Positions 1-64,000 of a DNA stretch of 64,000 bases are shown here, piece after piece. Numbering within the stretch: position 1 is the stretch's first letter; every line of letters begins with the position of its first letter. The position numbers and the translations under genes were made by a program. The DNA comes from Styela clava (taxonomy: Eukaryota): NCBI RefSeq assembly GCF_964204865.1, contig NC_135263.1, forward strand, positions 8,680,001-8,744,000, given 5' to 3'. The notes under the pieces were generated by a model. The model made no database searches. It saw only the letters and a list, made by a program, of their open reading frames with translations, and had not been told where the DNA came from.

Positions 1-57
1 TCGCCCCAATTCGGGAATCAACGAAAGTTTAGTCAAGGAAATATAACCATTGCTTAC

Positions 58-224
58 ATTTCTTCGGTTATCCACGGATTACTTTTTGGATCTGGAGTCT
101 TATTTGTGACTCCCGCGTCATCCGCTTCTACATTGCCTAAATATTCGACATTGGCAGGCGTTTCCAGCAAAGGTTCAATGTCTTCAAATTCATCGTGGCA
201 TGTAACTGTTTTCCAATCAGACAT
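58..224 (-). CDS. Probable first coding exon of an unidentified gene continuing beyond the left edge
   Basis: ORF MSDWKTVTCHDEFEDIEPLLETPANVEYLGNVEADDAGVTNKTPDPKSNPWITEE is preceded by an acceptor (atttag| at 248-247) and ends at a donor AT|gtaagc (intron starts 57). It contains an acidic dileucine-like motif DIEPLL. Family not recognisable from 55 aa. Confidence 0.55.
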
Positions 225-3200
225 TTGAAAATATTTTGAAATACACCTAAATCTCAAATTGCTAAACAAATAACCAGTTTAACACTTATATTGGTTTGGC
301 AAATTTTTAAAATTACCCACCAGTATAGTAGGTGACATCTTACAGATTAAGAACGTGATTTCCAGGACCATGGCCAATAGTAGATCAGAGAGTTTCTGAA
401 ACTATCATAACCGCAATAAACCAATGCAACCATCGTCGTTTGGCTGCGGTGGAGGGTTATCTGCTAGTGTGACATCAACAAATTTTCTCAATCAAATACT
501 GATTTATTTGTTTGTCAACAATCAATTACGATTTGATTGACAGTTTCATTTAGTAGTCGTAGAATGTAGACAGCGTAAATATCACATGTCATCTAAAACT
601 GCGCGATTGAGTCATCAAGAATTTTTTCTCTTTTTACTCTTTTAGGCCTCTACTTAGTTTTTGATATTTTTATGTAAGAAAAGTTATGGGGTGATTTTGT
701 TTTTTAGAGAGAAACCATTTTATTGTATTGTTTTTCTTCAATCCGTTACATACAAAAACTTTTTATGTGGCTAGTATTTCGGTATCTTCATTTTCACGTT
801 ATTAAACTGGAGACATCTCTAGATATCTAGGGTCAAACACTTAAGTAGAATTGGAACATTAATCTTTAAGTGTTTTGTTAAGAGTGCCCGTGATTTGTCA
901 GAAATTTGGAAAGTTGACTGATATGCACCCGTACCACAATGACTCGTTCCGGAAACCGTCAACAAGAGCTGAGAGGAACATCTCACAGTTGATTACAAAT
1001 TGTTCCTTGTTCACCCAACAAACTTCTCAGTCAAGTGTGATTTCCCATAGTTCACAAACCATATTTCGCCTGCAAACTACGCATGCTCGCCACGTCCATT
1101 GGCCATCGTATTTTAACCATACTACAGATATATCTATCCACTATAGGGCGCTACAAATTCATCATTCTTGAAAAAACAATATTTGTTTCAACGGCAGTTA
1201 TTGCAGTTAAATTATAAGTAAATAAATATAAAAAAAATATAGAGTAAACAAGAGAGCTGTGCTCAAGTATGTCGACACGGAGGGCAAATCTAACTATTTT
1301 AGCGTCAATTTCCCAAAAATCATATGCGATAACGTACCAGTAGCCGTATCGGGACAACTCGACTATACACGGAAGAACCATCACAGGCAACGGTACAGGG
1401 ACTGTCATAGCTTTGCTAGGTTCTGTGACGATGATCCATTCTTCATGATTCGGTTTCGCCGTGAATTAAAATACCAACTGATTTGAGTCACTTCCGTATT
1501 ACCAGATCAGGCACCGCAGTCTAAACTTCCCACATTCACTAAGCACGAGATCCGCCGACGTTCGCTGAGCAGGAGACTCGTTGATATGCATTCGCAGAAC
1601 CGCCACGAGGTGCGCAAATTTCAATGACCACTCCGTGTCCAATAAACAAGGCTGAACCGTGAAAGAGAAAACTTTGAAGCATCCCTGCGTGATAATTCAA
1701 TGGTTTACCAACGTAGATCGTGAATGTTTAATTTAATCGAACACAATCAGCTAGTGTCTGTATTCTCGCCAAACGTCTTGGAGTATAAAAATTTGTATAT
1801 CAACACTTGCGCCATTTTTATATATAATAATAATAATATAGTTTCCGTTCACCACTTTGTCACAATGATTGCACGAACTGCAATCGATCTCAATTGCTCA
1901 GTCGAATAAAAAGTTTGATCAAGTGTTTCTCCATACTTGATGTAGAGTGAACTTGGAAAAAAAATATTTTGAGATTTAATTAGAGAAGCTAGTGGTGATT
2001 TTCACACTGGGAAAGTGCCGTTACATGTTCATGTTGATCATGCTCTATGCTAAACTATTATTGAAATGTTCTGTCATGCTGTGGATTGGAAAAGTCCTAG
2101 AGGTTGCAGAAGGACAAAATTGCACTAATACAACTGATCGATGTTTTTATAACAACCACACATTCATTTCTGAAGCATGGAATTATCAATCGTAGGTTAA
2201 TTGATTTATTATTAAATATGACGTGATCCGTCAAATAGAACGGAAATGGAAAATAATTTTTATTGCCACCATAACATCCGGCGGGCAATATCATTAGCTT
2301 TTCAATTCTCTGTAACATGTTCTGATTTATAACTGAGCAAAGACTGGAAACAACAGAACAGTTTTTAATAACGTAAAAACGTCATTTACTGATAACGACA
2401 CAACTTGCAATTTTGTTGAGAAATTACGTATGTCTAGCACTGCATGTTGTTTTGGTACATCAACAACGACAATGAAATACTATTAATTTTAACAGTTTAT
2501 GAATTTCTGCTTCAAAATAAACATGTGAAGTCCTATTGTTTGTAGAATTTCGAACAACAAAACTTTTTCAAGTTAATGCCCAGCATGTTCACAGCATTAT
2601 TGTGAGGAAATCCGTTTGGAGTGTTTTATCTTATCTTGAAAAAATATTCAATTAGCAAACTTGAATAAACACAATACATTTTGGAAGCTATTAAACGGTA
2701 AATTTATAATATATTTAGTTATCTTATTTGAAAAACTAGTCTATCTGTAATACAATGCTATAACGGTTTATTTTTTATCCGAAGGTGAGGTTAGGTACTA
2801 TTGTGCTCGTTTTTCTCGTTCCATTGCCAAAATGTACGAAAGAAAAATGCCATAGAAAGTATAGAAACTGAAAAAAATATCGGTTATATGAAAATAGAGT
2901 TATCTTAATGCACGTGGCGCAAAGGGCGCGACCGTTGTATTCTCGGCACTCCGCCATAAATGAGCCGTGATATTCGCAGGACGACGAGTTGCCCCGGGCT
3001 AATACAGACTGATGGATGAAGATAGCTGTGACAGGGTAGCGGAATCGATGAAGAGAAAATTTAATTGTTCCGCTGTCAAATCGGGATGCCATACTGGCCT
3101 TAGAATAATATATACAAAAAACAGCAAAGCTGACTGTAAATATGCTGATAAATCTTGTTTTACTGTTATAAATGCTGTGTGTACGCTTTATGCGTAATAT

Positions 3201-6200
3201 AATAATCATACGCAAAGACATAATAAATCGAATCACTTATTTTTTGAAATTGTCATTTCATGTTACTCATAAATAATTTTAGCATATATTCCAGGAAATA
3301 TTTGAGATTAAGGCCACATTAGAATTGAAGTTATTTACGTATGGAATTCGTGGTCATGACTCATGAATAATAGCCTGTGTTTTTGCCTGTATTTCTCTTA
3401 GACTCGATGATGCTTTCAAGATGAATTGAAGCACTTCAATGCGACCTTTCATCCATTCTCGTTTCCAACGATGTTGCATAATAGTTTACATTTTGTCGCA
3501 CTTTGTTTATCAATATGTCGTCTATTCAAAATAAATAAAAGGCTGTGTTAAAAGTGTGATATTACCTGGTTAGGTTTTTCCAAGTTCATCATTTTTGTTT
3601 ATTTGTTTGGAACAAAAGTGGAGACAAAATAAACCCGATTTGTGATGTTTTGCCTGTCATTTGACAAAGAAATTTCAATTTGAAAAATAAACACTCTGTG
3701 ACACTATTGTAAATAATATGTGAGTTCTTAACCGTTGATTATTTTGGTTACATCACAACAGGAACAAAATGAGTGTAGGTTTAGCTTGTTGTTTACATGT
3801 AACTTTGTTTCTGGCCTGCTCAAACAAACCACAGTTAGTTAATTTTGTTTGCATGTTCAAATAAATCTCCATGTTACACATATATAAATAAACAAGTTAG
3901 AATTAATTATAGGCAGCACTATACACAAACAAATGTATAAACTTTCTTTGCGTAATGAATCCGTCCCAAGGAATCCCAATGTTTCCGTAGCCATATCAGC
4001 AAACTTTTTTAGTTAGCACGAATAGCATCTTAGCATTTAGGGGTGTTATTTTTTTGAAGGGCAACAATCGCTCTGTTTCAACGAAGTTTACCTAATTTTC
4101 CTTGCGCCGAGATGTTTCTTAATTGCCTTAACATTAGATCAATGTAATATCAGACTTGGCAATAGCATTGGAACACATATTTTGTCTGAATAAAAATACA
4201 CGTCTCTCTCTGAACACAATATTCCTATCGGCTGCCTAATTAAAGACATTCGTAAAAAGTTGTCGTCAGTCAACTTTGCATTTCGAGGTATAAAATTTGT
4301 GTATGCTTTCTGAATAATAATTACTTTCGTCATTTATCACAAAAATTACCAACCGCAGTTTTTAATTTCCACAGCATACGAAAGTGCGCTTGAGGTTTCC
4401 TGGACGGCTTTGTCAGCAAACAAGAATTGTTTTTTTAATCAAAAACTAATTCAGGATGACAGATTACAATTTTTATCAGAACAAAAATCAGCGTGGTAAT
4501 TGAACTTCCATGCTGCGCATAGCGATGGAAAAAGCTTCAGATGCAGAAAGTTTTGAGGTAAGCACTATTAAAAATTTCATACCTTTCATGCTATAAAGGT
4601 TTTAAAGATTTTCATGCATTAAGTATACAAATTGATATGCAAAATTCGACAACAGAAATAGCTGATAATTTGAGAAATACCTTATTTTAGAAAGAGTTGA
4701 TCGAAAATAAGCTTTGTTCACTTTGGAATATTTTGGTTTATTTTATTTGAAAAATTAATTTTTCATTTTTGCATAAATATTTATTTGCAAATGAGGTCGG
4801 CATTCCACGATCCCATACTTCTTTACTCCAAATCAAGATGCTCCATATTTGCTACTAAAATGTCCAGAGGTAAAAAGCTTTAAAGCATAGACGTATTTTG
4901 ATAGATAACTTCCAAGCCACGTTAAAAATGAAAAAAAAATAAGAGATATAAAATGGTAAAATTTCTTTAGTTAATGTAATATGATGATAAAATATATTTT
5001 CTACAATATTTTCAAAAGCTAGATTCATAAAAGCGAACAACAGGGTTCCATGGATCTTAATTTAAATCTAGAGGATAACATTTTTTAGAGATAACAAGTT
5101 TTTAAGTGAATTTAAAGTCTAGGATATTCTCGGCACCGAATTTCAATCCATAAATTAGAATGAATGAGTCATTTTTTTATGAAGCTACAATGCCAAAATT
5201 GCTGAATGGAAACGATTAAAAAGTCAGCCATTTTTAGGTATCATAGATTCGATTTTAGATAAGATATTTCTTGAGTCAAAATAGTTACATGGGTGGTGGT
5301 CTCGTTCGGAATAAATATTGCCAAAAAGTTAATTTTAATACTTAAAAACTCATAATATAAGCAAATAAACAAATACTTAAATTCCCACATCATCTTAATG
5401 GGTTGGGAGCATGTTAGAGAACGTTTAGGTATTTAATCAATTCAAATCATTATTGAAGTTTGTACAGTAGGATAAACAATTAAATAAATAAACAATATTA
5501 GACAAAGCTTCGAATTCGACAAAGTAATCTGTGAGATTATCATATTTTCATCACACTGATTATGACACGGTAACAATGTGACAAACAAAATATCAGTAAC
5601 GCGAAAAATTTGCATTTAATTGGGTATTGGATGACTTGGTATAATAGCCGAATATTTGCTATATTTCCAACTTGTAGGCCATCTTGCTATAACTTGCTGG
5701 TTTTGTTCTGGGTACAATAATGTTTGACTTTCGATTACACATTTCTCTATATTTTGGTATAAATAAACAAATTATTTTCGCTGATATATATCTTATATTT
5801 TAGATAGATTAGGTACAAACTTAAAGAGAAAATACAACCTACTGAAGTTATCGTGTTATCAAGGCTTTTTTTGAGACTATAGATGCTGAACTTATTAAAG
5901 TATTACATAGTCTTTTGACATATCAAAAAAGTCTGTTGAGTTGGTCATATCTAACTCAGTATCAAACTCCGCACTAACAGACACTGACACACTGAAAGTT
6001 AAGAATTCTGCTGAAAATTCAGTGTACAATACTGCAATGACTGTACAGAAGTAGGGTTCGGAGATATCGGGTTGTTTAGAGACCTCATAGGTATTTTTCT
6101 CATATGAAATGCATTTGTTTATTTCGTCTTTTTCGTGAACCCGCCTATGGTTTGCATGTTGTATACAAACATCTATAATCTATTTGACGCCTAAATAGAC

Positions 6201-9200
6201 GTGATATATTATTTTATATGTATGACGATCTTAATAATTTTAAGGTCGTGAACTCACCAAAGGCCTAATGTTGAAAAAATTGATATTATGCCCACTAATA
6301 TTCCAGACTTTTCCGATATGGTGTAAATTAAAAATAGATTGGCAGACAAGAAATTATCGAAATCATAAATTCTCAAGAATTTTTCCTGTATAGAATGTTT
6401 ATATATTTATATAACGTTGCCACGCGTCAAATCAGGACATGGTTTTTGAATTCCGCTAATGTGTAACAATCACGCGGTGAGGAAAAAAATTTAGCAATGC
6501 AGGATAATTAAATTATTATTGCTTCAAACTTGTTGGTTTACGGTTTTTATTTCAATTCAGGGAAATCTAAAAATAACGATAAAATATTGCCATCCTGTCA
6601 TTTCCTTGAAAATTAAGTAACTTTGTTTTGCAAAAATAATAATTCAGATAAAATGTAGGTACAAGTCATAAAACGCACAAAATCGGAAGCACCACAATCA
6701 TCAATAGTCGTAAATATTTCCGATCCAGAAATAAGCGCCAAATAATATTGTTTATTTATATTTGAATCGTCAGCGCTAAATAGGACAATGATACGGACGT
6801 CACAAGACAATGAATGAGCGGAGATTACCTCGACTGAAACTTTCCAAACTGTGAATAGAAATTGACTTTATCCAAACAAATTTCTCCGACGAGAGTAAAA
6901 CAATTATCCGGGTTTTCTTTTTTCTAAATCCAATCAGCCAGTAATTATCACACAATTTTCACCTTCATTGTCATACGCAACAAGAAAAATGTACACTGCA
7001 ACCTAGTTTTCATTTTAATAGATGGTATAAGTTAGGTATATATTTTTCAAAAGATTCAGCATTTTAAATTATCGCCGAGACAAAATCCGGTATATATAAA
7101 TCACTGAGCCGCAAGATGGCGATATAGTTCATATCTTGTTTTATGTCTTTTCACCAAAATTGGACTTTACCTATTATTGTTTTCTGGTACTTCCTTTGCC
7201 TGAATCAATTTTTTTTATATAGAAAACCTTTAAGCATGTAGCAATTAGCCTTGTCACGGATTCAGATAATTTATCATTGCAGAGTGACAGGCCGGCCACC
7301 CCGACAAGCCGCCGGCGCTCGATATATTTCGAATAATGATAAACAATAGGGATTATCTTCACCAGGTCGCATTACCGACGTCGAGTCGTCCCAATCGGTA
7401 CACGTCACGCCTTTGCTGTTAAAAAGCACGTCAACGTCCTAAATTTCACAGTAATTATATCTTGTAGCTGAAGCGCGGGATGCGAAATATCCCGACCGAA
7501 TATAATCAATAAATACAGATCGAATGTATTGCCCGTTCTATCTATGGTCATGTACACTGTCATATATACATACCAAGAAAAAAATCGCCCAACTAAAATA
7601 ATATGTGGACGAATTTTTGAAATATTTATTCCAGTCGGACATTGATTCTGGACTGGTATGCACCGCGATGTAAAAACAACTCACATCTGCAACAGATCAG
7701 CGATTATTTAAAAAATGTTGTTCAATGACAAAAATATCACGATTGGTAAACAATAACTTTTGTATTTGAATATTTCATTTAAACTTACTTATAAGTTATC
7801 AAAATTAAATATTCAAAAAGTTAATTTTATTCTCTGAACAACAATATTATATGCATTTATAATTTGAATAAGATAATGAAACGTTTATAGAAATTTTGAG
7901 ATATATAACATAAATCGTATAAATATAGAATTTATAATTTTCTACCAATCACTGATTTAAAAATATTTTATTCAATAAGTTACAACCATAGAGACAGTTT
8001 GATCAAACATACAAACGCTTGTATGTTATTTTACAGCCTATTTGAAAATATGAAAATTTGTTTTCAAGTGTATCCGGAGAAAAAGTCCTCATCAATTGAG
8101 TTTTTCGTTTAAAATATTAATAAGTCCCGCGTAACGTACCATCAGATAAACATGCGCGGGTCTCATCCATTCAACGCGCAATGGGGACAAGTGTTGTAAA
8201 AGATGAATGAGAAATTTTAAATGTGTATTACGAACACGGAGTATATCGAAACACAGAGTAAAAAATTCGTATGAATGAACCACATTCGAATGCTTAAACA
8301 TCAGCAAATACCTATGATAGAAAGCAAACCCAGACGATTTTTGCAAATTTTCTATAGCTTTTACTTGATTATGGAAAAAAATCCTAAACGTTGCTCGCAC
8401 TGTTACACGATAATTTAGTATAATAAATTATCCAAGTAAGTTGATTGAAAACCATGAAAAAATATTCTATTCCAGAAAAGGTTTTAAACTTTTTTCCTAG
8501 CAGCCAAATTATCCGTTGCTTGTTACAATGTTTTTGGTTTTGGTTCTTGTCCAAAAATTCCATCTAAATTCGAAGGACATTGTAAATTTATTATGACACA
8601 AATTTGAATACTACATTATTTTATTTGGAAAATTTTATATTCAAAATAAAAACTTGCTTTCCGAATCAAAGTTTTGTTTCCTTACTTTTTGATATTTTTT
8701 CTCTCATTTATATCTTTTATCGAAATCAAATCGGAAATCTCGAAAGTTATTTCGGTAAAATCAATCCTCAATAAGTCGGATAGGATGATACTGTAGTTTC
8801 CTTTTTAACTGTCATTAGCACCTCGAAAAATTAGGTTCCGACGTCGGAAATCGTTAGGAAAAATATTTTCGTAAATTGGAACAAACATCCCAATTAGTAT
8901 TAATTATCGCCGCTGATAAAAACCTGGCATAATCCAAACCGCTGGGTGTTTAGGCGTCGTTGAGGTACCAATTAAATTTAATCGCAAAAAAGTTATTGTT
9001 TCCTAACCAACGATTCGATCTTATCAATATGGAACTGGCGATTAGGGAATACAATCGTCTAACTCAACATACTAGACAGTTTATAAACTTCTCAATTACA
9101 ATTGTTTTGCGTATCAACCTATACCATATAGCCCACACGGAAAATTTGTTTACTAAAATCACCGACAAACACGTAAAAATATTTTTATTTAATTGTACAT

Positions 9201-12025
9201 GGAATGAACTAGTTATGGCATATCATGTTTTGAGTGAGACAGGATTATTGAGTCCAACATAATTGACTGAGTCGATAATTTCCTCCCGGAAGATTTAGAC
9301 AAAATGGCGACTTTTCATACCGGCAGCTGTCTGCGCACGTCTTCTTGGAATAAAAGTGTCGCAATTTGAAAATGGTTTCTTTTGTATTATAATTCTTATC
9401 ATCATTGATAAGTTGTAGTTTTCAATGCACAGAAACCAGTATTCAAATAATTTGACTTCATTTAATACACCTTATTCTTACAATATGATGTAATTTGTTT
9501 AACGCTACTTTGATTGTTTGTGCGAATGATAAATAATAAACCATTCCCTAGTAAAGTCAAATGCCTTTCTTCCGTCGAAGAAATCGGAGATCAAAATCTA
9601 TGTCGCTTTGGACCCAGTAGACATATTTCTATTTGTTTACACTAAAAACACAATTTTGAATATGTCGACTTCATGCCCAAACATGGCTGGTAGGGCAGAT
9701 TGATATTTTGGGTTAAACTTGAAATTAATTTGTTATGTGTCGAATTACCAGTTAACATCATTCCATTACTCTTGGGAGTTCGCTGACATTATTATATGGA
9801 TTTTCAAAGTTGAATAAAATTTAATCACAAATTATGTAACACTATTCGTTGTCTTTTTGTAATTAACAATTTTGGATAAATCATGGGTACATATATATAT
9901 ACTCATGGGTCACAGCATAGTTATTATGAAAGACACCTCTAAGATATTTCACTCTTGCGAATATCCGCATTTTTTACCCTCAAACATTAATTCAATTTGA
10001 TATTTACGAGACTCGGTAATAAACGCGCAGTTCAAGTCATTCCTCAACGCAAGATTGTAGTAAATTATCAAGTTCAACCTACGGTCGGAATCGTAAACAC
10101 CAGTTCAGTTTAAGTTGCAGTATTCTAATTGAAATATTTTCCATCACACTTTGATAAAATGTCTAAAAAATTTATCACATATTTTCCGAATAAACGGTTT
10201 GAAGTTCTATAACTTTATATATAAGTATCAAAAGTTTAAAAGTGTAGTAGTGTAGTACATAGTAGTGCAATTCCGGAATACAATTTGAAACAGCAAAATA
10301 TCTGAATACAAAATGGCGTAATATTATTCTAACCCAGAAGCTCTTGAGGAATACTATTTGTTTTATCTTAAACCTCGTTGTGGTTAGCTATGCATGTATT
10401 GCAAACTTGAGGGAAGTTGCCGTAAACATCGATAAGAGCTCAGGTTTTCAATAATGTATAACTAAATCTTCGTATTTTGTATTGGAAAGATATAAAAAAT
10501 CTTTATCAGTATCTTTTAGTTTTGGCATATTTGAAATGTAACCACGGATAAAGTAGCGTTTTTCACTTCGAGAACAAATGAATAAGTGAAAAACAGACTA
10601 TAGTGAGATTCCGTTTACTGAAATGTTGAAAGAAATAAAATCAAGCAAATTGTTCTACAGGCGAACGCGAATCTCTGATTTTGCATACAGCGTACAATTT
10701 CGTAGTAATTATATCACCCGTTTATGAACTTGCTTAACGCAGCGATTGAAGGCATCATAAAGTTTTATATTTATTTTTGTAGTGCTATCATGGTGAATGA
10801 AACAACGTGTTTAGCTTAATTTTCATTACCGCGAATTTGTTTATGCGATATACCGTTAGTGGAAATGTTTACATTTAAATAGCAACTAAATTTTATTTAA
10901 TATTGAAATTATATTTCGCGATAACAACGGATAGGATACATTGTTTATTTATATATAGAAACAAGTAACGTAACTGCTTCATTTAGCAAATTTTGTTGAT
11001 GTTAACTGGTTTGAGGTGTGTCTTCATTTCTTGTTTTCTTCCCACTTTGATAAATTAAAAAAACCTTAATGAATAGCGAATCCCGGTTCGATGCAAAAAG
11101 CTTTCTTCGATATTTTGCATTTTGACGCTCATGCATATAATAAGCGCGTTCGATTGTTAATAGCTATAATTTAGAGAGCAACGAATGATCCTGCTAAAAC
11201 TTTTTTGTGTAGCGAAGTCGAGCGCTTTCATTTTTTCTCGATCGAGAAGCGTTGTACGCCTGTGTCTACGGCTAAGAACTTTCGAGTACTCGCTCTGGGT
11301 TGTCGTTAGAATAGCAGCTTATTTTTCTCTTCCGACTTGATGAATTTGCTATGAAACATTATGCTGTAACAAAGTGAATGAGTTTTCAATTTATTAAGAA
11401 ATAGAAATCCTAAAGATGAGCTAGAACACATAATTGCAATTTAGTTTGAAAAACTAGTTCGGTTCATTTGAACTGAATATTTACGGTTGTAAGTCGAGCA
11501 CGTTTTACAAGTTTACATTATTTGATGTAAGATAAGAGTGCGTTCGCATATATTATCGCCAGGTTACAGAAAAAGAGATGATTCGAGACTTTGTAGAATT
11601 GTAAAAAGAGGAGAAACACATATGACAAATAGGAAATTTTAGTTTTTCAACTAAATCTTGTTCATTCAATATTTATAACTGTTTATTAGGTCGGCTTCCT
11701 ATCGTATCCCTAATTCATTTTAACCTCTGATTACGTTTTGTTTCTATTTATTAAGTAATATTTCAGTTTTTACTTACCATGTGTAAATTGTTGATGCGGA
11801 TTACTCGTTTTATGGGAAACTTATATTAAATTATATTTTTAACAGGAATAATTGTAATCTTTTTGGAATCTGTTTATATTCTGAAATGCAAATCAAAGGG
11901 TAACAGACAAAATTACAAACCGTTCGATACACTGACAACATACTATTTATAAATATTATCACAATTATATTTTCGATTCTGCGTGAGAAGTTTACGCCTT
12001 TGTTGAATAAATACAACGTCTTAGA

Positions 12026-15000
12026 ATGGAGGCGAGTAGTTGTCGAAATTCGTCGGTCAGCGTCATGAGTCCAAATTCAAGCGATGGACATTTGTTGACC
12101 AGTCCACATCCAATGTCACTCGCGAGGCCGATGCAACACCACTCTCCTCATTCGACATCGCAACATCGTCTTTCGCTATCAATTCCTCCTCATCCCGGAA
12201 TGTTACAACCAAGTCCAGATGGTTATCTTCAGGGAGGGCATTTGCTACCGCATCAACAAATTTCACCAGGATCTCAAAATGCCGGTGCCGCTCATCATCA
12301 GCCTTTGCAACTAAGTCACTCCCATGATCCGATGCATTCTCACCACGCCATGCAATATCACCAACACGCACAGCATCAACATTTACAACGTTCTCGTTCC
12401 CTACATCCTGTTTCTGCATCTCAACAACTTGCATCTTTGGCTCCTGGATTGGATATGTCATCAAGACCGAATAGCAGAGAAGCTCCGAGCTCATCGCCTC
12501 AAATGCGCTCCCATAATCATGATGAAAATAGTTTAGAGCCTCCCATGGCACATCAGCATCCATCCCCTACTTCAGAAAGGAATCTACATACTTTATCGGA
12601 CACAACAGATGACAGCAATATTAACAATAACAACAGTACTAAACTAAACTCAGAGCAAGATCAAAACACCGACGGAATTGTTAACGCATCCATGAACGGA
12701 TCTGAAACATCAACATCGACTGAGGAAGATGGAAGTGACGGTGGCGCTACTGTAGCAACAAAGAAAGGTGGTACAGCCAATGCAAATCCTGCTCATAGAA
12801 GACCAGAGAAACCACCATATTCCTATATTGCTCTCATCGTAATGGCGATACAAAGCTCAACAACGAAAAAACTTACTCTGAGCGAAATTTATCATTTTCT
12901 ACAAAGTCGATTTGAATTTTTCCGAGGTTCGTATCAAGGTTGGAAAAATTCCGTTAGACATAATTTGTCTCTGAACGAATGTTTTATCAAATTACCAAAG
13001 GGTCTGGGGCGACCAGGTAAAGGACATTTCTGGACTATTGATCCAGCTAGTGAATTTATGTTTGAAGAAGGATCTTTCAGACGCAGACCCCGTGGATTTC
13101 GGCGCAAATGTCAGGCATTGAAGCCATATGGTATTTTCGGCGGTGCACCTGGACTTATGGGACCACAAGGTTATCCTCCACATGAAATGTTTGGTGCTGC
13201 AGCGTCGCTTCAGCATTCAGCAATGCCTCCGCCTCGCCACCAGGCTAATTTGATGGGCTTCGATCCACAAGGAATGAACTTTTTGAATGGGGCCGCCGCT
13301 GCTGCTGCGGCTGCCGCTTCAAACGGTATGTCGAGCCCTACATCCCCCAATCATTCAGTCACACCGAAGTTACCACCAACTCCACATTCCCCAAATGGAG
13401 CCTTGAATGCCCATTACACAACCTGTCCCAACACTGGTGCTTCGCAAATTTCACCATCGGCAGCCGCCAGCATGGCCGCGGCACACAACCACCATTATTC
13501 AGCTTCTATGTTTAACTGGCCGGGCGCAGGAAGTCACGCTGCCGGAGGATACATGCGACATGGACCGCCATCGGCAGGATCTCCAACCGATCATCAATCT
13601 CCCCACCTCATGAACGGCGTTCCATCTGCAGCATCAAGAATGGACTATCATTCGTTGTATGCCTCTGCTCGAGAAAATCATCTTTCATATGAAGGTATGT
13701 TATTATAGTATTACTTTTGCATAGAAATTTCATTTGACAGGAAAAGATAAACTAAAGTATTTTTATCGCATACAAAATATAAACTGGAAAACATTCAAAA
13801 ACCTTACTTGCATTAGAATAAAAATAAACAGCGTAAAAATAATGATGAAATAAGCATGATATACTCCATATTTTCCTATTAGCTCCCAACTGGTTGTTTA
13901 TTCAAACTTGATTCAAATGTCGCATCCATAGCTATCCTACCCCCAATCTCCTAATCCGTTATTGTCTCTTTATTATCATAAATTTTCAAGTGTTTTTAAA
14001 ATGCGCAGGAAATATTAGTAGTCACTTATACTTGACTTGAAGCCTAATCTGCTATTAAGAAAGCCTGCGTGGGTATTTCATCTTCGGAATATTGTCTTCT
14101 GTTTCTTTGTTTTTAGTCGCGAACATCTGGATTTAAATTTAGTTTATTTTTGTTATGCTCATGCACTTATGTTCGTATTTGCCAGTTTGACTTACTTAAA
14201 AACCCAATAATGATTTAATCAATAAAAAGATCACTATGTATGATATTATAATGAGTAAAATGCTGTTAGTTGAAGACGGTATGGTAATAGAAGATATCAA
14301 GATTATTTCAAAATATATTTCGTCGATTAAAGAAATGATTCAGATAACACCGAATTCCTAATAGCATCATAACTAATAATAATATTTTTGATGAAGTTTA
14401 ATTGGTATTGTTCAATTATCGTCAAATTTTATCACTTTTGTCCCGAAAGATGTTGTCGTTCCATTTCATCATAATTTGTATCAGATTGTTAGCTTTTTAA
14501 CCGGACATGATTCACTGCGGTTGAATTTAACAACGGATTCAACTGTCATATTATCAATAGGTTACTTCTAAATCTTCACTTAAATATGACGATTTGATAA
14601 CATAACAGTCAAAATTATTTGTATCAATAAGTGTCTCACTGGGTGATCCTATTAAAATACTACTCTTCTCGTGATAGCCCACTAACCGTTGGCTCATTAT
14701 TTTAAAAAATGAAGCAATTTAAAATTCGTCGAGTTTCAATATTTTTTTAAATTCTCAGTTTGTCACCTTAACCTGTTATTATATAATTTGTCTAAATAAT
14801 TGTTAATCTTTCGCCACAAAAAATTTGTCGTGATATGAGTAATAATCGGACATATGAGTTTTTTCACTTTAAATTTTGTCACGGGCGTGACGTAATTACA
14901 AAGAAATACCTCGAATCATAATGGAACAAATTTGCCTAAACTTTGGGAATTTTGGAAATACCTTAATATTTATTTTTCGTGACTATTAGCCGAGTTTATT

Positions 15001-18000
15001 TCATACGTACAATAATTGTCCCAATGTAATTTGATATAGAGGTGTTGCCAGCATTTTCGGTTCTGCATTTTAATAATGTCGCCTGTCGCATTAGAGTTGC
15101 CCTTTACCATACGCGGTAATTATATGAGAATACGGCCATAAAATCGCTAATTTTGTCGAAATTAATTATAACAATGCAAGATAATTGGCGCGTGATCGGG
15201 AGTTGTCACAAATGAATATTATTACGAATCAAATTTGAAACTTGTTAATTTCAAATAACGTGCATATCAACTTTAATAATGAGCAATATGCGAGTGGAAA
15301 ATTGGATTGAATTTCGTAAATTACGTCCGCAAAAGACGCATACGTGTGTGTGAAGAAAACTAATTTAATAATCATTTAGTTATTTGGGTTGCTACCTTGC
15401 AACATTAACCCTGAAAATTACCACAAATTAGAGAATTCACACATTTTCTTCCTAATTTGTTTTGATACCCTCAGGTATTTTTATAAATAGGTAATTATAG
15501 CGAATTGTTAGAACAGTGTTGTTTTCCATTACTGTCTCAGTTGCGATTCAACAAGCACATTGGATAAGCACAATAAAAATTAAAAACTGATTGCATATAA
15601 TGAAGTGGAATCAAACCAAGGATTTTTATATCTAAAATGTCTCAGGACGCAACTAATGAAATGGTGAAATAGATTCATCGTAATTTTTTGACATAAAAAT
15701 CAACTTTGCCATTTCAGACAGCCTTTTAAAAATAACCTCCAATATGGCATTATTTGATAGTCCCTTATTATAATTCTATGGCAATATTATTCTTGATAAA
15801 TAATTGAAGAGAAATGCCCAATAAACGCCAATGATAGATCGTATCAAACCTCATTGGAATTGAGTGCAATGCCTTTATGTCAAATATCACCGTCAGACAA
15901 GGTGACGCGAAAGCCACCTGCTACACAAGCTGTCTTCAACATTTAAAAAAATAGCTGAATTTATAGTAATGATGCCTGATGAGAATATGTACCAGTTTAT
16001 GCTACATTTTTAACTGAAAATAAGAAGAAATTTAGAAAATTATGTCCACGATTCGCTATAAAAACATGATACCCTTCTATGAGAATAATATTTTTTCAAT
16101 TTTTTTTAAGATGAATTTTTACATAGATTAAATTTGCTTCATTTCACTTGGCTTTGACAATTTGATTGAATTGTTTTCAAAATCTTAATTATTGGAATAA
16201 AACGCGCAGAGAATCCTTAGAAAATACGGCAATAAATCATAAGATGTCGATAAATGAGTTTGGCTTCAACCTGTGACCCCTCAATCACCACGAAAACAAC
16301 GTCGTTTATGACGTATGAACTTTCGAAGGATTGTTTTCGACTTAACTTAGTAGGAAATAATTTATAGAAGTTCTAATTGTAAGAACTCAAAGGCTATCGT
16401 AAATAAACTTTTTATAAAAGCAGAGTAAATATTTCAACTTTATTTGACTTTTATACACTTTAAATAAGTGAGAGTTAGTTCTTACTCGAACTATGTGAAA
16501 TTCACGGTTGAGACTATTGTTTGCTGTTTGATAACGTATGTGGTAAAAATGAACCGATGAGGTTGCGTCTCTAATTGAAGCATTTTAGCCAGTAATACAT
16601 CACCATTTTTATTCTACAACTGATAGAATTTTTATTAAGCCCCGCGGCGACAAATAAAATATGAATTAGTTGATGGAGAGTCTTATCAAGATCCTAAATA
16701 CTTAGCATGTGAGGTCGCTTATTCATTTTGTTTTGTGGGCACTATGGCAAAAATCAATGATCAAAATGAATAAGGCAGTGTTTCCCGGGGCAATTTAGCC
16801 CGTATTTGTGGACGTTTTCGATACCTATCTAATTATAGAACTCAGTTATTTGCTGTTTTAGCGAGATTTTTACCTTGTCGCATTATCTTTGACCGTCAAC
16901 CGAGGTTATTTTTATAGTCTTTTCTCCATGTAACCCAATTGTCACAACCGTCTCATTATTGCATTTCAAAAGCCAGAATAAACAATAGCTATATCTGGAA
17001 AGTACGATATATTTAACGCAACGCCAAGCGATATCAGACGTTTTGCGTCCACATCCGCCATTTTATTTTGGCAAGTCAACGCATCAGCAAAAAAACTGTT
17101 TTCCAAATTGACCACCTGAATACGAGTAGGCAACCGTGCCACAATCGAATGCCTTTCATCGAAATTGATAGTGATTGTGAACAGTTTTTCCATGTCCCCA
17201 TTTCTAAATGGAGAAAAGCATAATCAGTGTCGTCATGGAAGCCACGACGTTTTAGCGTAGTAGAAAAATTGCATATCCTCTCTTTCTCCAATTGTTTATT
17301 GATGTGTTTGAATTTTCTATATATATAACGAATCGCTAGGTATTTTGTTATTTTGCGCTATTTTAAGCTATCTTATTTTTCTTCGCCGGTTAATGAAAAT
17401 CTGCAATAATCGTAACCGCGCTCGTTAAATTTGAGTATATTTTCGGATAAAATCAGTCTGTAATTGCACAGTTAGTTCGAAAATTACACGATTTCCCGTA
17501 ATCAGGAGACAACACCTCATGTTTTGCCCGAATTAGATAGATAGGAATGTGCAAACGTTTGCACACCGCGAAAGAGAATTTTTTTGCCACGCTTGCTGTT
17601 TATATCATTTCAGCAACATATGGGCATTGGACACTCAAGTAAACAGCATTAAAGAAAGTATCCCAAACGTATTGGCATCATTTTACAAACAAAACTGTCG
17701 GTTGCTAGCAGTAGGCCGGTGCTGAATAAACAAGCGTGCCGCGGTAACTGGACACTATGCGTGGACATACACATATGTCCATATGTTCTTGCATATACGC
17801 CCCATTTTGCCTCCTGTTTAGTTTAGGCCGCTTCTAAACACATTTTTGGTCAAGCTTCACCCATAAAGTGCGTTTATAAAGCTCTTTGTTCAACTTGCTT
17901 GGTGAAAAATAATTATTTAATTTTCGTGTGCCCTGGTTAAGTCACCATAAAAATACGGGTTGTGGTAAACTCGTATTCTAATCTTGCTATTTTTGTGTGG

Positions 18001-21000
18001 AATGTCGCTGCTGACGAGAAAAACAAACCAAAATAGATCTTATTATCTTCTTCCCAGATATTACAATATTTTTAAAAGTTTCATTCAAAAATGACACTAT
18101 TTTGTCGATAATTTGAGTATGGACTAGTTTTAAAATGACAAGACCATGCAACACATAAATTGATAGAAGTTGATAGATACAAAAAATTGTATATATTCAT
18201 AATCTAGTCAAAGAAAATTCTTACCCGACAGTACACAAATTAACTTTTTTCTAATTCAGATTCTATTTTACAATTTTTATATATTTCCATTATCTACCCC
18301 TGTACATGGCGTTTTGTTGTCATCGCTTTGACCTTATCTATCCGGAATTTTCGATCTACATAGATTCATTTAAATGATAATCTATAAAATACATGACAAT
18401 ACTTGAATTTGGTGAGGTGCTGACAACAGAAACCGCTACAGTAATCTAGAAGACTTGTCAATAATTGAGTTTATCGTTAGATAGGTACAAAATCCTTGGG
18501 CAAATTTGAGTATTTTGTACCTAGCTGACAACAACAGTAAATATACACGACATATTGTGATGTTTAAATGCTTAATTTTGAACACAAATTCCATAGCAAC
18601 AGATTCCTCTGCGCTCGCGCACGCGAAAGTGTCGAAAACTCGACTAAAGTTGATGTTTAACAGAGAATCCACTTCGATAAGATTTCCGGGAAGCTGTCGA
18701 AAGATTGTTTCAAAATTCGTTGCGCGACCTAGAATGCAAAAACATGTATATCGCACATCATACTATTATGGAGAAGATCGTTGTAAAATAGCTGTGATAC
18801 TCGATGTACATAATTTCACTTGAGTTTCAAACTTCTCAACAAAAGATTTTCCTATTTGTACGTGGCATCCCAAAATTACCCAAATCTTTCCAGCATTATA
18901 CACACAAATGACAACACCTCTTGAATCAGAATAAACAATCGTTTAGTAAATTTGATAATTACTGGTTATCGTGAGTATATTCCTACTAATCTCTTTACTT
19001 TCGTTGTAGTCCTGACTCGCAGGTGGAGAAACGAGCTTAGGCGCGTAGTTCAATTGTACCGAAATTATGAACGTCTCCCTCACTCCCCAATTTTTATCGT
19101 GATCCGATTGAAAAGGATCATCCTGCTTTATATCGCACAACCTTTGATTCGAGCGGTGTTTTAAAATAACTAGAAACAGAGTATACTTTGAACTTGGTCG
19201 CTAAGACGTTTAAAATACACGCGACCTACTTGTATCTGAATTGAGAAGTACTAATTTTCTGATTAATTTTGTATTTGTTGTGTAGTATACCTCTTCATTT
19301 TTGTCTTTGATTTTGGCCGATCATTAATATGTCAAAGGTTGTATAATGTTAGAAAACTGGGTATCATTTTTTATACAGTATCATTCCACATATATTGTGT
19401 TCATTGACAAATTGACTACTCTAAGGCGTACTTTGGAAAATGAAGTATTACCCTGAAATGTATTTCACTTAGGCAACAATTATTTTCAAATCATGGATAT
19501 TAAATAATTATCATCACTTTTAGTGAATTATCAAAATTATCTCACACATATGGTCTGAAATTATTACACTTGTTATTCCATTTGTTACAAAATATTGATG
19601 CACGATATTTTGTGATGTTTTTGAACTTATATTTGTTGATAAGTATAATTACCAAATTAATCAATATCTTCAGTATCTAATTTAATTGTAGCTTCTGTCG
19701 CCTTTCCGGTCTGAGACCAGTAAACGTATATAGTATCACTTAAATAAATTAGTAATATGAAATATTTATATATTTGAATCAATCATATCAAACAGGTGCT
19801 TTTCATTAGCATATTGTGAGGAAAATAACGAACGACTGTGTGGAGCCCACCAATGACGAAACCCCAATGCTACGCTCCTATTCTTGTTAGTGATTTCAAT
19901 CCTGATCCATGAGGGTTTATTGCTCAAATACCCATGAAATGTTTTTGTAGCCCCCGAATCCTTGTGGTGCGGGGGTAAAGTGCTTACGTAGCTTATATAC
20001 GGCGCCGAAATTACTGAGTTAAAGATCATTGAAAATGGTATGAGAAGAAAAATTGAGGATATAAAATATATATACATATATATTGAGCAAACTCAAATAA
20101 AATAAAAACATTTAGATATTTACTCATTGAACAACTTTTTATTTAAACAATCGGTATATTTTATGATAATTATCAGTGAGACCTAAACATGTCGCAAATA
20201 TTTTACAATTCAGTTTTGTATAATTTTCTTAACATGAAATTTATTGTATATCTAGAATAACCTTATTTCATTCTTGAATTTAGTGAACATGTTTGTTTTG
20301 TTTTCGTCAAAAAGTGATAAGCTAATTTGACTCATATTTTCACAACGTATAACGAACTTAAAATAAGGATTATGTTCTGTCCGAAATATGTCCGCTCATA
20401 TTTTCATCAATTGGAATGTTCCCCAAATTAATGATAAAAATAGCCAGGCAAAATACTTTGTCGACACTTCAAAAGCGCCGGTTCAAAAGCGCAGAAATTT
20501 TCCAGGTCAATTAAACATATTGTAACATATAGACACAAAATATTTAAATATTTTCTAAAACGTAATCTTTAAGTTCAGTAAATATACACTAGCAATGTAA
20601 TTTTCGCCAATTAAGTTTGTTCTTTGTTGTAGGCAAATGCTAGTATATTTACCAAGTTTTTTGAAAGCGATACTGAAAGAGTGGTCAGTCTGAATGAAGT
20701 CATACTACGTCGTCGTAACAATATAATTCTTTAATCCTGCGTAATGTAGGACTTTTTGGGGAGCGTCATATCCGTATATAAGCTTTTGGTGAAATATCAT
20801 CTAGAATAGACGTTTTTAGGGTGTTGTAGACGATTTGATCTTAGTGCCCCAAAAGATTTGATTAAGCCCACAGTTAAAGGCTTAACTGGTAGCTCAAAAT
20901 TTGGCTTAAAACTGGCCACCCCTGAAATAAAGCCTTTGACTTATTATATGGGAAATTTTACCAGTTACTGTTCACTGAGATTAAAACTAAACCCTGTTAT

Positions 21001-22454
21001 TGAAATAGCAGGTCAAAAATGCTCGTGTGTGGTACTTGATTCTAGTGGTAAAAATTGATTGCTTGAGAAAGTGTGTTGAAATCTGATCAATTCATTGGTT
21101 CCTAAAAATTTATCCCGCTCTGTTCACTCCTGGTGTTTGGTTTGTATATTAAAAAACGACATTAGCCAAAGAAGAATTCTAATCTTGCATTGTTTTCGAT
21201 ATGAGATTTTTACACAAGATCGAGAACCCAATCTACTGTACAATTAATTTGAGTGACAACAAAGCATTAGGTGTTTTTGTTATGGTTGTTATGACAACGA
21301 TTGTGGGCAAAATACACAGGAATAAATTTCGTGATTAAAAGTACAATATAATTTTTGTTTTCGCCGAATTTGACAAAGAAACTTCATCCATTTTGTTTGA
21401 GGGATTTTGAAGACTGCGAATGACATAGATGAGTCGCAAATCTGCTTTACTTTCTATTTTCACTGAAATTACAACAACCCATATACGTCATAACATTTTC
21501 ATTGTCGTATAAAAGCAACACGTACTCTTTAACCGCTGTCCTTCAAGTCACCAACGTAATTTCAAATAAAACTAAAGTGCTACGAATAACGCATGTACAA
21601 AACAAAGTTTCCTTAACGCAGCCAATATAAGCCGATTATTTGTCGGATCTCAACAAAGCCGTTACATCTCAACATATCCAGTTGTACGGTACCAGTCTCC
21701 CAATGTCGCACTATATTATGGCAACAAGATTTTCGCAATTCTTCCCATCATTTAATGGTTAGTCCGTCCACAATGCAGTTGTATTCATAAGGAGAAACAG
21801 GCGTCATATTAAAGCAATTCGGTTCAAATGACTAGAGTTTAGCAATCACTTGTTGCGAATATAATTTTTATTTGGCCAAGTACTGATAATACCTAAAACA
21901 AGCAGTTTTATTCGATCACGGCATATTGCAACTACCAATGAAAAATACCTTATTTCATAACATTTAGCTCAACAATTGTTACTGGGGAATGCCTATAAAT
22001 TTACCTCAAGTGTCAACGCGTGAGCTAAGTTGACAAATCTACTCATTGTGGCATTAAAATAACATTGCACTTTCGAATGCTATTATTTTTAGTGACAATA
22101 TAACATAAATTAGACCAAATGACAAAATATGACGACAAACTGTTTACATATAAATATCCGGTTGAATTTGTTAATAGACAGGTACAAAATTATAAAGATT
22201 TATTTGCGAGTTTTCTTCTGTAACAACTTTTGATTATTACTTTGATGTTTATTAGAAAAAAATTAATATGTCTAACGAAATATTAATATTATCTTTTTAT
22301 TTGTATTTCAGCGGCACAAGGCATGAAATTTAAGACTGAATTTGACCAGTACGCTATGTCAGACAGGAAACCTCCATATCCCGCCATCACACCGCCACTG
22401 TCAGCCGCCGGCTATGCCACTGGTTACTATGACACCAAGACGTGCGCAATGTAA
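12026..22454 (+). CDS. FoxF: Forkhead box F transcription factor, 2 exons: join(12026..13694,22312..22454), about 603 aa
   Basis: Forkhead domain [21 protein letters not shown]...[64 protein letters not shown] is FoxF-class. Phase-1 donor GAAG|gtatgt at 13694 joins in frame to tttcag|CGGCACAA at 22312, giving the C-terminus ...[10 protein letters not shown], similar to vertebrate FOXF ...YQDIKPCVM*. Confidence 0.96.
22312..22454 (+). CDS. FoxF: FoxF terminal coding exon (not in the ORF track)
   Basis: Pyrimidine tract plus cag acceptor at 22311; encodes [47 protein letters not shown]. Confidence 0.9.
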
Positions 22455-23508
22455 AAAGGTTCAAAGCCGCTGCAAAAAAGCCGTTGTTTCAATTCTACAG
22501 AAAGCAACGTTATCAGGACAAGCTCAGGATAAAGCTTGGTGATGGTCTGTTCAAATCAAGTGAATCCTCTCAGAGACATGGTTGAAGCCGAGATGGCATA
22601 GAGAATAATTTGTGCTTTTAAAAATACATGCCAGAATGACCGAGCTTTTGCGCTTCATTTAGACATTTTGTTTATAACTTCGCGCAAAGATTTACATGGG
22701 AATCGGCGGCGATTCACAAATGTTCACCAAGAGCTGAATTTTCTCCGTTTAACATAAGCAAGCTATTATTACATTGACCAAAACACTGACGCATGGCGCT
22801 ATCATCTGCGTAAAATTAAACGCGGTATTCTTGATTTCTATCAACAAGGTATTCACAGCTAAATCATAAGAATTGTAATTTTTGCAAAGTCTTTTCAAAT
22901 AAATGGAAGTGGTCTGTTTCTCGAGATGATGTTTAGCGCCATCTAGAATGCTGCTGTGCAGATAGAGTTATACCTTAACAAGAATAACTAACAATTATAA
23001 CGCTTGACATAACCAAGCCGAAGATATAATTTGGCTTTTTAAGATTATTCTTTTCCTTATTTTCTTATGTTTATATTTTCTATTTACCAATTATTTTAGT
23101 GCAATTGCTCTTCTTTAATTGTCTGTGGTGAGTCGATTGAAGAATTGCCTACAACTACCCAGAGTCAACATCATTGCTTTTATTGTATCTTGAAGCATTC
23201 CAAACCAAATCTTAAAAATTCATTTGAAGCTAAACATATCTACTACAAAATATTCAATTTGATTTGTTTTAACTGTTCTGATAATGATTGTAGTCGACTG
23301 CAATATCAGCCTATTTTTGGCATAAAACACAATACCCATATATATCCAAGATAGTTTGTAAAATGACTGTTACAAAATGAGTAATATTTAAAACTACTTG
23401 TGTAATAACGGTATTCCTCGGAATCTTGTAGATTTTATATTAACAAATTGAAGATAGAATTTATGTTTTCATTTTGCATTGTTGAAAATAGTAAAAAGAT
23501 TTTCAATG

Positions 23509-23532
23509 AATAAAATACCCATCATGAATAAA
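23509..23532 (+). terminator. Tandem AATAAA polyadenylation signals, probable FoxF 3' end
   Basis: AATAAA at 23509-23514 and 23527-23532 after about 1.05 kb of U-rich 3' UTR-like sequence. Confidence 0.55.
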
Positions 23533-26500
23533 GCGCCATTTCGTTCCGATAACAATACCATTACAAAACTTTCATGGTGCCTGAATTTATTTTAAGTTTC
23601 AAAGTTTCTCACCGCTTATTGTGGTGCCTCACTCTGTCGATATCAGTTTTAAAAATATCGTTTACCTACCGTACTGCCTTTTGATTTATATTTGTTTCCT
23701 TTGAGTGTTAAATCGAGAATAATAAATTTCCTACTGAGCACAAAGGTGTCTTCATTACATTGGTTAAAATGAGTGAGAAACAACGTATAAAGGAGAAATT
23801 TCAGAGATTCGTATTTATTTATTTTTATAGAAATATAAAATAAGTTTGCAAATTTCATATTGCAAAGAGAAATGCACAAACGCGGGAAGGTCACGAAAAT
23901 CAAATCACCACAAGGTAGTGCAATTTTTCAAAATAAGGTTTTGTTGAAGCCGACTCACCAGAAAGATATTGAAAAAAAGATGTCTTAAGGGCGGTATTTT
24001 CACCTATCAATACTAAGAAATTGAAAGCTATTAGTTCAGTAATTGAAAGCAATTTTATATCCAAAAAACAATAACAATTTTGGAAATGATCGATAGACCC
24101 AATTCAATTTACTTATTATTGGGCATATATATTTTCTTACGAATTTCTAACTGGATAATGTTGTTAAGTTAGTAAAAATATAGAGTATTTACTGAAGAGC
24201 CCACATTGATGCTTTGCAAATAAGTATAAAATTTGTCAAATATTTATACTTGTTTTAAATAAGATTAATTATAACTTGATATATATATCTCTTTGTCTAA
24301 TAAATAGTCAAACAGCCACGAAAATGAAGTAAAACAAAACTAGGCCTTTCAAAATTCATTTTATATTTTTCTATCTACATAATATTTTGATGCTTTAACA
24401 ATTAAATCGATTTTATCTCTTTCTAGTTGCTTGTGTAGAACTTTATATGAGTCGCTCAAGTTAGTCACCATGAAGTTTTGTCAAGTTGTTACAGTGCACA
24501 CACTTCTTTTTCAAATGTATAATAAATTCCGCAGGCTATTTACGATTTATTCTGAAAAGCATAACCTACTTTTTGATTTATTCAAAGCTTATATTTGATT
24601 CAGAATTTCATCGTCCTAATTTGACTATTTTTGTTACAATCTTCCTCAAGTTTCTAAATTTGGTATCGAATTAGCACGCGGATTAATTTGTTTGGTAGAT
24701 CTTGCTCGCGACATCTCTTAACAAATCTGGTTCCGGCATATTTGTGCAGATCATATAAGCTGCACAAACAATAGTTAAATATGTCTTTTAAAATTCAGCC
24801 TATTATTGTAAAATAAACATATCAACTAAAACTTAAAAATGATCCGTATGTATTCTAAACTTCTGTGACATATCGGACAAAGTATGTGACACTTTTTGAC
24901 ATTCATTATAAATATGTATATAGCAAAGTTTATAGCAGTTATTAGATTAATGATCAGTGGTTTGTTCTGCGCCAGGATAAATTATATGTAGGCATTCCCT
25001 AAATAAATAAGTAAACTTAACAATTGTGCTATATATTGCAATCTATCTTTGAAAAACATTTACATGATGAACGCCGTAAGAGACGACACTGTGAAAAAAA
25101 TTACCACATACATTTTCAAATTCTTGTCATCAATTCCAGGCATTGCATCAAATATATATACAAAAATTATAAATTGAAATCTGAAATGACGAATGTATTT
25201 GTGAATCCAATTTTGTTACCGCTACATTTTCACTTTACTATATCTTGCAAACAGTTGAAAGAATACCGAGTGTATACTACAAGATATTGTTAATTTGATT
25301 AGAATTTATTCTGCTTTAATTTCGCCATTTATTTATTAATAACTTCATTGTACTCTTCGGTTCAAGTCATGTTTTGAAAACATAGCAACGCGTTAGCGTC
25401 AATCTCAATCGCAGTCAACCGAGATTGACTTGTGATAACCTACGAGTTTCGGTATTTAATACTTTTCGTATATATCTGATTAAAATTAATAGGTTCACTG
25501 GATAACTTGCACATATGACAAAGGTTGTTTTATTAAACTCATAGCAGATCAAGAGGTAAAATGAACAACTTTTCCAGAAATTTTTCTGGTGAGAAATATT
25601 TTCAGAACTTATATGTCAGTTGGAGAAAACGATCACAAGAATTACTAAAAACTTATTAAAACTCCAAAACAGAAAGTAAAGTAACATCATCCAAACTCTA
25701 ACATTCGCTTATTGTTTACACTTTCATTTTCAACAAAAGAGTATATTCGCCTATGTTGTTGCAAAATATAATATCGAGTAATTTTCTTATATTTCCCTAA
25801 CGCAACGTGGCTAATATTTAAAACGTAATGAAAAATATGTAGATAGTATGCAGCAACCTGCTAATAAAAGGAAGCGAAAAAAATGAAAGAACGGAATTAG
25901 CCAAAGAGAACAATCAATGTTGTCACAATGTTCAAGACATGTTAAGAATTTGACCCTCAGTTGAGTATCGGCAAGCAATATAGTAACTCCCTTGTTATCA
26001 AAATACCACCGAATTTTAACAAGTGAAACCATTTGAAATATTATACATGCTACAGACAGACTAGTAATATCAATTTTGTTGAATAATTAAAATTACATTT
26101 ATGATAAAGATGGGATGAAATATCAAACAAATCAGGTGAGTTTCATTGCAATAAATTATAACTTGATTAGCATCCGAACTGAAGAATATCATTTTTTTAA
26201 ATTAAACAAAATCTAATAAAAAGTTGCTCTTGTTTAGACTATCATTTTTATTTTAGGTTTTACCTCTAATCAGACACGCTATCACAAGTCAAAAGTACTT
26301 AAAAAGACAGCCCAGAGAAAAATAATTTCACGCTTAATCACCGGAACATTAATTTGATTTTATCAACGCAAGGTTTCCGGACCTCTCGCGTAGTTAAACC
26401 GATGGAAAAAATCAAATTAACGCAATAAAAGTGATACATTTTGCTTCTGATCTATCATTTTAATCAATTGGAAAAAAACTGAATACAAAACTCTGAACCA

Positions 26501-28056
26501 GTTGGCTCCACATATTTTGAGGAAAATTAACTCCATCTCTCTCTCTATTACCAAATGAAAAAGCGGGGATTCACTTTTATAAGTAGCCTATACATGCTAA
26601 TATATATCAACAATCTGCAATATTTTATTCGCAAATACTTATGCAATCGATTGTTGATTGTTTTTAGCGGGCTTTATTAATCTCTATGGAAAGGAAATAT
26701 ATGAATCTCAGACACTAAAACAACATTGAAACGAAAGGCAAGTTTTCTATCATTTCTGCTTTATTTGTATATCGTATATAGGAGAAAATATTTTCACAAG
26801 AACTGAATAAAATGAAAGTTGGTGTTATTAATATTCCGAATATTAGTATGGTAGAAAGTACAATGAAATTCGGAAAAAATATTTGTTGCTAACTAGTTAT
26901 TAGATCCAATTGAAAACTACAAAATTGTATGTGGTCTTTGTCAACACTTTTCCTTGTCGATTATTCTCGTCTGAGACTCTGCTTTTGGTTGTATTTGGCT
27001 TTGTGTTTAGTATCAACCGCTTAATTGAGCTAATCTTGAAAAACAGTCTATATGTATGATCCGCGTCATCATGTGGGATTGTATTTTTGTCGCATAACAG
27101 AAAACAATGCTAAAAAATGCGTTGACTTGTCAGCTTCACCGCCGCATACGATCACGTTTTGCGACTATCTATAATCAAAAACGACCTTTTAGGTGTTTTG
27201 CGCCAAACAGACTAAGTCGTAAAATCGCCTTAACCTTTATGGAAACAGTTCCACAGCTCATAAGCCGATCTTTATTGCAATTTTATCATTTTCAAGAAAT
27301 TAGTTTGAGGGATTTTTATTAGACCAATTTTGAATGACTTGAAATGAAAGTTACTTTATAATCTCCTACATTAGGCGATTCATTTTTCCTTTCTGTTAAA
27401 ACACCGAAACCGTTTTACCGGGGATAAAACCGAAGCCTAATGAATTAAAATTAATCCGGATGGAATGAGTTTTTAAATTATTCATTACCGACTGAAAAAT
27501 GGTCATCCTGGAAAAATTCGTCACCGTCGCGGTGCCATTTTCAACAACCATAAAACAATTGGGAATTCACTTTTACGAGAGTGAAAAATAAATTTCACTG
27601 CTTGACAGGATGACGTGAGTGTCGACGTTGATTACAAAACAATGAAAAATTATACTTGTTTTTTTAAAATGTGTGCAATTGACAACTTTTATCAGTGAGG
27701 AATGTTCAGATGCTAGCAGGTATTAAATAAACTTCATTTCTTTTTGTCGGTCGCAAAACAAAGGGTATATACTTTAGATCACCGATGTAAACTATGTGTA
27801 GCCCAATTTCAAACTTCTATCGCCAACAATGCCAAATTAAGCAAATTATAATAAAATAATGTAGTCTATGTAATTACTGAGAAAATATGTGTGAAAACGT
27901 CTGGAAGACGCGATCCTGTTACCTCTGTTTATTTTCATATAAATTTATCGTGTAGCAAACGATAAACAAACTTAAATGTATGTAAATGATATGCGGGTGG
28001 GGATATTCAACAGAGAATCGAGTTAGAATTTAGACTGTGTTGAACATACAAAATTT

Positions 28057-28261
28057 GGCGCTCCAGAAGTATGTGCGGGTAACTAATTTTGTTAGCCTAT
28101 TTTACATCAAGTTGTGTAAAGGGACTGAAACCTATGGACAGGCGAGATATTCATTTGGCTAACACAGACAGTCCCCGAACTCGTAATAGAACTAAAATAG
28201 GGAAAATCGGACTAAAATTATGGCCTAACCCTAACCTGGTACACATACTACGGAAGTATCC
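28057..28261. mobile_element. About 205 bp non-autonomous MITE-like element
   Basis: Imperfect terminal inverted repeats (GGCGCTCCAGAAGTATGTG ... CACATACTACGGAAGTATCC), internal CCTAACCCTAACC, flanked by the direct repeat AAAATTT (28050-28056 and 28262-28268). Confidence 0.7.
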
Positions 28262-30400
28262 AAAATTTCAGTTTAAGCCAGAATTAATGTGACACATTGA
28301 TGACCCACGATTTTGTTAATTCAACGCTCTTACAACGAAGTTATCTCATAAACTTGCAGTTTAGATGAACTAAATCGTGAAATTAGTCATTTTCGGTAAG
28401 CTAAATTTCATTTTTTCTTTTGAGTTAAAATATATTTTAGGTTATTTCATGCTAGTGTTACTAGTGGCATAGTTTTACTTACAAACTGTTACTCATAACG
28501 TAACTTATGTACTTTACCCTAGTGACATGTGTGTGCTGTAAGTATATTATATACAAGTTATACTGTATATCTATGCGGATCCGGAACATATAAGTAATTA
28601 CCTCCAATCACCACCGTACTACAAGTCTGTTGGTTATGCAAACCTCTTCTCCAAAAGTCTGTTCCTGTTGGATATATAAAAAGCGTTTCAGCGAACACCA
28701 AGTACAGTAGATGACATATTCTGTTAAAACAAACTGGCGCTTTTTTGAACACAGCTGTAACGGTTACGCACCACTGACAACACATGAAACAAAATGGCGC
28801 CAATATGCCACAATCGCTGTGTCAGATTAAATTTAAGCCACAATTTAATTTTTGTAATAGAAAATACATTTAGAAACATCATTATGATTCATCTCTTATA
28901 TGTAGAAACATCTTTGTATATTCGAACATATTCAAATAAGTGCATTCTTTGTATTCATACTGCATCGTGGTGGTGGTCCTCTTGGAGTATGAAAGTCTAT
29001 TTCTGTTCATATATACAGTTTCTTATAATGGTATCAGAACATTACAAAAAAAATAAATAGATTAAACTGGACAGAAAATGGAGGAAATTGAACTCATTTG
29101 ACCTGAATAGTTTCCTTATCTTATGCTGAAACAAAAATATTTATAAATATTTGGTACAGATGCCAGATTTAGACTAATTCCATGACATGAAACTTATTGG
29201 TTATTCCACAAAACCAATCCAACCTTGGAAATTGGAACCAGAAAAAAATAAAGCAGATAACCTAGCCTCTGACAATGTTCCAAAGTATTGAAGTTCTTAA
29301 AAAAATGATTTGATAGTAGGTTCTGCACGTACTGATCTACAACTTGCATCCATTTTAATTTATCATATGAATAACAATGAAAATTTTCAGATTTACATAA
29401 ATGGCAGTAAAATAAACGTGATGGATGGAGACTTGTCGGAAGAGAGAAGTTTCGAATCAGTCTAAAGCCTTAGTCATTTATGTTGAAGTAATAAATAGCT
29501 TTTAGTCAAATTGTTTCGTTGAACTTCAATATGAGAAAAGCACAATAGATAAAAAGGTTCTGAATTGCAATTCACATTTTGCAAAAAGGCCATTTGAAAA
29601 AACCTGCGTCCAAACTGCGGTAATTTTATCTGTCAGGCGATGCATTGTTTACGCCCGGATCTGCCCAGTAGCTGAATACTCAATAAAATATCATATTGAG
29701 TCCTAATAAAAAATATTTCCGTCACAAATTATCCATCTTCATTGGTCGTAATTTGATCCGGACTGTCGAATGGAAGAAAATTGACGCGATTATTGAGCCA
29801 TTATTTTATTAATAGTCTGAAGCAATCTCCTTATCTCAAGTCTCATCTCGACGCCGTCAGCTGCGGAGTCGCCATAATTGCGTCTAGAAAATTAGACACG
29901 AATTACAGAATGCTTTTTTAAAGACTTGGTTAAAATTATTCAGGCAGCATTCTTTCCTGGCGAGAGATTATAGATCGTTAACGCAGGGCATCTCGAGAAT
30001 GCCAATCACCCCTTCCAGGAAGAGAATTCAACACATTTTTGTCTCTGCACAAATAATTTCCTCTTTTGAAATATTTGCCGACCAGAACTTGCTTCAATGT
30101 CGCAGATGTGCAATCACTCACGATGGTGTTATGCGGACCAGCTTTTTTACGCGTCGCATAGGCAGGGATTTAGCGTCATCGGTCCGAAATCGCCGCTACC
30201 GGATAACCCCAGTACCAATGATCTTTATTTCCTCCTTATAACATAAAGTAGGATGCTTTCTTCAAAACTAAGCAAACGATTTCAAAATATAACACACAGA
30301 TGAAACTCTTCAAGAACTTACTTCCGTCCAATTCCCATAAAATATTACAAACATCCAATCTTTGTCCCGAAATACCATACAACTTTAATTACAAAAATGT

Positions 30401-30406
30401 TTTATT
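30401..30406 (-). terminator. AATAAA polyadenylation signal after the distal DUS2 exon
   Basis: TTTATT on the plus strand about 300 bp past the stop codon at 30699. Confidence 0.45.
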
Positions 30407-30698
30407 CAGAAGATGCGTGTCTACTATTAGTTTCATTTGTCTGCATTAATTCATACTAAATGAGGTTGCAGAGACGAAAATATTCAAACTTCAAATGATA
30501 ATTGAAGCAACTCGAAACGCAGCAGGTGAAATTGCACATACAATAATCAGAAATATCAGGGGAAACAAAAAAATATCATTAGGGCAGCGCATTTGTCTGG
30601 AAGAAAACAGACGCGCCAAATATTTCTTTTTTCCTTTTGTATTCGAGAGATGGCAAGGTGAATATTCAACATAGATGTTCGGAATCAAGATTTCTCCA

Positions 30699-40098
<9,400 letters not shown>

Positions 40099-41373
40099 TT
40101 TGCAAGTATAAATCTATTTGCTTTCCAGAATTTAAACTTATTTTAAGCAATAAAACAGCTAAAAAAACACAGTTTCTGAATTATATATTGTACTATTTAT
40201 AATGAACAATTGACAATCTTGATGGTAGTATCTGAGAAGTAATCATTAGCAACGCTATAGAAAAAATATAGCTTATTCTTTGGGAACATTGATAATATAA
40301 CATCAAACACAATACGATACATGAAAATCAGAGTGATTGAATTAGAATAAAAAAATTCAATTAGATATATCTGTGTAAAAATATGGTCATATCTTGAATA
40401 AATAAACAACTAACTTATACAATAAGCACTTGAATATATTGGAACTTGATCGACATATACATAAGAACAAAGCACTAGGTATTTTATTGGGATTTCGCTA
40501 AACAGTATTCCAGAATAGGTGAAATATAGAAAAAATTGATGAAAACACTATGATGTAGCACCAGTGGGGAATTTCATTGCCCATGTAATAAGAATCATCA
40601 ATTATGCATCTACAGGGGCAACTTGAATATTAGACTGCTATTAATGATGGAAATACTGCATCATCACTAATTTCTATTGAATAAATTTAACATTTTACTA
40701 CTCTTATTGCATTATTGCACTTATTCATTCATCAACAAAACATACAGGAAATTAGTGAATAGGAAACCTCCATTAAACATACTCGTAGTTAACCAAAGTT
40801 GAATAATTATTAATGTCAGTTTGCACTCGAAGCAGATATCATTTACCACCAGGAGTGGCTTAAAGGAACCATATATCACTTACTGACTTCACGTTGTAGC
40901 CAAGCGTACACACAAGTTACTACTTGAATGTACATGATTGAAAATGAAACAAATGTATACATTTATGCAAACTTGACCAGTAACCTATTCTTTGATTCAG
41001 AATTAAAATATTAAAAATGAGCAAAAATAAACATAACGAAGCACAAAATTGAAAACCCCAGAAGCATTATCAGAAGATTTCTAGGAGTACCAGGATGGCA
41101 GTTGATTGAAGTTTTATATAATTCTACTTTTCAATGCAGAGCAATAAACCTGCTGTAATACGACAACTGTGTATGAAGGTTGGATAGTCAGGTGCATACA
41201 GTGGGCAATGTTACCAGTGGTTAAAATGTTGGTCTCTTACTCTATGGGTGACAAGAATCAAATAAATAGCATTTCAAAGACAACTCATATTTGTTTAATT
41301 GACTTCATTAAATCCGCTTGTTCCTTATATCACAACCAGTATAAAAAATATCAGATTAGTAACTCAGACACAA

Positions 41374-44300
41374 TCACACAAGTAACGGCGAATCTAACAC
41401 AGCAACACCTGCTGCCACTCCGCCATCGTCATGATGACTTGCTTTGGTACGAAGTAGATGACCTGCACATGTATTCTTGATTATCTTGTCACCAGACCTA
41501 AGAATGAGAATGTTGAAACAAAAAAATGTGCAAAAATCTCAAACTGAGTGCAAAAGTTAGTTTTGCTCAGATTTGTTTGAAGCAATACCAGTAACAGCCG
41601 AGTAACAAAATTGAGCAAAACAAGAAAAATATATACTTTTAGAGTTATACAGATATTTTGAATACATATTCATATGCCAGATTGCCAGTTTACAGCCCAT
41701 GTATCAAAAGCTCTGAGCACGATAAGTCTAATCGAATTCTTGTACGACTGAGCATGCAATGATTTAAATATTCCATATCCAGAGTTTCATAAATGAAGTC
41801 ATACTCACGCCAAAAAGACTCCATATATGCCAAGTTCACTGACACCTTCAACGGGTTTAAATTGTTGTGGACCAGACCCAGCTCTGATAATAATTGTTGA
41901 AACCGGCATAGGTCTAACTTTTTCCATGATAATGTAACTACATCTTCTTTTATCACTTCCAACTTCATTTAATTTATCAACAAGGTCCTGATTATATAAA
42001 TTATTTCCTGCAGGATGGAGGAAATAAGAATTTAATTATGTTACATACTTTCACTCATATGTAAATGTGTTTTACACACGCTAATTTTTGAATGTCTAAT
42101 TAACATTGAACCGTTAGCAATTAGGGGTTGCTAATTGCACCAAAGAAATAGGGAAAACCTGGAACTGAGAAAGGATCCTCGAAATGTTTCATTTATGGTA
42201 ATCGATTTTACAGTTGTGATATTACTGTGCACTCACCTCCACCTTCGAGCTGTGGTTTAAGAACATAGTTATCAGGATTCTTCAAAACTTTTGCAACTGC
42301 TTCATCTCCTTCAGCACCCTGTGGTATGAATAGCAAACATTAAAAAAGTGATAATCAATTGGATGGAAGTAACTATAGGAATGATTCTGATAGATGCATG
42401 TTAATCTTTAATTACTAAGAAAGTTGTTCATTACTGAATGCAATACGTGTTCAGAGAGCAACTCAAGATTGATTTAACGAAAGCAGCGTACCATCTCCAA
42501 TCCATAAAATCCTACGAATGTATCTCTCAGTCGTTTCAATGAATCAGCGCCTTTGATAAATTTTTCTAATACACCAGGCTGTGTGAGAACTTCTTGCATC
42601 TTCTTAGCACCAACTAGTTGATGACCAGCACTAGGACAATTGATAGTGTCACTGCAATCCAACATTCTTCTTGCATCCCATTCCTGAAATTATCCAGCAT
42701 AAATTTAAATACATGGATAATTTGAAGTGTGCCAAAAATTGGTCAATCCAATTTAAAACATTTGATCACAATAATACAAACTTACAAATCAGATATCAAA
42801 TAAAATGGCTTAATAGTTGACACAGTCAAATAAGTGCTAGAGATTGATCGGCATTACACATGACGATAATCACAAGCCAGGTTAGTGTCTCCTTTGGCCC
42901 TCTATTCCTTATTATAAAGTATTCTCATATTCACTCATCAGATTAAAGGTATGAGGTTTACTTTAGAAAAATGGTATAATATCAGATCTCCTAGCAATTT
43001 GACGAATATGAAATCATATCCCAAACAAAAGAAATAAGAAATGTATAATAAATTTTTGAAGGTGATGATATACGGTAATTAACATTTTAGACACATACTT
43101 TTTGTGATAGGTAATCATTTGGAGTGTACCCAGCTCTGTAGTATGCAACAGCTATTTCTTCACCAGCTCTAAAAAGGTAGAGAATCAACAGTCTGTATTC
43201 TACATAATAATCAATTGAAAACAGGGTTAAAACAAAGAAGATGTCTCACATAAAAAGCTTTGAATTGGAATCAAGTTTTCCTTTATCAGCAACTTCACCT
43301 AAGGTATATCTTCTCACACGAACATCCGGATTCTTTTCTATAATTTTGAATTCCAATGTCCTTTGATCAAATATATTTTGTTCTACGTCACTAATAATGA
43401 ACACAATAACTGCATTAGGTTGTCCGTAATGATTCCAGGCTGCCAACATTCCATCAGCCAAGTTAGGCAAAGCAAGATTTTCAGGCATCCTGTCATGGAA
43501 GTCCTTAAAGCCATTGCTGTTTAAATTATACTCGTGAAGTGCAGTAACTTTTTCTGTACCAATCCCATTGAAACTTGAAGCAATCATGTTGACTTCAATT
43601 TGCTTTAAACTTATGGTATTTTGATCAGGTTGATGGAGCATGTAGTCTGAACGAATCAACGCTAATTCTGCTTTCTGAAACAACAAATTAAACTTAAGTT
43701 AATGTTTCAAAAAGATTTCCGATACGTATTTTGAAAATGTTTATGAAGTTGGTGCAATATTTATATGACACCACCATAATTACGTAAAAACAATATACAT
43801 TAGATTAGAATTACCGTAATTAAAAACTTCAATCGGAATGAAGATATACCTTAGGTTTTTCTTGGCGAGTTGTCTCATAGATATCAAAAAGATTCTTTGT
43901 GAACTCATCCGATTCAAGTACACTGTGAAAGTATTGAAATACCAGTAACGCCGAACTAATGCAGATGCAAACAATGCAGAAACAGATTTACAAATCTAGA
44001 ATCGAAAAGAGTGCCAAACTTACCTGCTGTAAGCAGATTTTAGGAAATCCTGATCCTGACTCAACACATGCATTAAAAAACCGAAATCCTTCTGAACATC
44101 TTTTGCTTGATCCATAAGATGGCTTGGGACAGGAGATGGAAACAAAGTGAAAGGTGCATGCTGCACCACCTTAATAACACATACTAAAGCTTTACTTAAC
44201 AATTATTCAAAATAACCATATTAAATCGTTGGCTCTGGAAAGATTGGCCTTTCACATCAAATAACGTTAAAAAAGGTAATTGCCTCACCAATACCATATT

Positions 44301-44676
44301 AAAAAATCAGAGCATGCCTTAAATATTTATATTAAGACAAAGTCGCCAACTCCATCTTTAATTCCCAAGTACATCAGTTCGAAGAACAAAACCCAGCAAA
44401 GTCAGACATGGACCTTGAATGCAGTCAATTACAAGAAGTCAAATAGAGGTCCGGCAGACAGATTTTTGAGTGAAACTATTCAAGTCACGATTCAGATTAA
44501 GTTGCTAAATTTATTAAATTAATCAGCTTTAAACCAGTTACCTCTGAGGAATCTCGCCTGTCAGAAGTCCTCATTAAGATTCCTTTAGTAATTGCAAAAT
44601 CAACTGCATTGCAAGCTGCTCCAGTCACCAATTTTTCATCTTTCATAAAACTTTTTATCTGCTCTACTAGATTCAT
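41374..44676 (-). CDS. GSS: Glutathione synthetase (eukaryotic), 9 coding exons
   Basis: Exons 44676-44542, 44169-44024, 43922-43850, 43674-43250, 43168-43099, 42683-42492, 42318-42237, 42007-41809, 41497-41374. Motifs [78 protein letters not shown]. Confidence 0.95.
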
Positions 44677-44972
44677 AATAATTGAGTAAGCTGATATATT
44701 CTCTACAAATCACAAAGTCTAGAAATAATTTGGCAATGGTAATTATGATTACATTTCAGAAATATGATTTTCATTTTTGGCTTGAGATTTCGCTTTGAAA
44801 TACGAAGGTAGAAATTTGCAATTTTGAAAGCAGATTGTTCTACAATTTAAATCAAAAATATGAAAGAATCAAAAAACGGCTAAAAGGTGAACATGATAAC
44901 ATATTTACTAATATATCAATCCAATAGTCTAATGAAAAATGATTCCAATAAGAGTATTATTTTATTGTTTTT

Positions 44973-46811
44973 CTATGTTTTTGAATCTTGCAAAATATTT
45001 TGAACATTTGAAAGTATTTTTTCATAATCAACTGATAATCTGGATATTGTATCTTTATCAACAGTACATTCGTCTGGTAACTGTCTACCAGCTTTTCGAA
45101 ATATTTTCTTACAACGAGACACTTCTGTAGGATTAATCAAGCTGTATACAGAACCCTCTTTTCCTGCACGAGATGCCCTTCCAGCTCTGTGTATGTAAGT
45201 TTCTATAAACAATGGAGAATCATACAAAAGCACTAATTCGACATCTTCTGCATCAATGCCACGTGCTACGGCATCAGAACAAACTAAAACACACTCTTTT
45301 TTAGAATTGAAATCATTCATTGTACGTTTTCTCTCTCGTTTGGTTAGGAGAGAAGAAAATTCCAAACATGGAATACTTAATATATTGAACTTTGAATACT
45401 CCTTTATCAAATGATGAAGTCTACGTGTAGACTCCGCAGTTCGAGTAAAACAAAGTGCCTTTTTCACTTTCAGTGTTATCAGTAATCCCATGACAATTAA
45501 AGGCTTCATGTTAGTTTCACATATGACAGTATGTTCATGCAATGTTGGTGGGGTTATATATTGACTAGTTAATGAAACGGACCTATTTTCTGTCGCTGGT
45601 TTAGCAAGAAACAGACGTGGTTGAAATAAATTAAGAGTTTTTAGTCTTTGGGGATCTGTGTTTAATGTTGCAGAAAATAGAAGCTTCTGAACTGATCTTT
45701 TAGGATTGATCAAATCCTGTAGTGTTGCGTTTTCCGCTGTTGATTGCTCAGATTGAGGTAAATGATATCTTAATTTCTGAAGCCAGGACTGTTTAATTAC
45801 ATCCAATATTCGATCTGCTTCATCAATTACCAGAAACCTAAGCTTATTGAGATGAAGTAAATCTGGGACTTCGAGAAAGTGTGCCAATCTACCTGGTGTG
45901 GTAACAATTACATCTGGGAAAATCTCAAACCCAAACTTGGATTTTTTTGAAAGCAAATACTTTTCAGTTTCAATTTGGCTTCCACCCAATAAAATAGACT
46001 TAATATTACTACCCTTGGACAATGTAAGAAACACACCATGCACTTGTTTAGCCAGTTCAATTGTCGGAACAACAACTAAAGCCCTCGTTCCATTAATTGG
46101 TGATTCAAGCAAACAGTTAATAATTGGTATCGCAAATGCCAAAGTCTTTCCACTGCCTGTAGGTGAACATACACAGATATCATTTGGTCTACTGATCATG
46201 AAACATTTGGAATTATAAAGCAAGGCAGGTATGAGGCTTGTTTGAACAGGAAAAAGTTTAAATATCTCCATTTCCTTCAAATTTTTTTGCACCAGTTCAT
46301 GGAAGCAAGTTAAGTCAAAATCCTCTGAATTGTTGATATCAATATCAATCCAATATGGATTCTCTATCCATTCTGGCAACTTGTGGTCAACTTTAAACAT
46401 TTCAAAATTGTAACCACCCTTCGGAGCTTTCAGTCTCATTTTCAATACTTCAAATGGGTCATATTTATTGTTCCCTTCCGTCCCAACTCTGGAAACACTT
46501 TCAACATCTTGATTTTTCTTATAAGGGCTATGTATCAAATCTCTTTTTTCATTATTAACAATTTTTTCAGGAAGTTGATTAGAACTATTTTTTATTTGTT
46601 CAACTTTGACCTTTTTGGTGTCGATATTATCATCAATTTCTTTTGTCGTGGAAAACTCTTTGTCACCAGGAACCAATGTTTCATCCAACAGTCTTTTAGC
46701 AGCCTTCTTCTTTTTTGCACTCTTTTTCAACGACTCCAGAATATCATTTTTATTCGATTCATTCTTAATCAAACTGCTATCCTCGTCTCCATAACGAATT
46801 ATTGGGAACAT
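44973..46811 (-). CDS. DDX51: ATP-dependent RNA helicase DDX51/Dbp6, 612 aa, single coding exon
   Basis: Q motif LFPVQ, RPNDICVCSPTGSGKTLAF, PTIELAKQV, TPGRL, VIDEADR, QKLLFSATL..DPQRL..LNLFQPRLF (DDX51 signature), ARGID, HRAGRASRAG. Probable 5' UTR intron 47426-46835 (ag|gtaagt ... tttttattgtcag|). Confidence 0.92.
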   Translation of the reverse strand: MFPIIRYGDEDSSLIKNESNKNDILESLKKSAKKKKAAKRLLDETLVPGDKEFSTTKEIDDNIDTKKVKVEQIKNSSNQLPEKIVNNEKRDLIHSPYKKNQDVESVSRVGTEGNNKYDPFEVLKMRLKAPKGGYNFEMFKVDHKLPEWIENPYWIDIDINNSEDFDLTCFHELVQKNLKEMEIFKLFPVQTSLIPALLYNSKCFMISRPNDICVCSPTGSGKTLAFAIPIINCLLESPINGTRALVVVPTIELAKQVHGVFLTLSKGSNIKSILLGGSQIETEKYLLSKKSKFGFEIFPDVIVTTPGRLAHFLEVPDLLHLNKLRFLVIDEADRILDVIKQSWLQKLRYHLPQSEQSTAENATLQDLINPKRSVQKLLFSATLNTDPQRLKTLNLFQPRLFLAKPATENRSVSLTSQYITPPTLHEHTVICETNMKPLIVMGLLITLKVKKALCFTRTAESTRRLHHLIKEYSKFNILSIPCLEFSSLLTKRERKRTMNDFNSKKECVLVCSDAVARGIDAEDVELVLLYDSPLFIETYIHRAGRASRAGKEGSVYSLINPTEVSRCKKIFRKAGRQLPDECTVDKDTISRLSVDYEKILSNVQNILQDSKT

Positions 46812-47169
46812 TTTATTTATTTAATCGATCAGTTCTGACAATAAAAAAGCATTGACATAACAAATGAAACAAAATAATAACCACAAAAAAGTTCATACAA
46901 ACATTCCTCAGATTCATCTTGTAAAACTTTTGATAAGGATCGATAAGACCTTGGTTTTGATTTGTTCAAATTTATTCAGAAATCTCGACTTATCAGAAAT
47001 ATTCATATTTGGTATATCTGAAAATCTCGTAATTCTCTACTTTGTAATTTTTTTTGATAAATGAAAATAAAATACATCCCCCAAAAATAAGCTATAGTGT
47101 TACGGTATTTTTCGAAAAAAAATTGAAATAAGATGCTCTCTAGTTTTCGAGAAAACGGGTATATATATA

Positions 47170-47300
47170 TATCTGTATCGGTACCGGCATATTTCATATA
47201 TATAGGCTTACCGGTACCGTATATATATAGCCTACCGGTACGGTACCGTATATATATAGCCTATTGCTGTATTGGTACCGGTACAGTACCGGTATACACA
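47170..47300. repeat. Low-complexity array of TA-delimited CCG/CGG/CCGG/GCC/CAG units with (TA)n runs
   Basis: Contains TACCGGTA, TACGGTA, TACCGTA, TAGCCTA, TACAGTA and a duplicated CGGTACCGTATATATATAGCCTA block. Confidence 0.85.
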
Positions 47301-47429
47301 GTCCCGAATATAGAATAATAGAGATCGCCGGTTAGGTCATTCAAATGAATAAATAAAATGAAACTCTTCATTATTAAGAATATTGACATATACATAGAAA
47401 AGACAAAAAAGCATAGGCATACTTACCTA

Positions 47430-47960
47430 CTGTTTTTTCCACTGAAAACAGCTCTTGTACCTAATTCACCAGTAACAATAACGTGTTTCCCTCTGAATAA
47501 GCAGAATTTCAATGATGACTTGCAAATTCTATTTTAAAACCACGCCTATTTTGAGATCAATACAAATCAATCATTTAAACCGTGATGATTATTGGTTGAT
47601 GTTGTTTCAAATTCAGTTATGCGAGACGAAAATGCGTGGCCAAACTTTATGCGTAAAGCAAGTATATTTCGCTACAGCTAGAACTGTGCAACTGCATGTC
47701 AACAAATTTTCATGGTTTGGTTTTTAAATCCATTTTCTTAGATGCTGCACTGCTATCTTTGTTTGTAGGGGTGTTTATTACAACCGGTCCACAATTTTGT
47801 GCCAAATTACGCATCGTTTTGAGCAACCATAAACAAGATCAAAAAGTGAGCATAGTACCATATTCTTTTTCTGAATTATGATGATATTCAAGATTTGAAA
47901 AATAAGACTGTTTAATCCAGACTATGAATTTATTTTGAACCTGGTTTCTGGACTGTGTAC
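47430..47960. promoter_or_regulatory. Probable bidirectional promoter of DDX51 and CEP95
   Basis: Lies between the outward-facing first donors (minus ag|gtaagt at 47427; plus ag|gtaatc at 47962) and is locally CpG-rich within a CpG-poor block. Confidence 0.5.
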
Positions 47961-48229
47961 AGGTAATCTATGGAATAAAGTTGTTGTTAGTTTTAGGTAA
48001 AGTAAAAATGGATACATAAGGGATAATCTTGATGAGGTTGAATTATACTCAACTTTTTACCCAGTTACAGAGTTACAATTATAATAATCATTTATTTTTA
48101 TCATATGTCTGTATGTAGACTACTGGTGTATTTTCAGATAGGCCTATTTCGTCAAGGACATACCATTGACAGTTTGAGTTGAAGAATGAGATGACATCCA
48201 CCTAGCATTTGATAGGGATTACTCGTACT

Positions 48230-51200
48230 ATGGATGAAGAAAGTGAGACGATTGTTAAAGAAGGAGGTAACTTTAAAATCTATAACTATAAAATTACAAA
48301 GTGGTACCGCATTAACTCTGTAACTTGAGATATTATCTTGATGAAAAGCAACATAATGAAAGCACTGAATCTGAAGCAGCAGGGAAATGGAATGGCATGA
48401 CTTGTGTAACTTTTCCAATTGGTGTCAATTTGTTTATATTTTCAAATTTCAGATGTTGTATCATACGCCAATGAGCTGCTGTCGAAATGCAACATTCAGT
48501 TCATGATTGAAGAATATTCAGAATGCACAAGTGATTTGTTTCTTGCATTGTATCATGCAATTTTGGGAGACTTTCCACCAGGTTATTACTCATTTGACAC
48601 CTATAATGCAGCTTATGAAAAAGTTCATTTTTTTATTATTCCAGGCATATGAAGCTTTCATTTGAATGATTACTACTAATATTGCGAATAAAGTTTATTC
48701 AATTTTATCACCCATCAAGATGTTTTTCAATTTTATGAATTCCCACAGTCATATGATTTTGAAAATATCGCGGTATATTTTGGAACATTTAAGCAATAGT
48801 ATCATCTTTGTTAATATGGATGATTTTTTATGTACGTAAGAACAAACCTGGCTGATACTTAAAGATGTACTTTTGCTATATAGCCTATTTTTCTTCAATC
48901 TCATTCTAAATAATTAAAGTTATTACCATTGAAAACAGTCTTCATGATTGTTGTCAAATTTTGTTTGGATAATTTCTTCGGTTTTTTGAGAAAATTTTGT
49001 GATAGGTAGCTTATTATATATATATTTTTGTATTTTATAGGAACTCTTGTTGATTGTAGCTCAAAAGAAGCACAAATTCACAATATTAAATGCATAGTTG
49101 AAACATTGTCAGAAGATTATTTAAAAGTAGATTTGTCTCATATACAACCTGAAGATATAGTAAATTGTGATCTATTGTCTGTTTACAACTTGATTGAAAT
49201 TCTCGACGGTCTACTGGATTATTTGCTGGAAAAGATTGGAATGGATAGTGACAGTGGGGGTATGAATTTTAAGTTTTTTGTACGATATTAGCTCAAAAAA
49301 ATTTTTGGATCAGAATCTAAGCAATTTTCATTTGTTATTTCCTCTGAACAAGTCTTTGATCAAGACAGAGCTGATCATTGCTGATAATTAATGGTCCTCC
49401 TGATGATGATGGGTTATGTATTGATCTCTGATCAGCCAGAACTCAACTTTTTGATCCTGGATTTGATAAACCAGTTTAAATGTCGATCTAAACAAGAAAA
49501 ATTCCATTTTTTTAATAAATTCTAACATGGTTAGCTTAGCACAGGTTTATGAGCTAAGATATTATTGAAAAGCTGTGACCTGTGAGATGGTAAATTTGAT
49601 CTCAGAAAACGAGAATATCTCATCTTGTATTTCCTTATTTTATGAAATGTTAACCATTTTTGATTTGAACAATTTGACCAAACAGATGAAGGTGACATAG
49701 ATTCAGATCAACTGAGTGATAATGCAAAACTGATGGCTATGCAAACTATTCAAAAAGAAATGGAAAAATTGAATGTTTCACAAGGGTGAGTATGAGGGGA
49801 TCATTGATACTGTTATGAAATAATTCTGTACAATAACCTTGTCCTAATAAGATAAACATATTTCTTCGATTGGTGCATTTTTTGTGAAAAATGTAAGAAT
49901 ATACAATTTTTTTGTATTATGTATTTCAGGGATCCCACATTTTCAAGTACAGCGGAGTTAATTGCCCTTGGTAAATCAGCTACTGATGAAGACAAATTAT
50001 CCCAAAGCGACAAATTTGAACAACTTGAACCTCAACTGAGTCGCACTCCTGAACTAAGTGATGATATTTCTGATGGAGAACTTTCCGATCATACATTGCG
50101 TGCAACCACTGATTTATCTCCGAGGAACGACACTCTAAAACATGCTTTACCAAGTATTTCTCCGGTTCCATCAGATATGGACAGCTATAAATCACTTCCT
50201 AAAGAATTAAACGGGTTTTCATCAACTTTATCTCACCTTAAAAATGGCTTAAACTCAACAGACCAAAATGGAAGTAGAGATTTTGTGCCTTCGATGAGAC
50301 CTCCCTCTCCTCCTGGTTCTGGTATAGTTATTAGTGATAGTGGAAGTAGTATGGATAGTGAAAGGCAAAGACAAGCACTTGATGTTGAATTGGATGACAA
50401 ACATACGTCATTTTTACTCAAGGTAAAATTCGAGGTGACTTGTACATTTGAACCCACGTAAATTTGAACCCATACATTTGCACCCGTATATCCGTGGGAT
50501 CAATTTATATGAGGGTGCTAAAATCCATGAGTTAGGGTTAGTATGGGTTCGAATATCCGTAAAAAAAATTTTCATAGATGCAATAGTATGCAGGTGCAAT
50601 TGTCGTTGGTTCAAATGTACGTGGGTTCAAATGTGATGGCACCAAAATTTGAGAGTTGTTAAAATTTTAATAATTCAATAAATCAGAATTATTCGTGTTC
50701 TGTTATCCTAGTCAACTTTTTTCTCTTGTCAATTTTTCCCTAATTGCACAGAAAAAGGAACACTCAAGATTTAATCAGGAATCTTCAGGATCAGAATCCA
50801 TTGATGTTGCTGATGGTGGTGGAAGAGGAAAACTAGATGAAGATGATGATTCATCACAGCGAAATATAGATTCTCGGTAATTTTTATGTTGCAGATATAT
50901 TACACATATATGAAGACGTACAATAAGTTTTAGTTCGATTTAATATAGTCTAGTCTGGTGAATTTATTATCTTGCATTAAACAGTCAATGCAAATCAATT
51001 CAGGAAAAAAATTTCTGAATGGATTATATACATATTAAAAACTTCTTAATTTATGACAGTGCAGAATAATAAACAAAAATATGATTCTACCCTCAGGCCT
51101 ACAATGCTTCCACCTCGAAAAGAAAAGGATTGGCAAGCAATGTTGGATAATTTACAGAAAACTGTTGAAGAATCGAAGAAAATAAGGCAAGAATATTTTT

Positions 51201-54200
51201 CATCTTCAAGACTCAGACCAGAATTGACAGCTTCAAGTGATGATCTTCATACAAGGTAAACTGAATACATTCATAGCATTTTTTTTTATCTGTTATATAA
51301 ACACTCCATTCTTGAGTAATTGATTTTTTTTCATTCTCAACCAAGTTATCGTATTAGCAATCTCATTTGGTAACTGTGTTCGAATATATAAAATAATCTT
51401 TTGAATTTATAGTTTATATGACAGATTTTTTCTTATTTTAGTCTTGCGGATGACACAGCAACTACAGAAGAATCTTTGGATGGTAAAACATTAATTTTTA
51501 TAATGGCTTTTTAGAATCCTTGATGCGCATTCATCATAAATATATGATACAAATGTATGATAATATTGATAGAAAATTTACTTGTCGGGAAGACAACTAA
51601 CTGATTTTATTAACATTTTGGAAAATTATGCCATTTTTATCCTGGTAATTCATTTTATGCAGATTCACTTGTGCCCAGAAGAGGCAGAAGTAGACGTAAA
51701 AATGTTCGATTTGAAGATACAGTTTCTACTAAAACTGCAAAAGAACTAAAACAATTCAGAGACTTACTTGAAAAGGAGAAGACGTTACAAAAAGAGAAAA
51801 ACAAGGCAAGTAACAAACAAAAAAATATAAATTTATATTTAAAAAAATAAACTTTTTTTGGTTCTTTCAGATTCTAGCAAGAAGTTATCAAGATCATCTG
51901 GATGAAGTTCAAGATTCTGAAAAAGAAAAACTGAATCCGATGAGAAGAAAAGTTTCTGACACTGAAAAGAAGGTAGTAATGATTGTTGTGAAAATATATG
52001 TACAAGTTAGCAAACTCTAGTCTGGTTTTAGTACTTTGTATAAATTATACTATTACTTATAGGCCTTATGGCTATATTTGTACTAAAAAGGTAAAAGAAA
52101 CAATTCAACAACAAAAACAAGGCAAAAGAAGAGTGCCGCGGAAATCAATGAGGAAGAGAAATAATATGACTGATGCAGCCAAGTTGAAAAGTTGGCTGAG
52201 CCCGGAAAGCAAGTTAACTCTTTGTTCAGCTGGAATATCAAATACGTTTTAAATTGAAAAAAAAATTCAGAGAATAAATTACTCCAAATTTCGTAGATTC
52301 AGATAATTTTTCAATGTAGCATTTTAATTAAACACCTCTCTTGTTTGTCTGTCCAATACTGAGTTTTACACCCTAGATGGGGTGGTCGGTCAAGTATGAA
52401 CCTAAGATTTTTATCCTGTGATATTAGCATAGTTAGATCCAAGACTCCACTTCATATCTCATCACTAACTTAGCATGCAAAATATTCAAGTTTACTCTGG
52501 ACTTCTGTGATAGCATTTTTTTCAAATAATATTACAATCTCTGTTTTTAAAATGTAAATAACTAAACAATTTGCAAACTTACACGATTCCTGTAACAGTC
52601 GGTACTCAGTCTCTCACATGTTTGTACATTTTTTTAATTCTGAATATCTTTATTTTTTTTTCAGAATGCAAAGCTACGACCAAGCGATCTGCTCCCAAAC
52701 GACTTCCATATACCGCAGCTACTGCACCACTCAGTGCTGGCATTGAGTCGATAAATGAATATGATCTTCTTCCCAAATTACTCGAAGAATTTCCACAGCT
52801 TGAATTACCTGCAGCAACTCTCAATGATATGTGGCACAAACAATTTCGACAGATTGAGCATCTTACAAAAGCTTCATTTGATCATAAAAACAAGAAGCGT
52901 CAGGGTGAAATGCAGGTAATAATCAGTATGACGGTTAAACAAGGTTTTGCAATTTTCCAAAATACACTCGTAATATTATCGCAAATGAGTGGGATTTCTC
53001 TTATTCTCTAATCTAACTATTCCCACTTTGCAGTGTGAATTTGTATAAATTGCATAAATGCTAGAGCTGAAAAAATGAATTTTACCTAACACTAGTGTCT
53101 GTACCATAATACCAATTATGCATTATTAAATATCAAATAGGGGCATGGCTGCATGCACTATGCAGAGAAAAAACATCCAGAAAAATAAGAACTATATCAT
53201 AAGCAGAAAACTAACTCAACTGTCCAATTGCATTGAGTGACGCAAACAACATCTTCACACAACTTTATTTTTTCAGTTACATGAAGCCCATCTCAAGCAT
53301 GAGTTACTGACCAGCATAATGCAAAAAGATCACGAACACACCAGACATCTCAGAGATGTGAAAGAACGAGCTGCAAAACAAAAAGAAGCTCAAAGAATTT
53401 TACGAGACAGGAGATTACAGACAGCTCGAATCAGGAAATATTATAAGTAAGAGTAGTCAATGGTGTGCAAAATTCAGTTTAGCATTAATTTTCACTATTT
53501 GGTAATGACAAAAACATTGAGTTTTAGTTAGCAATGCTATTATGCTGAGTAGAATCATGTTTAATTCTTTATTCGAAGTCATTTCAAATATATTCCGCTT
53601 TTGTATGAATAAAAATGCTTGAATTATTTCAACTTCAAATAGGAATATCTCTCATTTAAATTTCACTCTGATTTCAGAGATTATCATTTGCAAATGAAAG
53701 GTAGGATGATGAAGCGGAGAACCAAGGAAGAAAAGGTAAACATGAAACTCCATTCAGTTTTGTTTTTGTTTTATTCAGTTTCAAAACCACCATGAGATTG
53801 TATATCATAGATTAAGTTTAATTTACTACTAATTGATAAGGGTATTTTAACATGATTGCCTTGACTGGTTTGTTTTTTGTAGCCTTAGCAATTTCCATAG
53901 TGAAGTGGGGATGTACCTAACGGGTTCTTTGAGAGCAAGCTCAAATATAACTAGAGCTGCGTGCAGCTTTAACAGGCTTCCCGCGTAAAAAAAAATTTGC
54001 ATTTTATTGCTAGCTGAGAACTTCTGCACATTTGAGGTGAATTTCAAGTTTGTAGGACCAATTTGAAAAAATAATAATAATAAATAAATAATAATAATAA
54101 TAAAACACAGGAATACAATAGGTTCCCTGCTGACAAGCAGCGGGAAGCCTAATTAAACGAGAAAGATTTCGATGCATGAGAAACCACTCGTCTTTGATTA

Positions 54201-55959
54201 ATAAATTAGAAACCCAAAATAGAAAAACCTGGCGCCATACAGGCAGAAACAAAATCTAGGTATAGGATCCTCTTGGATTCGAATCCTCTGGTTTCGATAT
54301 TCTGAATTGCCCATCCTTAGATGTACGACAACTTTGTCATATCAAGATGCTATGATTATGGTTTTGTTGCGATTTTACAGCGAGGTAGCTTGATTTTTGA
54401 ATTTGAAATAATTGAAGTCCTAATTCTAAAATAATATGTTTCTTTTTATGAAATCCGGATGCTCCAATCTTTGATAATGAAGCTTCAATTGTTTTTTTTG
54501 TTCAGATATTCAAGCGACTTTTTGAAGATGGTTTGTCAATCCAGCGAGCAAGATTGAGAGAATTGCGGAAATATGCAAGAGATAAAAGAGAAGAACAACA
54601 AAAACGACAACTTGATGAAATACAAAGCCTTGAAAATTATTACAAAGATCAGTTTAATATTTTGGCAGACACTCTTGCAAATGAACGAAATGATTTAAAA
54701 GTTCGAGATGCAGCTCAAATGAAGGTGATTGTAAATTTTCAATTCAAATGAGGCGCAGTTCTTACCACTTCATGGCAGCACCTGCCACGAACGAACCGCG
54801 GCGTCTCTTATCATGGTCTTGCGGCACCTTCAGACGCCACAAAATACGTAAAACTGCACTTGATTCAAATGCAATACAATAATATAGATCAGGGTGGTCC
54901 AAACTGCGGCCCGCGGGACTTTTTTGAATCCCGATGTCGTGATTAATGTTTGTTGAAATCAGGGAATTTCAATGTTGTATCTATAAACGTCAAAACGGCG
55001 CCAATATGGGAATGACGACTTGTGACCGGTACCGGCAAAATAAACTTCGAACCTTAAGCTCGCGCCAAGTAACTCCTCATTTGGAGAGACGTCTTGTGCC
55101 TTTATTTTAGTAAAAACACTCCTCTAGTTTCGAGCTGTGGCTATGTTGACAGCAGTGCTGAACCGTGGAGCTGACTTATCGCCTCGCGATCCAGATCTTT
55201 TTTCAGCTGAGTCTCGAGTCCCAACTTAAACGGACGGACGAAACTATAACAATTCATCATACAATCGGTGTGAAAAAAGGTGACCTAGGAAAACTGGGAG
55301 GAAACGCATTTCCTTGCCTATAACAACCTTAAACCACAGTGTCTGGTGTGTTTTCAAGTAATATCTGTCACAAAAGAATATAATTTTAAGACATTACAAA
55401 ACCAAACATGATAAAATAAATATACCAAAAATACGTTATTTCTCGGCAAGCAATTTTAAAATAACTAAAGGCTTCTATATCCTCCTCAAAAATCTGATTA
55501 GAACAGTAAAACCCCATTCTTAAATTTATTTAAAGTGAGTAAATTTGCGTTGTTTTGATCATTTTTGGGTTTTCTCCGACTGCGGCCCGCGAAACATTTT
55601 CAAAAGATTTTGCGGCCCGCCAACCTTGGACCACCCTGATATAGATGCCTCATATTATTAAAATGTGTGTTCTCGCCTCGCTCATCATGCGACTGACATA
55701 TTAATGAGCGTTTATTGATTCAATAAATATAACAGTAATATAGTTAGTAAATAACGATCATGACAGTCATAAATTTTGCATCTCACAGTTGATTCGTCAA
55801 ATGAAACGTGGACTGAGGCAGAAGATGGAAAAAGAAATTGGTGATTTACAAGATATGATTGCAAGAGATGATGAAGATGCATATTTTCGTGAAATTGAGG
55901 CAGACAGATTAAGAAGACAACTGCAGCTTGCAACATATCATGCTAAGTTTCAAGATTAA
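48230..55959 (+). CDS. CEP95: Centrosomal protein of 95 kDa (CCDC45), 16 coding exons
   Basis: Exons 48230-48266, 48453-48581, 49041-49259, 49686-49785, 49930-50422, 50752-50876, 51097-51255, 51442-51482, 51663-51805, 51871-51972, 52091-52208 (boundaries less certain), 52665-52915, 53277-53446, 53678-53735, 54506-54724, 55789-55959. N-terminus ANELLSKCNI...LYHAILG...DYLKVDLSHI...NLIEILDGLLDYL and C-terminus LENYYKDQF...DDEDAYFREIEADRLRRQLQLA match CEP95. AATAAA at about 56505. Confidence 0.9.
50434..50643. mobile_element. 210 bp MITE with internally repeated terminal inverted repeats
   Basis: GGTGACTTGTACATTTGAACCCACGTAAATTTGAACC ... GGTTCAAATGTACGTGGGTTCAAATGTGATGGCACC, about 15 bp subunits, internal GTTAGGGTTAG, near-perfect 9 bp TSD AAAATTCGA/AAAATTTGA. 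Confidence 0.85.
53949..54153 (-). mobile_element. Helentron-associated non-autonomous element (HINE/DINE-1-like)
   Basis: Read on the minus strand: subterminal inverted repeat AGGCTTCCCGC, (TTA)n microsatellite, complementary GCGGGAAGCCT, terminal hairpin AGCTGC-AC-GCAGCT and CTAGTT end; no TSD. Confidence 0.75.
54890..55638 (+). mobile_element. 749 bp hAT (Buster/Charlie/SPIN-like) deletion derivative in the last CEP95 intron
   Basis: Perfect 13 bp TIR CAGGGTGGTCCAA/TTGGACCACCCTG, perfect 8 bp TSD ATATAGAT, subterminal TGCGGCCCGC repeats, and a frameshifted zinc-finger relic WEETHFLAYNNLKPQCLVCFQVISVTKEYNF/HYKTKH at about 55295-55410. Confidence 0.92.
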
Positions 55960-57272
55960 CAATATGAATTACGAATATTACTATAATGCAAATAAGACTG
56001 TGAATACTTTTATGACCAAATTTTATATATTGTGTTAAAATTGTGAGAGAGGCACTGTGTTTGTGTAATCATAGTGTCATAATTTGATAGTCAACATCCC
56101 TAGTATTTCAGACTCTTGTTAGTTTAACTTTATGAATATGTAACTTATAAGCAAATAGAGCGATCTTATTTTATTGCAAGTTTTTTTATTTGACCAATTT
56201 CACGAGTTTGGACGCGCTAGTTTTCGAAGTCACTTGACTTTTAAAATTGTAACCAAAGCTTGTAGAGTTCAATATTTTTCATTGTGTGTTTAACACTTTT
56301 CTTGTTGAGTAGTGTGGAAATTTATCACTCATTATTTATATGATGTTATGTATTTCATTAGTTTCTCCTGAAGTTTTGTACTGAAATTTACCATTCAAGT
56401 AGTATGTGTATATTTGATAGTGTAGAGAACTGTATAAATCATTGAGTAGTTTGCAAAACTTTGAATGACATATAACAAAGAGTTTTAATATTTAAACTTA
56501 TTCTAATAAATATGAGACATTTGTATGTTTTTAATTCTGTAGTTTCGCCTCTGAAAAGGGTATGTTCGTTAGGAAAAAGGTCTCTCGTGGTGATGTATAT
56601 TTATTCTTTTAGTCTTGAAATGTCAGCGCCCCGTCGTATTTGACTTGCCATTCATAGAATAATGCTATTCGTATTTTTGACTTCTGTAGAAATTCAAGAC
56701 ACTCAGCCGCCGACTATACGTGGTATAGAATGATGAAATTCCAGCTGCAATTTGTGCTGGGAGTTGCGACGGTGTAAACTGTAAATATGCTCATTTTTTT
56801 TTAATTACAGGCGTTTGGTTCAAATTCATCGCTCCGCTATGAGCGGTAGTGAGCAACAATCTGTGCGAGCTTTCTCGAGTGTCGTTAACGCCGGGGACCC
56901 TACCGGTTCTCTTATATGTCGACTAAACTGATAATTTATTTGGAGAAACCAAAAATGTCCTGTTCATGAATACGAATTGGCAATGTATTTAGATTTGACA
57001 AAAAAGCGTCATTTGCCGCGTTATTGGGCAGTGAGTAAATTAATATCCTCGTCTTTCCCGTTCAGTGTCAGATTATCATCCAGTCAATGCTGCAATGCAG
57101 GTTCTTGTAATTATTGGAAGGTAGGATCGCTCCACTTTTCTGCTTTTGCAGTGTTGATAACGTTATGCTTAATATAGTTTACAAACTAAATAACAAAGGA
57201 AAAAATTTGTTTAGTCTGTGTTATCTCTAACATGAAAGCATGCCTGTCTCATGTCTGCCTGTTGAAAATAGG

Positions 57273-59089
57273 ATTTACATATTTATTCGTGGGAGAGGAA
57301 AGCTGATAAGACGGCTTAATCCTGTAATCATATGGTGAACCACGGCCTCTCGTCCGGTTACCAGTCCAGGTCGGGTATGGGATTAGTTAGCCAGTTAGGC
57401 TACGGTACCGTAAAAGCGCCTAACTTCGGACAGTTCCTAACTTCGGACAAAATTTTTGAACGGCCATATCTTGGCTAAAACGCGCTGTATATTGCTAATT
57501 TTAATTATTATAGGTTGCGCTGTTATATCTACATCTATTCTCATCTTTTTTAATGTTGAATAATTATTTTTTTGGTAAAAAAACGGAAATTTTGCCGAAA
57601 ACTGACTGCCCGGCATTCAACGGCGCAGAGCGTCGCTACTACTGAAGCTATCATCGTCAAAATACCATCATTCGGTAGAGGGCGACAACAATGTATATAA
57701 TTCATTTGAGTGATCGCAAGATGTCGTACGAGATTTAAATAAAACCTAAAATTCTGAATTATAAATTCCGTAAGAATATTAAGATTTCACGCAGCGTCAA
57801 AAATTACGTCAACCTCACGTAGATTATTTTTCGCTCACTTCCGACACGACGTCACACTGCGTCGCGGAAATGAATTTTGACGCCAGACACAACGGAGCCA
57901 ATATGACAAATTCCGTTAAGATAAAGACGGCGTTCCAATGTAATATTTTTGTATTTTGTTCGGTCATGTATGAATATATGCCAAAATTACATTAATGAAA
58001 ATACATGTCACATTTAATCGATGACGTTAAAAATCGAATATATAAAACTATGATAATTCCAACGTCCATATGGCACAGTGCACTGACTTAACCATTATTT
58101 TATGATTAGTAGTCGAAATGACAGTTATTGAATACGGCCTGGGTGAATTTTATTCGAAATTAAAAATAAATTTAATCTCCAACAAATAAACGGGACCTAC
58201 ATGTTTACAAGATTAAGTTGAATTTTAAATTAAACTTTACAATCGGATTTACCGTGTGTTTGATATAAATTATCATTTATAAAGATAACCGCGCAGAATA
58301 AAAAAAAGCTATCCGTTGAGAATATTAATACTTCAAAGACTTCGATAGAAGCCCGTTAAAATACTTCATTGTGGATTGAAACGGTTTGCATCAGATATAT
58401 TTACGTATGCATTTCCTGATTAAAATGACTAACGTGTTATTATACTCATCTGAAGTATCGAAAATGACGAACGAAAGATGTAAACATAGGACGACGGAAG
58501 TTTCAAATAATGCATTTTCGTCGTGACGTCAATGTTACGTTACGACGACGATCGAGCGTCTTATCTTCACGCAACGACGAGATTACGTCATCCGCATCGG
58601 AAGCCTCTTTCTCTCTGTGCGTCGCGGTTACGCAGTGAAGAAAATGATTGTCCGAAGTTAGGGCAGTGAAGGATAACGGTCATATGGCAAGAAATATCGA
58701 TTATTTCAATAGTAAAAATAGTCCAATTGAACCGAAATTTGCAGGGAATGTAAATTACCGCACGAATGTTTTACCGATCAATTTTGGCACCGTTTGGACA
58801 ATAAATGGCCGAGTTATTGACGAAAATATAGTAATTTTGTCCGAAGTTAGGCGCTTTTACGGTATTTGTTTTCGGAAGCATGGACTTGATGGTGGATTGG
58901 TGGAGGCAGCCGTAACCAACCAGCGGTTACGTAAACCATCCTACGGTGGGGAGGAGTCCAGCAATCCTCTAGCACATGATCATCCTCGCATGGGATTCGA
59001 ACCCACGAAGGGTTATCAGAAATGCGGTGGCGATCGTATTCCTACTGTCCTAAACGCTTAGCACTGTAGCATGATGCGCCGCACCGTCC
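57273..59089 (-). mobile_element. tRNA-derived SINE split by a nested DNA transposon (SINE parts about 59089-58863 and 57397-57273)
   Basis: Minus-strand head GGACGGTGCGGCGCA...GCTAAGCG (A-box-like) and B box GGGTTCGAATCCC (58992-59004); the body resumes on the far side of the insertion and ends in an AATAAATATGTAAAT tail. Confidence 0.75.
57408..58862. mobile_element. 1455 bp non-autonomous Tc1/mariner-superfamily element
   Basis: Perfect 25 bp TIR CCGTAAAAGCGCCTAACTTCGGACA/TGTCCGAAGTTAGGCGCTTTTACGG with TA on both sides; inner copies of CCTAACTTCGGACA at about 57436 and 58649; no transposase ORF. Confidence 0.92.
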
Positions 59090-59230
59090 ATTTTGCTTTG
59101 AGAGCCCATATTACAGTATCAACTTTTGCAATTTAGACTATTTACATGTTTACTGACTTGATACATTGATAACATAATTTACAGTATTGACCATTCCTGT
59201 TACTGTGTTATTAAAATTGTAACGCAACAG

Positions 59231-59340
59231 TACCGGTACGGTACCGGTACAAGCATATTCTGATATTGACTGATTGGTACGGTAAACCGGAATACGATTC
59301 GAATTACTAAACAACCACTGCAGTTAGTCTATATACCGGT
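59231..59340. repeat. Second TACCGGTA/TACGGTA array
   Basis: TACCGGTACGGTACCGGTA at 59231-59249, GGTACGGTA at 59276, TATACCGGT at 59332. Confidence 0.75.
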
Positions 59341-59736
59341 TTTCTATATGAGTTCAGAAGTTAGTTATACTTGAATCAGATTCGGCTACGTTCACAAGAA
59401 TAAATATAAAAAACGACTCACAGACGTTTTGGCCCAGATAGGCTCAAATGTAGAGATACGTTTATCAACAAAGCAATTGCCATAGAAGACGAGGCTCGAT
59501 TGCCGCAACTGCATATTGTATCTTTTTGAAGGTGTGGTATTTTGTTTTATTTTATTTACTAAAGGTGGATCCGATATACAATCCATACGCAGGGTTTTTT
59601 TCATCACAAATATTTTTTTGTTTCACATGTCTGTTGGTTGCCGTCCATATGTTGGTTGACGTGTACATGAAGGCTCATTTTTTCAAGAAAAATGTGAGTT
59701 GCAATTTTATTGTGCATTTCTCAAAATTCTAAAGCA

Positions 59737-60479
59737 CACTGTTTAATTTGTCACTTTTCCATCAGTACAATGAAAAAATACAATATAAGTAGACATTTCA
59801 GAATAACCACAGCATTCAATATGAAAAATTTAAAGATCTTCTTTGAACCATAAAACTGTTGCAGTTAAAAGCACAGCTAAATCAGCTGCAAACCTGCTTC
59901 AAAACAATCTGTAAAAGTAATGTTGCCACTTTTTCAGCCAGTTATGAACTTAGCCAGATGGTTGCAGTCTCTGAAAAGCCTTATACTGATGGAGCTTTCA
60001 TAAAAAATTGCCTTGTAAAAACAGTTGAAAACACTTTTCAAAGATTTATTTTTGACAAGAAATACAGTTACTACTAGAATTGATAAGATGACTGCAAATT
60101 TGAAAGAACAAATAAAATTTGCTTCTGCTGACTTTGAATATTTTTCCCTAGCAATTGACGAGATGTGTGATATATCAGGCACAGCACAACTTGCGACTTT
60201 TGGATAGTTGTATATAAAAATTTATGATTTTCTGTAATAAATACAGTAAATAATAGTGAAATGCAAGAAATTAATATGCAAATGACATTAGAAATTTGAG
60301 AAAATAACAAAACTTTATTTGATGTTTAACTACATCACAATATATGTCACAAACTATACATATTCAAAAATAAGCTTTAATTATTCATTATCAAAATATA
60401 TCAAAAACTGTTTGCAGCCCATGGCACAGTTCCCAACATGCAATGCGGCCCTCGAATACCCACGAGTTTGACATCCCAG
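59737..60479 (+). pseudogene. Decayed hAT (Buster/SPIN, GTF2IRD2-like) transposase fragment with right end
   Basis: Frameshifted peptides CLICHFSISTMKKYNISRHF, ASYELSQMVAVSEKPYTDGAFIKNCL and LTRNTVTTRIDKM...FEYFSLAIDEMCDISGTAQLATF; 3' end TGCGGCCCTC...GTTTGACATCCCAG followed by GTCTAAAT. Left TIR not found. Confidence 0.8.
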
Positions 60480-61049
60480 GTCTAAATAACAAAAAAAAAC
60501 TATTCTATCTGAAATCTAATAAAAATATGTCAAGATAACTTGAATGATTTATGTGGATTTCTGTTAATTTTCATGTACACCAGAACACAATATTACGAGG
60601 ACTAGGTTGTGTAAAATAATGGAAGATGCTGACTTGAGACTACTCTGAAAATAAATAAGTCTGTAAGGAAGGGGGCATCATAGAGGAGAGTCATCATAAT
60701 AAATTCAAGCATAATTACTACAGCATGATATAATATGCTTTCCTTGTGTTTTGATATATCCATTCTTTATGGTAGCATATGCTGCAGTCCCTGCTAGCAA
60801 TAGTATGGTTCGTCCCTATTTTCACTACTCATACTTTGAAAAATAGGAAAAATGAGAAGTTTTTGTAAATTCATTTTCATTAAAAGAAAAAAGTTTGCAA
60901 ATTTTTTGAGGTGTGGGAATTAAGTTGTTCTCTTTGTTTTTTTCCAGATATTTATTTGTTTATGAAGATACTTGTTCTGTCAAATTAGTTTTTATCTTAA
61001 GTTTACATAAGAGCTGTAGTACAAGAGTTTTCCCGTTTGGAAGTACATT

Positions 61050-62840
61050 ATGAATTTGTATATAGTCATAACATTTGTCCATTTAATCATCTCTCAAACA
61101 ACTCTTGCTTCAAAACTTGAAGTAGAATCACCTGGTAGCTCTGAAGCAGCCAAAAATCAGCTCCAAAAAATATATGACCAAACGAAGCACATGCGTTATG
61201 GCCAATGTTGGATGCAAGCGCTTAGTGTTCTGCAGGCAGGGTGCAGACAACTGACCGATGAGGTACAACGTAGGATTGCTTATGCCTTTGCTCGATGTCA
61301 TTTGCAAGCTTCTGGTCGAGATATACCAGAATGTCCTAATGAAAAACCAATTTCAGCGTGCACAGATTCAGAAGCTATACCTGATATTGCATTCAACGCT
61401 TATACTGAATTTTTTACACATACGCAGCAGATTTGTTTTCATCTTCAAAATCAAGCATGGCACGAAGCAACTGAAAACACTATTTCACGTCTTGCTGATA
61501 ATTCTGCAGAGGTTGCTACACAGTTGGAAAACAGTGCAGATGTAGCAAAAGAAATGGTCGCTCAACAAAGTAAATCTTTAGAAAATCAAGAAATTTTGTT
61601 ACAAAATGAAGAAAAATTGAAGAATTCGATGGAAAAATCAGTTTTGGATGTGCAAAGATCTCATGCTGAGACCAAGGCTATCATAAGTGAACAACGGGCT
61701 CTTTTTAGCGAAGTTTTTGACAGAGTCGCAGTGTTACAAAAAACTGTCCTTGGTGAATTTTCTAGCATTTACACATTCGGATTCTACGTTGGTTCGACAT
61801 TGATGGCATACATTCTTACATCTACAACCAGAACTAGCAGTGCCAGAGTTTGGTTGTTCCTTATTCTTATGATGAATGCTGCAGCAGAACGTATGATTAC
61901 TTATTACTATGTAAATCCTATTGATGGTAATACAAGTTTTGCTAGTGGATCACTCAGTGCTATGGTACCTGAATTGATTTATGAACAAACGTGGCTTTGT
62001 CGACAAGTATTCTCTGGATTTGCTCTTCTAGTTCTACTCCTTTCTGTTTGTCGATATAAGGATTACAATCGCATCAACAACTCGCTTTTAAATGAAATTA
62101 AACAACAAAATTTAGAATTGCAGAATTATATCAAAGAAAATATCCATGATGTGCACATAATTGGTAATTCAACTCAATCTGCTTCAATCAATCTTATCAA
62201 GACTGAGGAAATTCACGATGAAAGTATTGGGAAAAAAATGCTTCTGGATAAACATCAATCTGATATTAGATCAGTTGCGACATTGTCTCATCGTCACGAA
62301 CCAAATGCAACCATGTCCGATGCAAATACGACCATTTGTCCATCTAATTTGACGAAAATGACCATAAACGTCACAGATTCGGAAGGAGAAGAGAGTGACT
62401 GCACTTTTCGTCAGTCGGAGGTCACAAATGATGTATCAGATGTATCATCTGTCACAAGTTTCATGTCAGTTAGTACAAGAAGTACTCGATCTCGTTCTGT
62501 AAGCGCTCGCATCAATTCGTCCAGACGTTCATCCACTCCGCTGAGAGATATTATTATTACGGAAAACCAATCTAAAACAAGTATGAAACGCTCCAGAAGG
62601 AAGAGCAGCATTATTTCAACGTTAAATGACAGCGTTTCAAATGTAAATCCTCCATCTTCTAGCGTTGTAGTTGGTGGTTATAGTTTACGACGGCGACCCG
62701 AATCTCCAAGAGTTAACCATTCCATTTTACGAACTGAAACAGTTGAAGAATTCACAAGCTATGTCTTGCATGATTTAGCTGAAAGATCTGCTGATAAAAG
62801 AATGCAAATAACGCAGCATCTAGCTTTAAAGAAATCATAA
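61050..62840 (+). CDS. Brambleberry/GEX1/Kar5-family nuclear membrane fusion protein, 596 aa, single coding exon
   Basis: Signal peptide; Cys-rich domain CWMQALSVLQAGCRQLTDEVQRRIAYAFARCHLQASGR..P.C...C...AFNAYTEFFTHTQQICFHLQ; coiled coil; three hydrophobic segments (about aa 240-335); Ser/Arg-rich tail. Upstream acceptor tttccag| at 60947. Confidence 0.85.
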   Translation: MNLYIVITFVHLIISQTTLASKLEVESPGSSEAAKNQLQKIYDQTKHMRYGQCWMQALSVLQAGCRQLTDEVQRRIAYAFARCHLQASGRDIPECPNEKPISACTDSEAIPDIAFNAYTEFFTHTQQICFHLQNQAWHEATENTISRLADNSAEVATQLENSADVAKEMVAQQSKSLENQEILLQNEEKLKNSMEKSVLDVQRSHAETKAIISEQRALFSEVFDRVAVLQKTVLGEFSSIYTFGFYVGSTLMAYILTSTTRTSSARVWLFLILMMNAAAERMITYYYVNPIDGNTSFASGSLSAMVPELIYEQTWLCRQVFSGFALLVLLLSVCRYKDYNRINNSLLNEIKQQNLELQNYIKENIHDVHIIGNSTQSASINLIKTEEIHDESIGKKMLLDKHQSDIRSVATLSHRHEPNATMSDANTTICPSNLTKMTINVTDSEGEESDCTFRQSEVTNDVSDVSSVTSFMSVSTRSTRSRSVSARINSSRRSSTPLRDIIITENQSKTSMKRSRRKSSIISTLNDSVSNVNPPSSSVVVGGYSLRRRPESPRVNHSILRTETVEEFTSYVLHDLAERSADKRMQITQHLALKKS

Positions 62841-63665
62841 TTTAGCAATTCGGAATTTTTCCAGCAACTTACAAACTTTTATTTATTTATAAGATATGAA
62901 CATGTCTCTGTATTTTTTTTCACCGATTTTTATGCCAAGTTCCACTTGTCTTTTGTATTTAATAGTACCAAATCATGAAAATGCTCTTTTTATAATCTTC
63001 ATCATTGTTTGAAAAATTTATTTTCTCGTCATTGTGAAACAATTTACCTCCTGTTTTGTTCCAATGAATACACATATTTTTACTCATTTTTTATGAAAAA
63101 ACGTTTAGTTACCTACACAACTCAAAATTATATTCAACCTAGTTTGTCTTCAAGTTCTCAGACTATTTGTCTAACCGCTATGGGCATCAATATGATCTTC
63201 ATAATATCTAATATTATATTAAATTTTGGGTCCTTATTTCGTGATACTGGTACTTTAATGAAAATGTTCAATTGCGTTAACATAATGAAGTATTTTACTT
63301 TAATCAGTACGTTGTGTTATGTATTGTTGACAAATTTGTTGCTTTTATAGTCTGTAGTTGCATAAAAAGTGCCTACCAAAAGAAAGAAACCCAAACTTTT
63401 TAATGGAAAATGTAAATTTTGTCATCTGACAATTTTCAATTTTTGTATGTGAACGAGTCCAGAAATGATGATGCACAATATATAATACAGATTGTTTTCG
63501 TTACTACTCTGATGAAGTTACTTTGGTCTTTTTTTACATTTTCTAATCATGCACGTTTGCCTCTCGTTTGCAGTTGTTGTCTTGCATATAGTTTATTTTA
63601 TTTTTAAGACTTATACGTATATAGTTTGGTGATAAATGCCGAACTTTTCTCCATGCAGTAACAAC

Positions 63666-63809
63666 ATGGTTACTATGGTAGAAACAATTGGAAAAACAGG
63701 AATTAAAAAAAGAGTTATATCTGCCGTACAGGGTGACAAACCAAGTTTTAGTGACAAAGGAAAAGCTACTTTTCATTTCAAGACCATTCAAAATGCTCAT
63801 GACATCAAG
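63666..63809 (+). CDS. AIP: AH receptor-interacting protein (AIP/AIPL1 family), first coding exon; gene continues past the window
   Basis: MVTMVETIGKTGIKKRVISAVQGDKPSFSDKGKATFHFKT resembles the AIP N-terminus ([29 protein letters not shown]); acceptor at 63658, donor AAG|gtaagc at 63809. Confidence 0.82.
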
Positions 63810-64000
63810 GTAAGCATTTGATATTTGTTTTGTTAAGTAAATAGATAACAAAAACCAGGTCTTAACTTTGTGAGCCTGAAAATTAGTTTATCTGATTCTT
63901 CATACCTAACTGAATTTTGATGATGTCATTCGTTATGATACCACAATAATGACTACCTCAAATTCTAAAACTAGTGTCGGAGCCTCATTAAATGTATATT

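Follow-up and report, generated by a model that had tools for sequence, protein, structure and literature searches.

How does a stretch of 141 bp between two divergent genes come to be written in short words, each bounded by TA? The array that raises this question (Table 1) lies in the window, by which we mean the whole 64,000-nucleotide stretch of the Styela clava genome analysed here. The original prediction read the array as stacked excision footprints of Tc1/mariner transposons in open germ-line chromatin, with every event adding a new TA target. The three checks suggested with it were carried out, and their outcomes did not refute it. Our results lead to a modified form of this reading, which we consider very probable: the array is composed of units inserted at TA, most likely excision scars of pogo transposons, and is likely to grow since insertions favour the TAs of older scars, while tandem duplication has added length.

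Counting confirmed that the array is built largely of TA-x-TA units. When its sequence was split at TA, nine canonical units were obtained, covering 62 of the 141 bases, or 96 if TA runs are counted too, whereas 2000 dinucleotide shuffles of the array gave a mean of 0.94 units and a maximum of 5. Degenerate units (TCTG, TCGG, GGCT and TTGG) and four (TA)n runs are also present. Within a genome sample of 1.264 Mb drawn from five chromosomes, the array is the top 130-bp window for unit density, with nine units compared with seven in the runner-up. All of the cores named in the prediction (CCG, CGG, CCGG, GCC and CAG) were found, but the standing of CAG as a separate type is uncertain, because this unit may be a CGG altered by CpG decay or a true 3-base scar; CAG/CTG as a TA-x-TA core stands at 1.27x. 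TRF reported a 24-bp period of 2.0–2.3 copies at 47196–47254, and hence some units of the array are copies of one another.

The position of the array beside two divergent 5′ ends was likewise upheld, with transcript ends taken as the extents of RNA-type contigs from runs that carry no RNA record. The contig of the DDX51-like gene (run X5) extends to 47048, so that the 5′ end of this gene is there or beyond, and the contig of the opposite gene (run X13) begins at 47680. These two ends place the array inside a gap that measures about 630 bp at most. The opposite gene was labelled CEP95 in the original prediction; its protein gave DUF5745 as its only Pfam match. The array starts at the terminal TA of a pogo-like element end, and the DDX51 contig is collinear into this element end (47002–47048), so the 5′ UTR of DDX51 may contain transposon sequence.

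Several other features of the window were recorded. Uninterrupted frames of about 600 codons at 44973–46820 (−) and 61020–62840 (+) stand amid intron-rich neighbours; the latter had no Pfam match and presumably resembles Brambleberry. A long Pro/Gln/His-rich coding segment was predicted by our codon model at 12146–13696 (+). An intron of the CEP95-labelled gene contains a small element of very high copy number, which has inverted repeats and, inside it, sub-repeats of 16 bp (50443–50634), and an intron of this gene at 52208–52665 has GC..AG ends.

Table 1. Features of the array, its surroundings and candidate source elements (window positions, or locus names for elements elsewhere)
Feature	Position	Strand	Remarks
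TA-x-TA unit array	47160..47300	.	CCGG x4, CCG x2, CGG, GCC x2, CAG, degenerate units, TA runs; second allele 62 bp shorter
CCGG units in array	starts 47209, 47233, 47276, 47287		
CCG units in array	starts 47215, 47244		
CGG unit in array	start 47239		
GCC units in array	starts 47228, 47257		
CAG unit in array	start 47282		
Tandemly duplicated block, 24–29 bp, within array	47196..47263	.	missing in second allele
DDX51-like DEAD-box gene	44911..47048	-	one long frame; extent of RNA-type contig
Right end of high-copy non-autonomous pogo-like element, CC..GG tips	47002..47159	.	1686 candidates, 83–87% identity
Single de novo TA-CGG-TA unit within pogo-like element end	47101..47107	.	plain TA in homologous copies
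Spliced gene labelled CEP95 in the original prediction	47680..56553	+	first exon 47680–47845; Pfam DUF5745
GGC + CGG units stacked at E1's target TA	57396..57407	.	host-repeat copies have one plain TA
E1, young non-autonomous pogo-type element, 1455 bp	57408..58862	.	TA both sides; 25-bp perfect inverted ends CCG...CGG
Second, smaller stack of CCGG/CGG units	59231..59284	.	
TA-flanked DDE_1 elements with CC..GG tips	L187, L189-191, L204, L217, L227		
TA-flanked DDE_1 elements with GG..CC tips	L206, L209, L218-220, L223, L225, L228		

The units of the array belong to a class of words that is abundant throughout the genome. Under an order-2 Markov model of the 1.264-Mb sample, the top TA-x-TA words were CCGG (12.8x), GGCC (3.9x), CCG/CGG (2.5x) and GCC/GGC (1.7x), and around CCGG strong enrichment was seen for TA flanks alone. 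Whole-genome counts (377 Mb) were 30,656 for TACCGGTA compared with 4,861 for its reversed control, and 9,691 for TAGGCCTA compared with 2,702, although other repeats contain some of the words and so inflate their counts (at 10 of 17 small loci). One such repeat of 1.5–2.6 kb (L281-L283) has inverted ends of about 430 bp whose arms hold TAGGCCTA words, which raises the count of this word. Units also cluster: 60 of 466 in the sample lay within 7 bp of another, about 2 being expected, and neighbouring units were mostly dissimilar.

Which transposons have tips that could supply these cores? The genome contains 126 matches to DDE_1 (pogo), two weak matches to DDE_3, of which one falls on a DDE_1 locus, and three to mariner (Transposase_1). 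Tc1 and mariner proper were therefore rejected as sources, and the words predicted from them are not enriched: CATG and CGA/CAA-specific words showed no enrichment in the sample counts. Thus, a TA-targeting element with matching tips was foreseen correctly, but it belongs to pogo, which is treated as a separate superfamily in PMC7386202, where placement in families such as Passer or Fot-like goes by DD35D spacing and phylogeny. The pogo elements of this genome have a DDE_1 transposase, short inverted ends and a TA duplication, and intact frames of 403–658 codons occur among them. The cores of the units agree with the tips of these resident families, CC..GG in some and, with a weaker link, GG..CC in others. 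By tip combination, only 2+2 and 1+2 bases were clearly enriched (CCGG 14.5x and CCG 2.6x; GGCC 4.4x and GCC 1.8x), with no enrichment of CCC, GCCC or CATG, which favours retention of at most two bases per tip. A 3-base overhang for all units was dropped for the GG class after these counts.

To account for the GCC, GGC and GGCC cores, another family with GG..CC tips is required. A GG..CC unit abutted 0 of 20 GG-tip ends, and so it is the word spectrum that connects these cores with this family. Other candidates for GGC tips were discarded. TA-targeting families with such tips were not found; repeats starting with TAGGC were hAT-like, with an 8-bp duplication in one full copy; Harbingers begin with AGG after TWA; and the other matches to the GGC-tip pattern were mostly one repeat with the word inside it. 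Elements of the hAT-like kind in blocks C5 and C18, which have 8-bp duplications and begin with TAGGG or TAGGC, mimic TA-targeting GGC-tipped elements. Two further observations concern the pogo elements themselves. Six equal-scoring transposase matches with a 2,937-bp period at G000:C6:21824814-21839924 form a tandem array, and the family to which they belong seems to be active. Moreover, L227 (L227:2010-5430) itself sits inside a unit stack on both sides; it has an intact 447-codon DDE_1 frame, and its ends, 91% identical to those of E1, suggest that it is likely the autonomous partner of E1.

Units of this class arise by insertion. Indels were polarised in repeat copies over 2.0 Mb, with at least two copies lacking the insertion and no fewer than four such copies for each one that shared it. 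Among the 32 insertions of five bases, 14 were non-duplicated CCG, CGG, GCC or GGC units at TA, 5 were tandem duplications and 13 were of other kinds; of 22 six-base insertions, 5 were non-duplicated CCGG or GGCC units at TA. Insertions outside these unit classes thus numbered 18/32 and 17/22, and several rows have two lacking copies. Random insertion would give such units in 0.055% (five-base) and 0.008% (six-base) of cases. Among insertions of TA-x-TA form, 14/19 and 5/8 were units, compared with 3.2% and 1.1% of TA-x-TA windows, and a stricter first pass over 1.48 Mb gave units in 6 of 8 events, one being CTG. None of the 14 five-base unit insertions was a tandem duplication of adjacent sequence. 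The same process is seen about 60 bp to the left of the array, where the CGG-TA at 47101 is lacking in 27 homologous copies and shared by none. A TA becomes TA-x-TA without duplication of its neighbours, and the expected gains of 5–6 bp at TA sites were thereby observed.

Young transposon copies re-use such units as targets. E1, which begins with CCG and ends with CGG as had been noticed, is present in at least 40 copies at 96–100% identity, and its family has about 64 exact-ended copies genome-wide. TA flanks were found on both sides of 27 of 30 fetched young copies; L023 and L028 have AA or TG duplications in place of TA. The target TA was within a unit at 12 of 27 young insertion sites, whereas this applies to 899 of 108,147 TAs (0.83%), a difference of about 50-fold. 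C directly followed the target TA in 33 of 54 half-sites (background 17%), and full units made up 11 of 18 CC-starting half-sites (background 6%). Of 127 exact ends in the whole genome, 15 lie directly beside a CCG or CGG unit; because 11 of these 15 come from the 30 fetched copies, the rate of re-use is lower in the other ends (4 of about 75). At E1's own site in the window, one ancestral TA has given way to a GGC unit, a CGG unit and, after these, the complete element: five host-repeat copies of the same subfamily have a plain TA, and the two units are present in 0 of 33 other homologues. A second mixed two-unit insertion was found in block C4. The states empty, occupied and scarred by the same element were not observed together at any one site, the E1 site showing empty versus two units plus E1.

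Two explanations of this re-use have to be compared. Pogo scars may act as landing pads, the transposase preferring TA sites that have its own tip sequence beside them, such that every exit raises the appeal of the site; we hold this tentatively, as a serious possibility. Alternatively, the units would be footprints, but their stacking would come from a regional hot spot or from immediate local re-insertion, with no feedback through sequence, which we consider rather unlikely. Unit density is raised 3–20x up to 800 bp around young insertion sites, and 23 of 27 young sites have another unit 10–400 bp away, compared with 20% in the background. Since the density is raised also far from these sites, a regional effect exists apart from adjacency. 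However, adjacency (100x within 10 bp) is far above the regional level, and the adjacent units are of the CC..GG type in 15 of 15 cases, although GG..CC accounts for 30% of background units. Local re-insertion of an element into its own scar would also yield both the adjacency and the CC..GG bias.

Natural alleles of the array add to this picture. Run X1 comes from an individual other than that of the assembly, as judged from homozygous DDX51 differences. One of its contigs (depth 35) matches the window across the array, and a second (depth 33) swaps 101 bases for 39; the short allele is known from this one contig of one run. Runs X9 and X14, the latter for a sister species, gave no sequence over the array, and the Hi-C reads of run X15 had a depth below 1x on unique sequence. 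Reading by hand showed in the short allele an extra GCC-TA at a TA that is anchored on both sides, with no adjacent template, and an extra CGG-TA that is a tandem duplicate, for which slippage is equally possible. In the right part the alignment is ambiguous, and the window allele may have gained a CAG-TA there. The haplotypes thus differ by whole units and not by slippage only.

Slippage with template switching, with either a chance palindromic seed or the end of the adjacent element as its starting point, could in principle generate a compound microsatellite of this appearance. The 24-bp tandem block, the TA runs, the duplicated CGG-TA of the second allele and the fact that an element end TA-CCG-TA is already a unit all accord with such an origin. 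However, isolated TAs gained non-duplicated units, mixed GGC + CGG stacks exist, neighbours are mostly unlike one another, and 10 of the 15 units adjoining element ends are inverted, an orientation that could not come from slippage of the end. Slippage is largely refuted as the source of the units, and very unlikely in this role; it remains as a secondary process, and slippage-type copying holds for the 24-bp block alone. Of the predicted self-extending scar, insertion origin and re-entry are therefore borne out, with the qualification that tandem duplication also contributed to length.

Enrichment near transcription starts had also been predicted. Gene models were home-made; the codon model behind them had the sample as its training set and was checked against the RNA exons of the window alone, and the array's own gap was excluded. 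Unit density in divergent relative to convergent gaps was 2.04, 1.99 and 1.57 at the three thresholds used (p 0.003, 0.007 and 0.04 by permutation), whereas control words gave 0.6–0.9; short introns were poorest in units. Within 1.5 kb of flanking exons, enrichment was 1.2–1.7x and not significant. The promoter-side bias is thus real but modest, about twofold. The position of young insertions relative to genes said little, a predicted exon lying within 1.5 kb at just 9 of 29 loci. The idea that methylation causes the promoter excess found no support: CpG-free GG..CC units share the trend (1.4–2.2x), and none of the decay products was significant. The idea that units add CpGs near promoters holds locally, the array having 9 CpGs where 3.9 are expected, but excess units supply only about 1% of the CpGs in the sample.

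The position of the array between two 5′ ends and the excess of units in divergent gaps would also suit a selected cluster of transcription-factor sites in a bidirectional promoter. A factor with a Grainyhead/CP2-like ACCGGT core would be one example. Furthermore, TACCGGTA is a high-confidence promoter motif in Phytophthora according to the accessible text of PMC3597505. We judge this reading highly unlikely. Strict conservation as protein-binding sites was not seen, as the two alleles of run X1 differ by 62 bp and in unit order; the same words appear de novo inside repeats; and the strong flank preference around CCGG is for TA only. Later co-option of the array as factor sites may have occurred.

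According to the pogo account, four steps would build the array. First, an element enters a TA, which becomes duplicated in the process. Upon excision, probably no more than two terminal bases of each tip remain and are joined by end-joining, CC..GG tips giving CCGG, CCG and CGG, and GG..CC tips giving GGCC, GGC and GCC, as the match of cores to tips suggests; for the CCG family a 3-base overhang would fit equally well. The scar then turns one TA into two, in the context (C after, G before) found at targets of the CC..GG family, which may itself be what attracts new copies, and insertions, which are drawn over several hundred bases, would probably be so through germ-line accessibility. Finally, slippage or unequal exchange would have copied the 24-bp block, and point mutation, likely including CpG decay, would have produced the degenerate units. 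Excision as the cause, the length of the overhang and the role of accessibility are what we infer. The account would need no function of the array, and none was shown. Repair independent of transposons might instead add these short cores at TA breaks, in keeping with the fact that no excision was seen directly and that units of the GG..CC class do not adjoin the ends from which they are supposed to derive. Nevertheless, resident families supply in their tips all that the cores contain, the TA duplication is that of transposition, and the same TAs are occupied by intact elements. We consider such repair very unlikely.

Our results can help to see how much cut-and-paste transposition goes uncounted. 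Such transposons are usually counted by surviving copies; about 26,000 excess TACCGGTA words compared with about 64 exact-ended young copies mean that the traffic recorded by scars would greatly exceed what is annotated. Moreover, re-entry into scars offers a route other than slippage to length-polymorphic promoter arrays, and natural alleles suit expression tests. In motif searches, such scars can also be taken for transcription-factor sites. If scars do act as landing pads, new and polymorphic arrays of simple repeats would arise in promoters by a process that feeds itself. The scars would then also map across the genome, in tens of thousands of fossil marks, which DNA has been accessible in the germ line, and they would be where the TA-bounded palindromes listed as promoter motifs of other eukaryotes really come from.

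The chemistry of footprints is already known; the scars described here would be of this known kind, but accumulated in bulk and stacked as the same sites are used again. Stacked or self-extending footprint arrays were not found described in the literature covered, in which subscription journals are thinly represented. The closest system is Passer, a pogo element whose ends begin with TA-CCG-TA, which leaves footprints of 0–4 bp and favours 5′ ends of genes and TSS regions (PMC9976928). Ends beginning TA-CCG, short footprints and a bias to gene 5′ ends are shared with our system, whereas the accessible part of that report concerns single events in transfected human cells and does not report mass accumulation, scar re-entry or stacked arrays. 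Footprints of Sleeping Beauty, Tc1 and Tc3 consist of a duplicated TA with terminal bases between (bioRxiv 10.1101/659086, accessible part), and there too one family yields several footprint lengths via end-joining. However, these elements have CA..TG tips, stacking is not described in that part of the source, and transposases of the Tc1 type are almost absent in this genome. In Phytophthora, the promoter motifs TACATGTA (PMC3520976) and TACCGGTA (PMC3597505) are TA-bounded palindromes abundant upstream of genes. As far as the accessible portions of these papers go, a footprint origin was considered for TACATGTA and rejected (PMC3520976), and the motifs are read as transcription-factor sites, whereas in the present genome the word arises by insertion. 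Like a compound microsatellite, the array has short units, is polymorphic in length and has been expanded partly by duplication. Unlike one, it is made of units imported from transposon tips rather than copied from their neighbours.
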